This document shows, in pieces, positions 1 through 64,000 of a stretch of DNA of 64,000 nt; positions within the stretch are counted from its first letter, which is position 1, and each line of letters begins with the position of its first letter. This DNA is from a virus (Duplodnaviria > Heunggongvirae > Uroviricota > Caudoviricetes), in IMG/VR virus record IMGVR_UViG_3300021255_000031; one strand, 5' to 3'. Both the position numbers and the translations under genes were made by a program. The notes below the pieces were generated by a model. That model searched no databases. It saw only the letters and a list, made by a program, of their open reading frames with translations, and was not told the origin of the DNA.

Positions 1-525
1 TCACGCGGGCGCCCTTCAATTTTGTCAAACGCTCCGCATTTTATTAAGTTTATCATTTGTGGTTTCTTTACTTTTACTCTTGTAAGAAAATCTTGCATAG
101 AGTTATAAGGACGATTAGCCATAATTGATTTAATAATATCAATACCAACACTAGTAATACCACGAAGTCCGTATAGAATACGATTTTCTTCAACGATAGG
201 AGTAAATGTAAAAGAAGATTCATTAATGTCGGGCGGATCAACAATAATGCCATATTCTTTGAACTTACCGATAACCGCCGCGATTTTATCATAATCGGCA
301 CTTTTATTCTTTACTTTCTCTTCTTGTTCATTTTCTTCTTCATCTTCAGAAAGAGACATATCAACATCATCTAAGTTTTCATCTTCGTCATCTTCTAAAT
401 CAAGTTGATCTCCGCCACTATCAACAATAAGATTGGCTGTATTCCAAAAAATAACCGGAAAATATTTTGCTAAATTCATTTCCTGTAAAGCAATAATTGA
501 ATACGCATAAGTATGTGAGGCATTG
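1..525 (-). CDS. dnaE: DNA polymerase III alpha, exon 3 (runs off the window)
   Basis: NASHTYAYS...PPDINES...ILYGLRGITSVG (HhH)...IKCGAFD; open to position 1. Confidence 0.9.
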
Positions 526-845
526 CTTTACCGCACTTGCTTTCGCAAGCCTATTAAGTTGCGGTCTGGACTATCCCATCAATCTAATAAAAGATTGTCT
601 TTATTATAGTCTCTGAACATCTCTCTAAGTAAATTATACTTACGATTCATTCCATATTTTAAAATTTTATATAATTTTTAGAGATTTTGCTGCGGATTAT
701 CCAATCCTAAATCTTTTTACTATACCAAAATCGTTACTTTTGCCGCGATATTTTCACAAATATCGTTTAGTAATTTAGGCTCTAAGGAACTTCCCGCAAT
801 TTAAAAGATTTTCTTTACATTTTAATGTAAAGGGTCCAGTTCTTA
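526..845 (-). mobile_element. Group I intron (320 nt, no ORF) in dnaE
   Basis: U|...G| boundaries rebuild GGG TTC AAT GCC TCA CAT = GFNASH. Core elements AATTGCGGGAA, AATCCGCAGC, TTCAGAGACTA and GGGATAGTCC are present. Confidence 0.92.
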
Positions 846-2016
846 AACCCATAGCCTCTACTTAATGCCACCTCAACATTCCATACATAGTTACAAAAAC
901 GCTTACTAAGTTTCTTTTCTTCTACTCGTTCAAAAAATTTTTTAGTTAATGCTTCATATTCTTCCGGTTTCTTTTTTGCAATAGATTTACGAAGTTTATC
1001 GGCAAATTGTAAGTCCCAGCCGCCACATTCGGGTAACTGAACTAATTGCATAAATTGTTCCTGCGTAATAGAAAGTCCATTTGAGATATCTAATTCTCGG
1101 TGTAATAATGCTCGCTCTTGTTCCGTTAAGCCGCATTGTATCATTTCATTTTCCCAATCTTGCGGATTAAGTCTAAAACGTGCATATTTATCTAGTGGAG
1201 ATTCTGCGCCTTTCTCTGTTGCCATTAGACGAATTACTGAGTTTAAAGTTGCTAATTCATCGACATTTCGCGGATGGGTTAATGCGATTCCACGAATACC
1301 GCTTTGTTGCTCCATTTGGAAAAGAGAAATTACTTTATGGTTTTGTACCATATCCCACATTTCTTTATTTTCGCGTTCAATATTATATACACCGACAACC
1401 TTCTCGTAAGTCTTACGCAAAGTTTCTTCTGGCTTTACATATCCATGCTCCATAAGTAAATTTAAACAGGTATGTATTTTATCCGCTGCTTCGATAGATA
1501 GCAGGTCCATCTTAATCATCGAGACATCTTCAAGGTCGTGTAACTCATATTGTGTAATAATTGTACCATCGGGTGCGCGCATTAGAGCACTGGAATCTGT
1601 GAAATCTTTATCAAGAAAAACAACGCCGCCTGCGTGAATACCAATACCACAAATAATACCTTCAATATTTTTCGCGGTTTCCCACCAGCCTGGATACTTA
1701 TTTATTTCTTCAATAAAGGTCTGATTCGGTTTTATTCCTTCTTCTTCATCGCCATAATACATCTGAGACAATGTATATGCAGCACCACGTTCAGTTGTAA
1801 TAAGCCCAGACACATATTGAGCTTTATCTATATCAATACCTAATCCACGAGCCGCGGTTTGTACTGCCGCCTTCGACTTTTCTGTTCTGAAAGTTGCTAC
1901 ATTTGATACTCTATTCTCACCGTATACTTTTTTCAGATGCCTTAATACTTGCTCGCGTTTACCACCCTCAATATCAACATCAATATCAAGTACGGATACA
2001 CGCGCCGGATTTAGAA
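846..2016 (-). CDS. dnaE: DNA polymerase III alpha, exon 2 (palm/thumb/fingers)
   Basis: FLNPARVSVLDIDVD, GIHAGGV, KMDLL, SRGYGF. Exon length 1171 nt fits the splice phases. Confidence 0.92.
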
Positions 2017-2951
2017 CACTTTATCCACTGTCACCAGTGGGGTAGACTATCTCTTGCTCTCATAGTATATCATAAAACCCAAATAATTTTTATTATTTTT
2101 TGCGGCTTCAGCCACTAAACGCCTTACATTTACCGTTACGGTTGTTTTAGTATAATGATTATCAATTAACCATTGTGCCGCATCAGTACTACTTTCAAAT
2201 CGTAATAATTGATTATCTTTTTGAAGAATAATGATTTTTCCTAATTGTTGACCAGAAGTATATCTTTCAACATTATTTGCATTTAAAATATTATCTACCG
2301 TAGAATGGTCACAATGCAAATATTCTGCTACTTTTCTTGCAGAACGTAATTGATGATATAACTGAATTATTTCATCTATATCCCAATTATATAATTCTAC
2401 TAAGCGCCCGCCTATTGTGCTATTATATCCATTCTTATATGAATTATAATAAGCAATCCAATATTTTTCACGCTCGTCTAATTTATCATCTGCGACTTCT
2501 TCTATTGTCTCAAATGAAAAATTCTCAATACCATATTTTTTAAAAGCCTTATATAAACTCAAATGTGAAAAATACGGCTTATTCCAATTATTACGATGTT
2601 GCTGAAATCTTTTTTCAACCGGTTTTATAGTTTGTCCTATATAAACCTTATTATTTATATTATTTTGGATTTTATAAATATATCCCATATTATCACCTTT
2701 TTAGTAATATTATGAGAGCCCCCGTACTTGGAGCGGTAGCATCTCCGCCCTACATGGCTACACTCATCACCATTAGTCGTTACACCTTCAACTGTGTCCG
2801 TGGCTCTCCACTAATACAGTAGCTCGGCACGGTATTAACTATTATAGTTTCTACCGTTAGCACAAAAAAATTTTTTGCACACCGCTTGCTGGGCGTTCTC
2901 GGGGTTTATTGTAGTTATGTCACCATAACTAGGAAGCTATTAAATCAGTTA
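2017..2951 (-). mobile_element. Group I intron (935 nt) in dnaE carrying a GIY-YIG endonuclease
   Basis: 5' exon ends in U and intron ends in G. Splicing gives AGG TTT CTA AAT CCG GCG CGT = RFLNPAR before the catalytic DIDVD. Core-like elements GTAACGACTAA and AAGAGATAGTCT are present. Confidence 0.9.
2047..2688 (-). CDS. Intron-encoded GIY-YIG homing endonuclease
   Basis: YIYKIQN...VYIGQT, EKYWIAYYNSYKNGYN; C-terminal HTH/NUMOD-like part; stop codon overlaps the intron J8/7-P7 sequence. Confidence 0.9.
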   Translation of the reverse strand: MGYIYKIQNNINNKVYIGQTIKPVEKRFQQHRNNWNKPYFSHLSLYKAFKKYGIENFSFETIEEVADDKLDEREKYWIAYYNSYKNGYNSTIGGRLVELYNWDIDEIIQLYHQLRSARKVAEYLHCDHSTVDNILNANNVERYTSGQQLGKIIILQKDNQLLRFESSTDAAQWLIDNHYTKTTVTVNVRRLVAEAAKNNKNYLGFMIYYESKR

Positions 2952-4254
2952 ACCTCCAAGGATACATCTGTGTTTTTTCGCGCAGACAATTGATTTGAAT
3001 AATATCTAGAGCATAAAGAAGAACAAAGCCGCCGCCAGAGCCACGGGCGGGCATTACCAACGAACCCGCGTTCCAACATTCATCAATAATTTTTTGAAGA
3101 TTTAAGAAATATGCTGACCACCGTGCTTTATTTACTTCTGAAGATTCCCAAGTCATTTCCAGACATTCATTAATAGCATCGTATGCTTTTCTGTTCTGTA
3201 AATCTGGATGCTCTTCAATACCATCTATAACAGCAGAACATAACTCTCTATCTGCTTTATACTCAGATTCAAAGAACTTATTAAGCTCTGGAATTTTAAT
3301 TATCCATTCTGCATATTCCTTTTTTGTTTTTTCTCTAAATTGACGCCAAGGCAATGAAGGTATCTCTAATGGCTTTAATACGCTAAAATCTTTACATGCT
3401 TCTTTAATATCATGAATGTTTTTGTATGCAGTTTGAAGTTCTTCTTCTGTTAGATAATCAAAGAATGAACGAATTTCTTCATCATTCATCATATAAGTTG
3501 TAGCATAGAATGACTTTACTTCACGCTCGCCATTTTGAGAATTAAGATATGCTTCATGAACGGCTGCGTTTTCTGGTCTAAGATAATGACTATCAGTTGT
3601 AATAATATAAGGAATATCTAACTCTTTGCTGAGTTTTAATAATTCTTTATTAACAAATGTTTGTTCTTTACCATGCGAAGGCTGTAATTCCAAATAAAAG
3701 TTTCCCTTACCGAACAAGCCTTCTATATACTCACACCACTCTTTTGCTGTTTGTAAATAAGACTCATCGTTGGTTTCCATATATTGAAGTAAAAATCTAT
3801 CTAGCTGAGAACCTAAACAAGCGCTACTTGCTATTAAATGGCCAGGATTAGGTCTAACTATATCCTCTAAATCCTGATAATAGGTCATACGCCTACGCTG
3901 GCGCGCGACAACGTATGAACGATTCCAAGCTCTAGTAGATAACTCACAAATTTGATGATAGCCTTCTATATCCTTACACAGCAAAATAAAATGATAATAT
4001 TTATCTACGCCACGCCTAAAATTAGAATTGTTAAGTCCGTCGCGTGTAAGATAAATTTCATTACCACGAATAACTTTAAAATCGGGATATTTTTCTTTAA
4101 TTTTATTATAATATTTTTCTACTTTGATATAACTTGATATAGTTTCATGGTCGGTGATTGCGATACACTCATGGCCTAAATTAATTGCCATATCAATTAA
4201 TGGTTGAACTTTATTTATACAATCTCTTAAAGTCTCATTACTATAATCCGTATG
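2952..4254 (-). CDS. dnaE: DNA polymerase III alpha, exon 1 (PHP domain to YPWR)
   Basis: PHP motifs AITDHE, GNEIY, HFILL, ITTDSHY; RGSGGG motif; ends TGG AGG T at the intron boundary. Confidence 0.92.
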
Positions 4255-4262
4255 GTTCCCTA

Positions 4263-4295
4263 ATTATGAAGACTTCCAGGGTAAGTCATCTTCAT
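4263..4295 (-). CDS. dnaE: DNA polymerase III alpha, segment 0 (MKMTYPGSLHN), ending at in-frame TAG; rejoins the main frame after an 8-nt gap
   Basis: ATG at 4295 follows SD AGGTGGTG and a consensus promoter. SLHN joined to HTDYSN (from 4254, other frame) rebuilds the PHP-domain HxH motif. No SD precedes the ORF-track ATG at 4191. Confidence 0.75.
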
Positions 4296-4330
4296 ATTTA
4301 CATCACCACCTTTTCTTATCTTTTATATTT

Positions 4331-4359
4331 ATTATATCACAATTTTGATTTTTTGTCAA
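4331..4359 (-). promoter_or_regulatory. SigA/sigma70 promoter for dnaE
   Basis: TTGACA-17 bp-TATAAT with extended -10 TG. Confidence 0.85.
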
Positions 4360-4817
4360 AAGTCGTATTTATGTATATTTTTTACTAAATCATAGTCATC
4401 AATAAAGAGTTGTATGCTTGTTTTGCCCATATATTCATTAAGATTAATTTTTCCATATACGGTTAAAGTTTTAGTGCGATTCTGCATAATATCTTCAATA
4501 AAATCTGTATCTTTAAACTTAACATAATCTACACCATTGTAAGATATTTTTATACAATCCTTATTAGGGCCCATGATTTGAACATTTTCCAACGAAATAT
4601 TTTCAATTACTATGTGTATCTCATCAATATGATTTCCAAAATATTCTGGATGTTCTGCTAGTACAAACAACAAATCCGTATTATCTAATCTTCCATCAAG
4701 AATATAATCAGCAAGATAAACATTTTCAAAGTCCGCAGCAGATAAATGAGTATTTGCATAATCCATCAGTGCCTGAACCCTATTCACGGCGAGTCCCCAA
4801 CCGGCGGCGGCGTCATG
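4356..4817 (-). CDS. recJ: RecJ-like ssDNA exonuclease, exon 2
   Basis: Begins HDAAAG, completing the YVAG|H DHHA1 motif; C-terminal OB-like GKINLNEYMG. Confidence 0.85.
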   Translation of the reverse strand, partial: HDAAAGWGLAVNRVQALMDYANTHLSAADFENVYLADYILDGRLDNTDLLFVLAEHPEYFGNHIDEIHIVIENISLENVQIMGPNKDCIKISYNGVDYVKFKDTDFIEDIMQNRTKTLTVYGKINLNEYMGKTSIQLFIDDYDLVKNIHKYDF

Positions 4818-5751
4818 CATATTAATCAATTATTTCTAATTGTATAGACTATTTTTTACTCCAATTTAAGGAGAATATCCATTTCAAACTGCGTATCAAT
4901 AGCAGCCTTACTCCACCCAATGTGGATAGTCGTTACAGGTTTTATTGTTCTATTTTCGTATAGGATAATCAATATTTTCATGAAAATGATTTTTCCCGAT
5001 GTTTATCATAGTAATTGCACTACGATTCCAACCTACCAAACGTCCGATTTCTTTTTGAGATAAAGAAGTTGAACGTAACATTTCTATTACTTTATCTGCC
5101 TTTAAGCTATTCAATTCTTTCTCTGATGGGCGTAATGGATAGGATAAATCATCACGATGCCATGACGTTCCTTCGTTAATATGGCGAAAAATATCCCAAG
5201 TGATACAATTTTGTTTTACAATATTTTTTCCTGGAATATCCCAATTCATAAGCTGCTCTTGAACTTTTTTTGCAGTATCATTACTAATTTTCGCGAATGA
5301 ATTATTTTCTCCACTATAATGCGGTGGCTCTTCCCCTCCAGATTGAATATTATATCCATAGGGCGCGAGACTTTTATAAAAATTTATATACTCTTTTTCT
5401 TTTTCATTGTAATCTTTAAACCAACCGATTATTTCAAAAGAAAAATTCTCTACACCGTATTTTTTAATTGCTCGATGAATAAGACTAATTTCATTATTAT
5501 AGCCATTAATATGATCTTGCCATCTTTTTGAAGGATTAACCGACTGGCCAATATAAATCTTATGATTAATTAAATTTGTTATTTTATAAATTGCTTTTTC
5601 TTCAAACATTATTTTCACCTCCTTTTTACAAAGATAATAGAACAATATTTCCCACGAGGTTCCCATATCAATATTGACTTAGGGTTTCTCGTTAGCCACT
5701 AATAAAAGTGACCCCGTTGATGAGACGGAAAAGATATTAAAGGCCAAGTCG
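4818..5751 (-). mobile_element. Group I intron (934 nt) in recJ carrying a GIY-YIG endonuclease
   Basis: Exon ends GCA GGT (U), intron ends ...AATATG, next exon starts CAT GAC. Core-like GTAACGACTAT and AAATAGTCTA are present. Confidence 0.88.
4950..5609 (-). CDS. Intron-encoded GIY-YIG homing endonuclease
   Basis: AIYKITNLINHKIYIGQS, PYGYNIQSGG; SD AGGAGGTG before ATG at 5609. Confidence 0.88.
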   Translation of the reverse strand: MFEEKAIYKITNLINHKIYIGQSVNPSKRWQDHINGYNNEISLIHRAIKKYGVENFSFEIIGWFKDYNEKEKEYINFYKSLAPYGYNIQSGGEEPPHYSGENNSFAKISNDTAKKVQEQLMNWDIPGKNIVKQNCITWDIFRHINEGTSWHRDDLSYPLRPSEKELNSLKADKVIEMLRSTSLSQKEIGRLVGWNRSAITMINIGKNHFHENIDYPIRK

Positions 5752-7059
5752 ACCTGCTACATATGAAGTTAAACCACTATCTTCCAAAAATTTTTTAAAG
5801 CTCGGTAGCCCCGCAAAATTAGCATCACTACGAATACTACCGCGAATTTCATTATGACTATCACGCCTGCCAATCATACAAGGCTTGTGATATTTATTCA
5901 CAATTGACATCGCTACTAGCCCAGTAATTTCTTGCGGAATATTGTCGCCTTCTTCTACTTCTACAAGAATAATATTATTGCGATCAAGTTCATTTTTCTG
6001 AATTTTAAAATCAATAAGGTCAATCGCCCGTTCTTTAAACTTATCTTGACGCGCCTTTGCGTTTTTACCTATGCGCGCCGTCTGCTCTGCGGCTGTCTCT
6101 ACATCACCAGGTTTCGCGCCACGCTTTGTGCTCTGAACTAAACGGTCTGGTTCAATAAAGCAATAGAACATTGTTTCTTTTTCTGTGATAGTGCCAACAC
6201 GCGTTAAGGCATTGATAAGTGGTGAAATATACCACGCTACATCAATAGCATTTAAGCCAGTATATGGCGGCTCTCCGTGTGATTTTAATGAATATGCCTG
6301 AGAATTTAACAGAGTTTGAAAGCCTTTATTATGAATATTCTTTAAGCCTTCAACCATAATATAGTTGGTTTCTATATCTGTCCTATCCATAACATCCGCG
6401 ATTTCTCCTAAAGCCGCCAAGTCAAGATACCATTCTGCCTGACGAATATTTAATTTTTCATCTAAAATTTCGCAGAATTTATAAACTATGCCTGCTCCGC
6501 AAAGCGATTTATTACTATAATAAATGGATAACTGATTATTTACCACTATCGCATTTTCTTCATTTGGAAGAATATCATTGCCATAATCATCTTTTGGAAT
6601 ACTGTGATGGTCTAAACAAATGCAATCAACTCCTCTACTATGAAGACGAGCGTGTTCTTTAATATCATAACTACCAGCATCTGGCACAATGACTAACTGG
6701 AAATCTTGATTTTCAATCCAGTCGATTTTATCATTTAAACCATGCTGCTTGTGTTCGTGTACTGTAAAAGATAAGTCAGCATTGGGATAGATATGTTTAA
6801 TATAAAGCCACAATATAGACGAGCTGGTAAATCCATCACAATCCGCATCTACAATTAATAAAATCTTATGATTAGCTTGTAAATGACTTAATAGCATATC
6901 TGCTGCTTTTTCAATATTATCTAAATCATGTGGATTTAACTCACATGCTTTAGAAGGATGCAGAAAGTTATTTATATCAGTTACTCCACGCGAAGCGAGA
7001 ATTTCCTGTAAAGCAAGAAGTGGCTCTTGAGTATAGTTTGCTCTTAATCTGTATTTCAT
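5752..7059 (-). CDS. recJ: RecJ-like ssDNA exonuclease, exon 1 (DHH family)
   Basis: DADCDG, HGL, PDAGS, LDHH, LCGAG, ALGEIADVM and GSIRS motifs. Confidence 0.9.
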
Positions 7060-7068
7060 TTCATATAT

Positions 7069-8193
7069 TTACCTCACTTTGATTCTATTTTTATATAAAT
7101 ATTCAAATATTTCTTTCCCTTTATCATAAGGTGAATCTTTCTTTTCTAATAAATTATCATAATCCCATATATAAGAAAATGAAGCATGTCCTTTATAAGC
7201 TTTACAAATTTTTTCTAAAGATTGACGATATTTCTTTGCTTCTGGCGAGCGCCAATCATCGTACTCCTTATCAAAAGCAATAGTAATTTCATTGACACCA
7301 AGAATATCTGTCAAAAGACTTATATGATATTTATTTGTATGGCTGCCGCAAACCGCGACTGCATTTGACATTTCTCCATAAAATCCGTCATCCAAAAGCA
7401 CCGACTTCTCTCCCTCTACCAGCACTACACTTCTTCGCGTTTGTATTCCTTTTTTATGCTGGTAAGCGCCATATAACTGAAACATTTCGCTAAATTTATA
7501 ATTGATATTACCCACCGTAATAGGATGATATTTTCCAAAATCTGCAATGCGCCAACTTTCAAATTCGCGTTCGCGTACTCCTATTAAACGGCCATTAATA
7601 TCACGCTGTGGTATAACAACCGCCGCGTCAGGGATAGAATAAGATATCTCAAACTTATCCATCACTTGCGGCAAAATACCATCAGCTAGCCAAGCCGGAT
7701 GATAATAATGGATAAAACATTGTAAAACATTTTCATTATATGAAGGTAATTCAGGAAGCTGCGCGGTAAATTTATATTTATTTACATCAATATCTGTCTT
7801 TTTTGTCCGCAATTCTCGTGAAATGTTAATATGCTTTAAGCATCGTTTAACATATTCAACGGCATCGGCATATGTAATCGGATAATAATTCAACTCCATA
7901 TACTTTCTATATAGAGTAAATATACTCATAGCTTCATTACATTCAGTATAACATCTAAATATTTTATTATTTTGATACCAATAAAGTTTCATGCTTTCGG
8001 CTACATTTATTGGATTATGACATATTGTAGGACAAATTAAATATCCTTTATTTTCATAAACCTGTATTTGCGTTACGCCTAAACTCTCTAAAAAGTTTTT
8101 TACATCTTCCAGCGTAATCGATTCTATAATTTCTTTTGAGCCCGCTTCTAACAATTCTAATTCTTCGTCTTGAAATTGTAATGTATCAAGCAC
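7069..8193 (-). CDS. DNA primase (zinc-binding domain + TOPRIM), probable GTG start
   Basis: CPTICH...CYTEC, VVLVEGEKS, AFDKE; SD-like GGAG before GTG at 8193, overlapping the helicase stop. Confidence 0.8.
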   Translation of the reverse strand: MLDTLQFQDEELELLEAGSKEIIESITLEDVKNFLESLGVTQIQVYENKGYLICPTICHNPINVAESMKLYWYQNNKIFRCYTECNEAMSIFTLYRKYMELNYYPITYADAVEYVKRCLKHINISRELRTKKTDIDVNKYKFTAQLPELPSYNENVLQCFIHYYHPAWLADGILPQVMDKFEISYSIPDAAVVIPQRDINGRLIGVREREFESWRIADFGKYHPITVGNINYKFSEMFQLYGAYQHKKGIQTRRSVVLVEGEKSVLLDDGFYGEMSNAVAVCGSHTNKYHISLLTDILGVNEITIAFDKEYDDWRSPEAKKYRQSLEKICKAYKGHASFSYIWDYDNLLEKKDSPYDKGKEIFEYLYKNRIKVR

Positions 8194-9793
8194 GTAACTC
8201 CTGCCTCCAATCAATTGGAACCTGTGTTGCAGACTTAAATAAATCCATTGACATATCTTGAATGGGCTGATTATCTGATGTAGTAATAAATAAATCTTCA
8301 CGATAACCAGTTCCTAAATGTAACTTTGTCCATATACGAACATTTTTATATCTTCCACGACGCATTTTATATATATCCAATACATGAGTTGGTCGTTTAT
8401 CAATAACATCATAACTCAATTTTCCGGCCGCGGCCGCGGTTCTTAATGTAGGTATTAAATTATTCCAAAACTTATCGCTAACTCGTGTCATTACATATCC
8501 CATGTCTGCTTTATCAGCGATGCTTTTCGCTCCTCGAATACACGTTTCATTCTTAAATTCTCCATCCTCAGCCATTGCTGTAGCATTAACCTGTGTTGCT
8601 GAAAAAATAAAAACCTTATAATCTTTCGCAATCTGTTTTAACTGATTGGCAAACATCATTAGAATGGAATCTTCACGAAGATTATTTCTGGAAAACTGCA
8701 TCATCATACTTGCTGTTGTATGAATATAATCAAACCAAACATATTTTACATCTTCTGTTACAACATATTTCTTAATTGTTGCTTCAACATTTACAAGATT
8801 CGGATCGCTTATTTCTTCAATTAAAAAATAACCCGAATATTGTTCCATGATTTTACCAGCATATCTAACTCGTTCTTCTTCTTCTCCCAAACCCTCATAT
8901 CTACCAGTAAGAATATGGTCTTCATCTACTCCAGATAGATAAGCAAGCATAATAGTTTGAAGTTCTTCTTTGTCCATCTCAGTAACAATGAATAAAACTT
9001 TTCGTGGATTACGCACCACTCCATCTTTATCAACTTCATAACAAAATGAGCTTTGTTCGTGCGACCATCTAATAGGATAAGCCATATGACAAGCATCGAA
9101 CACACTTGTTCGCGTTTTACCTGCTGAGGTTGAAGCTGCCTTTAAATAAAAACATCCTTCTCGCGCGCCACGACAAGCTGTACTAAAAATATCACCCTCA
9201 AGGCTCGGGCCAACACTTGGTGCTTTTTTCAAATCATCAATGAGGGTCATAATTCCTTCCGCAGGGTCTCCTTTTTTCTTTCCGCCGCCAAGAAACTCAT
9301 TTCTTATGATTGTGTATTTGCTTTCAACGGCGTTAAGAATGTCTTCTATAGAACTTTCGTCAAAGTGTCGTTGTATTTCCACTTCATCGAGCGGATTAAC
9401 CAAATCTTTATCACTAATATAAAATTCACTAATATCATATTTATCTTTTTGTAATCTACGAAGTAGAGAATATTTTTTTAATCTAATATAATATAATTTA
9501 AAGTTAGATAATTCTGCAAACTCATAAGAAGTATTAAGAATATCAATTCCATTACCATTCTTATAAGCCACACTGAGGGCGCCACCCCTTTTTTCAATCT
9601 CTAAGTCTACTTCTACTGGCGTTAATTTTTGAGCGCCTTCTTCATACAAATTTTTGATAGTAATAAAACATGCCCCAATTGCTCTATCATCAAAGTCAAT
9701 GGGGCTGATGTCAGTGTACTCCAAAAAAAGAAGAGGGTTCAACATTAAACACCCAATAACTTGGCGCATCGCCATCTTATCAGATAATGTCAA
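8186..9793 (-). CDS. dnaB: DnaB-like replicative helicase
   Basis: Walker A ASTSAGKT, VTEM, WFDYI, ATQVN, GAKSIADKAD, KMRRG. Confidence 0.88.
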   Translation of the reverse strand: MTLSDKMAMRQVIGCLMLNPLLFLEYTDISPIDFDDRAIGACFITIKNLYEEGAQKLTPVEVDLEIEKRGGALSVAYKNGNGIDILNTSYEFAELSNFKLYYIRLKKYSLLRRLQKDKYDISEFYISDKDLVNPLDEVEIQRHFDESSIEDILNAVESKYTIIRNEFLGGGKKKGDPAEGIMTLIDDLKKAPSVGPSLEGDIFSTACRGAREGCFYLKAASTSAGKTRTSVFDACHMAYPIRWSHEQSSFCYEVDKDGVVRNPRKVLFIVTEMDKEELQTIMLAYLSGVDEDHILTGRYEGLGEEEERVRYAGKIMEQYSGYFLIEEISDPNLVNVEATIKKYVVTEDVKYVWFDYIHTTASMMMQFSRNNLREDSILMMFANQLKQIAKDYKVFIFSATQVNATAMAEDGEFKNETCIRGAKSIADKADMGYVMTRVSDKFWNNLIPTLRTAAAAGKLSYDVIDKRPTHVLDIYKMRRGRYKNVRIWTKLHLGTGYREDLFITTSDNQPIQDMSMDLFKSATQVPIDWRQELRA

Positions 9794-9819
9794 GTTTATC
9801 TCTCCTTTCTATATTTATT

Positions 9820-10329
9820 TTATTCTTCACTATTAAAATAGTCAAGATAATCATCTGGATTAATAATTTCTTTTTTACGAGCTGTCGCTTCACGAACAGG
9901 CACAATATATTCTGTAAATTTAGTATCTTTAATTGCGGTTGTCATAATCTGCATTTTTATTTCATTTTTTCTTTTGTACCTATTCATTTCATCTATCATT
10001 TCTGGATTAACAAAATACAATGTCGCAGTTTTTGGCTGTATCTTTTTTATGTCATATACATACTGAAGACATTCTGTAATTGTCCTTTCTGTATAACCTT
10101 TTTCTTTTAAAACCTTATGCTCTCTGTTAATTCGCGGTCCTGGCACTTGTAAATGAAATATTCTACAAACAGTTTCTACAAATTTTTCATACCACTGTGC
10201 TTCTATTAAACAATCTGGGCAATAATTATACGGAGTAATCGTGCCTTTTCTACAATACGACACCATTTCAGAAGCTTTAAATATATTACCGCACCCGTGG
10301 CATTTTAAAGTTGGTCTTTTACCTGCCAT
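9820..10329 (-). CDS. Zn-finger hypothetical protein (possible helicase-loader partner)
   Basis: CxxC...CxxC at the N-terminus; directly upstream of the helicase. Confidence 0.5.
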   Translation of the reverse strand: MAGKRPTLKCHGCGNIFKASEMVSYCRKGTITPYNYCPDCLIEAQWYEKFVETVCRIFHLQVPGPRINREHKVLKEKGYTERTITECLQYVYDIKKIQPKTATLYFVNPEMIDEMNRYKRKNEIKMQIMTTAIKDTKFTEYIVPVREATARKKEIINPDDYLDYFNSEE

Positions 10330-10384
10330 ATTCTCGCTCCTTTCTTCTTTTCTATTATAGCATAACTTTCTTTAAAAGTCAAAT

Positions 10385-10408
10385 AAAAAGAGCCTTACGG
10401 CTCTTTTA
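10385..10408. terminator. Intrinsic terminator
   Basis: AAAAAGAGCC-TTAC-GGCTCTTTT. Confidence 0.75.
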
Positions 10409-11413
10409 TTATAAACTATGTAATTCGTTAACAACCAATTCAAGAAGTTCTTGCTGCGAAGGAAGTACTGTTGAAAGCTTAACTGGCTTGCCGAAAACTT
10501 TTTGTACAATATCCTGTAGAACAGCAAATCTACGTTCCTCATCTTCTTCATCAACAGCCTTACTCATATAGCCTTCCCATAGCTCTCGTGCCTCTTGCGC
10601 CACTTCTGTGAAGCTACGCTTTTCTGCTACATAAGTTTCGGTATCACGTAGTTCTGAATGAGACTCAGACGCAATCTTGGCTACTGCCTTTTCTAACTCT
10701 TTCTCAAAGATTTTATAATCTAGTGGTATAACCTTTGGGAAATACTGGCAACAGCGGCCGCCCGTAACTTTATCGGGAGCATCAGCGTCTGTATAAAGAA
10801 CACGTTGCATTGTTTTGGTTTGAGGGTCATATTGCTTATCAGCTAAGCAAATCAAGTCGCACATTCCATTAAGAACAGCAAAAATTCGCTTATCTACATC
10901 TGGTACGGTCTGCTGAATATTTTCGCCTTTCTCATCATAATAAGGACCAGGCTGAGTCTTAGTATGAGCTAAAAAGATAATCGCATAGCCAAGCATTGAG
11001 ATTTCATGAAATACATTAAAAAATTCCGCAGCTGGCATACCATAGCCAGCACCATAAGGAATATCTTTAATGTTTTCTACATTATGCTGTAAGCAAATGT
11101 ACTTTTCTACTAACTGCGCGCAAATCGTAACGGTATCAATAACAATACAATGATAACGCTCTTGGACTTCTGGGTCACGCAACTGCTTTAGATACGCTCT
11201 AAAATCAGACCATTTTTGAATTGGAATAGGCTCTACCGCTAAAGGTAAAAATTCTGTGCCATTCTCGAAATTAAAAAATAGAACATTTTCAATCTTACTA
11301 CCAAATGTAGACTTACCAACTTTAGGGACACCAGCAATTAGAATTGACTTTCCGCGTAAATTACTAGAGATACAATGCTTTTTTAAATTCTTTAAATCTA
11401 ACGTAGCAGCCAT
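10409..11413 (-). CDS. AAA_24 / Sak4-like P-loop ATPase (recombination/annealing)
   Basis: GVPKVGKST, IVIDTV, FLAH; adjacent to an SSB-like gene. Confidence 0.75.
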   Translation of the reverse strand: MAATLDLKNLKKHCISSNLRGKSILIAGVPKVGKSTFGSKIENVLFFNFENGTEFLPLAVEPIPIQKWSDFRAYLKQLRDPEVQERYHCIVIDTVTICAQLVEKYICLQHNVENIKDIPYGAGYGMPAAEFFNVFHEISMLGYAIIFLAHTKTQPGPYYDEKGENIQQTVPDVDKRIFAVLNGMCDLICLADKQYDPQTKTMQRVLYTDADAPDKVTGGRCCQYFPKVIPLDYKIFEKELEKAVAKIASESHSELRDTETYVAEKRSFTEVAQEARELWEGYMSKAVDEEDEERRFAVLQDIVQKVFGKPVKLSTVLPSQQELLELVVNELHSL

Positions 11414-11441
11414 ACTCTTTTACCTCCCAAGTACTCTTGGA

Positions 11442-12344
11442 TTAGTTCCAAGAGTACCTACGAGCTGGAGCGGCAGAAGCCGTAGGAGCGGCGGCTTTCT
11501 TGCTACTATTTTGAGCATCAATCTGCATCTGCTCTATACGTGCCTTTCTTGCATTAAATAGCTTCTTAATATCTGCTGGGTCATACGCAAAATCTTCTTC
11601 CTTTCCGCTATCGTCGCCAGTTGTGATAATAAGCTCACGTACAGTACGGGTAGTAGATTCAGGGACATCTTCGCCCCAAGAGCTCTTTACGGGCTCTGCT
11701 TCAACCGCAGTTACACGAATTCTTCCCTTGACTGTAACGGTATCATTCATATTCCAGTTTCTTTCAATAAACTCAACTGCTTCAGGCTGTTCAACAATAA
11801 AATTGAGTACATCTAGAGTTTCATTATACTGAACAACTGCGCCCTTAATTAATAGCCTACCAGTAGTCTCACCATCACGGTCTTCCTCGGGCTTCATATC
11901 AAGAATAAAAATATCCATGACGAAAGAAGCAGTATCTAGCATATTCACAGTAGAACCAATAAATGATGTACTAATCTGCCATGTATTGATAATCTGGCCG
12001 CTTCGACTTGCGAAGATGTTTTCACGCAGATTCGCGCCTGAGATACGCACCGTAGTAGCTTCATCTACGCCTACATTCTGAATTGTATTAAAGTTCTTCA
12101 GTTCCTGCAACTGAGTATAGCCAGGATTTAATGTATTATTTTTTGTATATCTTGAAGCAAATAGACTAACAGGTACATCGCTTGTTTCTTCACGGCCACC
12201 GTAAGTTTGCTTGACCTGAACAATCATATTCGCACTTTCATATTCTCTGCCATCAGAAAATTTGCCTTGTCTAAAAGTTACGCTCGAAAGCTTACCAACT
12301 ACATTTACTTTATTCTGTCCTTGTTCTGTAATAGCTTTACTCAT
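11442..12344 (-). CDS. Putative ssDNA-binding protein (two OB-like folds, acidic/flexible tail)
   Basis: NKVNVVGKL and VTVKGRIR beta-strand patterns; genomic context. Confidence 0.55.
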   Translation of the reverse strand: MSKAITEQGQNKVNVVGKLSSVTFRQGKFSDGREYESANMIVQVKQTYGGREETSDVPVSLFASRYTKNNTLNPGYTQLQELKNFNTIQNVGVDEATTVRISGANLRENIFASRSGQIINTWQISTSFIGSTVNMLDTASFVMDIFILDMKPEEDRDGETTGRLLIKGAVVQYNETLDVLNFIVEQPEAVEFIERNWNMNDTVTVKGRIRVTAVEAEPVKSSWGEDVPESTTRTVRELIITTGDDSGKEEDFAYDPADIKKLFNARKARIEQMQIDAQNSSKKAAAPTASAAPARRYSWN

Positions 12345-12486
12345 TTTTATTTTTCTCCTTTATATTTATCTTTTATAATTATTATATTATATTATACTAT
12401 ATTTTTATCTATTAATCAAATAAATAGCGGAAGATTCTTTTAGGAACCTCCCGCAAAAGCTGTTCCTACACTAGTAGGTCAGATAA

Positions 12487-12867
12487 TTACTCAGTTACCT
12501 TTTCGGCCTTCGCAGCTGCGCGAGCAGCCTTTGCTGCTTCCTTCTCCGCAGCCTTACGAGCATCTTCCTCTACGGGATCATAGGTTAGACCAGCCTCAGC
12601 TAGAGTGTGATATACAACAGTCTTGGTCTTTGCCTTACGGGTTTCGGTCGCGGGCTCAAGCTCTACGACTTCCTCTCCAGTCTTTACAACTAGGCCCTTT
12701 TTGGTATAGGCGTTAATCGCGCCAGTTACAGAAGCGAGCGGGATACTAAGAGCTTCAGCGATATCCTGCTTAGAAAAGTTCTTACCATAGTTCGTCTTAA
12801 GATAGTTAAATACTGCAATACTATTAGGTGTAGCCATAATTTTTTTTCTCCTTTGTTTTAAAAACAT
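12487..12867 (-). CDS. Winged-helix DNA-binding protein with Ala/Lys-rich tail
   Basis: KQDIAEALSIPLASVTGAINAYTKKGLV pattern. Confidence 0.6.
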   Translation of the reverse strand: MFLKQRRKKIMATPNSIAVFNYLKTNYGKNFSKQDIAEALSIPLASVTGAINAYTKKGLVVKTGEEVVELEPATETRKAKTKTVVYHTLAEAGLTYDPVEEDARKAAEKEAAKAARAAAKAEKVTE

Positions 12868-12976
12868 TTTTTTATTATTTTATATTTAAAGTGGTTTGGA
12901 ACTTTTCGCTCCTTGCCTTCTTTATGTAAATATTATATCATAAAATTTGATAAAAGTCAAATAATAGATTTATTTT

Positions 12977-13342
12977 TTATCGAAAAATTTCTGTAGCCAA
13001 TTCTCGCGCGGATTCATCATCAGAGGTTTCATCCATAATACGCTGAAGCTTAGGGATTACATCCATTTCATATCCTGTAATAGCTTTTTGAAATTGTTCT
13101 ATTTTTGTTTGCAAATTATTTTTAATAATCATAGCGCCCACTAATAATTTAATATAATCATTTTTAGTTGGTTTGTTTGATTCTATTTGTTCTTGTAGTT
13201 GTTGAAAATCAGTCCGCATAATCGCGGCAGTTTTTTCACCTTCTGTATCTTGTTGAAGACGATCATACTCCATTACTTGCTCTGCTAAAAGCTCAGCAGA
13301 TTTAGCAATTTCGATAAACAAATGCTTGTACTCATTATTCAT
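12977..13342 (-). CDS. Hypothetical helical protein
   Basis: 121-aa ORF in operon orientation. Confidence 0.5.
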   Translation of the reverse strand: MNNEYKHLFIEIAKSAELLAEQVMEYDRLQQDTEGEKTAAIMRTDFQQLQEQIESNKPTKNDYIKLLVGAMIIKNNLQTKIEQFQKAITGYEMDVIPKLQRIMDETSDDESARELATEIFR

Positions 13343-13346
13343 TATA

Positions 13347-15713
13347 TTACATTACCTCAATCATTATACTGGTTGTATCTATTAATTTGATTCCCGCGGT
13401 CACCCTACTTTGAATAGGGATAGAGTCAATGTCGATAATTACCGCTTTGCCTTCAGCAGAAATATATATTTTTTCTTGTCCTTCTGGTACAGCATATACA
13501 GCAGCAACAGTATTCTCTTTAGTATTCATTACTTGACGCCCTTTAATACCACGGGTTGTAATGCCAAACTCTTCTATTGGACTAATTTTACCTTGGCCAT
13601 TAGAAGCAATTGTAAGCAAGCCGCGATACATTACATTCTGTTTAATAATTGTAGCAGAGATTACATACTCATTTTCTTCTAGTTTAATTCCCTTCACGCC
13701 GCGAGTTGCGCGACCAGTTGTACTTATATTATCAAGAGAATAGAAATTATAATTACCGGCAGAACTCACTATAAAGACCTTATCTTCATCTGACGAGGAT
13801 AGGAAAATACTCACAATATTATCATCTTCTTCTAGCTTGACCGCCGCCACTCCACGCTTTGAACGAGTAGTGTATTCAGTAATAGAACTCTTTTTAATAT
13901 ATCCTTTTTTACTTACGGTAATAAGATTTTTATAAGTATTAAAAGAAGAAGAATCCATTAGTAAGATAGGCTTTTCTCCATCTTGTAATTCAATTAATTC
14001 ATATACTGAATAATCTTTCTCATATTCTAAATCATTAAGAGAGAAATGATACAATCTGCCGCGATTGGTTAGAACCGCAACAATTCCCATATTGGTAGTA
14101 TAAAGCGTATTAATTAAACTAGCATCTTTCGGTGGCTTAATATTTACACCTTTACGACCGCGCTTTCCACCTTGTAAATTATCCTTTTGAATTGCACGAA
14201 TACTGTTATTATCAAATAGAAGCAATCCAATTTCTTCTTCTTTAATATCAGTAGTTTCATTCTCTTCTATAAGATTAATAACTTTAGTTCTACGCTCATC
14301 ACCGAATTTATTGGCGACCTCGCGCAAAGTTTTTATTAGCTCATTATCTAAAGCGGTAGTATCATTTAATAGGTGCGTTAGCTCGGCGATTTTCATTACA
14401 AGTTCTTCAGCTTCGTTATTCAATTTTGTAATGTCTAAGCGAGTCAGAGCACTAAGTTTCATAGCAAGAATTGCTTCTGCCTGCTCTTTGTTAAAGCCGT
14501 GAATTGAAATAAGCTTTTCCCTGGCTTCGGTAGGATTAGAAGAACTACGGATGAGGGCAACAACTTCATCAATAATTGAATAAGCTTTGATAAGCCCATC
14601 AACGATATTCTTTCGTGCAATTGCTTTATCTAAATCAAATTGTATAATATTTCGCTTACACTCACGAATATGAGAAATATACGCATCACAAGCTTTACGC
14701 CATCCAAATACTTTAGGAAATCTACCTTTATCAAGTAACACCATGTTAATAGAAAACCAATTTTCTAATGATGTATCTTTATATAATTTACTTATCATTT
14801 TCTTTACATTTACACCTTTTGATAAGTAAATACGAATATCTGCAATCTTTTTAGTATGATCTACTACTTTTTCAATACCATAATTAGGATTATCATTAGT
14901 TAATTCTGCTAACTGATCTATAACAGTATTAGTAAAAACTCCATAAGGCAACTCTGTTGCCTGTATCATATTTTGTTCCGATACATATGTAAGCTTCGCT
15001 TGAAGTCTTACCGACTCACCCTGTCCAAATCTTAGACTTTCTTTTACCGCCGCAGCATTTATAATAGTTCCACCAGTAGCAAAATCCGGAGCACAGTAGA
15101 TACTATTAAAATCTACATTGGGATTTTGAATAATTTTAATAAGTGCTTCATTAACCTCTTTAAGATTAAACTGTGGCACTGACGTAGCCAAAGCTACCGC
15201 GATACCAGAGCAACCATTTACAATATTCCAGTAACCAATAGAAGGAAATACAGAAGGTATCATTTCAGTGTCGTCATAGTTAGAATACCATTGTTCTCCG
15301 ATAGCATTTTTCTTTATACCGTCAAATAATAAATCCGCGATTTCACCTGCACGCATTTCTACATAACGAGCAGCGGCGTGGCTATCAGGAGAAGTTGGAT
15401 TGCCATAGCTACCTTGCACATCTTCTACAGGATAACGATACGACCAAGGACGTGCGGCACGAATAAAGGTGTCATACATGGCGGCATCACCATGAACGTA
15501 TGACTGTGCCATTGCGGCCGCCACTGACTTTTGTGCCTTCTGCATCTTATCCTTATGAGTAAGTTTATTTGTGAATTGAGCATACAAGCCTTGACGCAAA
15601 CCTGGTTTTAACATATCTCTAACATCGGCAATTGCACGTTCCTGTGCTACCGATGCGCCGTATGTCAGAAAAGCATTTTCAATCTGCTTTTGAAAATCAG
15701 TTTCGTAAATCAT
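13347..15713 (-). CDS. gyrA: Type II topoisomerase subunit A (GyrA/ParC-like)
   Basis: DMLKPGLR, HGDAAMY, catalytic AAARYVE, PDFATGG; C-terminal pinwheel repeats RATRGVKG/TRGIKG. Confidence 0.93.
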   Translation of the reverse strand: MIYETDFQKQIENAFLTYGASVAQERAIADVRDMLKPGLRQGLYAQFTNKLTHKDKMQKAQKSVAAAMAQSYVHGDAAMYDTFIRAARPWSYRYPVEDVQGSYGNPTSPDSHAAARYVEMRAGEIADLLFDGIKKNAIGEQWYSNYDDTEMIPSVFPSIGYWNIVNGCSGIAVALATSVPQFNLKEVNEALIKIIQNPNVDFNSIYCAPDFATGGTIINAAAVKESLRFGQGESVRLQAKLTYVSEQNMIQATELPYGVFTNTVIDQLAELTNDNPNYGIEKVVDHTKKIADIRIYLSKGVNVKKMISKLYKDTSLENWFSINMVLLDKGRFPKVFGWRKACDAYISHIRECKRNIIQFDLDKAIARKNIVDGLIKAYSIIDEVVALIRSSSNPTEAREKLISIHGFNKEQAEAILAMKLSALTRLDITKLNNEAEELVMKIAELTHLLNDTTALDNELIKTLREVANKFGDERRTKVINLIEENETTDIKEEEIGLLLFDNNSIRAIQKDNLQGGKRGRKGVNIKPPKDASLINTLYTTNMGIVAVLTNRGRLYHFSLNDLEYEKDYSVYELIELQDGEKPILLMDSSSFNTYKNLITVSKKGYIKKSSITEYTTRSKRGVAAVKLEEDDNIVSIFLSSSDEDKVFIVSSAGNYNFYSLDNISTTGRATRGVKGIKLEENEYVISATIIKQNVMYRGLLTIASNGQGKISPIEEFGITTRGIKGRQVMNTKENTVAAVYAVPEGQEKIYISAEGKAVIIDIDSIPIQSRVTAGIKLIDTTSIMIEVM

Positions 15714-15770
15714 AACCCTTTCGCTCCTTTCATTTTTCTATATTATATCATAAATTTAAGAAAAAGTCAA

Positions 15771-16094
15771 TTATTCGCCCACTTTCGCCATGTTATCAGT
15801 TTTAGAATTAAAGACTTCTTCATAATTAGTGACAATAGAATAGATTCTTTTTTCGTCAGGCTCATACCAATAATCTTGCGGGTCATCACTATAAGCAAAA
15901 GTGCTCGCGACAATACTATACGGCCATCTATTAGCAAGTTCAAAATCATTATAGGTAATACTGGGCGGGTCACAAATTCCACAACAATCTCTTTTAAGAG
16001 GCCGTGGATATTTTTTAATAAATTCTAGAAATTCATCTTTAGAGACTCGCTTCACAATTGGCTCAATGGTATAAAAATAATCTTGTGTTTTCAT
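15771..16094 (-). CDS. Hypothetical protein
   Basis: 107-aa ORF between the gyrase genes. Confidence 0.5.
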   Translation of the reverse strand: MKTQDYFYTIEPIVKRVSKDEFLEFIKKYPRPLKRDCCGICDPPSITYNDFELANRWPYSIVASTFAYSDDPQDYWYEPDEKRIYSIVTNYEEVFNSKTDNMAKVGE

Positions 16095-16105
16095 TTGTAG
16101 CTCCT

Positions 16106-17986
16106 TTAATTATTTAATACGCTAAAATCTACATTCTCAAACAAGAACTCTTTTCTCGACTCAACATCTTCGCCCATAAGCATTTCAAGACTTTTCGCCG
16201 CGGTTACAGCATCACTTACTGCTAAAATTTCAATATGTCGTTCTGTTGGATGCAGCATAGAAGCTTCCATATCTTCTGAACTCATTTCACCCAATCCTTT
16301 GTTGTAAGATTGCTCCCAGTTAGGATACTTCTTACGAAGTTCGACAAGCTCAGCATCATTATAAGCGAATACTCGCTTATCTCCTTTTGTTAAACGATAC
16401 AACGGTGCTCGTAGCCAACACAGCCTTCCTTCTTTAATAAAGTCGGGCATAAGCACATAGAACATAGTTGCAATAAGACACATAATGTTATATCCGTCAG
16501 CATCAGCATCGACTGCAATCGCGACCTTACCATAATTCAATTTCTTTGAATTATATTTATTCTGAATACCACACCCAAGTGCCATAATAATGTCAGAAAT
16601 TTCTTGATTCTCTAGGCATTCATCAAGTGGATGCTTCAACAAATTTTTTACCTTACCGCGCACAGCATAAAGTGCTTCATTCATTACATTTCGTGCTGGC
16701 ATAAGGCCACCAAGGGCTGAATTACCTTCACAGATAATAAGCATTGAATCTTGACCGTGCTTTTCGCAATCTTTAAACTTATCGGAGGAAGTTACCTTTT
16801 GACTCTTTTTTTCTTCGGACTTCTTTTCAAAGTTAAGGATACCCTGTCTGGCGCGCTCAGCAGCAGCTTCAGCCTTCTCTACCTTTCTTAACATTTCTAC
16901 AATAGTGTTAAATTCACTATTATATTTTGTAGCCATTTCCTTTAAAGCAGAAGTAAAAGCGTTAGAAGCTAGTGTCCGAAGAGACGGATTGTTAATCTTG
17001 CTTTTCGTCTGATTAGCAAATGAAGGATTTTCTACTTTACAATTGATTACATAAAATAGATTTTTTCTGATATATTCTCCATCAAATTCTGCATCTGCAA
17101 GATTGTTAAATGTCTTAGTAATCGCACTACGGGCGCCGGTAACTGGAGTCCCAAGTTCAGGACAGCGTAATCCATTAACAAAGACATATGGCGTTTCGTG
17201 CTTAGTGCCCCATTGAAAGGCAATTTCTACACTATCTGTACCATCACCAGCAGAAGCAGTAATGATATGTTTTTGAAGAGGGCTTTTAACACTATCAGCT
17301 ACAAAGTCTACAATACCATTTTTCGCACAAAAAGTTCTAGTTTCTCCGGTTTCATCATTAGAAACTACAAATTCAATACCCGTATAAAGATATGATATAT
17401 CTTTTATGTCTTGGCAAATACGCTCATAATTATAACCTATTTCGCCATTGCTAAATACTTCTGGGTCGGGTTTAAAGCGAATATAAGTGCCATCTTTATC
17501 TTTGGTTTTACCTTCATTGTAAGTAATCAAAATACCTTTTTCAAAAAAGGCACAAGCGCGCTTACCGCCGCGATTACTTTGAATTTCAAATTTTTCAGAT
17601 GATAGGCATACACATGAGCCACCGATGCCATTTAAGCCACTGGCATTTTTATATACATCATGTGAAAATTTACCACCAGTATGACTCTTTGTGAAGATAG
17701 ATACAAGAACATTCTCACCATCTTCACGAATGCCAAAAGGAACGCCGCGTCCATAGTCACGCACAGATACAGCATTTAACTTTGCATCTACAGTAACTTC
17801 AATTCGTTTACCATAGCCAGCCAATGCTTCGTCTGTACTATTGTTTATGATTTCTTTCAGAGCCTGATATGTTCCTTCGATGTCATCTGAACCCAAATAC
17901 ATCTGTATACGGGTGCGGACACCTTCACGAAATGATAGGCTTTGAATTGAATTAATATCATAAGTTTCAGACATAGGCGCCTCCAT
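16106..17986 (-). CDS. gyrB: Type II topoisomerase subunit B (GyrB/ParE-like)
   Basis: GVRTRIQMYLG, EIINNSTDE, DYGRGVP, HTGGKF, GLNGIG, ICEGNSA, RGKVKN, DADADG, KGLGEM. Confidence 0.94.
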   Translation of the reverse strand: MEAPMSETYDINSIQSLSFREGVRTRIQMYLGSDDIEGTYQALKEIINNSTDEALAGYGKRIEVTVDAKLNAVSVRDYGRGVPFGIREDGENVLVSIFTKSHTGGKFSHDVYKNASGLNGIGGSCVCLSSEKFEIQSNRGGKRACAFFEKGILITYNEGKTKDKDGTYIRFKPDPEVFSNGEIGYNYERICQDIKDISYLYTGIEFVVSNDETGETRTFCAKNGIVDFVADSVKSPLQKHIITASAGDGTDSVEIAFQWGTKHETPYVFVNGLRCPELGTPVTGARSAITKTFNNLADAEFDGEYIRKNLFYVINCKVENPSFANQTKSKINNPSLRTLASNAFTSALKEMATKYNSEFNTIVEMLRKVEKAEAAAERARQGILNFEKKSEEKKSQKVTSSDKFKDCEKHGQDSMLIICEGNSALGGLMPARNVMNEALYAVRGKVKNLLKHPLDECLENQEISDIIMALGCGIQNKYNSKKLNYGKVAIAVDADADGYNIMCLIATMFYVLMPDFIKEGRLCWLRAPLYRLTKGDKRVFAYNDAELVELRKKYPNWEQSYNKGLGEMSSEDMEASMLHPTERHIEILAVSDAVTAAKSLEMLMGEDVESRKEFLFENVDFSVLNN

Positions 17987-20929
17987 TACTCATTGTAATC
18001 ATCATAAACACGAATCTCAGGATATTTGTAAGGACTCGTTGCGTCATGAGGATAAACAATAACAGGATATCCATGCTCTTCAGTTAAACGCATCAATTCT
18101 TCTATAGAAGATACTTCAATAACTTTTTCAGAGTAAGAACTTACTTTTGTTAAAACAAACTTCATCATCATTTATCCTTTCAATTTCTTTTTTGTAATTA
18201 TATTATATCATAAATTTGAAAAGAAGTCAAGCAATTACCTGACTTCTAATTCTTCAAATTTATTACGTTAATATCGTCTCACATTCCCAATGATATTCTA
18301 TCCCAAAATGGTCTACAATCCAACTTAATTCGCTAAATAGTTCAGTAGAATCTTTAACATAGCAAAAAGTACTACAGCCGCAATATGTCATAAGAGAGGT
18401 TTTTTCTTTGCCAATTTGTAAGATATAAACTGGCTTTTTCATAGCATACATATAGCCGTTTTCCCAATTAGTGCCCGCGCTACTTATGCGCCCAAAGCTA
18501 ATTATAATTGCGCGAATAACGATTGTATTTGTTTATTATTTTTAATAATATTAAAAATTTTATAAAAAGTTTCATAATTATATTCATCACTTTTATTCCA
18601 TTTAAAAGATAAAACAAAAAGAAGAATAAAAAAATGAAAATTATTGTCATAGTCATTTAATTCTTGCTGAATTTGTTGATTCAATTCATCAATAATTTTA
18701 ATGATTTCTTTGTTATTCATAGTTATCTCCAATAGCAATCATTAATCTCATTTTCCATGCCACATTTTGGACAAATGGAGGTCCAATAATGGATACCAAA
18801 TTCTTCATCATACTGTTTTGAGGTTTCTGCAAAGTATGCTTTTCCGCATTTTCGGCAAGTAAATTGCTTAACATTAGAGGGAAGTCTTGGAGTTTTATAT
18901 TCAGCATTAAGCCATTTTAAAAACTCTGATTCAGGTTTTGCCCACAGTTCAGTAGCATATAATCCAAATATTTGTTTAAACTTGTCAGCATTAGTCATAT
19001 TATTAGATTTCTTTATATCCAAGTTCATCAAGTACTGCCCAAAGGCATTCACTAAGTAAATAACATCTAATGGTACAATCTGCCCATCGAGCAAAAGTAC
19101 CCTTATTAGAAATATCATGAATTCTCTCCAGTAAGTCCGCTTCAAGTTCTCCAAATTCAAACAATGCTTCAAAAAGCAAATCAAAATTATGACATAAGTA
19201 TTCTTCACACTTATATTCAGAATCATAAAAGCTAGTATTACCGGTTATGTCATCGTCTTCCCACATTAGGTCATTAAGTGTATCGTATAAACGAGATTCA
19301 GGCACATCTTTATATTCATCTTGATTATTTTGAAGCCATTCTCTAATGTCTGCCTTCATCGCTTCTCTGTAATTATATTTTTCCATACTATCATTTTTGT
19401 CTCCAATACTTTTATCGGTGCGATAAAACCATATTCTACATATGGTATTAAAAGAATCCGTTCATCTTCTCCAAAGTCAACTGTATCATAATCAATATAT
19501 ACTCCATCTACTCTAAGTCCGCGCGCGGGTAGTATAGAAGGAATAATTATAAATATAATAAAGTCACTTCTAATTTCTACATAAGAGGTAGAAATACATT
19601 TATAAGATTTAGGAAAAATAGAGCTTAACTCATTAGTCCATTTTTCCATTTGTTTTGTAATAATTAAAAATGTAAACATAATTCATTGTTTTCCTACAAT
19701 TCGTCTTATGGCGCGATTATTACAATTCGTACATAATGCTTGTTTAGCTCCAGGACATTTTCGATCTTTTGGCTCAGCTTCATTCCATTGTTTCCCATAA
19801 ATAGGGCAAATAAAATTCGTGGCCCTTTCTTCCAGAGTGGCAGAAAATCCTACGATATTTTGATTACTCATACCAAAATAAAATTCTAGAAATTTATCAA
19901 CATTTTGTATCATAATAGGATGCTGTGAGATTTCTGCATCACCAGCCATAAGGTCATCATAACTACAAATTGAAACTTCATAAATACCATAACGATTAGC
20001 CTTATCTCGTAATCGTTCTGGGTCATCAGAAGCAATAACTGCTTTCATATCACGGGCGGCCGCGAGTAATTCACGCGCTTTACCGCTATCGCGTCCTCGT
20101 ACTATTGTAATCATTAAAAACCACACCTCGCTTTTATTAGTTTTTGTACCAAAATAAAAGCATCTACTTTTTCTGGCTCAATCCAACTAAGAACTTCATT
20201 CTCCTCGTCTTCGTTTAATGCATAAAGTGCTATGACGATATAGCAAATCGCAGAAAATATATGTAATTTTTCTGTGTTTTCGTCAAGATAAAAGGTTTTA
20301 TAAATAGTGCGCGAGAAATTTTTAATAGATTCTCTTTCTAAAACCTCTTCATAACTAGAAATCTCTTCAATATTTTGTTCATTGATATATTTATTTATCA
20401 TATATTTTAATACATATCGACCACGATCAGAAAGTTGAGACTGATTTTCTACGCGCTGTTTAAGCCGCCATTTAGAATATATTTTCTTTATTCGCTCAAA
20501 CATTTTTTACTCCCCTTTTTTTCTTTTATTATATCATAATTTTTTCTGCTTGTCAAATCTTCGGTGCCAAGCGAGAAGTTCATTAGGATCTATTCGTTGT
20601 GTATATATGATGCGTCCTTCCTCATCAAGAGCAACATAATTCATCATTTCACAAAAATCACAATAGTCACTTATGTCTCGCGGCTTAGGCCAATTTTTAG
20701 GAAAATGTATAGGATGTTCAGCACGCCATCGCGCACATTGTCTTTCTGCTTCGTTTATATCTCCGTGGCATAGTATTTCAAAGGTACAACGATGAGCATG
20801 ATTCCAAAATTTATCTTGTTTATGATATTTATTTTCTAGCTTGTCAATAATCGGACGAAGTTCTGCGGCAAGAGCTTCTTGCCGCTTTAAATTTATATTA
20901 TTCATTTTTTCTCCTTGGCGCCAGCCCAT
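17986..20929 (-). other. Belt of about 8 small hypothetical phage ORFs
   Basis: Co-oriented 60-150 aa ORFs with SD sites (e.g. 19003-19386, 19683-20126, 20114-20503); no recognisable motifs. Confidence 0.55.
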
Positions 20930-20978
20930 ATTTTTATTTTATAATATTATTATATTATTATTATATTATTATTACTCT

Positions 20979-21082
20979 GGTAATTTTTACCGGAACCTAC
21001 GGTAATTTTTACCGTACCCTCTGGTAATTTTTACCGGATTATTCCGGTAATTTTTACCGTATTCGTATAAGGTAAAAATTAC
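20979..21082. repeat. Iteron-like array: 4 x GGTAATTTTTACCG plus one partial inverted copy, beside an AT-only tract
   Basis: Copies start at 20979, 21001, 21023 and 21046 (22/22/23 bp period); each is near-palindromic; partial inverted copy at 21071; A/T-only run at about 20931-20974. Confidence 0.9.
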
Positions 21083-21420
21083 AGTATTGCGGACGGGTTA
21101 AAAATATAAACATTTAGTTTTCCATCGGCACGATTAAGGCAATTAAAATTTTCAAGTTCTGTGCGCGCATTACGCAAGCCTTTATCACTTATTCCTATTT
21201 CTTCACATATCTTTTTAGGAGATAAATCAAATTGTCCTTTACCAGCCCAAGAATACATGTACTCCCATAGTTTATAGCCATTTCCTGTAAGTTTTTTCAT
21301 TGCGGCTTTCTTATATTTCCAATAGACCCAGGGAGCAAACATTTCTCCGTCCTCCCCCGCCTGTCGGATTGTCTGCTCTAAATCTAATTGAATTGTCAAT
21401 TGATTAGCATAATTAGCCAT
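21079..21420 (-). CDS. Winged-helix protein, phage replication-initiator-like
   Basis: LTGNGYKLWEYMYSW...SPKKICEEIGISDKGLRNARTELE pattern; ends at the iteron array. Confidence 0.6.
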   Translation of the reverse strand: MANYANQLTIQLDLEQTIRQAGEDGEMFAPWVYWKYKKAAMKKLTGNGYKLWEYMYSWAGKGQFDLSPKKICEEIGISDKGLRNARTELENFNCLNRADGKLNVYIFNPSAIL

Positions 21421-21655
21421 ACATTACTTTTTCCATTCTCATTAAAAGTGCCATTGAGGGAGTAGCTTTTCCATTCAATACTTTATTAAGATGTGGGCGA
21501 CTAATTTGTACCAGTGCGGCCGCCGCCTCCTGCGTTAAATTATGAATGAGTATATAGCGAGTAAAATCATCAATAATTTTTTGTAGCATATCATGAACAC
21601 CTCGGGCAAAGAAAGATACCTCTCTTATGAGAGGCTTTCTTTTAAAATTTACCAC
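21413..21655 (-). CDS. XRE-family HTH regulator
   Basis: LTQEAAAALVQISRPHLNKVLNGKATPS. Confidence 0.8.
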   Translation of the reverse strand: MVNFKRKPLIREVSFFARGVHDMLQKIIDDFTRYILIHNLTQEAAAALVQISRPHLNKVLNGKATPSMALLMRMEKVMYG

Positions 21656-22489
21656 ATTTTACAAAATCGATTAGTTGCTGCTTTGAAGTAAAAATATAAC
21701 CATTATCATAAGCATCAGTATCAAAGGTGGCGGCGATCATTTCTACATCTGGAATTTCTCCAAATTCATTTCTTGTAAAAATAAAGTGCTCTCCATCATC
21801 AATATCTGGATGAACTTCTTCCCAACCCATATCTTCACTATATGTCATTGGGAAAAAGTCATCAAATTCTCCCAAAGTTAAATAGCCCGCAACTCGTTCA
21901 TAAACAAAGCACCAAATTTCAAAGCGATGATTACCCATATAACGAACAAAATTAAAGTATCCTTCTTGCGGGTCGGGAAATGGTTGAACAAACCAAGTAT
22001 TAATATCAGCTAAATCATTTTCTGTCTCACAAGAAAATTCATCTAACATGTCATAATAGCCTACAATGGTATCTTTAGTAGGATAATATTCTTGTACTGT
22101 TTTTAAAGTCATAAACTACCTCACCAATCACATTCATAATATACATAAAGTCCTGCGGACTGTATTTCGTCCCAATGATAAAGAATATCGCATAAATCTT
22201 CTACACCTTTAAAATTATCCCAATAGTTAGCATTATGGATAGAAAAATCAATCATTTTTTCTATATCTTCTTTTTCTAGTTTTATATAATCACCACACTC
22301 GTATTCATCATGGAAACAAGCGTGTTCAAGATAATGATGTAAATTCCAAAATTTACGCTGATACCAAACTTCTCGTGGAATTTTCCACTTATCTTCTTCT
22401 TCAAAGTCTAGTTTTTCACCAGTCCAAAGCACGCCAGATTCAAGTTCTTTTTTAGAGTGTGCGGTATAAAGATAGGCGTCCATTCCCAT
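21642..22489 (-). other. Two acidic hypothetical ORFs (21642-22112, 22121-22489)
   Basis: ORF track; the second starts with the common phage MGMDAYL...WRK-type motif. Confidence 0.5.
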
Positions 22490-22533
22490 TTTATCTCTTC
22501 CTTTCCTTTTCCTATAATTATTATACTATAATT

Positions 22534-23256
22534 TTATTTTGAAGTCAAATAATTCGCAGCAAGTCCATCTTTATAAATAAATAAATTTTCTGTTGCTTCA
22601 CGCGTTTTTCCACGAATATTATAATTTATATCAAGCGACCAAATTGATTTAAAATCTTCTGGTGCAGTTTGCTCGCTTATAAAAATATAATTACTTTTAG
22701 ATTGTTCGCGCGCCCATTGCCAAAATTTTTCATTATCGAACTTTTGATAATTATAATTATGTGTATTATTATATGGTGGATCACAATAAATTAAACTCAT
22801 TGGTGGTAGAATTATATCAATATAATCTGAACAAATGAAGTTAATATCTTTTATATATGGTAAATCTTTTTTACAGTTTTTTATGCGTCCATTATAGCGA
22901 GAACCTGTTTTATCATAGCCAGCTGGAAAACCACCTGTCATATTGCTACAAAAAATTGATACCAAACCAATATACCATTCGCGCATTTCTTCTCCGCTTT
23001 TACATCTATCCCATTCTTCACGAGAAGGATAGGGTGGAAATTCAAAATTTGGATTGGCTTGAAGGTATTTCCATAATTCAATTAAGTGTTGATTTTTATC
23101 TAACCCAAAGCGAGTTTCACAAACAATATTTTTTATAATATTTGCTCCTCCAACAAACGGTTCGATATATGTTTTTATTTTATTGTCATTAATACATTTT
23201 TGTAGTATAGGGCAGATATATTTTGCGTATCTTGCTTTTGAACCTTGATAAGTTAT
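22534..23256 (-). CDS. DNA adenine methyltransferase (Dam/D12 class), apparent AUA start
   Basis: Frame is open 270 nt upstream of the ORF-track ATG: ITYQGSKAR...EPFVGGAN (motif I), then IYCDPPY (motif IV). SD AAGGGG is 8 nt before ATA at 23256, with an in-frame TAA just upstream. Confidence 0.85.
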   Translation of the reverse strand: MTYQGSKARYAKYICPILQKCINDNKIKTYIEPFVGGANIIKNIVCETRFGLDKNQHLIELWKYLQANPNFEFPPYPSREEWDRCKSGEEMREWYIGLVSIFCSNMTGGFPAGYDKTGSRYNGRIKNCKKDLPYIKDINFICSDYIDIILPPMSLIYCDPPYNNTHNYNYQKFDNEKFWQWAREQSKSNYIFISEQTAPEDFKSIWSLDINYNIRGKTREATENLFIYKDGLAANYLTSK

Positions 23257-23296
23257 AAAATCATCCCCTTAAATTAATATAAGGATAAGAAGCAGT

Positions 23297-24595
23297 TTAG
23301 GCTGCTTCTTTATCCCTTAAAACAAGATTTAGAATGATACCGGTTACAATGGCTAGACAGATACCAGTAATATTAAAAGTACCTGCGGTAATAGCTAGTC
23401 CGGATGTACCAACCATCAACATTATTGCAAAAATCCACATATTTTTTTGATTATCAAAGTCAATTGTAGTTTGTCTTAGATATTTAATAGCAGACGCACC
23501 TATCATACCATAACAGCAAATACTCGCGCCAGCAAACACAGCATTAGGTAATGCTAGAATAAAGCTACTAAAAGGACCAAAAAATCCTAAAATAATTAGT
23601 TCTATTGCGGCCAATAAAGTAACATAAACGCTAGCGCATTTGCTAATCAAAATTGTAGATAAATTTTCAGTATAAGTTGTATTGGGCTGCGCGCCAATTA
23701 TTGTACCAATAAATGACCCAATGCCATCGCCAAATAAAGTCCTATGCAAGCCTGGATCAGTAAGGAAGTCACGCTCACAAATATTAGAGGCGTTAATTAC
23801 ATCTCCTAAATGTTCGGCTAACGCTCCAAGAGCCACAAGACTAAAACTAATTAAGATTTGAGGAATTACATTCCAATCAAATGTATTAAATGATACATGC
23901 ATAAACGCGAAGTCGGGGATAACAAATAATTTCATATTTTGGAAGTGTGATAAATCTACCAAATTTTTAATTCCAAGCAGAGCAAGAATAATACTCACAA
24001 TATATCCGCCTAGTACGCCAAATAAAATTGGCCACCGTCTAATTAGCCCTTTACCATAAAAAGCACATAGTAGAACTAATACCATTGTAAAGAACATAAT
24101 ACCGATGCCGAGCAAAGAATATTTACCATTAACTTGTGCATAAGTAGGAATAAAAAATCCTAGTTGAATAGAGATAATCAAAATAATTGCACCGGACATT
24201 ACTGGAGTAATTATTTTTGTAATCCAATTTACACCAAATTTTTTCACTAAAAGAGCGGCAATACTATAAATAATTGCTATAGTTAAACCGCCTATCATTA
24301 CTCCTAAAAAATTTTTTTCTACTGGGCCGGCTAAAGCAATTGCTCCAATTACCGCAGAAACTGTAGCACCACTATTAGAAATTACTAATGGAGCACGAAA
24401 TTTTGTTATTCCTAGGAAAAATATTGTTGAAACACCAGCAGCGACAAGGCCAGCAGTAAGATTTGTACCGCAAATAAGAGCGATTAATAGTGTTGCAGTA
24501 ATGCATGAAAACATTACTTGTAAAGAATAACCAAGTACTTCTTTTATTGTTTTTGGCTTTTCATTAATGTGATAGATTAAATTTGTATTATTCAT
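23297..24595 (-). CDS. NCS2-family uracil/xanthine permease (UraA/PyrP-like)
   Basis: Multiple TM helices; EHLGD, GDGIGS, QPNTTYTEN signature. Confidence 0.88.
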   Translation of the reverse strand: MNNTNLIYHINEKPKTIKEVLGYSLQVMFSCITATLLIALICGTNLTAGLVAAGVSTIFFLGITKFRAPLVISNSGATVSAVIGAIALAGPVEKNFLGVMIGGLTIAIIYSIAALLVKKFGVNWITKIITPVMSGAIILIISIQLGFFIPTYAQVNGKYSLLGIGIMFFTMVLVLLCAFYGKGLIRRWPILFGVLGGYIVSIILALLGIKNLVDLSHFQNMKLFVIPDFAFMHVSFNTFDWNVIPQILISFSLVALGALAEHLGDVINASNICERDFLTDPGLHRTLFGDGIGSFIGTIIGAQPNTTYTENLSTILISKCASVYVTLLAAIELIILGFFGPFSSFILALPNAVFAGASICCYGMIGASAIKYLRQTTIDFDNQKNMWIFAIMLMVGTSGLAITAGTFNITGICLAIVTGIILNLVLRDKEAA

Positions 24596-24815
24596 CAGTT
24601 TTCTCCTTTAATTCCATAAATATTTTAACGATTTGATTGATTGATTCGTCGATATGCGACAAGTATTACAAAAACGACAATAGGCATCTTTCCTATCTCT
24701 AGTTATATATGTAGTATATTTATTAATTGGTCTAGTACAACAAAGATAACTAGTTTCTTCCGTGCGGCCGCAGGGATAGGGGCCATGGATAATCTTATAG
24801 AAAAAGTGAATAATT

Positions 24816-25337
24816 TTATTCATTTTTATATTCCTTTTCCTTTTCTTTAATAAAAGCAATGGCATCATCTATATTGCTTACTAAAATACCACTCTGTTTA
24901 ATTAATCCGGTTACATATAAATTCTGATAGCTATATTGCTGTTCTCCAAGAGCCGAGGCGCCGCCCGCATTTTTCGCTTCGCTATGTGTTAGGTAGCACT
25001 GCCTATTATCAGTACAGATACCAACTATATACTTGTGGTCTCCTCGTCTAATTTTTTCACGCATAACACCGATTTCTGCACTGGTGCCCGCAGGAATAAT
25101 ATCGCCATCAATACAAGCAACAAGAATATCTGTATTGTCTAAACGGGCGTTGTCTCCATTCGCGATTAATTGAGAATCGGCAAACTTCTTTTTTCCTTCT
25201 GTTCCATTTATATCTGTATTTTCTATTGGTGAATATAAATCTACATTAGGAATTGCTCCTCGAATTTTTCGCGCCCATTCAGTGTTTCGTAAAACATCGC
25301 CATAATAAAAAATCGAACCAGCTAAATAAATTTTCAT
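24816..25337 (-). CDS. Nucleoside 2-deoxyribosyltransferase family protein
   Basis: KIYLAGS...YSP...D...DILVACIDG...GTSAEIG. Confidence 0.8.
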   Translation of the reverse strand: MKIYLAGSIFYYGDVLRNTEWARKIRGAIPNVDLYSPIENTDINGTEGKKKFADSQLIANGDNARLDNTDILVACIDGDIIPAGTSAEIGVMREKIRRGDHKYIVGICTDNRQCYLTHSEAKNAGGASALGEQQYSYQNLYVTGLIKQSGILVSNIDDAIAFIKEKEKEYKNE

Positions 25338-25695
25338 ACTATCATTCTCCTATTTTTCTTTTATTATAACATAAATTTAATCAAAAGTCAAATATAAAAA
25401 GAAAAGAGGGAGACCGAAGTCTCCCAAAATTATTATTTAGGTGAGCCGCTATCATCATCATCGTCTTGTGTATAGTAGTCTGGGTCTTCAAATTGATAAT
25501 AGTAGTCTTCCCAAGCTGAGTCATCGCTGGTATAACCATCCGCAAAGTTTTGAATAATATTCCCGAGCAGTTTAAAAGCTTCAGGGCTTACGATCGAATT
25601 GTGCAATAATGCTTGCATAATCTCAATTCGTACATCTGGATAAGATGTTTTTTCTTTTGGCGTAAAATCAGTTGCCATATATTTTTCCTCCTCTA

Positions 25696-26925
25696 TTAAT
25701 CCATTAAATCAGCCATAGCTGCTGTTGCGCTACGTTCAGTTTTGATTAATTTAACCATACCAAATAATGGATTATTTTTTAATCTATTAATCATTTTTGG
25801 AATACCGCTATCAGATTCATTTTTATAATCACACTGTTTTACATCCGCACAAAAAATAATTTCACTATTTTCTGCTACTCGACCCAATAATAGTTGAATA
25901 TTCGTAGATAAAAGATTTTCTGCTTCATCTACTAAGATAATACAATTTTTTAAATCGCGGCCGCGCAATGTTGATAAATGTGCTGGTTCAATGATTCCGC
26001 TAGTAAGATATTCTTCAAATTTTTGCGTGCCAATATGGTCTTCTATTTGTCGCAACCAAGGATACTGTTTATCTGTTTCATTGCCAGGCAATGTTCCGAG
26101 TATTCCTGCGCCCTTTACCTCTAAGTTATTTTTTACAAAAATTAATTTATCAAAGCGTCCATTTTGCAATTCATGTAAGGCGTAATTTAAAGCTAAAAAT
26201 GATTTGCCAGTGCCGAATTTTGCTACACATAATTTAACTGGTATATTTTTATTCTGTAATAAATCAAGATACATTTTTTGTTCTAGATTGCGGGGTTTAA
26301 TTTGTTCTCCTATAATTGAAGTGAAATTTTGATATTTTAAATTGCGATACTTTGTTCCATCCCAAAATAAAATATCTTTTAAATTATCTTCTTCATAAAT
26401 TTCAACAAATTCATTAGTTTTACAGTTAAAAATATTTTTTGTTAAATCTGAATATAATTCAATAAATTGTTGTTCCGACGGAAAAACTTTTATCCAACCA
26501 TTATATTCATAATCTTCGGCTTGGTTGTCTTTAATTAAAGTAACGGTTAAATTATTAACTTGCTTTGCTAATAAGAATTGACAAGTATCCTTTGTAATAA
26601 AATTGACTGTATTTGTTTTGGTAAGTAAAAAAGCCTCACAAATAAGTTGATGGTCAATAATATTTGTTAAAAAAGGAAATTTTTTTAAAGTTTTTTCTAT
26701 TTTTTTATTATTTGGTATTACCTTTATTATTGACCTAAAATTTAAAATATCTCGCGCAGCTTGCCGAGCGAGATATTTAATATGTTCTAGTTTATTGCTA
26801 TTTTTAATGTTTTCAAGTTCAGATAATACCAATGCACTAATATAGACATTTTGATATTTAGTATAAGCTCCATCAAGCACTGCCGAAGTATCTAAAAAAT
26901 TAATGTTCTCCATTAATATCGCCAC
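25696..26925 (-). CDS. phoH: PhoH-like ATPase with N-terminal PIN domain
   Basis: FLDTSAV (PIN), AKFGTGKS, LRGRDL, VDEAEN, ADVKQCD. Confidence 0.88.
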   Translation of the reverse strand: MAILMENINFLDTSAVLDGAYTKYQNVYISALVLSELENIKNSNKLEHIKYLARQAARDILNFRSIIKVIPNNKKIEKTLKKFPFLTNIIDHQLICEAFLLTKTNTVNFITKDTCQFLLAKQVNNLTVTLIKDNQAEDYEYNGWIKVFPSEQQFIELYSDLTKNIFNCKTNEFVEIYEEDNLKDILFWDGTKYRNLKYQNFTSIIGEQIKPRNLEQKMYLDLLQNKNIPVKLCVAKFGTGKSFLALNYALHELQNGRFDKLIFVKNNLEVKGAGILGTLPGNETDKQYPWLRQIEDHIGTQKFEEYLTSGIIEPAHLSTLRGRDLKNCIILVDEAENLLSTNIQLLLGRVAENSEIIFCADVKQCDYKNESDSGIPKMINRLKNNPLFGMVKLIKTERSATAAMADLMD

Positions 26926-27517
26926 CTTCTATACGATCTACTAATCCTAATTCAAGCATTTCTTCTGCTAGAAGGAACCACTGATGGCGTGCTTTAGAAT
27001 CATATAATTCTTCTGTAATCTTCGTATGTGTTACTATAAAATGCTTAAACTTTTCATCCATTAATTCATTAAAGGCCATAATATCTGTTACAGACTTTGA
27101 TTCTGTTGGATCAAAAGCAATCTGACCATCATGGATAAGACCATAAGAACTACTATAACAAACACGTGTAATATTATCATTTTTTCCGCCAGCAGCTAAA
27201 ATTAAAGTCGCCATAGATGCGGCATAGCCGCAAACAATGATATAAAGCTTTTTTGAATAACCTGCTAAATAATTAGCAAGAAAAAAACCATCTGACACGC
27301 TGCCGCCAACAGAATTTAGTATAAGTGTTACTGGCTCATCACTATCATCATTCTCAAAATCTCTAAGAGGCAAATATACTTTTTCTACAATATTACTCGC
27401 AACCGCTTCATTCATAACAATGGTGCGATGATTTATTAGCTGATTTAAATATTGATAGTCTTCAATTGAAAGACCGCTAGTTATTAGTTCGAGTAAATCT
27501 GAAAGACTAAATTCCAT
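26900..27517 (-). CDS. ClpP-like serine protease
   Basis: LILNSVGGSV, YAASMA, GLIHD, AEEMLELGLVD. Confidence 0.85.
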   Translation of the reverse strand: MEFSLSDLLELITSGLSIEDYQYLNQLINHRTIVMNEAVASNIVEKVYLPLRDFENDDSDEPVTLILNSVGGSVSDGFFLANYLAGYSKKLYIIVCGYAASMATLILAAGGKNDNITRVCYSSSYGLIHDGQIAFDPTESKSVTDIMAFNELMDEKFKHFIVTHTKITEELYDSKARHQWFLLAEEMLELGLVDRIEGGDINGEH

Positions 27518-27547
27518 AGATTCCTCCTTATTGTTCTACAGAACAAA

Positions 27548-28684
27548 TTAATTTTCTTTTGCGAGAATTTTAGCAAGCGTACAGTCTTCAGGGTTTAAAT
27601 CATCTTTTCGTATCTTCTTCAGATAAGGATGTCGAATAGATACACCAACGCCTTCTGTATTCGCGCCGGCAGTTGAAACCATCATGCCGCCAACGGTTAC
27701 AGGACATAGATACCACTTGTTAAAATTATCGCGTAAATCTATCTTAAACTCATCTGTAAGACCTGCGATCGCACAGAGAGGAATAAGCGTTTTATTTTTG
27801 TCATAGACACTGACTTGAATAGCGCCGCAAAATCCATTAAAATAATTGCGACTAACAGGAGTATATGGCTCACCCTGTTGATAAGCTCCAAAATATTCTC
27901 CTAATACAAGTTGGCCCGTTCGTGAATTTTCCCAAAATTCCCAATGTCCTATATCTTTTCCATTATACATTTTTTCACACGGAATAAGACCAGTAATTAC
28001 TGCATCAACATCATTAGAAATTTCCTGCTTAACTTTGCAACTTTCCCATGCGTGCGGCCCACGCTTACCTGGTTCATACTTTGCATTCTTTTTATACACA
28101 ACTGCACCTTCACCGCCAGCAGCGAAAATATCATTCATCTTGTCAAAGAAGGTTTCATCCATTGGCTCATATTTTACTCCTTCAACAAGTGGAGAATTAA
28201 TTTGTGCGACGACTCTGGGAATATAAGAAACACGCTCTTCTACTCCACAATTAATAAGCTCTTTACCTTCATAACAAAGAACATCAAAAATGCGCCAGTG
28301 AAGCGGATTACCTTTTTGACGATTAATAGCCTTATCGGTAAGACAACGCAAAATACTGCCAATATCTCGGTCAATGTCTCCATCTCGAAAAACTTCTCCG
28401 AGAATTACCGTAGGTTTAGAAAAGGCTTTTACGACATCATCCCAAAACAATACTTTGTCTTGTATTTCTCCATAAGTATGAGTTTTAACACTAATACCAC
28501 GAGTTTGGAGGACACTGCGTTCAGGAGTAACAATGGCGCGAGCCCAATTACCATCTGTTTTAAGACTCATAATATATTCATTAGAACTTGCCATCTGCTC
28601 TAGTTTTCGATGAAAAGCTTCCCTACTCATAGAGGCTGCGGGCGCGTAATATTTCATTGGCTCCATTGTAAAAAAATCAGTCAT
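27548..28684 (-). CDS. ATP-dependent DNA ligase
   Basis: KTDG, ILGEV, FDVL, EGAVVYK...YEPGKR...CKVK; OB-fold with RHP. Confidence 0.85.
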   Translation of the reverse strand: MTDFFTMEPMKYYAPAASMSREAFHRKLEQMASSNEYIMSLKTDGNWARAIVTPERSVLQTRGISVKTHTYGEIQDKVLFWDDVVKAFSKPTVILGEVFRDGDIDRDIGSILRCLTDKAINRQKGNPLHWRIFDVLCYEGKELINCGVEERVSYIPRVVAQINSPLVEGVKYEPMDETFFDKMNDIFAAGGEGAVVYKKNAKYEPGKRGPHAWESCKVKQEISNDVDAVITGLIPCEKMYNGKDIGHWEFWENSRTGQLVLGEYFGAYQQGEPYTPVSRNYFNGFCGAIQVSVYDKNKTLIPLCAIAGLTDEFKIDLRDNFNKWYLCPVTVGGMMVSTAGANTEGVGVSIRHPYLKKIRKDDLNPEDCTLAKILAKEN

Positions 28685-28732
28685 ATTTTTCTCCTATTCT
28701 CATAAGATATATTTATTATATCACAAATTATT

Positions 28733-29296
28733 TTATATGTCAAGAGATAAATCTTCACCAATTTTTACTGCGGCTTTAGCAAATTCTAATAAGTTGTAAT
28801 TACTAATTATTTTGGTGAAATCAGTATATGTATCAAGAGCAATCTCGCCCTCATTTTGCTTTTGCCCTTCATTTAATTTAGGATTATCCCATACCGTTCC
28901 ATTAGAGTTATATCTTACAATACGGTAAGTCAATACCGTTGGATTATATTGTTTTACAACTTCTATTTCATTAGGATAACGATTGTCTGGGATAAGAATA
29001 AAGTCAAAACCAAAATAATCGCCCATTACTCGCGCGCATTCTGCTGTAATACGAGCCCAATAATCTGGATCAAACTGCCGAAAAGAATTGTTTCCGATAT
29101 CTTGTAAGAGCTGGCGCCCGGCAATATCCTTGTTGCCATCCCAATTAAAATACATTTTGGCATAAATTTTTACCAAATCAGCAAAATGTAGAATTAAAAC
29201 CTTCTTGTTATTTTTTTCAAGACCATATTTTAAACTTTCAGCAAAAGTATCTTTGCCATGACCTGCTTTTCCACTAATTAGAATTATTGTCGCCAT
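28733..29296 (-). CDS. Deoxynucleoside monophosphate kinase
   Basis: ISGKAGHGKD, FADLVK, RQLLQDIG, IPDNRYPNE. Confidence 0.8.
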   Translation of the reverse strand: MATIILISGKAGHGKDTFAESLKYGLEKNNKKVLILHFADLVKIYAKMYFNWDGNKDIAGRQLLQDIGNNSFRQFDPDYWARITAECARVMGDYFGFDFILIPDNRYPNEIEVVKQYNPTVLTYRIVRYNSNGTVWDNPKLNEGQKQNEGEIALDTYTDFTKIISNYNLLEFAKAAVKIGEDLSLDI

Positions 29297-29816
29297 TATG
29301 ATTAAGCTCCTCTAATTTTAATTGAAAATAAAAATCCATAAACTGTTTATCTTCATCTGAATTTAATAACTGTTTTGTTTGAATTAGAATTTTTTGAGCT
29401 TCAAGAAAATTAGATGAAGCAATTGCCATATCAACTAAAGTTTGTATAGCTTGTTTAATTTCTACGCTTATATTACTAAATAGTTCCATCTTTTTTCTCC
29501 TTGTTAATAGCAGCATTAATAATGTCAAAAAAAGCCCTTACTTCTTCTTCAGTTTCTAATTGTATTTTTTTAACTTTAGGTGATGGCACCCTATCTTCAA
29601 TTGGCGGCATTTCAAAAATGTAATAATGCTCCTCTCCAAATCTATCATTTGTAAAAAAAGTTTCTTTCGTACAAAGTAATTTATTATTAGTTTTACTATA
29701 TACTTTTGTCCATTTTATTCCTTCGTTTTGCTCTTCTTTGATAATTTTAGCGTTTTTATTAATCTGGTCTAAAAAACCTTTATAATCTTCACGCTCTACT
29801 TCATAAACATTTTCAA

Positions 29817-30338
29817 TCATATTTTTTGCTCTCCACGCCAATTGCGCTTTAAATTTTCTGCTTCTTTTTGGACTAGTTCATCACATTTATTGTTCCAAAA
29901 ATTATCAGCATGTCCTTTTACTTTTCTAAAGGTATACCAAAAATTGTCAAAAAATGGTATAATATTCCACCATAAATCTTGATTTGCGACCGGTTCTTGT
30001 TTTGTATTTACCCAGCCATTATGCATCCAATTTATATACCAATTTTGCGTATAACAATTTATGACATAAGCAGAATCGCTATAAATAATAACTTTTTCGC
30101 TGGGGCGTCTAATAGTTTGAATATATTTTAAAGCCTCCGAAACCGCAGTAAGTTCCATACGCTGGTTCGTAGTTTTATATTCACTACCAGACGCCTCATA
30201 AATTTCTTTTCCATCAAGTATAACTAAATAACCCCAACCGCCGAAAGTCATTTCTTTTCCAACCTTTTTACATGACCCATCGGTATAAATTTCTATATTT
30301 ATAATTTTTTCTTTACTTCGGCGTTCAGTATTATTCAT
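29817..30338 (-). CDS. rnhA: Ribonuclease HI
   Basis: IYTDGSC, TTNQRMEL, YSDSAY, NQDLW, KVKGH, NNKCD. Confidence 0.93.
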   Translation of the reverse strand: MNNTERRSKEKIINIEIYTDGSCKKVGKEMTFGGWGYLVILDGKEIYEASGSEYKTTNQRMELTAVSEALKYIQTIRRPSEKVIIYSDSAYVINCYTQNWYINWMHNGWVNTKQEPVANQDLWWNIIPFFDNFWYTFRKVKGHADNFWNNKCDELVQKEAENLKRNWRGEQKI

Positions 30339-30394
30339 TATACTTCTCCTTTTTCTTTTTTTTAATTATAGCATAAAATAAGAAAAAAGTCAAA

Positions 30395-30604
30395 TTACTG
30401 CTGTTGCTCTTCTTTTAATTCTGGCAAGCCAGCGACACTGGTTAAGAGACTTAGAATTCCGGCGAGTAAAGACGCGGATGCTACTGCTACCCAATTAACT
30501 TCAGAAAAAACTATAGAAGTTCCAATGGTAGCTACAGCTGTCTGAGCGACAGTTTTAATCGCGCGGATACCCGCAGCTTTAATCCAATTTTTAAAATTAC
30601 TCAT
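30395..30604 (-). CDS. Phage holin (r1t-like)
   Basis: WIKAAGIRAIKTVAQTA...SLLTSVAGLPE. Confidence 0.85.
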   Translation of the reverse strand: MSNFKNWIKAAGIRAIKTVAQTAVATIGTSIVFSEVNWVAVASASLLAGILSLLTSVAGLPELKEEQQQ

Positions 30605-30992
30605 CTTTTGTATTTCCCTCCTGTTGGTATTGAAGCTCTTCTGCTAAAAAAGTTTTATTTTCTTTTTTTTCGCTATAGAGTTTATCAATATATTTATATT
30701 CTATATTGAAAACTCCATTTTCATCATGAGTTCGTTCTAATAAAATTTTATATTTATCATTGAGCGCGATAATATGTTCAAATTCATCCCTCGTATGATT
30801 ACGGCCATTATGACATGAATTAGCAAAATCTAGAATTTCATATCGAATTCTATCTTTTTCATTTTGGTCAATTTTTTTATCTTGCTCTTTAATGGCAAGC
30901 TTTAATTCCATAAGTTCTTGTTTAATGTCTATTGTAATAGACTTCATAGCTTGATTTACAATTTTTGTAATCCAAGCAACTATTTTTCCCAT
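30597..30992 (-). CDS. Hypothetical lysis-module-associated protein
   Basis: RIRYEILDFAN...Y...NG pattern, common next to holins. Confidence 0.45.
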   Translation of the reverse strand: MGKIVAWITKIVNQAMKSITIDIKQELMELKLAIKEQDKKIDQNEKDRIRYEILDFANSCHNGRNHTRDEFEHIIALNDKYKILLERTHDENGVFNIEYKYIDKLYSEKKENKTFLAEELQYQQEGNTKDE

Positions 30993-31006
30993 ATTTTATT
31001 CCTCCA

Positions 31007-33058
31007 TTAAGATTGAATATATTCTTGTAAGCTAGCGACTAAGTCTAAAAAAGAACGTAAAAAAGCAATTCTTGCGGTAGTTTCTTGTGCGGCTTGTTCT
31101 CTGTAGTCTTTCCACATTTGTAAGCTTACAGTGTTGCCATCTTTATCTTGTCGAGTATCAATATAATATTGTATTGACTCGCTCATCCCACCGGTGCTAA
31201 TTGTTATTCGCGCATCTTTAAAATCCATTTGTTCATAACCTTTTTGTAAAGCAAAAGCAATTTGAGATAAAAGAAGAGAACTGGGGATATAGAGCTGATT
31301 GATTAAATATAGATGAATATGAAAAATATCATTTTGTTGAATGTTTGTAAGAGCTGCGCGAGCAATATCTTGTGCGATATTTTTTACATCGTCAAACATT
31401 AATAAGCCTGCAAATATAGATAAATATTTTTCTACATCACCTTTACTGCTATCACCAATCGCTCCTTCGGCTAAATTTGTAGCCATGCCACGCATAATGT
31501 CCTCTTCAATTAATGAAAGGCCGCCTATATTATTGGCAGAGTAAAGAATATCTAGCAAAGACATAATTTGTAATTCACGACCATGAAAATCTTTAGTGAT
31601 ACCTTGTTCAGCCTGTAAATACAGTTTTAAAGATTCATGATAAATAAATATATCCTCTTGTATGCCATGCTGCTCTAAAAAATCAAGCAGTTGCTTATCA
31701 ACTGTTTTAATTTGTTTATTAAGTTCGCCATAAACATCGGTTAAATCATCCATTGCGTTTTCTCGTTCTTCTATACCCATATCTTCAATTAATTTAATAA
31801 TTTCTTTTTCTTGCTCTGCTATCCAAGCTGCGTCTTCTGGAAATTTTAATCGTAATTGGTATAATTTTGTTGTTATTACGTCCGCTGCGGTTCCATGCGA
31901 CCCTATATGTTTTGCTCCTTCTTCTAGTAATGGCCTTAATAATTCTGCTATACTACCATGCTTATTGCCCTCTAAGCTCCACTGCACTATTGGAGCCTTT
32001 CGTCCAACTGCATCAAATACACCTTGTATTTTTTGCATACCACGTAACCGCTTCTCGCCTGTCTTTGAGGCCAGATTTTTTTCTAATTGCCCTCGATAAG
32101 TTTCATATTGCTTGCTAGCTTTTGTTAAACGCTTAATGCCTAAAGTACTTCTAATATCTAATAGCAGTTCATTTAATTCTGCGCTATCCTGCTGTAATAA
32201 TTGAGTAAATCTAGTGTTTGCTTGAGTGAATTGCTTAAAAATTTTATTTATATCTAAATTTTCAATCTTCTCCTCTCGATTATTCATCTTATCGTATTCG
32301 GCCTGTAAGAAAGCTTCAAAGTCCATTAAAGTACCAGCCAGCACTTCATATGGATTATTAAGAAAAGCTGGATTGTTCTTATAATTATCAGTTACATAGC
32401 TAATTACTAGATCGGATATTTTAGATGACATACTTCGTTCATCTTTTCTTCGTAAAGTACCAATTGAAGTAGCTAATAAAGTTTTTAAGTCAGAAGTCAT
32501 CCTTGCAAGCATAAAATCTGAACGAATTTCTCTAGTAGAAGCTCGTGTTTTATCGGCCAATTGCGCCAAGCGCATACGATAACTCTCTGCTGTCTGACGA
32601 GCTGCATTTAAAAGAGTAGTTAATTGAATATAAAAATCATGCGGGTCTCCTGAAGGATTATTTAAAAATTTTTCCATATCAGAGAAAATATCATTGATAT
32701 TAGAATAGGTATTAGTATCTTTAGCTATTAAATCTTGTACGATAGGACTTTTTTCAAGTTCTTTCTTATATCTATATAGAACTCGCATTTCTTTTTCACG
32801 TTCACTTTGCGCAATGTTTTTTAAAAATTTAATTGCATTTTCAATATCTTCGGTTGTTCGCCCATTTTTAATTTGAGCAGCATTTCTGAAAGGAATTATT
32901 AAATTACTCACGGCGCTATAGAAAACATTTATTTTTTGCGCAGCAAGGCTTCCATGATTATTTTCTACGTTGTTTAAATCTAAAAAATAACAAAAACGAT
33001 TTGCTAAATCAAAATCCGGAATAAAATCACTAACTGATGTTAATCTATCTTTTTTCAT
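31007..33058 (-). CDS. Large (683 aa) helical hypothetical protein
   Basis: Long intact ORF; no motif recognised. Confidence 0.6.
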   Translation of the reverse strand: MKKDRLTSVSDFIPDFDLANRFCYFLDLNNVENNHGSLAAQKINVFYSAVSNLIIPFRNAAQIKNGRTTEDIENAIKFLKNIAQSEREKEMRVLYRYKKELEKSPIVQDLIAKDTNTYSNINDIFSDMEKFLNNPSGDPHDFYIQLTTLLNAARQTAESYRMRLAQLADKTRASTREIRSDFMLARMTSDLKTLLATSIGTLRRKDERSMSSKISDLVISYVTDNYKNNPAFLNNPYEVLAGTLMDFEAFLQAEYDKMNNREEKIENLDINKIFKQFTQANTRFTQLLQQDSAELNELLLDIRSTLGIKRLTKASKQYETYRGQLEKNLASKTGEKRLRGMQKIQGVFDAVGRKAPIVQWSLEGNKHGSIAELLRPLLEEGAKHIGSHGTAADVITTKLYQLRLKFPEDAAWIAEQEKEIIKLIEDMGIEERENAMDDLTDVYGELNKQIKTVDKQLLDFLEQHGIQEDIFIYHESLKLYLQAEQGITKDFHGRELQIMSLLDILYSANNIGGLSLIEEDIMRGMATNLAEGAIGDSSKGDVEKYLSIFAGLLMFDDVKNIAQDIARAALTNIQQNDIFHIHLYLINQLYIPSSLLLSQIAFALQKGYEQMDFKDARITISTGGMSESIQYYIDTRQDKDGNTVSLQMWKDYREQAAQETTARIAFLRSFLDLVASLQEYIQS

Positions 33059-33533
33059 TTATTCCTCCATCTTTAAAATAAAAAAATCCGCGAGCGCGGA
33101 TTAATAAATTACATCTCGTACTATTTTTTTATAATACGAGGGGTCGGTTTCTTTTATACTGTCCCATTGCATCATATATTCTATTTTTTCTGGTTTGTAA
33201 ATACCATGCCAATCATAGAAATTGCCGTGATAAAAAATTACAAAGTGCCCAACAACACAATCATACCAAATTGTACTGGTTGGGAAACGTTCATGTAAAA
33301 TAATTGCAAAGTAATAACAATTACCATTTAGCCACAAGTCGTCTTGAACAAAGCGACGACGAATAAAATTTAATACTTCATCTTGCATATAATTACCTAC
33401 ATTGTTAAAAAATAAAATAATTTATTATTATACAACTGTATAAATTTTTTCTTTCCCTATAAATAAGTTGTTTATTAAACTTTTTTTTATAATATTTTAT
33501 TTATTTCTCGACAACTTTAATTAAGTGCTTTTA

Positions 33534-34436
33534 TTATACAATTTTTTGTTCATCTATAATTTTTATAATGGAACCATCTTCGTGAGTTTCCTCATAAAAC
33601 CCAAATATTTTACCAGTAGTACAATTTAAAACATAGGCGCGGTGCGACCACACGGCGCCAGTGTCCATATCAATTTTTAAACCTTGGCGCTTTGCCGTGT
33701 TTTCTTTATTCAGCGCCCACATTCCCATTTTGTCGTGCCAAACACACGGGTGAGCATTCTTTAAGCTTTTGTCGTGACCATAGATACCTTGTGGCAGTGA
33801 AACAGTAGGTGTGTGCCCGAAGACACCAACACGTCCGGTTTCCCAACCAAGTGCTAATAGTTTTCTATCCCAAAGCATTTGTTGCTTCACTTCGGCATCT
33901 ATCGTAGTTTTATTATATTCCGCATCAGCTGCACGCTTAAAATATTCATAAGTTGAACCAGCATGGCAAAAGTCAAAATTTTCATAAGAGAAAGTAAGCG
34001 GAAGGTTCTCAATAGCATCTACGAAATCTTCATCCGAACCATCTGTAATCCAGTCTTGTATAGTTTCAGCGCCGCCATTATATAAGCAAAGAGAAAGAGC
34101 TGGCATAGTAATATTTGTGCTATTACGACAAAATTCTTGAGCAAATTGCCTATTTTTAGATTTAAGTTGATTATACAATTCATCAGATTGAGCACAAAAA
34201 CCTATAATTTCATGCGCGGCTTGGACAAACATATCCTCATGATTGCCTTTTAGATAGATAACTTGTGGATTATCAAGAAGTTCGCGCATAATTTTGTAGC
34301 CGTGCGGGCCACGATCGCATGCGTCGCCGCCAAAAATTACAGTACATTCTGGATCTATTTCAAAACAATTGTTTATAATTGCATCATATAAAATGTAGTC
34401 ACCATGAATGTCTGTAAAAAAGAATACATCGTGCAT
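33534..34436 (-). CDS. Metallophosphoesterase (Ser/Thr phosphatase-like)
   Basis: TDIHG, GDACDRG, KGNHE, CHAG, FGHT, IDMDTG. Confidence 0.88.
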   Translation of the reverse strand: MHDVFFFTDIHGDYILYDAIINNCFEIDPECTVIFGGDACDRGPHGYKIMRELLDNPQVIYLKGNHEDMFVQAAHEIIGFCAQSDELYNQLKSKNRQFAQEFCRNSTNITMPALSLCLYNGGAETIQDWITDGSDEDFVDAIENLPLTFSYENFDFCHAGSTYEYFKRAADAEYNKTTIDAEVKQQMLWDRKLLALGWETGRVGVFGHTPTVSLPQGIYGHDKSLKNAHPCVWHDKMGMWALNKENTAKRQGLKIDMDTGAVWSHRAYVLNCTTGKIFGFYEETHEDGSIIKIIDEQKIV

Positions 34437-35111
34437 TTTTATCTTCCTTTCTTACCATAAATCTTCGCTAAATAATTCTTGACATTTGATATTCTTATTT
34501 ACAGCCATAAGTTGATGGCTGTACATCGCTTCCAAATAGGCACAATGTCTGTCAAGAAAAATATCATCTTCATCTAAAAAGCCTTCTTGAATTGTATAAT
34601 AATCTATATTTTTTTTATAGCCAAAATTATATAAAATTTCATAGACATCGCAATGTCTGTGACAAGGAATAATCATTTCCTTATTTTGTCTAATATCAAA
34701 AATTTTAACTGCGGCTTTAGTAATCATTTTATTCCTCTAAAATTCATTATCATCCCAACCTATGGGATCCTTTGTATTCAAGTCAAAAAGCAAATCTTCT
34801 TGATAACAGTCCTCACATAGCCATCCATTAGAAACTTTATTGGATCTGTGCATATTAGATTGTTCATCGCGTTTTCCGCAACAGCCACAATGACGATAAT
34901 ATTTACGTTTAATTTGTAATTTCATTTTTTTCTCACTTTCTATAAATATTATATCATAAATTTTGATAATAGTCAAATAAAAAAAGAGCCGCATCAAGCG
35001 GCTTCAAGGGCTTTAATTTCACGTTCAATTTTCTTTACAATATTACGATTTTCACGGTCGCGTGAGAGTAGGACCGCACGTCGAGCCTTTAGTTGTAGAA
35101 TACGAATTTCC

Positions 35112-35597
35112 TTAATCATTTCTTTTTCTCTCTTTTCTTTTTAGAGTTTCAATTATAATACGCTCACGTTCAGCGGTTATAATTTTTCCTAATTTATTTT
35201 GACCAATTTTATCCCTACATTTATCACATTGGCAATCGCCCCAATAATTATCGTGCCACCAATTAGACTCGCAAAAAGCATCTATATTATCGGTGATACT
35301 AGCAAGTAATTTTTGTTTTAATAATGGATTTTGGAACTTACTATGAATTATATCTGCCATAACTTGATCTTTATTTTCTTCCCAATCAGATCGTAAGCTT
35401 ACTTTACGTCCGCGCGCTTTTGCTTGTCCTGGGGTGGGAGCGTCAGCAACATACTGACGCTCCTCTTCTGTATTGGCTTTTGCCGCCTGAAAAGCGTGCT
35501 CGGCGGATTTATAAGTATGACCGTTATAGAAGATATCACATATATAAAAATTACTTAAAAAATCATATTTTCCGTGAAATCCTTTAAGTAACGTCAT
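35112..35597 (-). CDS. NADAR (YbiA-like) family protein
   Basis: FLSNFY, SAEHAFQAAKA, DWEENK, KF.N, YWG, GQNKLG. Confidence 0.9.
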   Translation of the reverse strand: MTLLKGFHGKYDFLSNFYICDIFYNGHTYKSAEHAFQAAKANTEEERQYVADAPTPGQAKARGRKVSLRSDWEENKDQVMADIIHSKFQNPLLKQKLLASITDNIDAFCESNWWHDNYWGDCQCDKCRDKIGQNKLGKIITAERERIIIETLKRKERKRND

Positions 35598-35797
35598 TTT
35601 ACCACTCCTTTAATTCAAAAAACTTACATTTTGATTTTAGATTAAAGTATTCTTGAGAAGCATCACAAACTACTTTTTCATTTTCATTAATATAGAAATG
35701 CGTACAGTTGATACATTTCTTAACGGTTTCGTTTAGAAATGCTTCTCGCTTTTGAATTGCTTCTAAATTTGGATGAGTGAAGTTATTCCAAGAAATT

Positions 35798-37198
35798 TCA
35801 GGTGTCCTCAACTTCCTGGGCCTCCTCAATATCCGGAGCAACAGCTTCATCCTTAGCGATACCCTCTAGTACCTTAAAAGAGAAGTTCTTATGCTTATAA
35901 ACCGCGAAGTTAGGACGGTTAAGGATACGCACGACTACGCCCTCGCGCACATGAGTTTTACCGATAGGATCAGGGCCATCGAAGTACTGTTCTACCTTAC
36001 GAAGAACATACTCGCCAGCATTTACATTCTCAGGAATTACAAAGGTTTCAAATTCCATAACAGTATGAACGCCCATCTGCTCGCAGCGCTCCTTGATTTG
36101 CGCAGGAGAGTACTCTACCACATCACCATCGGCATTTACCATAGTCATACGATAGACATATACTTCGCAGCAAGGAGGAACATAATAGTCAGTCTCGCGC
36201 CACTCGGCTAAAGTATAATCACCAAGATCTTCCTTATCGACAAAAATTTCTTCATCGTAGTGGCCATTCTGTGCGCAGCCATAGGAAAACACAGTGATCT
36301 TACCATACTGCTTAGAGAACTCGGGGTCCTTTACCTTAGAATTCTGAACCTCAGACATGATGGGCGCGCCGCCAGGGCCCTGGAAGCCTACGATTTCGTA
36401 ATACACTACCTCGCCCTTACGAAGCTTGCCCTCAAATTTAGCCGCCATTGCGTGACGGAAATCATCGGACTCGTAAAAGCCGCCTTGACGAGTACCATCC
36501 AAAACTACACGACGAGTTCCAGTGATATATCCATATTCCTTGTACTCCTTACCAGGGCGATGGAACAGCGTATCGAGCCAAGACCGCTTGGTATGAACTA
36601 GAGGCAGATATCCGGTGCGTCCAGAGGTGCCGTGCATCTTTAGAGTTAGCTGGACGATATCGCCAACTTTAAACTTGTCGAGATTATAAGCAAGCTGCTC
36701 GGTATCTACGTGCTCGTAGAAGGTAGGCGCGATGTTGACCTTTGCCTTGCGAGGTGTCTTCGCGCCATGATACTGCACGGATGCATTGCTATGAGGAATA
36801 TACTTGCGGCAAATTTCCTCACCATTCAGAACATCAATGCGGTCGCCCACTTTAAGATCAGAGATAGTGCAGAAGTCAGCCAGTGAAGTAATAGGCATAA
36901 ACAAACCATCGGACTTCTCGCCACGAAGCTTGATAGCCTTGATGTTGCGCTTATCGGGGTCAAGATAACCACCGCAGTAGTTACCGTTCTCATCTTTACG
37001 GCGCACCAGGTCGTTTACCGCGCAATAGCGCTCAGAAAGTTGTAAGTCAACAGGAAAATAAATTCCCATTGTACCGAGTTGAGTATCAAGACTAACGATA
37101 GTATCGTTTCCGAAGAAAGTAGCCACCTGAAGCCTATCCGCGTTGGAGTGCGGGCGCAGATGCTCCACCTTTACTACATAACCACAGTGATCAGACAT
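35798..37198 (-). CDS. ATP-dependent RNA ligase (Rnl2/DRB0094-like) with N-terminal tRNA-binding-type OB domain
   Basis: HSNADRL, IKLRGEKSDG, motif I KMHG, YYEIVG, REGVVVR, YKHKN; own promoter at 37232-37260. Confidence 0.85.
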   Translation of the reverse strand: MSDHCGYVVKVEHLRPHSNADRLQVATFFGNDTIVSLDTQLGTMGIYFPVDLQLSERYCAVNDLVRRKDENGNYCGGYLDPDKRNIKAIKLRGEKSDGLFMPITSLADFCTISDLKVGDRIDVLNGEEICRKYIPHSNASVQYHGAKTPRKAKVNIAPTFYEHVDTEQLAYNLDKFKVGDIVQLTLKMHGTSGRTGYLPLVHTKRSWLDTLFHRPGKEYKEYGYITGTRRVVLDGTRQGGFYESDDFRHAMAAKFEGKLRKGEVVYYEIVGFQGPGGAPIMSEVQNSKVKDPEFSKQYGKITVFSYGCAQNGHYDEEIFVDKEDLGDYTLAEWRETDYYVPPCCEVYVYRMTMVNADGDVVEYSPAQIKERCEQMGVHTVMEFETFVIPENVNAGEYVLRKVEQYFDGPDPIGKTHVREGVVVRILNRPNFAVYKHKNFSFKVLEGIAKDEAVAPDIEEAQEVEDT

Positions 37199-37552
37199 TT
37201 TTTCATCTTCCTTTCCTTTTCTTACATAAAAATTATAACATAAATTGGGGAATAAGTCAAATAAAAAATTTACGGCCTATCACAATCTACAAGTCGCTTA
37301 TACGTCCAATCTTTACGATTGAATATAATTCCATCGCCATAATCGGAATCTATGATTATAATATACTTAGAATCTTCATCCTGTAATGAATAAAATCCGC
37401 AATAACCGTGACATTCTTTCTTAAAGCAAGCCACCGCCGCATCATACTCTTCGCGCCTATCCATTATCCAATCTTTGTATTCGTTAGACATATTTATATT
37501 TCCTTTTCATTTAGTATAATAATTATACTACAAATTTGAAAATAAGTCAAAT

Positions 37553-37586
37553 AAAAAAGACCCTCGGTTCATAGAACCGAGGGAAA
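37553..37586. terminator. Intrinsic terminator
   Basis: CCCTCGGTTC-ATA-GAACCGAGGG flanked by A tracts. Confidence 0.75.
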
Positions 37587-37895
37587 AATTATCTCTTCTT
37601 AAACAAAAAATTAAATATTGTCATTGGTAGAACTATAATAATGAGAATAATAAATGTAAATACGGATGTTACTATCATCGCTGGTAGTGTAATGATAGAA
37701 AGTAGTACGGCCACTATAATACGACCAGCAAGATTATAATCATCTTCCATATTCTCCCATGCGTTTAGTACAAACATGAATATAGATCTCCAGATAGGAT
37801 AATCTTTCCAATACAAACTATCAAAAATATCTATAATTTGATATATGGTTATAATGCCATTCACGCCAAGTAATATACAAAAAAACCATTCCATT

Positions 37896-38654
37896 TTATA
37901 GATACTTCCTTCCCGTAAAAAACTCCAACGGCTTATTACCTGTCAGGCGGCTTAAATCGCCTTTAGTAGCAACACCGGGAATTACTCCCTTATCAGTAAA
38001 TTGATGTAAATCAATTTTATTAGTTTTTGCCGCAGATTTCAATGTAACCCCATCATAAGTGCCAGTATTCTTACCATAACTAGCAATCCATAAAGTATCA
38101 AATAAATCCTGTATCTGCCAGTAATAAGTAGAATACTTCCAGTCGCCAGTATATTGTCCAACTACTTTAGCGCCGAGTTCGCGCAAGCGAGCAACATAAG
38201 TCTTAATATACTCTCTTTCTGCACCATAAGATACACCTGTACCAAGCTGTTCTGTATCAATATACCAAATACGTGGATTATAGGGAGAAGCAATTTTATA
38301 AAATGCTTCTGCCTGTGCGATAGCATTAGCATTACTCATAAGAGTAACATAATCATAAACTGCGAAAGGCATATTGCGCTTAACAAGTTCTTTTGCGCGT
38401 TCCTCAAATACGGTATCATTTTTATTGCATACGCGCGCACGCAAAATGACAAAATCACATTCATTACAAATCCTATCAAAATCGGGATTCTTTTGATAAA
38501 CAGAAAGGTCAGGGATACAATTATGAATTGGATAATAAAATTCCTCTTCATTTTCTGCGGCTTTTTGACCCGCTACGTATCCTTGTCTATAAGCTTCATC
38601 AAGCCAAGAATTCATTAATTCTATTTGCTTGTTATTTAATTGATAATTACTCAT
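37896..38654 (-). CDS. GH25 lysozyme/muramidase (endolysin-like)
   Basis: PDLSVYQ, FVILRA, WYIDTEQ, LWIASY, LHQFT. Confidence 0.85.
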   Translation of the reverse strand: MSNYQLNNKQIELMNSWLDEAYRQGYVAGQKAAENEEEFYYPIHNCIPDLSVYQKNPDFDRICNECDFVILRARVCNKNDTVFEERAKELVKRNMPFAVYDYVTLMSNANAIAQAEAFYKIASPYNPRIWYIDTEQLGTGVSYGAEREYIKTYVARLRELGAKVVGQYTGDWKYSTYYWQIQDLFDTLWIASYGKNTGTYDGVTLKSAAKTNKIDLHQFTDKGVIPGVATKGDLSRLTGNKPLEFFTGRKYL

Positions 38655-39333
38655 CTTCTTTTGTTACCTCATGTTTGGCTAAAACCATATAATACATTTC
38701 TAAAATTAATCCATTTTTTATCATTACTTCTGGAGTGGGGACTTCACAGCGCTTTGCATGTATGATAAGTGGATTTTCAGCAATTTCTAAACGCTTAAAA
38801 ATCTCATCAAGCATTTCTTTATTTAATGGATTCATTGCCTTACAACTTTTATCTCTTTCTGTAAGCCACCATTTATACTCACCAGAATAAGTAAAAAAAT
38901 GTTTGCCATTATAAGCTCGTCCAGCACCGAGAAAATCACATACCATTTCTACAAAATCAATAGGAGGCATTAGATATGCTGTAAAGCCTTCACTATAATT
39001 ATCAGTCCAGTAAGCCCAATGATGACGATTGCGCCCACGGTGATGGAGCCAAGCTTTTGACATTCCGATGTCCTTCTTTGCCTCATTAATAGGAGAGCTC
39101 GTTCCGGTCCAATAGCGCGCGGACTCCAAAAATTCAGTAGGCGAGTATTTACTCAAATCGTGTGTTAGTCCACGCCACGGAATACCAGCAAGAAAACAAT
39201 AGTGACGCACCCACTTACGATGGGTACGCACAGTTTTCCAATGATTAAAAAATTTACTCATATCCATAAACGCCATGCCTAGCCTGCTGAAGTTCTGTAC
39301 GCAATTCGTCATTATCAGAACGAAGCTGTTCAA
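38647..39333 (-). CDS. HD-like protein (DUF5662-like)
   Basis: HRKWV, HDLSKY, AWLHHRGRNRHHW, EMVCD. Confidence 0.7.
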   Translation of the reverse strand: MNSFVLIMTNCVQNFSRLGMAFMDMSKFFNHWKTVRTHRKWVRHYCFLAGIPWRGLTHDLSKYSPTEFLESARYWTGTSSPINEAKKDIGMSKAWLHHRGRNRHHWAYWTDNYSEGFTAYLMPPIDFVEMVCDFLGAGRAYNGKHFFTYSGEYKWWLTERDKSCKAMNPLNKEMLDEIFKRLEIAENPLIIHAKRCEVPTPEVMIKNGLILEMYYMVLAKHEVTKEDE

Positions 39334-42300
39334 CTATATCGCGCCACCAGTTAATAGTGCGCTCACCCTCTGTGCGGGCGGCACCATAGCCCTCAGCATA
39401 TCCTTTATCATAATAATATTTTAGAGTCTCGTTATCAATAGCGGCATCATCTTTTACTACCATTTTAATCCTCCAAAAGAAATAGTTCTACGTGGCTGCC
39501 TACGTCGTATACAGTAAGACCCTCTTCATTTTTCCAAATGCGTGTATAATAACTATGAAATTTCTTATCTTCCGGCTTACCCTCATTACACTTATCAATA
39601 AATCGGCGTATTTCCAGACCGACTTCGGTCTGTTCCCGCGGCTGAGCGATAAGCCGCCGCTCGCCATAAGAATTTTCAAAATACAGTTTCATAATTTAGT
39701 TCCTTTCATTTGATATAAATATTATATCATAATTTTAAAAGAAAGTCAAGTTTTGTCTGGATTCATAAACCAATGAATATATGATTCCTCGCACTCGGGA
39801 CAAATATATTTATCATCTGATTTCCAACTTGTTTTAGAACTACTACCTATCATACGCAACTTTGCATAATAGCAGGTATGAGTTATCCAAGCATAAAGAC
39901 CTTCTGAGTCATTGATTTCTTTACCACATCTATCGCAAAATGTTTTAGTCATTTTTTTACTCCGTCTTAGGTACTACTATTTCTATAGTAGCTCTATATC
40001 TAATTTCATTGGGATTATACATATCTTGATGGTATGAAATGGGAATAATTTTATCTTTAATAAGTCTATGAGCCAGTTCATTAGTCATATAATTCTGTAT
40101 ATATGAAATATCTGGCAACATGTGTGCGTCAGCAACATACTCTACTGTATATCTACTAATTGGCCTTTCAATTCGTGTGAATTCTAGTTTTTGTGTAGAT
40201 AATCGTTTATTCCAAGCATCAAGCGATTCTTTAATTTTTTCGCGCATTTCTAATCTTGCGCGCTTATGTTTTTGTGCTGTTGTCTTTTTCATCGCTGACC
40301 GCTCCATATTCTAGGTGTTCCGTCTGCATTAATTATGGGTGTGATGCTACCATGATAATTCATAATATACATCACACCAGTAGTTTTATCATAAATTATC
40401 CAAATTAAGGAGCCACTATCAAATTTTTCGATTACACGAAAACCTGTGTCATAACCTGTACTAGGACTTTCTTCTTTCATCCCGCAGCCTGTTAATGTAA
40501 TGACAAGAATTAGTATTAATATTGAAGCAAGTAGTATCTTTTTTATTTTAGTCATTTATATTTACCACCCATTACTAATAACCCAAGCACCAAATAAAAT
40601 ACACAATGCAATTTCAAATAGTTCTGAAACTATAGTAGGACCGCGATATTCCTTTGGTGCTATGCTTTCAATAATGCCTATCGCCGCGATTGAAATAATC
40701 ACTTTTAACCAGTTCATATTCTGTCCTCCTTTGGCTGACGGCGTATCTCAATCCTCAATCTTGTTTCTGTATAGGCTTCTTGAAATAGAGCTTTTATAAA
40801 CAGTATCGCATCATCGATACGCATATCGCTTGCCAATAAATCAAATGCACCGTCACCGTGGCGTTCATAAACTTGAAACTTATCTTCCCACATTGTTTTT
40901 ATTCTCCAAATCCATTTTCGCACCGCAGTTGGGGCAATATGATAGTTCTTCTTCTCTTGTCCAACTGTTCCTCAATCCTTTCATATGCCACTGACATTCG
41001 GAGCATTCGTAATGTCCATGATATTCAGGAGGCATCATTCCTGTCATCTTCACCCACCGCCCATGCGCAGTATTAGTGGTGGGTTGTTCTTTTAGTAGTT
41101 CCAATGCACCGCCGCAAGCATTCGCAAAGGACAGCATCCTCTCCTTCACAGCGCCAACATACATATTTGCTTTAGCTTCAAGGACTGTTTGTAGATTTTG
41201 TAACTCAGCTTTGATTATGTCTCTGTCAATCATTCCATTTTATCTCCTTTCCACACCATGGATAAAATTTTACATGCTGATGTAAGAATGAACCATTGCA
41301 ATGACCGCATATGTACTCAGTACCGTTGCTTTTGTTGGCATTATGTATCCGTATAAGCGGTTTTACAGTTTCCCGCACCTTCAGTACTTCCAGCGCATCA
41401 CGCATCAAATGTTTTTGACACCGCAAATCGTCTGGATCGTAATATACACAGTTAGGACACGGATGACAGCCAATACAATACTCAAGTCTTTTGACAACCC
41501 TCTCCATGTCAGCCATCCCATTTTACCGCCTTCCCACATTGCGGACAGAAGTTTGCGCGATAGTCATTCGACCCAACAGCGGCGTGCCCGCAAAAGCCGC
41601 AAATGTAGATTCCACGCAGATACGTTTTGAGTTCTTTCGGCTCAACGGGTTCTTGCCCCTGGAACAGAACTGATTGTCCATCAGAAAATCCTTTTTGATA
41701 TCCTCTTTCAAATATCTTTTTATTTTCCCAAAGTATGTCCTCCAGCTGATTCTCAGTTAATTCTGGCTCTTCATCTTCAAACCAATGTCTTTCGGTCAAA
41801 CCCATTTTCATTCACCGCCTTCTATCCCAAACAGTATTTGTAATCCATTACCTATGCTATCAAGGGCTCTTTGCTTTTCAACTGGAAGCTCTTCAATCAT
41901 TCTATTAGTTTTTCTAATTGGGCACCAATCGGGAACGGAAGTTAAATCAATAGCAACATTAAGATAAGCGCTTATTTCTGATTGCATCGTTTGCAACTGA
42001 TACGCGCAAAAAGGTGAGCCAAATTCTTCATTTTTAAAAAAGCATTCTCCGCAACTTTGTGGTTCATTTAATTTCATAAATTTCATCCTTATATTGTGAT
42101 ATTTGACGTATTTCTGAGAGATAATTTGTATAATATGTCTGAAAATTATACAATCCGTTTCGATAATTTTCCCAATTTTGGTTATGCCGTAGTTCAAGTT
42201 CTAATTGGCTAATCCGTTCTTGTAGTTCCTGAATGCGTGCCTGGTATAGCTCTTCATACGCTTGCTTCCATTTATCAATATTCGCGCGCACTTTTTCTCT

Positions 42301-42751
42301 TATATCTTCTGGCACTTGACTTATATCAAAATTGAGACTAAAACCAGAATCTTTATTCATTTTAACTAATCCACACAATATAGTCAAATGGCTGCTTATT
42401 AAGCCAATTTTCATTTAACCGCGGAACACTGTAATATTGATATTCACCATCAGACATATAGGCGGTGCCTTCGGCCGCGACGACGCGTTCTTCTTTGATG
42501 TCTTCGATAAAATCTTCCTTACTTACTAACGTGCCATATTCTGGGTCTAATTCCCAATCTTCCAATTTACGAGCATGAAGAAATAAATCTTCAAACCCCA
42601 CTGTAACAGTCGTGCCTGTAGAAGTCTCTACATCAAAAAATAGTCCCTTTTCCGTAAGGTGCGCGCCATCAAGCTTTAGGTTGCCAGCAACCCACTTTCC
42701 ATTTTCTTTACAAAGAACGTGCTGACCGCCATACATATTAAGATTTTCCAT
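39254..42751 (-). other. Belt of small hypothetical ORFs, several ending in Zn-ribbon motifs
   Basis: 40880-41233, 41226-41516 and 41509-41811 end in CPxCG/PWCG...W motifs; 40289-40555 has a lipoprotein signal (LTGC). Confidence 0.55.
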
Positions 42752-42752
42752 T

Positions 42753-43550
42753 TTACTCCTTATAACTAAAATTATTTTGTTCTAGATAAATTTTTGTAAC
42801 TTCAAATTGAAGTCGATTAATTAAATTATTAGCTAAATATTCTACTCTTTTTTCAGCATCAGTGTATTCAAATTTATCGCTATAAGCTTTTAAAGCATCA
42901 GTAATTTTCATGGTTTCTTCACGATAAAAAATATTTTCTTGTTCTGTCGCAGGATAAAATTTTGCAATACGCGCGAGGTCATTAATTGCTTTATGCCGAA
43001 AAGAAAGAATATCACCTTCACGAGTTTTAGTAAAAAGCTGGCGCATATCATCGAGATGCAGGGCGTGTGAATAACGTTTTCCTTCGCTCATATTTCGACC
43101 GTGAAGCTGATAACACATACCGGCGATTGCGTTAAGCATATGCTTATAATTAGCGTGAATAAGATAAAACATAGTTTCCGGGTCGGAGAAAAATTGCTTT
43201 TCGATTTCCTTATACTGAGGTTCAAAAACTTTATATTTTGAAGAAAATACTTCGATACTATTAGGAGAGGTTTTACGAAGTAAATTCATCATAAGACGAA
43301 AATCCTTAACCACGCACTTGCCATCGCCAATTTCGGTTTCAAAACTAATAAGATTAGTATTAGAGATGAAATCAAAATAATTCGGGAAAACGATAGAAAA
43401 CGTATCGCAGTCACTATCTTCGCTTTCAAGGTCATAGTTCTGTGAGCCAATAAGAGAAGTCCAAATTACCTGATAATCTTTATGTTCGGCTACTGCCATC
43501 GCCTTTACATACGAGTGATGGTATTCAACGGCTTTCATCCAGTCTTTCAT
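42753..43550 (-). CDS. Pol-beta-superfamily nucleotidyltransferase
   Basis: GSQNYDLESEDSDCD (GS...DxD) motif. Confidence 0.75.
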   Translation of the reverse strand: MKDWMKAVEYHHSYVKAMAVAEHKDYQVIWTSLIGSQNYDLESEDSDCDTFSIVFPNYFDFISNTNLISFETEIGDGKCVVKDFRLMMNLLRKTSPNSIEVFSSKYKVFEPQYKEIEKQFFSDPETMFYLIHANYKHMLNAIAGMCYQLHGRNMSEGKRYSHALHLDDMRQLFTKTREGDILSFRHKAINDLARIAKFYPATEQENIFYREETMKITDALKAYSDKFEYTDAEKRVEYLANNLINRLQFEVTKIYLEQNNFSYKE

Positions 43551-43809
43551 TTTATTCTCCTTTATCTATATCTTATAAAAAGTTCAATTAATATACCAAA
43601 TAAGCTAAACATAGTAGCGAATTGTAAGCCATCAAGAATTGAATCAAAGGTTTTGGATGTTTCTTTATTTTTAATATCTTTATGACAAGCGATTATTATC
43701 AATAAGCCCATAAATAAATAAAGTATCAAACTTATATAAGGGGTAATCATTACTTTTTTTCCTTTCTCTTTAGTAAATATATTATACCATAAATTTGAAA
43801 AAAAGTCAA

Positions 43810-43839
43810 AAAAAAAGAATGGCGCTTTCGCGCCATTTT
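43810..43839 (-). terminator. Intrinsic terminator after the TROVE-like gene
   Basis: AATGGCGC-TTTC-GCGCCATT with a long U tract on the minus strand. Confidence 0.75.
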
Positions 43840-43840
43840 A

Positions 43841-45364
43841 TTAGCAAATGTTCTTGTAACGGTCAGAATCTAACTTCTGGAACATCAAGTCTTGTGCCGT
43901 GAGTCCCTTTAAAATCTGTTCGTATAGTACAGGAGAACAACCGCTTACGAAGGTTACGCCAGTCTTAGAGTCTTCCAGGAAAGTATTATTGCGGGCATTG
44001 ACATCCCAATACACAAGGTTGGGAAAATCATACCAGCCGCCGCACCTAGCTTCCCACTTCTGACGAATAGAAGACATAAAGTCCGTCTTTTGATAACCAT
44101 AACGCCCAGTTGCCGCATCAACTTCCATATCGCTTACGATGATAAGAGTCTTAGGCATATCTTCGGGATCAACATTATTTTGTATTGCGGTATTTAGCAC
44201 TAGGTCAAATACGCTTTGTAGATTAGTATTCTCACAAAGATTGGTACTTACGATACGTGCTACCTTATCACAAAAATCCACACCCTTAGTCTCAACTAGA
44301 CGAGCAGTATGGCTGAAGGAGATGTAATGATTTGCGAAAGGCCCCTTAGCACGCTCTGCGGTATAGAGCGCAAGAGATACTGCAACATCAATGGGCTGTA
44401 CAGAGGTGCCGGAGCCCCAACACATACTTCCTGAGGTATCGCAAACAACCATAGCGTTGAGGGTAGCACCTTTGAAGTAATCAGTAAGATTGTCCCAATA
44501 CTTATTTACCATAAGGCGCTCAGTATCATTAAGTGCAGGCTCATTATAACGGTTACCCATACACTTAATTGCGGCCGCCACTACATCATAAGGATATAGA
44601 GTACCAGCATTGACCTTAGTAGTCTTATCCTGTGCAAAAGCCTTGTACTTTTCGGCAATCAGGCCCTTACTCTTAAACACATTACGATAGATAAGACCAG
44701 CGCGAGAAGGAAGCTTAGAGAAGTCAATTTCTTCCCAACGGTTCTGAGACATAAGACGCTCTACTACCTTAATACGCTCACGCAGCATAGAGAGCATCTT
44801 ACGATACTCACGAGGAGTAAGCTCAAGAGCAGCCATAACGCGGCGAGCATTATGACGAGTAGTAGCACTAGATGTATTCTCGGAAGGCATCCACTTCGCG
44901 CAAAGAGATACCGATGCCCGAGGATCATCATTATAAATAGCCATATCGCGGGTTAGCTGATGACGAATGAGTGCCATTACTTCACGCTCAACAGGAGTAT
45001 CGAAGAGTACAAACAGGTCGTCCCAACGGATAAAGTTGCCATCTACCCACTCACGCAGATTCTGGCGGGCGGCTTCAGGATAGTTATTACCAAGCCAACG
45101 CAGACATACACGGAAGAAACGACGCTCACCTTGTCCTTCCATAATATCTCTGAGGTACGTCAGGCACTTCATCGCATATCGAGGGTTCTCCATATAGGCT
45201 TCCTTAAAGAGAAGCACGCAATCACTCTCGCTACGAGTGCGGTAAGCTCCACCAAGAGCAAACAGGTCATAAAGTTTAGACATGGATGACTTCTTGGCAA
45301 TAGCACCATTTTCGGTACACTTAAAATTATTCTGGGACTTCATCGCGTTCATAAAAGTATTCAT
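43841..45364 (-). CDS. DUF2828-like TROVE/vWA protein (Ro60/Rsr-like architecture)
   Basis: TENGA, YLRDIMEGQGER, LCAKWMP; vWA MIDAS DTSGSM, IVSDME, VYWDV; own promoter at 45429-45457. Confidence 0.75.
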   Translation of the reverse strand: MNTFMNAMKSQNNFKCTENGAIAKKSSMSKLYDLFALGGAYRTRSESDCVLLFKEAYMENPRYAMKCLTYLRDIMEGQGERRFFRVCLRWLGNNYPEAARQNLREWVDGNFIRWDDLFVLFDTPVEREVMALIRHQLTRDMAIYNDDPRASVSLCAKWMPSENTSSATTRHNARRVMAALELTPREYRKMLSMLRERIKVVERLMSQNRWEEIDFSKLPSRAGLIYRNVFKSKGLIAEKYKAFAQDKTTKVNAGTLYPYDVVAAAIKCMGNRYNEPALNDTERLMVNKYWDNLTDYFKGATLNAMVVCDTSGSMCWGSGTSVQPIDVAVSLALYTAERAKGPFANHYISFSHTARLVETKGVDFCDKVARIVSTNLCENTNLQSVFDLVLNTAIQNNVDPEDMPKTLIIVSDMEVDAATGRYGYQKTDFMSSIRQKWEARCGGWYDFPNLVYWDVNARNNTFLEDSKTGVTFVSGCSPVLYEQILKGLTAQDLMFQKLDSDRYKNIC

Positions 45365-45446
45365 AATTTTTTCTCTCCTTCTCATCTTAGTCTTTTGTCA
45401 AGACCGCAGGTTTTTTCTTTATGTATTTATTATAACATAATTTTGA

Positions 45447-47153
45447 TTAAAAGTCAAAGTATAAAGCTGGTATATATTCTGCATTTTCAAGATCGGTTAG
45501 AAAGCGTAAAAAATTTATATGAGCTACGCCAATTTTTTGCAATTGTTTTGTATAAATTCCAATAGCATGTTGCTGCGTTGTAGTATCATTATGCTGATAT
45601 ACTTTATATAAATCACGATAAAATTCGCGTAAAAGATTCCAATGCTCTTGTCCTGTTTCTGGCGCATATTTCATAAGATACCAAAAATCATACCACAAGC
45701 GTACCATTACAAAACTAATATCCTCCCATATAAAGAAAGAATTAATTTTATTTTTCTTGGCAATTTTAATTACATGCCGCTCATTTAACAATAATCCTTT
45801 TAATTGTTTTGTATACATATATTCCTTATTATTAATATGAGTAATAGAATTTTTATCATATGTATACATATATATAGGCGTACCATAAAAATGTAATTTA
45901 ATTGTATTATCATATAAATTTAATTGTTTAATTATAAGCATACATGCACGATTAAATCCGACATCTTCGTTAGCATAAGAAGATTCAGGGCAAAAATGAA
46001 TATTATATAATTCCAGAAATTCTCTTTCATAAACTGCTCCATGCAAACAATGTAATGTATTACCAGAATAGCTATTCCATTCCGCATTCAACCAACGCCA
46101 TAAATATAGATAAGGCGTAGTATCTGAAAGAATAGTAAGTATTACTTGCAATATAGCATATTTAGATAAAATATAATCTCCAGTATCTATAAATAAAATA
46201 TGAGAACCATTTGTAGCATTTATACCATCTTGGCGTGCCATTCCCGGCCCTTCATTACGTGATTTCATAATGAAATTAACTTTTGGATATTTTGTATTAA
46301 TTTCTGAATAGTCAATATCAGAACAATCATCGACTACAGTAATAGTAACGGGAAAATTATACATTTTTCCTAATGCAAAAATTTCTTCATCATATACAGA
46401 TTTAATTGTTACTTCTAAATCTTTTATATTTTTATATGTAGGAATAATAATATCTAATCCATATTTATCAGGTATATTACGTTTAATTTTTATATCTTTA
46501 TACTTTTCAACTAATGGCTCATGCTGCCAATTTTTAAGTGCTGCATAATGTATAATTTTGCGATGCTTTGCATCAAGGCTATAATTACTAATATTATAAT
46601 CTGAAGGGAGCTGATAGATATAACCTTGACATAAATTGTTAAAGCAATCTTGTTCTGGAAAAGCGTAATGATACGTATTGAGCGAATGAATTAATTCATC
46701 ATCCTTACAATCCTCACGCAATTTTTTTAAATTAAATAATGCTATACCTATATTTGTATATAAGAATTTTTTAGTAGATTTATGTGATTCACGAGTTGCC
46801 GCGAAATAATAATTAGTTAAGTCTAAATCCCATAAATTTGATATATTTTCATTTACTATAGTATCTACATCAAGCATTAAAATTTTATCAAGTTGCGGGA
46901 AAATTTTTGTTAATGCGGCCTTTAACAATATCATATAAGACCATGAATTATTGTAATTTGGTCCATCTTTATCAAACCATTCTTGATTACTTACATTTAT
47001 ACATTCAATTTCGGGCGGCAAATCATAAGGAAATTCATCATCCTCGATTAAAAAATATATTTTATCTACATCCGAATGTATTAAAAGAGATTTTGCAGAA
47101 GGCAACATATCTTGATATATGTTGCGCGTACCTGCATAACATGCATATTTCAT
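45447..47153 (-). CDS. Fused GT8 + GT2 glycosyltransferase
   Basis: LMLDVD, N.G, EQDCFN, IIHYA; then IIIPTY, VVDDCS, GPGMARQDG, FIDTGD. Confidence 0.85.
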   Translation of the reverse strand: MKYACYAGTRNIYQDMLPSAKSLLIHSDVDKIYFLIEDDEFPYDLPPEIECINVSNQEWFDKDGPNYNNSWSYMILLKAALTKIFPQLDKILMLDVDTIVNENISNLWDLDLTNYYFAATRESHKSTKKFLYTNIGIALFNLKKLREDCKDDELIHSLNTYHYAFPEQDCFNNLCQGYIYQLPSDYNISNYSLDAKHRKIIHYAALKNWQHEPLVEKYKDIKIKRNIPDKYGLDIIIPTYKNIKDLEVTIKSVYDEEIFALGKMYNFPVTITVVDDCSDIDYSEINTKYPKVNFIMKSRNEGPGMARQDGINATNGSHILFIDTGDYILSKYAILQVILTILSDTTPYLYLWRWLNAEWNSYSGNTLHCLHGAVYEREFLELYNIHFCPESSYANEDVGFNRACMLIIKQLNLYDNTIKLHFYGTPIYMYTYDKNSITHINNKEYMYTKQLKGLLLNERHVIKIAKKNKINSFFIWEDISFVMVRLWYDFWYLMKYAPETGQEHWNLLREFYRDLYKVYQHNDTTTQQHAIGIYTKQLQKIGVAHINFLRFLTDLENAEYIPALYFDF

Positions 47154-47165
47154 TTTAATTTTACC

Positions 47166-47783
47166 TCATATATCTTCTGGCTGCATAGGAACTGGAAGCT
47201 GACCGATTTCATTCCGATAATTACGAATATCGGCAATAACAGTTTCAATATTAACAGGATAACAATCGTGAGCATCCATTTCTACGTGATAACATTTATC
47301 TTTCATATCTAAAAATTTATCTTTAGTGTGCGTATGGCCCGCAAGCGCAAAAAGCTTACTATGAATTTTTTCATCATCATAATTACCAACTTTGGTTGGA
47401 TAATGTGAAAGATAAAAACTCCACTTACCATTTTTAATTATAGTAGCATAAGAGCAATGATAATCACCGACACGTATAATATGAGGACAATTTTCTTGGA
47501 TTAGTGCGATTTTATTTATAGTGTCGTGATTACCGAAAATCCAGATTTGAATACCGTTAAGTCGTTGAAGATATGGAATCGCGCCCGCTACATCATTCAT
47601 AGCCATATCACCCAAATTATATACCGTATCATCTGGTTTAACTACACTATTCCAGCGCTCAACAATTGCCTCGCACATTTCTTCTGTAGAGGTAAAACCG
47701 CGAGGTTCGTAAAGGAAAGGCTGAGAATGCATTAGATGTAAGTCGCTAGTTAGCCATATCTCACTCATTCTCTTATCTCCCAT
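47166..47783 (-). CDS. Calcineurin-like phosphoesterase
   Basis: TSDLH, LGD, GNHD, SHYP, GHTH. Confidence 0.85.
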   Translation of the reverse strand: MGDKRMSEIWLTSDLHLMHSQPFLYEPRGFTSTEEMCEAIVERWNSVVKPDDTVYNLGDMAMNDVAGAIPYLQRLNGIQIWIFGNHDTINKIALIQENCPHIIRVGDYHCSYATIIKNGKWSFYLSHYPTKVGNYDDEKIHSKLFALAGHTHTKDKFLDMKDKCYHVEMDAHDCYPVNIETVIADIRNYRNEIGQLPVPMQPEDI

Positions 47784-48253
47784 ATTTGAATAGCACGCAT
47801 ATCTTCATTTAAATGAGGTTCTCTGTATTGGTGATACATTTGTTCTAGCACAGTTTCAGGTACTCGCGCACGCCCTTCACGCTTAGCGTTCCGCCGCGCG
47901 CACTCCTCGATAGGAATATTGAAATATACATAGATAATATTATAATCAGAAAAAACAGTATCAATGGCGCGAGTAAGCTTTATACGAGACTTTTTATTTA
48001 AATGAGTAGCGTCAGCAATTACATCAACATTTGTAGATAAAAATGCGGCGATAACAGAAAAAAAGATATGAAATACATCTTTCTCATGTGAAAAGTATTC
48101 TTCTTGCGGCTCCAATAATTCAAAACGAATAGAGTCGCGTGAAACATAATGTATCTTTTGTTCATCGCTGTGCTTTTTGATAAAGTTCATTGCCCAGGTA
48201 GTTTTACCTGAAGCAGGAATACCACAAAGCATATAAAGAATAGGCTTTCGCAT
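47765..48253 (-). CDS. Polynucleotide kinase-like P-loop kinase (AAA_33)
   Basis: GIPASGKTT, SRDSIR, ADATHL, RNAKR...VPE. Confidence 0.8.
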   Translation of the reverse strand: MRKPILYMLCGIPASGKTTWAMNFIKKHSDEQKIHYVSRDSIRFELLEPQEEYFSHEKDVFHIFFSVIAAFLSTNVDVIADATHLNKKSRIKLTRAIDTVFSDYNIIYVYFNIPIEECARRNAKREGRARVPETVLEQMYHQYREPHLNEDMRAIQIWEIRE

Positions 48254-49231
48254 ACTATCATTCCTTTCGTTTAATAAATATATTATACTATATTTTTTTT
48301 AATTTGTCAAAACATCAATTAATGCTAGAATTGCTTCTGGCGATTCTTTTACTCTATAAAAACCATCTTCTGACCCAATTGTGGCTAGAATAGTATAAGT
48401 ATAATCTTTATCTTTGTGCTGGGATAAACTTTCAATAGTTTTATAATTAATATAAAGTGCAGTCCCATCGGTATTGGTTAATTTAATAAAATTCTTCATA
48501 TTATTTTTCCTTTCTCGGCATTGGCTCACAATTTTGTGGTGAAACAGACCAGATATCGCCATTACGGCACTGTAATATGGCATCACCATTTTCTTTATAT
48601 TTTCCAGTAAAAAGGCCATTAATCATGCGGCCACACGGCGTAGAATCTGGCCATTGATATCGCTTACCTGCAATTAACTTCTCTTTCATATATTCATCCT
48701 TTCATAGTGTTAAACAATTTTTCATAATCATTTTTGCTTAATTTTTCAAGAATAGAGACTAATTCATATGAACAATTGGCTATTTTAATTTGCTCTTTTA
48801 AGAGTTTTATCAGAGCGCTTCGTTCTTCCTTTTTTAAGAATAATATTTTCATATAAATTTCTTTCCTTTTCTTTTTTCTATAGTCATTATATCATAATTT
48901 TAAAAAATAGTCAAATAAAAAAAAGAGGAAGATTATTCATCTTCCTCGTTATATTGTAAAGCATCTAACTTTTTTTGGTCAGTAATACTCCATAAAGTAT
49001 TGGGTTTCCAACCATTATGGCCACGATTATTAGTTTTCACAGAACACATTGGACAGGAACAATGAATCTTATTTTTACTATATTGATGAAGATTATTGTA
49101 CCAGTCATAGTTATATCCACTGGGCTGTGTCTCGCGGTCAATCCTACGCTTACGGATTGCTTTCGTATAATCATTATGTCGTTTTTCTGCCGTCGTCCTC
49201 ATAAATAACACTTCCTAAGATGACAGTTAAA

Positions 49232-49421
49232 AGCTCCCGATAGGACTTGAACCTACAACCTGCGCATTACTGGAGCCGAGTGTGAGTTATGAACTCACAT
49301 ATCTTCGCCTAATTGATTCGTCAATCAATTAGTTTATCATACGGTCTTTTCCCTGTGATTCGGGTGTTTTACTTTAAACTAACTCGACAAGTGCGCTGCT
49401 CTACCATTGAGCTACAAGAGC
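49232..49421 (-). tRNA. tRNA-Thr(UGU) interrupted between nt 34 and 35 by a 118-nt tRNA-like insert (49271-49388)
   Basis: Removing the insert gives a 72-nt cloverleaf with GCGCA-CT TGT AA-TGCGC. Confidence 0.88.
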
Positions 49422-49426
49422 ATAAC

Positions 49427-49512
49427 TCGGCCTATTACGGGTTTTCAACCCGCTAGAATATGCTTTCTTCAACAGATAGAATTTTCTTGAAATTAATTGC
49501 TGTGTAGGCCGA
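49427..49512 (-). ncRNA. CAGCAA-scaffold RNA, copy 1
   Basis: TCGGCCTA/TAGGCCGA helix, CAGCAA, internal GCGGG-TTGAAAA-CCCGT stem-loop. Confidence 0.65.
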
Positions 49513-49519
49513 TAATAAA

Positions 49520-49648
49520 ATTGTGGGTAAGGATTTGCACCTTACATGATTTCCTTCTGAGTAAAATCTATGACCTCATAGCCAAGCCAAGTCTTCCTTG
49601 ATGCACGGGTTCAAACCGTCTAGCGTCTACCTATTCCGCCACCACAAT
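49520..49648 (-). ncRNA. tRNA-like RNA: Leu/Ser-type D arm, UGA loop, variable region of about 60 nt
   Basis: TTGTGG/CCACAA acceptor, GGCGGAATAGGTAGACGC, ACGG-TTTGAAC-CCGT, TAAGG-TGCAAAT-CCTTA. Confidence 0.65.
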
Positions 49649-49651
49649 TAT

Positions 49652-50101
49652 TTACTTATAAAGTTGATAATGCTTTGAAATTGTATGAGCGATTTCGTCA
49701 GGTAATGGACGAAAACCAATACAAGTTAATGTGCGCCCAACACCATTTTCATCAGTTTCTTCGGGAGTAAGCTCCGTGAGACAAGCATCTTTAATGAGGA
49801 AAAAATCTACTCCCTCTTCTAACCCCAATTCGCGTGCGTAGTCAACTGCCTTCATCAGTTGATTATAATTTTTAGCTTCGCAAATAGTTTTTGTAAAAAT
49901 ACCACAAAACCACTTTTTTACTACATCTGCGGGTAATTCCAATTCAAAATAATAAGTATCATTAAACTTTTGATATGGAGCAAACGCCGCTTCTTTTCTA
50001 AGTATATTAGATAAAAATGCCCAACTTGCATGTGCTACTTGTGCCGCCAATTTACCAGGGCTCATCTGTAAATCTTTTCGCGCGATTATTAATTGTCTCA
50101 T
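49652..50101 (-). CDS. Peptidyl-tRNA hydrolase, PTH2 family
   Basis: RKDLQMSPGKLAAQVAHAS, DACLTEL, TCIG..P. Confidence 0.92.
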   Translation of the reverse strand: MRQLIIARKDLQMSPGKLAAQVAHASWAFLSNILRKEAAFAPYQKFNDTYYFELELPADVVKKWFCGIFTKTICEAKNYNQLMKAVDYARELGLEEGVDFFLIKDACLTELTPEETDENGVGRTLTCIGFRPLPDEIAHTISKHYQLYK

Positions 50102-50456
50102 TCTTGCTCCGTCGTCATAAGTGTTCTTTGATATTCAATTGCTTCATCAATCTTAGAATGATCGAATATTGTACCATCAGAACAACGCCAAGCTACTGGT
50201 TGTAAGTTTCGCTTAATAGCATTTTTAGTAGTGTTAGACTCAAATTGTCCGGTAGTCTTATTTGCATGACATTCTGGAACCAATTCTTTTAAAGGGATTC
50301 TACACCAACCCTGACCGCATTGCCCGGCCTGCGCTGTATCATAACAAATAGCAATGGTATGCTTATCTGTTATATAATCATAAACTTCATAGCGCTTACC
50401 GTTCTTACGATGATACATTACTTCCATTATTTTGCATCCTTTCTTGTAATAAAGAC

Positions 50457-50555
50457 TAGACCAGTTTTATTTTTGAAGGATTTGAACCTTCTATATTTTT
50501 TTTATTAAGAAAAAAATAATTATCCATTGTTAAAATAAATGGCTGTACTGGTCTA
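50457..50555 (-). ncRNA. CAGC(C)A-scaffold RNA, copy 2
   Basis: TAGACCAG/CTGGTCTA helix, CAGCCA, T-arm GAAGG-TTCAAAT-CCTTC. Confidence 0.6.
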
Positions 50556-50565
50556 TAAAAATTTC

Positions 50566-50627
50566 TAGGCTTTCTTTGTTCCTTTGATTTCAAGTCAAAT
50601 TTTTGTAATAGTTGCTGACAAAGCCTA
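50566..50627 (-). ncRNA. CAGCAA-scaffold RNA, copy 3 (Ser-UGA anticodon stem-loop)
   Basis: TAGGCTTT/AAAGCCTA helix, CAGCAA, TTTGA-CTTGAAA-TCAAA. Confidence 0.7.
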
Positions 50628-50632
50628 ATAAA

Positions 50633-50705
50633 CTGGGATGGCTGGATTTGAACCAGCGAATGCGGGAGTCAAAGTCCCGTGCCTTAACCGCTTGGCTACA
50701 TCCCA
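50633..50705 (-). tRNA. tRNA-Gln(UUG)
   Basis: Canonical cloverleaf, CT TTG AC loop. Confidence 0.93.
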
Positions 50706-50718
50706 TCAAAGTATCGCA

Positions 50719-50988
50719 TTAAATACGATACTGGTCGATACCGCTTGGAATCACTCCATCATTAGTTTCATTAACTAAATAAGTTTCCTTATTATGCTCT
50801 GAAACAAAATAAAGCACGCCAAGTAATGAACGGGCACTAACACGAACCTTACCATCTGCTGTTTCAAGCACATAGTGGTCAGTCGTGCCATCACGATTAA
50901 GACTCGCTACAAAATTCGCAGCATCGGTCTGTGTAATTAAACGAATATGAGTACGATGATACATTTTAATCTTCTCCCTGAGTTTCAA
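50719..50988 (-). CDS. HPr-like protein
   Basis: AANFVASL...RVSARSLLGVL (Ser46-like region); no obvious His15 motif. Confidence 0.7.
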   Translation of the reverse strand: MKLREKIKMYHRTHIRLITQTDAANFVASLNRDGTTDHYVLETADGKVRVSARSLLGVLYFVSEHNKETYLVNETNDGVIPSGIDQYRI

Positions 50989-51707
50989 ACTCTTCTGTAA
51001 TTTCTTCTTCGGTTAGAATGTCATTAAGTTCGGTAAGAGCCATAGTCATTAGGAAAGATTTTCCATAAAAGCTCACAAGCCTATCCGCGGCTTTGCCATA
51101 GGTTTCCGCCGCCACAATGCCCTTTTCGGTCGTGGTTGCTCTAATTTCATTGTCGAAAAAAGTAACTACATAACTAAACATAACTTATTCTACCTTTCTT
51201 TTTTTAAAAAAACGGTGGCGCCGTATAACGACTTACCGTAATTTCGTATCACCTACTGATGATAAAGCGCCAGTTACTGAGGGTCATCAAGCATCTTTGC
51301 CTGCTTAACCCTACTCCAAGAAGAAGAAAAAACCAACTTACGCATACCGTTATCAATCCTTTCTTTCGTTCTTTATGTATATATTATAGCACAAATTTGA
51401 ATAAAAGTCAAGTATTTAATGTCAAGCCATTAAGATTAACGTCATAAGGCTGACCGGTACAAGTTATTGTTGGACTTACGGGTGGTTTGGTCGCAGTCGT
51501 AGTATTAACATTAAATGTCGGCACACAAAAAGTACAAATTGTTTGATTTGGCGCCATTACAGCACCGCATTTAGGACAAATCCAACCATACTGGAAGGAA
51601 TAAGTAGTTGTTACGGATTGTGAAGTTAGTGTTGGGGTTGTAGACTCAGGATTAAGCTTTTTGTTAACTAATCTTTTAAGTTCATTCATAATATTATCTC
51701 TCCTTTA

Positions 51708-51779
51708 AGCGCCTGGTTGGAGTCGGACCAACTAATAAGGGTTTTGCAGGCCCTTCCCCGACCGCCAGGGTTCAGACGC
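51708..51779 (-). tRNA. tRNA-Cys(GCA)
   Basis: Cloverleaf, CT GCA AA loop, U73. Confidence 0.85.
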
Positions 51780-51794
51780 ATTTTCTCATAAATG

Positions 51795-51867
51795 ACAGGA
51801 GCTGAGCGATTTGAACGCCCATCGTCTGTTTTGGAGACAGAAAGACTAACCATTGTCCTAAGCTCCT
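51795..51867 (-). tRNA. tRNA-Trp(CCA)
   Basis: Cloverleaf, CT CCA AA loop, G73. Confidence 0.88.
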
Positions 51868-51871
51868 ATAA

Positions 51872-52019
51872 TGTGCCCGGCGAGGCTCGAACTCGCGACC
51901 CCTTGATTATGGTGGAGTATCAAGGTATTGCACCTTGTCCTCTATTAGACGTCTCTAATAGTATGCTCTTTACATTACTACCCCAAAGTCAAGTGCTCTA
52001 CCAACTGAGCTACGGGCAC
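51872..52019 (-). tRNA. tRNA-Lys(UUU) interrupted between nt 35 and 36 by a 75-nt tRNA-like insert (51910-51984)
   Basis: Removing the insert gives a 73-nt cloverleaf with CTTGA-CT TTT AA-TCAAG. Confidence 0.9.
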
Positions 52020-52120
52020 AAATACGGGGAATTCTCCCCGCTATCTCTTCTCCCTAATGCTTCGTAAGTTTATTAAGATATGGTTAGGAGATATAGCCAT
52101 GTAGGTGCGACCTACATATA

Positions 52121-52198
52121 TCGGGATGGGTAGATTTGAACTACCGAAAACCTCCTGTTTATCAGACAGGCACTCTAAACCAACTGAGCTACATCCCG
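52121..52198 (-). tRNA. tRNA-Ile(GAU)
   Basis: Cloverleaf, CT GAT AA loop. Confidence 0.9.
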
Positions 52199-52201
52199 TT
52201 A

Positions 52202-52288
52202 TGGTGCGCCAGGATGGAATTGCACCACCGATGTTTCTAATGTGGGTGATTTACAGTCACCTGACCTCGCTACTAGTCACACTGACGC
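52202..52288 (-). tRNA. tRNA-Tyr(GUA), CCA encoded
   Basis: GGTGA-CT GTA AA-TCACC, long variable arm, ends ACCA. Confidence 0.85.
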
Positions 52289-52298
52289 ATAATGTCAC

Positions 52299-52715
52299 TC
52301 AAAGAGTGACAAGATATTTTGAAGTATCAATCTTCACATTACTAGCAAATTTAGATGGTGGTTCAATACGTAGAGCAATTTGCTTTACATTACCTGCTGC
52401 CCTTAAATCTGCCATAGGAATTACAAACATATGTTGGTCTTTATCTAAACAAAATAGATAATCTAATGGATGATTTAATATAGTATCATATACACTACCA
52501 TTAGTACCACCACAACTTTTAAGTACAATACTATTACTTTCACTTCCGGTAGCCTTACATTGAACAGTTTGAAATACTCCATCCTTTTCAACAATAAAGT
52601 CATACCATTGAGTATCATTTAGCGGAACATTTACAGTATATCCATTGGCTCCAAACCAAGCTATACCGAGCGCCATGCCTGCGCGTCCTTTGTCTTTGTT
52701 AGTTTCAAATAACAT
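52299..52715 (-). CDS. Free-standing PD-(D/E)XK endonuclease (homing-endonuclease-like) inside the tRNA array
   Basis: KGRAG...GYTVNVPLND...YDFIV...VQCKAT; SD AGGAGG before ATG at 52715. Confidence 0.75.
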   Translation of the reverse strand: MLFETNKDKGRAGMALGIAWFGANGYTVNVPLNDTQWYDFIVEKDGVFQTVQCKATGSESNSIVLKSCGGTNGSVYDTILNHPLDYLFCLDKDQHMFVIPMADLRAAGNVKQIALRIEPPSKFASNVKIDTSKYLVTL

Positions 52716-52801
52716 ATTATTCTCCTCCTGTGAGATAATTATTGTGGCCGATGACAGGAGCATCTTAATCTCATTAAGGAGCGACCTTAATGCTACCCAG
52801 T

Positions 52802-52913
52802 TGGTGGAATGTGGGAGAATTGAACTCCATCCTTATGGATCGACATTTGCAATGCCTACGTTATCACCTTGCGGTTTACCTCGGTGGCTACCCTGATGCC
52901 ACTTTCACATCCC
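52802..52913 (-). ncRNA. 112-nt tRNA-like RNA with G3-U70/A73/CCA acceptor and extra internal domain
   Basis: GGGATGT/ACATTCC-A-CCA, GGAG-TTCAATT-CTCC, GGCA-TTGCAAA-TGTC. Confidence 0.7.
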
Positions 52914-52917
52914 ATAA

Positions 52918-52990
52918 CATGCACACTAGTGCTCAAACCAGAATCTTCTGATTAAGAGCCAGATGCATTAACCAATTGTGTTAAAAGCCC
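52918..52990 (-). pseudogene. Degenerate tRNA-Lys(CUU)
   Basis: Anticodon arm TCTGG-CTCTTAA-TCAGA is intact, but acceptor strands GGGCTTT/TGTGCAT do not pair. Confidence 0.6.
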
Positions 52991-52996
52991 ATAAAA

Positions 52997-53068
52997 CACC
53001 CCTATAGGGATTTGAACCCCAATCAACGGATTAGAAGTCCGATGCCTTCTCCATTAGGCCATAGGGGC
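52997..53068 (-). tRNA. tRNA-Arg(UCU)
   Basis: Cloverleaf, CT TCT AA loop. Confidence 0.9.
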
Positions 53069-53076
53069 TTGTATAA

Positions 53077-53186
53077 TGGTGCGGCGGGTCAGGATTTGCA
53101 CCTGCGAAGCCCACGGTTCTAGCTAGCATACCGACGTGGGCACCAAACTTACCGGTTGGCCCCTTTGTCTGCTTGGATACCACCGC
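53077..53186 (-). ncRNA. 110-nt tRNA-like RNA (GUA loop, oversized variable arm, CCA encoded)
   Basis: GCGGTGG/CCGCCGC-A-CCA, CCAA...CGGTAAG...TTGG, GCCCACG...CGTGGGC arm. Confidence 0.65.
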
Positions 53187-53225
53187 ATATTAACTTATTC
53201 TTCTACAATAAACCAAAATTTCGCT

Positions 53226-53301
53226 GGTGGGCAGAGAAGGTGTCGAACCTTCATCCTTGAGTTTTTCAGACTCACGCTCAGACCGCCTAAGCTATCTGCC
53301 C
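53226..53301 (-). tRNA. tRNA-Phe(GAA), CCA encoded
   Basis: Cloverleaf, CT GAA AA loop. Confidence 0.9.
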
Positions 53302-53306
53302 ACGAA

Positions 53307-53393
53307 CAGAAGCGGTAGGATTTGAACCCACGGAGCTGTTACACCCTCTTGCTTTCAAGGCAAGCGCCTTAAGCCAGACTCGGCCACGCTTCT
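53307..53393 (-). tRNA. tRNA-Ser(UGA)
   Basis: Class II cloverleaf, CT TGA AA loop, G73. Confidence 0.92.
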
Positions 53394-53400
53394 ATAAAAC

Positions 53401-53462
53401 ACGGCAGTTTTTAGAATTACATTTTAAAAGAATGTTCCTATAATAATTGCTGCTCCTGCCGT
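53401..53462 (-). ncRNA. CAGCAA-scaffold RNA, copy 4 (Lys-UUU anticodon stem-loop)
   Basis: ACGGCAG/CTGCCGT helix, CAGCAA, ACATT-CTTTTAA-AATGT. Confidence 0.7.
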
Positions 53463-53464
53463 AA

Positions 53465-53536
53465 CACCCTCCGAAAGAATCGAACTTTCATTTTACGGTT
53501 CGTAGCCGTATGGTCTTTCCGTTAGCCTAGAAGGGT
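53465..53536 (-). tRNA. tRNA-Arg(ACG)
   Basis: Cloverleaf, CT ACG AA loop. Confidence 0.88.
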
Positions 53537-53615
53537 ACGTGCTCGCTATTTAGAATGCCCGCGAGCTGGGCCACTATTTAATCCATAGCTGGCGCCAACC
53601 AGTTAAATTGGCAGA

Positions 53616-53701
53616 CAGAGGTTAGAGGACTTGAACCTCTGCGGCCTTTCAGCCCTAATTGTTTAGCAAACAATCCCCTTCACCAACTTGGGTAAACCTC
53701 C
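53616..53701 (-). tRNA. tRNA-Ser(GCU)
   Basis: Class II cloverleaf, TT GCT AA loop, G73. Confidence 0.9.
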
Positions 53702-53704
53702 ATA

Positions 53705-53786
53705 TGTCGGTGGCCAGATTCGAACTGGCACGTCCAAAGGACATCAGATTTTAAGTCTGAGGTGGCTGCCGTTACACCACACCGAC
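53705..53786 (-). tRNA. tRNA-Leu(UAA)
   Basis: Class II cloverleaf, CT TAA AA loop, A73. Confidence 0.9.
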
Positions 53787-54825
53787 ATTAAATTCTATCT
53801 TCTATATCTTTACCAAAGGCTTCTTCAACTTGTTCTGGCGAAAAACCAAGTGCCACGGCGAATGACTTACAAAAACTATGAAGTGTACCAATAGTCATAT
53901 CTGGTGTAGTTCTGAAAGTCAAATCAACGTTATCATCAAATTCGTTATCATCGTTATAATAATTAAATTCTACAGTAATAGGTCTATTTATCTCCATGAT
54001 TCAGTCTCCTTATAAGGATTTTCCTTATCCCAAACAGCACAGTCTTTTACGATAAAATCATTCATTTGGAAAAACATATTCCAAGCAACTTCAAGGCAAT
54101 CGGTATGCCAAAGCTTAGTACGACCGGTTTTCTTATCACGAAAGCGAAGAACGCAACGAAGAATACCACCGCTTTTATCCTCAAACCAATCCATCTGAGT
54201 AGAAACCTGTTCTACAACAAAGCGCCCACGCCACAGATTATCGTCATAAATAGACTTGTTAATATCGCGGCAAAACTTATTAAGCCAACGCTGATGAGCG
54301 CGGCGATTATGAGATTTCATACTGTATTCCTTCATTTTCTTTCCCTCACTTTCTATAATAATTATAGCATAAATTTAGAAAGAAGTCAAATAATTAACGA
54401 ATAGAATTAATTTCAATTAACTTGCCACATTTATCACATTGGTAAATATATCGAATATTATATCGATGTACCGCCTGCTGAAAAATATAGTGTCCTCCGC
54501 ATCTTGTACAAATGCCATCATTATATACTATGTTACAGGACGATTCTTGTAAAAATACTACGCCTATAAAAAGTAATATAGCAATTAACACTGCTATAAA
54601 AAAAATTTTCCTATCTTTCATTATATTAGTCTTTACTCTCCTTAAACTTATAGAACGCACGATTAACAATATAAATCTCATGCCCGCATTCTGGACATTC
54701 GATATATTCTATCCAATCCCGCTGATTATCAGAAAATTTTATATCACTATCTTCAAAAGAGAATAAACAATCACAAAATTTACATGTCATACGATATTGC
54801 GCGTGCCCATGCTTAATAATTTTTA

Positions 54826-55260
54826 TCATTTTCTCCATTCCTCAGTTTCGATATTATTTTCTTTAAGCCATTCAATAACGACTTGCCGCTCACTACAAGG
54901 ATTATCCGGAGTCTCAAAAAATAATAGCACAAACTCTACATTCCCTAGGCTCTCCGCAACTTCAATATCATTTTTTAAAACTTGTAATTCATTTAGAATA
55001 TTATGAATATCTATACCGTTCAACTGTTTGCGATATTCCTGAAGAAAAGCACAATCCTGTGGATGCTTTGGATTACATTTTCCATTACATAAACCATTAC
55101 AATTATATCCTGGCTTTAGCGGCGGAATATCTAGCCAAATATGACCTTGCTTATCGCGCCCAAGCGGCAACCATTTAGGATTCCAAACTGCGGTTGAAAG
55201 CGATACAAGATTTTTAGGAAAATTACGCATTTGCGCGAAATAAGAAGTATAAATTTTCAT
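54826..55260 (-). CDS. DUF488-like protein
   Basis: KIYTSYF...P.W...LLFFE....CSER pattern. Confidence 0.5.
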   Translation of the reverse strand: MKIYTSYFAQMRNFPKNLVSLSTAVWNPKWLPLGRDKQGHIWLDIPPLKPGYNCNGLCNGKCNPKHPQDCAFLQEYRKQLNGIDIHNILNELQVLKNDIEVAESLGNVEFVLLFFETPDNPCSERQVVIEWLKENNIETEEWRK

Positions 55261-55589
55261 TATTATCCCTTTTTACTGATAAATTTCATTTCAATTTTGG
55301 TGCCATGAGGAATAATATAATTATTAAAATAATTATCTGGAAGAGAACAAATTATACTTGAGCCCTCTTTTTGGAAACAATCCTTATATTGTCCATTACC
55401 TTTCTCATCGAGTGTACGCATTAACCAATTATAAATGGAATCAATAAATTGACTTTTTGTCGCTGTGCTGCTTAGAGTTTCCTTATCCATATTATTTCCT
55501 CATTTCCTTTTTTCTAAAAAAATTATACCATAATTTTAGAGAAAAGTCAATTATAAAAATAAGATGGAAAAAATCCATCTTTTAAATAC

Positions 55590-55697
55590 TAGGCGTCTTA
55601 TTTATTGTCCTACCAATTGGACGATTCGCAAAAAGGATTGCAAAATGGGACTCGAACCCATAACCTATAAAGGCATAATTGTTGCTGAAAACGCCTA
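55590..55697 (-). ncRNA. CAGCAA-scaffold RNA, copy 5, with circularly permuted tRNA module
   Basis: TAGGCGT/ACGCCTA helix; T arm, then acceptor 3' strand TTTGCAA, linker, acceptor 5' strand TTGCGAA, then D arm. Confidence 0.8.
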
Positions 55698-55700
55698 TAA

Positions 55701-55817
55701 TGCTATCGAGTGGATTTGAACCACCACTGCGTAGATTTTGAAGGTCAATGTAAGTGATGACCTTACCGCGCTCTGGCTATTGACCGTCTACTGCCTCTGC
55801 CGTTGGGCTACGATAGC
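55701..55817 (-). tRNA. tRNA-Leu(CAA) with short variable loop, interrupted between nt 32 and 33 by a 44-nt acceptor/T-arm mini-tRNA (55742-55785)
   Basis: Removing the insert gives a 73-nt cloverleaf with GTAGA-CT CAA AA-TCTAC. Confidence 0.85.
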
Positions 55818-55828
55818 AAATTAAAAAC

Positions 55829-55945
55829 TAGACCCACTTATTACGCGCTCTACCATTAAGCTATTTGGGCTTAAAAGCCCAAAGATGGAATCGAACCATC
55901 ACATACGTGCCCCACATGCAAAAGAAATAATTGCTGACAGGTCTA
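55829..55945 (-). ncRNA. CAGCAA-scaffold RNA, copy 6, with circularly permuted tRNA module
   Basis: TAGACC/GGTCTA helix; GATGG-TTCGATT-CCATC, TTTGGGC-TTTTAA-GCCCAAA, GCTT-AATGGTA-GAGC. Confidence 0.8.
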
Positions 55946-55948
55946 AAA

Positions 55949-56036
55949 TCCTACTCCCACGACTTGAACGTGGACTAACCTTGTGAGGGTCTCCGGCTTA
56001 TAAGGCCGTGGCATGTACCAATTATGCTTGAGTAGG
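55949..56036 (-). tRNA. tRNA with UAU anticodon (Ile, AUA-reading) and long variable arm
   Basis: CCTACTC/GAGTAGG acceptor, CGGC-CT TAT AA-GCCG, variable arm of about 19 nt. Confidence 0.8.
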
Positions 56037-56042
56037 AAAATC

Positions 56043-56161
56043 AAGACGGCGAAATGAATGCTACCGCTACACCAAACATAAGTGCCCATCTATGCTGCGG
56101 GATTCGAACCCGCCCCTTTATTATACTGCATAAATTTTCAAAATAATTGCTGAACCGTCTT
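56043..56161 (-). ncRNA. CAGCAA-scaffold RNA, copy 7, with circularly permuted tRNA module
   Basis: AAGACGG/CCGTCTT helix; GCGGG-TTCGAAT-CCCGC, AGCATAG...TTATGTT, TGGTGTAGCGGTAGCAT. Confidence 0.75.
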
Positions 56162-56169
56162 TAAGGCAA

Positions 56170-56241
56170 CGACCCTACGCAGAATTGAACTGCAACCTCG
56201 TGATAGACAGTCACGTATCATAGCCATTAGACCATAGGGCC
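56170..56241 (-). tRNA. tRNA-Asp(GUC)
   Basis: Cloverleaf, CT GTC TA loop, G73. Confidence 0.9.
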
Positions 56242-56300
56242 ATATTGGGAACTTTCGTTCCCTTTTGATATATTTATTATAGCATAAATTTAGAAAAAAG

Positions 56301-56849
56301 TCAATTACTTGAACTACAACAAGTAGTTGTAATCCAACCATGATTAGTCATATTTAACTTAAATTCTGTTTCATTTGCCGTACAGAAAAACACGCCTTCC
56401 GCTGCTTCAAATATATTCTTTGCAATCTCTTGATACAAAGTAGTTCTATTACCATAGATATCGCCAAGATCATCAATATAATACTGTACTACTTGTTTCT
56501 TAAAGACAACATAAGTTAGTGTATTAGACATAACGCCTTCAATTGTCACTACCTTTTCTAGTGCAGGATTATCAGCAAATGCTCTCTCATAAAGATTCGC
56601 ACGATTTAGCTTTAATGCGGTCTTAGGCACATTCGCGGGAATGACGCTAACCTTTACAACCTGATTACCAAAATGCTTTTCAGTAGGTAGAAGCTGTCCT
56701 AGGGCATCAGCTTTATCTGCATTCTCTACATACACAGTAAGCTCTAATGTATCATTATCAAATATTACACCAATTTCCTTATCTTCCTGAAACATTGCCT
56801 TTACATCAGCATACCAAACCTGCCATGGACTGAGAATTTTTAGAGCCAT
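56301..56849 (-). CDS. Hypothetical protein within the tRNA array
   Basis: 182-aa ORF with SD GAGGT. Confidence 0.6.
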   Translation of the reverse strand: MALKILSPWQVWYADVKAMFQEDKEIGVIFDNDTLELTVYVENADKADALGQLLPTEKHFGNQVVKVSVIPANVPKTALKLNRANLYERAFADNPALEKVVTIEGVMSNTLTYVVFKKQVVQYYIDDLGDIYGNRTTLYQEIAKNIFEAAEGVFFCTANETEFKLNMTNHGWITTTCCSSSN

Positions 56850-56948
56850 AAATTTACCTCATTCTTATAAAATTAATGCTGGGCAGGGCGACACTCCCGC
56901 ATCTCCTAACAATGGGCGATAGCTGCCTGTTCTATCCTCCAACTTGAC

Positions 56949-57089
56949 CGCCCGGTGAGGGGCTCGAACCCCCGACACTGCGGTTAATACAGAGGCGAGA
57001 ATTGAACTCGCAACGTGGGCGTCCCTCACATGATTACCAAATCATCTCTCTGTCACAGCCGCATGCTCTACCGACTGAGCTAACCGGGC
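56949..57089 (-). tRNA. tRNA-Asn(GUU) interrupted in the anticodon (nt 35/36) by a 68-nt tRNA-like insert (56987-57054)
   Basis: Removing the insert gives a 73-nt cloverleaf with TGCGG-CT GTT AA-CCGCA. Confidence 0.88.
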
Positions 57090-57099
57090 AAATTCGGCA

Positions 57100-57345
57100 T
57101 GCTATCTCTGAGCTGACGAGCGCCGCACCCGTATAGTCTTACCTATAAGTAGCTATCCTAAATTAAGACCTGATAGCAAGGTAATTATAACCGCTCATAA
57201 CTGTTTACGTTACTTCGTTGGCGGCCGCAACGATAGGCATCTCACCCAGTCCAAGGCGGTTTTTACTCATGCTGGAGATTGTATTAAAGAAAATGTCAAC
57301 TAGTATAAGCCAGCATCCCGCTGAACTACATTTTCTTTTACAAGG
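57100..57345 (-). ncRNA. Unidentified structured RNA candidate (about 245 nt)
   Basis: No ORF; several perfect helices (ATGCTGG/CCAGCAT, CGTTG/CAACG, GCTATC/GATAGC, TATAG/CTATA). Confidence 0.45.
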
Positions 57346-57372
57346 CTCGTGCTCATTAAACACAAGCAGAAA

Positions 57373-57445
57373 TCAAGGTGGAGAGATTTGCACTCCCGAT
57401 TTCGTCATCCCAAGTGACGCCCGTTAGCTACTACGATACACCTTG
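57373..57445 (-). tRNA. tRNA-Pro(UGG)
   Basis: Cloverleaf, CT TGG GA loop, C1-G72. Confidence 0.88.
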
Positions 57446-57450
57446 TTAAA

Positions 57451-57495
57451 ACTGCTGCCTTTACCTACGAATAGATGTTTGCTACTACCGGCAGT
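57451..57495 (-). ncRNA. TAGCAA-scaffold RNA, copy 8 (minimal, UUCG hairpin)
   Basis: CTGCC/GGCAG helix, TAGCAA, ATCTA-TTCG-TAGGT. Confidence 0.5.
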
Positions 57496-57764
57496 ACGGC
57501 GGAAGTGGTTTTCATTCTCCGTAATCTCCGCAGAAGATTACCCTTTATTCCAATAAAAATACTAGGGTCTTTCTACTCTTGACTTATTTAGAGGCTCCCG
57601 TTGGGTGGCAATATTAAATAAGTTTTTCCTTACCATAGAAAGTTTGGACTTTCTATGACGCCTAGCCGCCGCACGCTTTCCTTTCCGGATTAGCTCAGAG
57701 GTCGCCCCAAGCGTAGTCTTTTCATACTCGCTCGCGCTAGCAATTATAATGGACGTTGCCAATA

Positions 57765-57836
57765 TAGCGTGTTGGAGAGTCGAACTCCAGCCAACTGGGT
57801 GAAAACCAGTTATCTTTACCACTTGACTAACACGCC
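57765..57836 (-). tRNA. tRNA-Glu(UUC)
   Basis: Cloverleaf, TT TTC AC loop. Confidence 0.9.
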
Positions 57837-57843
57837 ACATAAC

Positions 57844-57904
57844 TAGACGGCATAAGAAATTTTAATCAGCCAAAATTTTCTACAAGTATTGCTGCTACCG
57901 TCTA
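57844..57904 (-). ncRNA. CAGCAA-scaffold RNA, copy 9
   Basis: TAGACGG/CCGTCTA helix, CAGCAA, AT-rich hairpin with CTGAT loop. Confidence 0.65.
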
Positions 57905-58538
57905 TTCGGTTTTATTAACCACAGACCGAAAGCTGCGCTTTCTCTTGTTATTCCACCCACGCATGAAAGTATGTTGGGAAATTGGGCTTTCCGACGCATT
58001 TGCGCCTTTGCCAATATTCAGGTGTCTTACCCAAATACAAACCCACCAAAGGCAATGTGGCCTACACTGTGTGAGAGGTGCGATTGAACCGCATCGCTTT
58101 ACCAATTTTTAGCGCTATTTGGTAAGGAATCGGGCCTTTTCCTTCCATCCTCTTTTTCAGCCAAGGTTATTGTTCCACTATCAACTACTTATCTGGTTCT
58201 CTTACCATAGCCTCTAGATTACCATTTCAAAGAATGGTTATATACCGCAAACGATATGCGGATGCACCTTTAAGTTTAAGGTGGCGTGCCCCACCGCCTA
58301 CTCTCTTATCTGTTATAGGCTCAGTATGCGCTCTTGGGTGGCCGCCCTCAAGCGAAGCTAGACTCTAAGTGCATCAGGGTTTTGGCTCTACGCTCCACGC
58401 CACCCGCTGGGACTCGAACCCAGGCAGTGCCTCTACCTTTTCGCTTTATCTTTTCTACAGCCCCGTGTTTATACTGCTTTCTGCATCGTAGAACTGACCA
58501 GCAGTGACGGTTTTTACAGAAGAATACCGACAACTAAA

Positions 58539-58611
58539 TAGCGGGAGTGGGATTTGAACCCACGGTCTATTGGTTATGAGCCAATTGCCTTAACCACTTG
58601 GCCATCCCGCA
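58539..58611 (-). tRNA. tRNA with CAU anticodon (Met or Ile2; 1:72 mismatch)
   Basis: ATTGG-CT CAT AA-CCAAT; lacks the three G-C pairs of a classic initiator. Confidence 0.85.
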
Positions 58612-58615
58612 ATAT

Positions 58616-58686
58616 TGGAGACTATCAGAATCGAACTGATGACAAATGCTCGCAAAGCATCTATTTTACCGCTAAACTAAATCCCC
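58616..58686 (-). tRNA. tRNA-Ala(UGC)
   Basis: G3-U70, A73, TT TGC GA loop. Confidence 0.9.
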
Positions 58687-58700
58687 TTAACAACATATTT

Positions 58701-58729
58701 ATTATAGCATAATTTTTATTAAAAGTCAA
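58701..58729 (-). promoter_or_regulatory. SigA-type promoter driving the tRNA/ncRNA array
   Basis: TTGACT-17 bp-TATAAT with TG. Confidence 0.8.
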
Positions 58730-59368
58730 ATGGTCGATTTTTCTCTTTAAGAAGTTCTACTAATCGAGCATTTTCCCTTCGTAAATTTTTGATTTCTTCC
58801 ATTAGAAAATCAATAATTTTATAAAGATTTTCTTTTTCATTGTCTTGTTCAATTAGCATATTTTCCATTCCTTTCTTTTGTATATTTATTATAACATAAT
58901 TTTTATTAAAAGTCAAATATTTTTGCAAGCAGCCTTACTAATTGTGTATTATCTCTACATAATTTTTTGTCATTTTCTAAATAATATTATATTATAATTT
59001 CTATCAAAAGTCAAATAAAAACCGTTTATAATTTTTATAGGATTGTCAGTTCTACTCAAATTATAAACGGCTGCGTTCTTGATTCGCGGGTCAAGTACGC
59101 GTTGCCTATCTCGAAGGCAAACCGAGCGGATTATCAATGCCGTATTCTCCACGATTCATTTCGCGCTGTGATACACGCCTATACCTTCATGCTATCGGCA
59201 TAGTAGATAGAGAAGAATCTTATGTCACTCCGGAAATGACCTACAAGGCAAGATAAGCTCTTGGCGGTTATTATCGCAAACCACGGTAGCAATTTCTTCT
59301 AGCGTTTTGCTCCATAGCCCCAACGTCAAATCTGTTTCTGCACCATACAGATTTGAAGAAATGGCGCG

Positions 59369-59439
59369 AGCACCATACCCGATTTGAACGGGCGAAGGCT
59401 GTTTGGAGGGCAGCAATGTTACCACTACATCAATGGTGC
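59369..59439 (-). tRNA. tRNA-Gly(UCC)
   Basis: Cloverleaf, CC TCC AA loop, U73. Confidence 0.88.
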
Positions 59440-59465
59440 ATATAGGCGGATATACCGCCTAATTA

Positions 59466-59801
59466 TTATAGCCAATCAAATAAATCAAAGAGAATAGGAA
59501 TGTCTTCAACCTTATTAGAAGAATAGTGATAGGTCTTATATTGTTTAATAAAAGCCTCAAGTTCCTCACGATACTTCCTCTGAGCTTCAACCATCGCCTT
59601 ACGCGCGCTTTCAACCTTGTCGGCCGCAGCTTTACGCTCGGCAGCTTCCTGCTCCTTCTTTTCCTTTAGTTCAGCTGCTTTACGTTCAGCGAGAATCTTA
59701 TCGCGGTTTTCTTGCTCCTTTAGCTTAAATTCCGCATCTTCTGCCGCCTGAACGGTATCATAATACTTATTAGTTTTGTCTGAATAAATTTTAATAGCCA
59801 T
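59466..59801 (-). CDS. Coiled-coil hypothetical protein
   Basis: SD AGGAGA before ATG at 59801; EAAERKAA-type repeats. Confidence 0.6.
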   Translation of the reverse strand: MAIKIYSDKTNKYYDTVQAAEDAEFKLKEQENRDKILAERKAAELKEKKEQEAAERKAAADKVESARKAMVEAQRKYREELEAFIKQYKTYHYSSNKVEDIPILFDLFDWL

Positions 59802-59877
59802 AATATAGTCTCCTTGCGGTTCCCTACCCGCAATTTGTATTTCGTTGATTGGGTTCCTTTCCCCTTTCAACATAATA

Positions 59878-59906
59878 ATTATATCATAAAATTTGAAAAA
59901 AGTCAA
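59878..59906 (-). promoter_or_regulatory. SigA-type promoter at the strand switch
   Basis: TTGACT-17 bp-TATAAT. Confidence 0.8.
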
Positions 59907-59992
59907 ATATTTATGTAATAAAAAAAATAAAATAAAAAGAAGTTAAAAATAGATAATAATCATACTATTAAAATGAAAAAAAGGTCAAAACT

Positions 59993-62023
59993 ATGGAGGT
60001 ATTTATGGCAACATATGTAAAAAATACCTGGGAAAGCGGTGATACGATTACCGCTGCGCTAATGAATCATATAGAAGAAGGATTAGAAACGATTGATAAT
60101 AATTTAGTTTCTTTAGATACAACCTTAATGCAAGAAGGCGATGCCGCGGAAGCAAAGGCAGTTGGAGAACAATTAAATACAAAAGCCAATGTTGATGGCT
60201 ATTATGAAGAGCTTACTTCTGGTAGTACCGAACAATTGCTTTCCTCTAAATTTACAGAGGACGGTGTGCCTTATGTTTATCGCAAAACTGGTGGCTCACT
60301 TGATGTCGGCAATCGTAAGCTTGAAAAGATTGTTGGCGGAACGATTGTGTGGAATCAGTTGTATAAACAGGGAGATACCGATGCTTCTACAACAAGAGAT
60401 AATGTTACTGTTGTGGATCATCGTGATGGAAGCTATACTGTTTCAACGACATCTGAGGGCGCGAGCGCTGATTTTACGCTGTCGCTTCGCGCGAATTTAT
60501 TCCGTATTGGTAATCATGTATATTTTCGCGGTGGCGCGCAAATTGAAAAAGGTATTTGCATTATGGATAACTGGAGCGGCTGGCATCTAAACAATAAAAA
60601 TTATGGCGTTTATAAACGAATTGATGTTACTCCTGATTATCTTGGATATTCTGGCTTCACTCTTTCTATCGCATCTGGCACCATAATTAATGAGCCAATT
60701 ACTTTCTGGCCGCAATACTGTGATTTAACAATGATGTTTGGAAATACCGTGGCTGACTACATTTACTCTATGCAGGGAGCATTATCTAATGCCGGGGCTG
60801 AATTATTTAAAAGTCTGTTTCCATTGACCCACTATGCCTACAATCCCGGCGAGTTGATGAGTGTTCAGACTGCCCAGCATGAAACTATTGGATTCAACCA
60901 GTGGGATGAAGAGTGGGAGCAAGGCACATTTAGCACATCGACTGGCGCGAACATTTCAAGGACTGACCAAATTCGTTCCAAGAATCTGATTCCTGTTATT
61001 CCGGGCGCGAAGTATTGGTTTAGTATGCCAATTGGGGTTGCATGGACGATGTTTTTGGACGAAAATAGAAATATTGTTGATCCACCGGAACTAGATGGCG
61101 CAGCAAGCTGGCTGTCATCTGGGCATTGCGTTGGTATAAGCACACGCACATTTACGATGCCGCTGAACGCCCATTACATTCGTTTCTATATGACTCAATC
61201 ATATGGCAATACATATAAGAATGATATTTGCCTTAACCTCTCCTGGACTGGCTATCGCAACGGAGAGTATGAGCCATATTCCAAACATACTTATGCGTTA
61301 CAAGAAAATCTTACCCTTCGTGGCGTCCCGAAGCTAGATGCGAACAATCATATTTACTATGACGGTGATACATATGAAGCCGATGGAACGGTAACAAGGC
61401 GATACGGTGTGGTAGATTTGGGGACGTTATCGTGGCGGCATGGCGGCGCAGGAGACATCTTCTATGCTGTTGGTTTTGATGGTTACGCTCCATCGAGCAA
61501 TTTCAACTACGTCGGAAATCTTCTGTGCTCTAAATACTTAACTACAACGAGAAATGATGTCAATGGTGGCGACAAACGTATCAGCATCATCAAGAGCGAC
61601 ACGACATATTTGGTCATAAATGATTTGGACTATGCTTCTGACACCGACGCCGTCACCTTCAAAGCTGCCATGTCCGGTGTGATGCTAGTCTATGAGCTTG
61701 CCACTCCAACAACCGAGCAGGCCACATCCTATCCAGAAGTGCAAATCATCGATGATTTCGGCACCGAGCGATTCGTGGATACGCGCGCGGTAGCAATTCC
61801 AGTCGGCCATAGCACGAAGTATATGTCTAACCTTCGTGACAAGCTTCAACATCTGCCAGACCTTGCTGCTTCCGACGGTCTATACATGGTCAAACAGGCT
61901 AATGGTCAGATGACACTCACATCAAGTCCTCTACCCGCCGCGCCTAGTCAAAATGGCACCTATATCCTTAAATGCATTGTATCAAATGGTACGCCTACAT
62001 ATAGTTGGGAGGCTCAGCCATGA
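59993..62023 (+). CDS. Putative tail fibre / receptor-binding structural protein
   Basis: N-terminal TYVKNTWESGDTITAALMNHIEEG tail-fibre-like motif; beta-rich body; first gene of the plus-strand block. Confidence 0.55.
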   Translation: MEVFMATYVKNTWESGDTITAALMNHIEEGLETIDNNLVSLDTTLMQEGDAAEAKAVGEQLNTKANVDGYYEELTSGSTEQLLSSKFTEDGVPYVYRKTGGSLDVGNRKLEKIVGGTIVWNQLYKQGDTDASTTRDNVTVVDHRDGSYTVSTTSEGASADFTLSLRANLFRIGNHVYFRGGAQIEKGICIMDNWSGWHLNNKNYGVYKRIDVTPDYLGYSGFTLSIASGTIINEPITFWPQYCDLTMMFGNTVADYIYSMQGALSNAGAELFKSLFPLTHYAYNPGELMSVQTAQHETIGFNQWDEEWEQGTFSTSTGANISRTDQIRSKNLIPVIPGAKYWFSMPIGVAWTMFLDENRNIVDPPELDGAASWLSSGHCVGISTRTFTMPLNAHYIRFYMTQSYGNTYKNDICLNLSWTGYRNGEYEPYSKHTYALQENLTLRGVPKLDANNHIYYDGDTYEADGTVTRRYGVVDLGTLSWRHGGAGDIFYAVGFDGYAPSSNFNYVGNLLCSKYLTTTRNDVNGGDKRISIIKSDTTYLVINDLDYASDTDAVTFKAAMSGVMLVYELATPTTEQATSYPEVQIIDDFGTERFVDTRAVAIPVGHSTKYMSNLRDKLQHLPDLAASDGLYMVKQANGQMTLTSSPLPAAPSQNGTYILKCIVSNGTPTYSWEAQP

Positions 62024-62188
62024 TAACTTTATATGATGTTATTGATATACGAACAGGTCAGCATTATTCTGTTGTAATTGTAAAATCTCGTAATACAAAA
62101 TGGTTTATATCAGCTAAATAATATTTTCAAAATACTAGTAAATATAGCTGGTGTTTTTACATAAAAAATAGGGAGGAAAAAGGATAAA

Positions 62189-62599
62189 ATGAATAATTTA
62201 TGGAACGATAATCTTTCTGTAAATCATATGAATTCTAATAATTGGAACCCCAATATGAGAATGAATTTATATCCTCAATATGAAATTATTCAGGTTAGCG
62301 GAGAAAATGGGGTTGATGCCTTTCCGATGGGGCCAAATAGTAGTATTCTACTAGCTGACCAAACCGCGCCTATCATCTGGTTAGTCCGAACCGATGGCGC
62401 GGGGTATAAAAGTGTTAAAATCCCATATGATGTTACACCGCACAAAAATGCTCCTCAGATAGATGTAAATAGTCTTGAACAACGAGTTAAACATTTGGAG
62501 GAATTATTGAGTAATGGCAAACAGCAATCCAATAATAGACAATCTAAGAAACAACAACAGCAGTCCAATAATGAACCCAGCGTGGATACAGCAAATTAA
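62189..62599 (+). CDS. Asn/Gln-rich hypothetical protein
   Basis: VSGENGVDAFPMGPNSSILLAD...IIWLVRTDGAG pattern seen in Firmicute phage gene triads. Confidence 0.55.
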   Translation: MNNLWNDNLSVNHMNSNNWNPNMRMNLYPQYEIIQVSGENGVDAFPMGPNSSILLADQTAPIIWLVRTDGAGYKSVKIPYDVTPHKNAPQIDVNSLEQRVKHLEELLSNGKQQSNNRQSKKQQQQSNNEPSVDTAN

Positions 62600-62792
62600 A
62601 GGCGTTATGCAACAAATGCAATATGCCACGAATCCACAGTTGGCTTTAAATCAATTTATGATGTCTAATCCACAATTAGCAAATGCTATGAGTTTTATTC
62701 AACAAAATGGCGGGAATCCTCAAACTGCTTTTTATAATTTAGCAAAGCAAATGAATGTAAATCCAGAAACAGTTCTTAATGCATTAAAATGA
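62514..62792 (+). CDS. Gln/Met-rich hypothetical protein
   Basis: NPQ repeats. Confidence 0.55.
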   Translation: MANSNPIIDNLRNNNSSPIMNPAWIQQIKGVMQQMQYATNPQLALNQFMMSNPQLANAMSFIQQNGGNPQTAFYNLAKQMNVNPETVLNALK

Positions 62793-62838
62793 AGGTAACT
62801 TCATTTTATAAATATATAAATAGGCGAGGTAATTACTT

Positions 62839-63238
62839 ATGAATGAAAGTAATGGACTAACTGCTTCTGATGTTGCTCTCCTAACAGGCAACAACAATGG
62901 TAATCTCGGTGGCGGCTGGGGCGGCATGATTTGGCTATTTGCTATCCTTGCACTTATGGGCGGCGGCTTCAACGGTGGATTTGGCAACGGTGGCTATCGT
63001 CCTCAGTATGCAACACAAGATTTTGTGCAAGCCGGCATGAACTTCTCTGATTTACAAAATCAGAACAGAGATATCTTAACAGCAATTACTAATGGCACTG
63101 CTTCTGCGGTTTCTGCCGCGAAAGAAGCCGAATATGAGAGTGTCGCAGTTGCAAAAGATATTCAAAGCACTATTATTTCTCAGATTGGTGATGTAAAAGC
63201 CAATCAAATGCAATTACTAGCTAATCAGAATGACTGCT
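62839..63238 (+). CDS. Gly-rich, membrane-anchored hypothetical protein, exon 1 (interrupted by an intron)
   Basis: GGGWGGMIWLFAILALMGGG; reading frame enters the intron after AAT GAC TGC T. Confidence 0.7.
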
Positions 63239-64000
63239 ATGAAAACAATGGTAGTTTAGCGGCGTAATCCGCTATGGCAATCGGGTGAATTGCTGGAAGG
63301 CTAAATTTACAAATATGGAGAATTAAAATGGAAGATAAAAAATATTATGTATATAAATGGTATAATATTGATACTAATGAAGTCTTTTATATAGGAAAAG
63401 GATGTAGAAACAGAAGCGGACAAATTTCTTGTAGGAACGAAATCTTCAAAGAATATTATAATACACATAACTGCGATGTAGAACGAATTGAATTTTTTGA
63501 AACTGAAGAAGAAGCTTTACGACGAGAACACGAGTTAATTCTCGAATATAAAGCTAAAAATGAAGCAATAGCCAATTTGGATGATGGCGGAAAAGGTGGT
63601 TTAGCTTTCTCTTGGACTCTTGAAATGAAAGAATATAAATCTTTACATAACCCGATGAAAGATGCAAGTCAAAAAAAGAGAATGTCTGAAAATAATCCAA
63701 TGAAAAATCCAGAAACAGCTAAAAAAGTTGCTTTAAAAAATAGTCGTGCAGTTATTATCGATGGTATTAAATATACTAGTGTTATAGAAGCGGCAAGACA
63801 ATTAAAAGTAGCAGAACCAACAATAAGAGACTGGTGCCGTCATGGTTATGATACTAACGGATTAATTTGTCGCTATGAAGATGAGCTAAATAAAGAATTT
63901 CCTCCATTTACAAGAAATATTAAATCCTATTATATAGGAGTCTATATTGATAATAAATATTATACTAATCTTCGAGATGCGGCCAAAGATAACGATTTCA
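63239..64000 (+). mobile_element. Group I intron (partial; runs off the window)
   Basis: P1: exon GACUGCU pairs with IGS GGUAGUU, with a U-G pair at the splice site. P2 AGCGG/CCGCT; then AATCGGGTGAATTGCTGGAA (P3/P4). Confidence 0.88.
63328..64000 (+). CDS. Intron-encoded GIY-YIG homing endonuclease (partial)
   Basis: YVYKWYNIDTNEVFYIGKG; NPMK (NUMOD3-like) repeats; NUMOD1-like tail; open to the window end. Confidence 0.88.
   Translation, partial: MEDKKYYVYKWYNIDTNEVFYIGKGCRNRSGQISCRNEIFKEYYNTHNCDVERIEFFETEEEALRREHELILEYKAKNEAIANLDDGGKGGLAFSWTLEMKEYKSLHNPMKDASQKKRMSENNPMKNPETAKKVALKNSRAVIIDGIKYTSVIEAARQLKVAEPTIRDWCRHGYDTNGLICRYEDELNKEFPPFTRNIKSYYIGVYIDNKYYTNLRDAAKDNDF

Follow-up and report, generated by a model that had tools for sequence, protein, structure and literature searches.

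Group I introns in the tRNA-Leu(UAA) genes of bacteria and plastids are self-splicing, measure 200 nt or more, occupy fixed sites and are associated with homing endonucleases. The mascRNA and menRNA of MALAT1 and MEN-beta are tRNA-like units released by RNase P at the 5′ end and by RNase Z at the 3′ end; they are eukaryotic, and their flanks are not rejoined. In Lak megaphages, "enigmatic" tRNA introns were reported by Devoto et al. (2019; PMC6784885, Fig. 4) and again in 2026 (PMC13037316), with no mechanism proposed. Our literature search found no paper on the mechanism of such introns, though most subscription journals fell outside its coverage. The locus studied here lies in a 64,000-nt stretch of a tailed phage genome of the Caudoviricetes (IMG/VR record IMGVR_UViG_3300021255_000031), hereafter the window, in which a tRNA-Leu(CAA) gene is interrupted by a 44-nt insert shaped as the top half of a tRNA, with acceptor and T arm (55742–55785, minus strand). 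Judged from its sequence, the insert ends at the positions at which the host would trim tRNAs, which points to a tRNA splicing route not yet demonstrated.

The window comes from a large phage genome (GC about 35%) and carries a tRNA cluster on its minus strand, at 49.2–59.5 kb. The nearest relative is a complete 167-kb genome (G002/L013) that is 95–98% identical around the locus, and genome-wide statements rest on this sister genome, G002. A Firmicute host is suggested by the GH25 lysin, by best ligase matches in Bacillus phages and by CCA-less tRNA genes. The interrupted gene (55701–55817, minus strand) encodes a tRNA with a short variable arm, and the insert sits between C32 and U33. Exon 1 (55786–55817) comprises positions 1–32, that is, the acceptor 5′ strand, the D arm, the anticodon stem 5′ strand and C32. 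Exon 2 (55701–55741) comprises U33, the anticodon CAA (55740–55738), the anticodon stem 3′ strand, a short variable loop and the T arm, and ends with the acceptor 3′ strand and A73, CCA not being encoded. The gene lies in a small RNA operon that, by consensus match only, is headed by a sigma-70-type promoter (11/12; 56276–56304, minus strand) and closed by a terminator-like hairpin (55561–55581, minus strand).

The alleles of the window and L013 are about 84% identical over the matched part, against 95–98% in the flanks, and all 17 exon pairs are kept between them, nine through compensatory change. In G002, the interrupted gene is the sole tRNA-Leu found. A separate Leu(TAA) in the window is intact, so that the interrupted gene need not be essential there; UUG accounts for 122 of 541 UUR codons in the long ORFs of the window. 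The same D-to-anticodon arm occurs uninterrupted at 29 loci, with the anticodon TAA in all of them, and CAA is confined to the two CCA-less alleles (same scaffold).

Every element of the insert described in the first-pass annotation is present at 55742–55785, and the strand, which it had omitted, is minus. The insert extends from +1 to the discriminator, without CCA. Its acceptor stem has 7 bp (GGTCAAT/ATTGACC): the 5′ strand occupies 55779–55785, with G+1 at 55785 marking the predicted RNase P cut, and the 3′ strand together with the unpaired discriminator T (U73, at 55742) occupies 55742–55749, with the predicted RNase Z cut at 55742/55741. The T arm (55750–55766) has 5 bp (GTAAG-GTCATCA-CTTAC), and its loop GTCATCA (55755–55761) is non-canonical in carrying G54 and U58. 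Between them lies a 12-nt connector, AGCCAGAGCGCG (55767–55778), a collapsed D arm with CAGA flanked by two invariant G–C pairs, which reads as a generic D arm from which the loop has been deleted. The connector G at 55773 is G13 and a putative equivalent of G19, its counterpart in the T loop being C56 at 55759, and T7, invariant across the ten family members, may be a relic of U8. The inner unit lacks the makings of a functional tRNA gene: it has neither D arm nor anticodon arm, only the connector. The single-sequence fold is modestly above chance (z −2.5; 5 of 200 shuffles equally good), and it is the covariation of homologues that settles its reality.

Ten phage members of the insert family were found, all in tRNA-Leu anticodon loops (CAA or TAA) and at sites 32/33, 34/35 or 35/36. 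Nine came from a search of viral and metagenome contigs with the unpaired bases of the insert, a pattern that did not include the ends and that partly builds in the invariance of those bases; the tenth, L191, was found independently, next to a homologue of a neighbouring gene. The host tRNAs include types with short and with long variable arms, and since one insert family occupies different sites in different host genes, repeated insertion is implied. Across the alignment, 99% of stem cells are paired and 10 of 12 pairs show compensatory changes, a covariation score reached by none of 500 shuffles, while slid controls were 25–43% paired. Unpaired bases are near-invariant and stems turn over; the acceptor pairs do so freely, the discriminator varies between A and U, and nine of the ten members begin with C+1. 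L191 differs at four unpaired positions, two of which are connector G13, changed to A, and T-loop C56, changed to U. This joint change, a single event, follows the pattern of a G19–C56-like pair and suggests that an elbow is formed, although the insert has no D-loop GG. Searches elsewhere gave only chance matches or none: eight chance matches in cellular genomes, with no copy by exact motif among 185,579 species; no insert match in cultured phages (blastn with the gene, 50,697 phage records); 12 matches, all chance, in an exon-junction scan with the window's own stem; and, in a second junction scan, L013 plus three unrelated hits.

The register of the insert within its host gene is exact. The two strands of the host anticodon stem stand 51 nt apart, precisely 44 more than a 7-nt loop, and among the eight possible 44-nt deletions the cut at 32/33 alone yields both a loop with U33 and R37 and an insert with 7/7 acceptor pairs. 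The alternative cut at 31/32 was rejected, as it gives a U32 loop and an insert without terminal pairing. The predicted spliced junction reads GTAGAC-TCAAAATCTAC, and after removal of the insert the resulting 73-mer is called as tRNA-Leu(caa) by ARAGORN, which misses the interrupted gene; Rfam matches the latter at 38 bits. The locus thus has what defines the Lak-type introns descriptively: an insert in the anticodon loop, a tRNA restored by its removal, a tRNA-like insert (here the top half only) and intron-free alleles. The first-pass annotation had argued from reduction to the processing determinants that the insert is selected for excision. The shape of a tRNA top half speaks for that argument, as does exact removal, evident in the covariation of insert and exons and in the exact register at three sites; reduction to just these determinants is too simple a description, for the connector is near-invariant and probably rebuilds the elbow, and the T loop is non-canonical. 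Nor is the insert the smallest of its class, in which 44 nt is the commonest core size and cores of 41–42 nt occur.

Two classes of boundary are found within the family. An exact 7-nt loop is restored in nine of the ten members, in seven by a cut after CCA and in two, the window and its closest relative L013, by a cut after the discriminator N73. The exception, L097 (7624–7670), has an 8-nt loop after removal and one acceptor mismatch, which may represent decay, an A-run slip or a four-base anticodon. A systematic deletion test on fetched loci brought up 36 distinct inserts of the tRNA-shaped kind, whose cores range from 41 to 115 nt and which occupy sites 32/33, 34/35 and 35/36 only. Four of these lack CCA, a share biased low because two of the scans required CCA; all four, two in Leu and one each in Asn and Gln, have U73 as their last base and come from the clade of the window and L013. 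The Asn insert (68 nt, U73) lies in tRNA-Asn(GTT) of the window at site 35/36 (56987–57054, minus strand), and tRNA-Gln(TTG) carries a CCA-less 55-nt insert in L013 (15687–15741) and is intron-free in the window (50633–50705). In both inserts, the cut after U73 also restores 7 nt, and because GAC follows the Gln insert, its cut after N73 is not explicable as a decayed CCA. The other two interrupted genes of the window have CCA-ended inserts, one of 75 nt in tRNA-Lys(TTT) at site 35/36 (51910–51984, minus strand; G3-U70, with a tetraloop replacing the anticodon loop) and one of 118 nt in tRNA-Thr(TGT) at site 34/35 (49271–49388, minus strand).

In precursors without CCA the cut made by RNase Z, including that of B. 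subtilis, falls after N73; in those that carry CCA it falls after CCA and is far slower (PMC7479834). The rule of one enzyme thus predicts both boundary classes. Among the 22 tRNA genes of the window, 20 are without CCA, and 17 of these 20 have U74 (p about 4e-7), the trailer base that B. subtilis RNase Z binds in a pocket (PMC11649783); the phage depends on the RNase Z pathway. At site 32/33 the universal U33 of the host tRNA supplies U74, and the insert offers the remaining substrate features as well, namely acceptor and T arm, U73 and a 6-nt unpaired trailer. The earlier proposal that the insert carries RNase Z determinants thus gains sequence support from its CCA-less end, from a base other than C at 74 (host U33 as U74) and from CCA-bearing relatives that end exactly after CCA.

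For RNase P, the picture is more mixed. The insert presents the 12-bp acceptor/T stack of an RNase P substrate and lacks the RCCA anchor and free leader, having no CCA and only one leader base that is unpaired. Firmicutes nevertheless process pre-tRNAs that lack CCA, and the missing anchor therefore weakens the case for RNase P without excluding it. Model substrates consisting of acceptor and T arm are cut by RNase P, the RCCA anchor being of help on minimal substrates (PMC11143913), and the elbow pair, for which the insert offers one compensatory change (connector G13 with C56), is read by both RNase P and RNase Z (PMC4810234).

A candidate for the joining step is encoded in the window at 35798–37198 (minus strand), an RNA ligase with an N-terminal OB fold (PF09414, PHA02142, DraRnl/Rnl5-like; PHROG 968, E 3e-67). 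Both the OB-fold and the adenylyltransferase domain gave matches; those to Pfam and TIGR02306 (E 1e-14) are below cut-off, and no relative of solved structure was found by sequence. PF09414 ligases occur in 7/7 insert-bearing genomes and in 0/5 with intron-free alleles (three of them near complete), a small sample of 12 genomes uncorrected for kinship. Characterised DraRnl-type ligases seal duplex nicks and not single-stranded or loop ends (PMC1807946), although the break here would lie only one base away from the anticodon stem and so resemble a nick. A search for splint RNAs at the four junctions found none. The physiological role of Rnl5-type ligases is described as uncharted in a passage of PMC5397189. 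The window also encodes a kinase and phosphoesterases, which could heal ends of other types. RtcB was not found in the phage genomes tested, nor was T4 Rnl1, the latter in a search without a positive control.

From the anatomy, the covariation, the exact register, the two boundary classes and the co-occurrence of the ligase, we infer each enzymatic step of the following route. The 44-mer would act as a tRNA-mimic intron whose precursor folds into the 12-bp acceptor/T stack with a rebuilt elbow. Host RNase Z would cut after the discriminator U73, with U33 of the host tRNA as the first trailer base, and RNase P would cut before G+1. Exon 1 would be left with a 3′-OH at C32 and exon 2 with a 5′-phosphate at U33, the tRNA stems holding both, and the phage PF09414 ligase would seal these ends into tRNA-Leu(CAA). 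RNase P and RNase Z both leave 3′-OH and 5′-phosphate, and because the ends are of this kind an ATP-dependent ligase could join them without end-healing. This ligation step had been left out of the first-pass annotation.

We give the complete route, excision by RNase P and RNase Z with resealing by the phage ligase, an even chance. Precise removal at the RNA level is highly probable; the 3′ cut of the insert is probably made by RNase Z, the 5′ cut likely, if a little less surely, by RNase P, and sealing by the ligase of the window is favoured by a narrow degree, these judgements not being independent of one another. Falling just short of even is the wider proposal of a class of phage tRNA introns without a dedicated nuclease or ribozyme, of which the 44-nt insert would be a near-minimal form tuned to RNase Z via U33, its CAA anticodon perhaps derived from an ancestral CCA tail. 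Several features count against the route: the single unpaired leader base, the absence of an RCCA anchor, G54 and U58 in the T loop, C+1 in nine of ten members and the 8-nt loop that L097 would retain. To these are added the nick preference of DraRnl-type ligases and the presence in the same genome of CCA-ended inserts, which are slow for a B. subtilis-like RNase Z. Sheep-gut RNA libraries contain contigs identical to L013, and in four sheep-gut metatranscriptome runs compared with L013 one identical contig spans the Leu insert, unspliced. With L013 rather than the window as reference, no spliced joint at the Leu site was among the joints listed for these runs, and those listed at the Thr and Lys sites stem from other strains or tRNAs. 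RNA contigs of this kind are long fragments and cannot show mature tRNA.

The insert likely originated as a mature tRNA that was ligated or recombined into an anticodon loop and then shrank. The nearest exons, those of L057/L095, belong to a Leu(TAA) that is interrupted at this very site by a CCA-ended insert, from which the form in the window would differ by one 3-nt deletion and two substitutions. Two routes are conceivable, and the data do not choose between them: either CCA was lost and U34 changed to C, or TTA was lost and C74 changed to U, in which case C34 and A35 would be the last two bases of the old CCA. By the second route, the single change of C74 to U would both restore U33 and remove an RNase Z antideterminant.

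The spread of the insert may have been helped by a neighbouring HNH endonuclease associated with tRNA-Leu, a link of moderate strength from gene context. A possible reading, offered tentatively, is that the insert owes its persistence to disrupting the DNA site that a free-standing homing endonuclease would target in tRNA-Leu anticodon arms, and to being inherited together with that enzyme; splicing would then do no more than render it harmless. This reading is compatible with splicing by RNase P and RNase Z. The concept is that of collaborative homing (PMC2988022). An HNH gene directly follows tRNA-Leu in L013 (11299–11901), and one 45% identical to it follows the same insert family in L101. 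Six contexts of close HNH homologues were fetched regardless of inserts. In four, an intact Leu(CAA) immediately precedes the gene, and its anticodon stem is changed in every case; in three, an interrupted Leu(TAA) adjoins the gene. G002, which has the HNH gene, contains no intact GACTYAAAATC, and the window, without HNH at that place, contains one. On the other side, no endonuclease adjoins the copy in the window, L101 has an intact 11-mer beside its HNH gene, and the count of endonuclease neighbours (7/36 against 3/145) is biased, having been seeded with genes beside inserts. The HNH family has at least 723 proteins, and its closest members (L013, L101, L183–L192) adjoin tRNA-Leu genes.

If the insert is a precise intron, one or both cuts, or the sealing, could instead be the work of a dedicated phage or host enzyme that recognises the fold, which we consider unlikely. 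Such an enzyme would fit unpaired bases that stay near-invariant while the stems turn over, the non-canonical T loop and the one-base leader; moreover, most ORFs of the window belong to no family, and its kinase and phosphoesterases could heal other ends. Yet inserts of diverse sequence and core length (41–115 nt) share only the tRNA shape, T loops of the C56/A57 type and the ends of mature tRNAs, and these shared features are what general tRNA maturases read. The invariant bases are accounted for by elbow covariation without a new protein, and neither EndA (PF01974, with positive controls) nor an RNase Z-like gene was found in five phage genomes.

It is also conceivable, though rather improbable, that tRNA maturases make both cuts and the halves are not rejoined, the product being a mini-tRNA (a decoy for an anticodon nuclease, a synthetase or a sensor of uncharged tRNA) or a nicked tRNA. 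The ends of mature tRNAs would equally be expected if a mature tRNA had been captured and then retained for the sake of the RNA itself. Most of the relatives bear CCA, tRNA mimics are numerous in the cluster, and the ligase is of a nick-sealing type. Release alone, however, leaves unexplained the exact 7-nt loop with U33 and R37 at three sites, which was still 7 nt after the change from a CCA-ended to a CCA-less insert. No aminoacylation identity is kept either, given that the discriminator is A or U and the acceptor pairs turn over. With splicing, in turn, the excised insert cannot shield the mature tRNA from an anticodon nuclease.

Very unlikely, in our view, is a broken allele in the window, in which a CCA-ended ancestor lost TTA, the TCA after U73 is a decayed CCA, and cutting after position 76 leaves a 4-nt loop and thus a pseudogene or a non-decoding mimic. 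The junction does read as that of the CCA type minus TTA with C74 changed to T; 29/29 intron-free alleles are TAA, with CAA in the two CCA-less alleles only, and an intact Leu(TAA) is present in the window. Against decay, two alleles only 84% identical share the junction and keep all exon and insert pairs, no other Leu tRNA was found in G002, and the Gln insert belongs to the N73 class without any likeness to CCA. Deletion of TTA followed by C74 to U would, in addition, restore U33, remove the RNase Z antideterminant and so give a working CAA gene. That the insert splices itself as a very small RNA, or is cut by a bulge-helix-bulge endonuclease of the archaeal kind, might be suggested by the invariant unpaired bases and the anticodon-loop location (as in group I and archaeal introns), yet is scarcely credible, as a group I core (P1–P9) and terminal G are impossible in 44 nt, the insert ends in U and has no Rfam match, the junction is a 1-nt by 7-nt internal loop at 32/33 and not at site 37/38, the site moves within the loop, and the five genomes contain no PF01974.

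Further unusual tRNA genes and tRNA-like elements occur in the cluster and in related contigs. Circularly permuted tRNA-like modules, with the T arm before the D arm, flank the Leu gene (55587–55697, 55840–55908 and about 56040–56140, minus strand) and give weak Rfam matches to YrlA. A DUF2828/DUF7788 protein is encoded at 43841–45385, and in L057 the Leu gene has a homologue immediately upstream. A tRNA with the anticodon TAT (55948–56037, minus strand) has a long variable arm, unusual for Ile, and its homologue in L057 (1538–1586) carries a 49-nt insert ending in ACAA. The block at 52299–52985 (minus strand), missing from L013, comprises a truncated Lys(CTT)-like tRNA, a CCA-ended tRNA-framed RNA (G3-U70, weak tmRNA match) and a PD-(D/E)XK endonuclease gene (PF11645). 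Matches to the cow-rumen-3, cow-rumen-4 (both below cut-off) and skipping-rope RNA motifs fall in the tRNA cluster at 57224–57368, 59815–59873 and 56875–56946 (minus strand), and both ARAGORN and Rfam miss a tRNA-like gene whose loop is of the TGA type and whose variable region holds a long insertion (49520–49646, minus strand). In L150 (13658–13733), a complete 76-nt tRNA-Lys(TTT) with CCA is inserted at 34/35 of tRNA-Gln(TTG) and marks the end of the series at which no reduction has occurred. An amber-suppressor tRNA (CTA) is broken by a 51-nt CCA-ended insert in L126 (811–861), where TAG read-through could depend on splicing, and in L183 (7425–7503) a tRNA called by ARAGORN has an anticodon of four bases (tcaa).

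Set beside the known systems, the insert would work like mascRNA-type excision with ligation added: mascRNA and menRNA are likewise small tRNA-like units with ends of the kind predicted here for RNase P and RNase Z, and Rfam RF01684 gave no match to the insert. Group I introns of tRNA-Leu(UAA) share the host tRNA and the loop, and their core is absent from the insert. The archaeal and eukaryal tRNA introns (EndA/SEN with RtcB or Trl1) are also short, lie in the anticodon loop and are cut and rejoined by proteins, whereas the insert has no bulge-helix-bulge and its predicted ends are 3′-OH and 5′-phosphate, not cyclic phosphate and 5′-OH. The T4 Pnk-Rnl1 system is alike in that a phage ligase reseals a tRNA anticodon loop and unlike in that it repairs a single break made by an anticodon nuclease; the ligase of the window is DraRnl/Rnl5-like and not Rnl1. 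Should the proposed route hold, it would be a further way of splicing tRNA beside self-splicing and EndA/SEN, built from housekeeping enzymes, and would provide the first natural substrate for Rnl5-type ligases. The CCA-less insert is the cleanest test substrate, as efficient cutting by a standard B. subtilis RNase Z is to be expected for it, unlike for the common CCA-ended class. Because standard tRNA finders miss such genes (ARAGORN missed all four interrupted tRNA genes of the window), phage tRNA sets are undercounted.

The Lak introns resemble the insert most directly, being tRNA-like inserts in the anticodon loop of phage tRNAs with boundaries off the canonical 37/38 site. The Lak intron is a roughly full-size tRNA within tRNA-Thr(TGT), whereas the insert of the window, at 32/33 of tRNA-Leu in a phage of the 167-kb class, consists of a top half of 44 nt and has no D loop, anticodon arm or CCA. 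The present locus contributes the CCA-less form, the rule of two boundaries inside a single family of homologues, the covariation at the elbow and the link to an endonuclease, and if the route proposed for the window holds, the Lak introns, unexplained since 2019, would be accounted for as well.

Follow-up and report, generated by a model that had tools for sequence, protein, structure and literature searches.

The split tRNA-Asn gene and its setting

The window analysed here, a stretch of 64,000 nucleotides, is part of a large ruminant-gut phage that uses code 11 and for which we infer a Firmicutes-type host. Its relative G002, a complete genome of 167 kb with terminal repeats, is ~98% alike around the tRNA-Asn locus. 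About 20 tRNA genes are clustered on the minus strand at 49-59.5 kb of the window, and CCA is missing from 15 of the 16 intact ones. The cluster also holds a PD-(D/E)XK nuclease gene (52299-52763), and in a 193-kb relative with 71 tRNA genes (G017; L247 and L250) it apparently occurs twice, in diverged form.

The sole tRNA-Asn gene found in the window is a minus-strand tRNA-Asn(GUU) whose anticodon is interrupted by a 68-nt insert. Exon 1 (57089-57055, 35 nt) comprises tRNA positions 1-35 and ends in CU-GU, the insert (57054-56987) lies between anticodon positions 35 and 36 and runs from its own +1 (G) to a discriminator U73 with no CCA, and exon 2 (56986-56949, 38 nt) runs from U36 to G73, with CCA not encoded. 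The precursor thus measures 141 nt. Removal of the insert yields a canonical 73-nt tRNA with a fully paired cloverleaf, the loop CU-GUU-AA, and G73. In intron mode, ARAGORN called the same gene as tRNA-Asn(GTT) with a 68-nt intron. The sequence-only reading had placed a CCA-less insert at 56987-57054 of tRNA-Asn(GUU), and its coordinates and anatomy proved exact by ARAGORN, the fold, and the joined cloverleaf. Neither the window nor G002 yielded an intact tRNA-Asn. A skipping-rope RNA (56875-56946) starts 2 nt after the gene, and a cow-rumen-3-like RNA (57224-57368) lies just upstream of it.

That reading had allowed the insert boundary to shift by 1 nt, and in the window both placements do restore the loop. 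The choice was settled by a homologous insert in another phage (L280), which ends in C and restores the loop only in the 35/36 register; as no other register is permitted there, the junction is fixed at 35/36. The 34/35 register is incompatible with L280 and gives 3 acceptor pairs instead of 6, so it was ruled out. We also rejected a reading as tRNA-His(GUG) with an insert at 36/37, since the exons share G73 and the anticodon arm with 85 intact tRNA-Asn loci and L280 would then read Tyr.

Other assemblies contain the same insert, namely IMG/VR 3300031994_000013, the G002 genome, and JGI contigs, as does a sheep-gut DNA run from a different study. Its recurrence in independent assemblies and in another study's data shows that it is real and rules out an assembly artefact. 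A relic of an integration site was likewise excluded, as no repeated tRNA half flanks the insert. An exact intron-less allele of the window exons was not found, the nearest differing at 7 of 73 positions, and no cultured phage carrying the 68-nt insert was found.

Structure of the 68-nt insert

The insert was predicted to fold (z -2.44) into an acceptor stem, a D-like hairpin, a short hairpin with a bulge, and a T arm, in agreement with the hairpins and T arm described from the letters alone. The 5' acceptor strand (57048-57054) pairs with 56994-56988. The acceptor stem ACAGAG/CTCTGT described earlier is present and was refined to seven positions, with a G1.A72 mismatch in the window that is G-C in L208 and A-U in L431, two of its homologues. 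The D-like hairpin (57030-57045) carries one compensatory U-A to C-G change in homologues. The hairpin that replaces the anticodon arm (57015-57029) has no 7-nt loop and is invariant in the four copies of the element, and the T arm (56995-57011) has 5 bp and a UUCAAUU loop.

With a seven-position acceptor (mismatched at 1:72 in the window copy), a 5-bp T arm, a 5' end at +1, and a 3' end at the discriminator without CCA, the insert has the make-up of a CCA-less pre-tRNA. An acceptor of at least 6 of 7 pairs together with a full T arm at the exact insert ends was obtained in none of 200,000 dinucleotide shuffles, and among the 68-mers of the window only the insert has this geometry at its exact ends. 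The end geometry is therefore far beyond chance. The insert is not a functional decoding tRNA, having a bulged hairpin with a 4-nt loop in place of a 5-bp anticodon stem and 7-nt loop. Nor is it a group I intron, whose catalytic core takes about 200 nt or more: the insert has 68 nt, ends in U (or A), lacks a terminal G, and gave no Rfam intron match. No bulge-helix-bulge was seen in its predicted fold.

The same element in other phages

The 68-nt element also occurs, with unrelated flanks, in divergent tRNA-Asn alleles of two other phages, L208 and L280 (G035). L208 resembles the window at 66/68 insert positions and 64/73 exon positions (p=0.06), and L280 at 61/68 and 53/73, respectively (p=0.01). 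In these comparisons, the insert is more conserved than its exons. The exons are nevertheless fully canonical in all three tRNA-Asn alleles that carry the element. G035 has a second, intact tRNA-Asn besides the split gene, and a ROOL RNA lies downstream of the split gene in L280.

A fourth phage (G060) carries a free-standing copy at L431:897-964, followed after 20 nt by an intact tRNA-Asn; no exon remnants surround the copy. It lies just after a homologue of window 57456-57550 and has an unchanged core, and the Rfam tRNA model gives it 31.7 bits, which exceeds the cut-off. The four copies together have 61 invariant columns out of 68, and the changes are confined to acceptor positions 1, 2, 71, 72, and 73 and to one D-stem pair; three of them are double-sided, and with only four sequences the covariation statistics are weak (21/500 shuffles).

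Among 1037 tRNAs compared, the acceptor and T arm of the insert came closest to a phage tRNA-Met(CAT), agreeing at 29 of 31 positions where the next best reached 22-24; this match is suggestive only, as it was itself found with the query pattern. It suggests that the element descends from an initiator-type tRNA-Met with a 1:72 mismatch. A whole-sequence search for a parent tRNA gave no score above shuffles.

A wider family of tRNA-shaped inserts

Three further minus-strand tRNA genes of the window are interrupted by sister inserts: tRNA-Lys(UUU) at 35/36 (51910-51984, 75 nt, CCA-ended), tRNA-Thr(UGU) at 34/35 (49271-49388, 118 nt, CCA-ended), and tRNA-Leu(CAA) at 32/33, where the insert is a CCA-less minihelix (55742-55785, 44 nt). 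The tRNA-Gln(UUG) gene, intact in the window (50633-50705), is interrupted at 35/36 in G002 by a tRNA-shaped insert of 55 nt that lacks CCA (L121:15652-15782); the exons of the gene also differ between the two phages. For tRNA-Leu(CAA), a related 44-nt insert is present in both phages (window 55701-55817 and L121:11101-11900) with the exons swapped. These exons have no long variable arm, and an HNH-like gene that directly follows the gene in G002 is absent from the window. Elsewhere, a 55-nt tRNA-shaped insert interrupts tRNA-Pro(UGG) of G060 at 34/35 (G060:39616-39749, L439), and one of 69 nt interrupts a probable tRNA-Lys(UUU) at 34/35 (L208:2945-3090).

Pattern scans collected 32 distinct tRNA-Asn inserts with an intact anticodon stem; their sequences are partly related, so that the counts are not independent events. 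With +1 placed at the splice point, 21 of the 32 formed six or more of the 7 acceptor pairs; moving the register by 1-3 nt lowered this count to 0-3. Among the 27 inserts with at least 5 acceptor pairs, the tail after discriminator N73, for which the search pattern allowed 0-4 nt, was absent (0 nt) from 10 and 3 nt long in 13; the 3-nt tail was CCA in six and AAG, AGG, AGT, or CAA in the others. Removal of any tRNA-shaped insert examined, whether from an Asn, Lys, Leu, Thr, Gln, Glu, or Pro gene, leaves a loop of exactly 7 nt. Six tRNA-Asn inserts of 49-51 nt (L256, L259, L261, L271, L292, and L299) combine G1.A72 and A73 with an AAG, AGG, or AGT tail instead of CCA. Another kind at 35/36 (L020, L021, L081, L091, L287, L288, and L290) falls outside the +1 rule: in these inserts, a 3' minihelix is preceded by a 5' hairpin and a linker, or the acceptor stem begins several bases in from the insert end.

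In two other genomes, the anticodon arm of a tRNA-shaped shell is replaced by an HNH-type ORF, with motifs read by eye. One such shell, CCA-less and 845 nt long, sits in a tRNA-Glu anticodon loop (L243; G012:114077-114997), and the other, CCA-ended and 602 nt long, in a tRNA-Lys anticodon loop (L363; G030:28887-29564). The tRNA-Asn gene is intact in most relatives, and the presence of an insert is patchy. We infer from this patchy presence, from the conserved insert in divergent exons, and from the nuclease-bearing sisters that the tRNA-shaped inserts form a mobile family.

A proposed route of excision and sealing

We propose that the element is a mobile tRNA-shaped intron that is excised by host RNase P and then RNase Z, after which an ATP-dependent RNA ligase seals the exons; on balance, we regard this as the probable explanation. 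Host RNase P would cut the precursor before insert G+1 and host RNase Z after insert U73, so that exon 1 would end in a 3'-OH and exon 2 begin with a 5'-phosphate, the anticodon stem holding the two together. Cuts by these two enzymes leave 3'-OH and 5'-phosphate ends, which are the substrate of ATP-dependent ligases. A ligase of the phage or of the host would then seal the exons into tRNA-Asn(GUU). At the DNA level, the family may spread by homing, as the sister shells hold HNH-type genes where the 68-nt insert has its short hairpin.

The absence of CCA is informative because the 3' end of the insert then coincides precisely with the site of RNase Z cleavage. In Bacillus subtilis, CCA-less precursors are cleaved in vivo by RNase P first and are then cut by RNase Z on the 3' side of the discriminator; RNase P precedes RNase Z for leaders of more than 30 nt, and it also accepts a U73-UAA substrate, although with lower efficiency (PMC1874595). 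In the present precursor, the 35-nt exon 1 serves as the leader, and the trailer begins with UAA after U73. As CCA blocks B. subtilis RNase Z (PMC1874595), the CCA-ended sister inserts would need another 3' cut. With CCA missing from nearly all of its intact tRNA genes, the phage already depends on the host's P/Z route.

The candidate sealing enzyme is an ATP-dependent RNA ligase encoded at 35798-37198 (minus strand), which has a PHA02142 OB fold and ligase domain, a KMHG motif, and a distant DRB0094/Rnl5-like relationship. It matched PHROG 968 RNA ligase (E 3e-67) and scored 53.9 bits against TIGR02306 (Rnl5/DRB0094), below the curated cut-off of 151. No PDB sequence match was obtained for it, and its AlphaFold model was unusable (pLDDT 39). 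The Rnl5 enzymes characterised so far act on nicks in duplexes and join single strands poorly, and breaks in loops are sealed by Rnl1 and Rnl4 (PMC4408790). Since the phage ligase is nearest to DRB0094/Rnl5, whose characterised members prefer duplex nicks, a host ligase may be needed for sealing. A PF09414-type ligase match was found in 12 of the 12 near-complete insert-bearing genomes searched; this co-occurrence does not discriminate, because insert-free relatives have ligases too. Polynucleotide kinase-like and metallophosphoesterase genes, of the kind that heal RNA ends, are also present (47166-48253, minus strand); under the P/Z model they would be unneeded.

Among 12 genomes, no G002 gene was common to insert carriers and absent from insert-free relatives, and no dedicated splicing gene was found; the complete genome of G002 gave no RtcB, Rnl1, or RNase Z-fold match. 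The contigs of RNA run X4 cover exon 2 and read on into the insert, so only the unspliced form was seen; being contigs only, they leave splicing neither proved nor disproved. The only 68-nt skip found, in a DNA run, had a 20-nt side and most likely came from another organism's intact tRNA-Asn. For a fuller version of the proposal we see an even chance: splicing by the P/Z enzymes and a ligase would involve neither a dedicated nuclease nor a ribozyme, and the excised, conserved small RNA would shift between free and nested states, having possibly been born by ligation of a mature tRNA-like RNA into an anticodon-nicked tRNA.

Alternative explanations

The same two cuts could free the inner RNA and leave the outer tRNA unsealed, the phage using the host's tRNA-Asn and the insert being either a parasite that is tolerated or itself the product that matters, a decoy RNA resembling a tRNA. 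The free-standing G060 copy, with its unchanged core and a tRNA score above the Rfam cut-off, is consistent with this and makes it conceivable that the inner RNA is the selected product. The extra intact tRNA-Asn of G035, the lack of a spliced form in the contigs, and a phage ligase of a type poorly suited to loop breaks point the same way. We nevertheless consider the unsealed outcome rather unlikely: the exons have stayed fully canonical in three different alleles, and the restoration of the loop to exactly 7 nt in every tRNA-shaped insert examined is a precision needed only if the halves are rejoined.

That rejoining might instead follow cleavage by a dedicated phage or host endonuclease, with cyclic-phosphate and 5'-OH ends healed by the phage kinase and phosphoesterase before ligation. 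The phage does encode a kinase, a phosphoesterase, a ligase, and a nucleotidyltransferase, and some inserts, with AAG or AGT tails or another layout, misfit the P/Z rule. Such an enzyme would not, however, require insert ends that coincide with RNase P and RNase Z sites; the comparison of 12 genomes yielded no G002 gene specific to carriers, and the predicted fold lacks a bulge-helix-bulge, so we judge this route unlikely. Still less probable is that the 141-nt double tRNA acts whole and uncut, as a decoy or a Y-RNA-like partner of a phage Ro60-like protein. A gene for a DUF2828/TROVE-like RNA-binding protein is present in the window, weak YrlA matches lie nearby, and the insert is retained in the RNA contig seen. 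Against these stand the absence of the YAGCMA motif of YrlA and Y RNAs from the insert, the absence of a YrlA (RF02553) match at the insert in the window (L431 reached 21.8 bits against a cut-off of 69), the exact mimicry of mature tRNA ends, and the occurrence of the 68-nt element outside any tRNA.

The sequence-only reading had gone further and speculatively linked the split tRNA-Asn to a ribosome hop in dnaE, through which tRNA maturation would be tied to replication. The hop sequence is indeed present: AAT, then the eight bases TAG GG AAC, then CAT. A hop from AAU to AAC does occur in the window lineage, in which the split gene is the only tRNA-Asn found. The insert and the hop co-occur in that lineage alone (the window and G002, 98% alike), however, and dnaE begins without interruption in eleven genomes that carry tRNA-Asn inserts, among them G035 with the same 68-nt element. 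Two other genomes have an interrupted dnaE and no tRNA-Asn gene: near the 5' end of dnaE, a stop-containing interruption of 8 nt follows a His codon in G010 (L223) and one of 7 nt follows a Ser codon in G014 (L229). Furthermore, 448 of the 7651 codons in 16 window genes are Asn, so tRNA-Asn serves all Asn codons. The host's own tRNA-Asn(GUU) decodes AAU and AAC alike. Control of the hop by tRNA-Asn maturation is thus highly improbable, and as a conserved coupling the link is largely refuted by these genome comparisons. G060, with its free copy of the element, has no dnaE hop either. GIY-YIG genes lie within and before dnaE in the window (2047-2688 and 4950-5666), with no Rfam group I match at the gathering score.

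Relation to known systems

The nearest description of such an insert that we found is that of the tRNA introns of Lak megaphages, which were termed 'enigmatic' and among which a tRNA-Thr intron may encode a tRNA (Devoto 2019, PMC6784885, Fig. 4). The passages of that paper dealing with them give no excision mechanism (PMC6784885). The window insert shares with this type an anticodon-loop site, a canonical tRNA after removal, a tRNA shape of its own, patchy presence, and conservation across phages; it is assigned to the type on design rather than descent. The insert differs from the Lak introns in belonging to another phage group, in interrupting tRNA-Asn, in lacking CCA, in its remodelled anticodon arm, and in having a free-standing copy. 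It is a variant of a barely described class. The present case adds a CCA-less element of fixed register that occurs both nested, in three tRNA-Asn alleles, and free-standing, in a fourth phage.

The maturation of CCA-less pre-tRNA by RNase P and then RNase Z in B. subtilis (Pellegrini 2003, as cited in PMC1874595) offers a parallel in that the insert ends correspond to the P and Z cut sites and the order suits a 35-nt leader. There, leader and trailer are discarded, whereas here they are exons that require ligation. T4 Pnkp/Rnl1 repairs a tRNA-Lys cut by an anticodon nuclease (Amitsur 1987, cited in PMC4408790), and our proposal likewise has a phage ligase reseal a tRNA broken in its anticodon loop; it differs in that excision would be programmed, no end healing would be needed, and the ligase is not Rnl1.

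Group I introns, some with homing endonucleases, occupy anticodon loops of bacterial and phage tRNAs, and probable ones lie in tRNA anticodon loops of G035, G030, and G060. The inserts resemble them in their sites, their mobility, and their forms with and without an endonuclease; the window insert, in contrast, is 68 nt long with no ribozyme core and no terminal G, which makes self-splicing of the group I type impossible. Archaeal and eukaryal tRNA introns are removed by EndA/TSEN at a bulge-helix-bulge and sealed by RtcB or Trl1. They, too, are short anticodon-loop introns removed by protein enzymes, as proposed here, but the present insert lies at 35/36 rather than 37/38, has no predicted bulge-helix-bulge, is itself tRNA-shaped, and is not accompanied by RtcB in G002.

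To our knowledge, known tRNA introns are removed only by self-splicing or by a dedicated splicing endonuclease. No account or demonstration of tRNA splicing by RNase P, RNase Z, and a ligase was found in the literature covered, which took in few subscription papers. If the proposal is true, an intron that passes for a tRNA and is cut out with borrowed RNase P and RNase Z would add a third removal route, and would explain the Lak phage introns called enigmatic in 2019. The CCA-less member is an unusually clean test case, with a 141-nt precursor, two well-characterised Bacillus enzymes whose rules are known, and one candidate ligase, and the natural alleles with and without the 1:72 pair add to its value. 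The inserts also matter for annotation: ARAGORN misses the split gene when run without its intron search, and with that search it miscalls homologues as His, Lys, or Ser.
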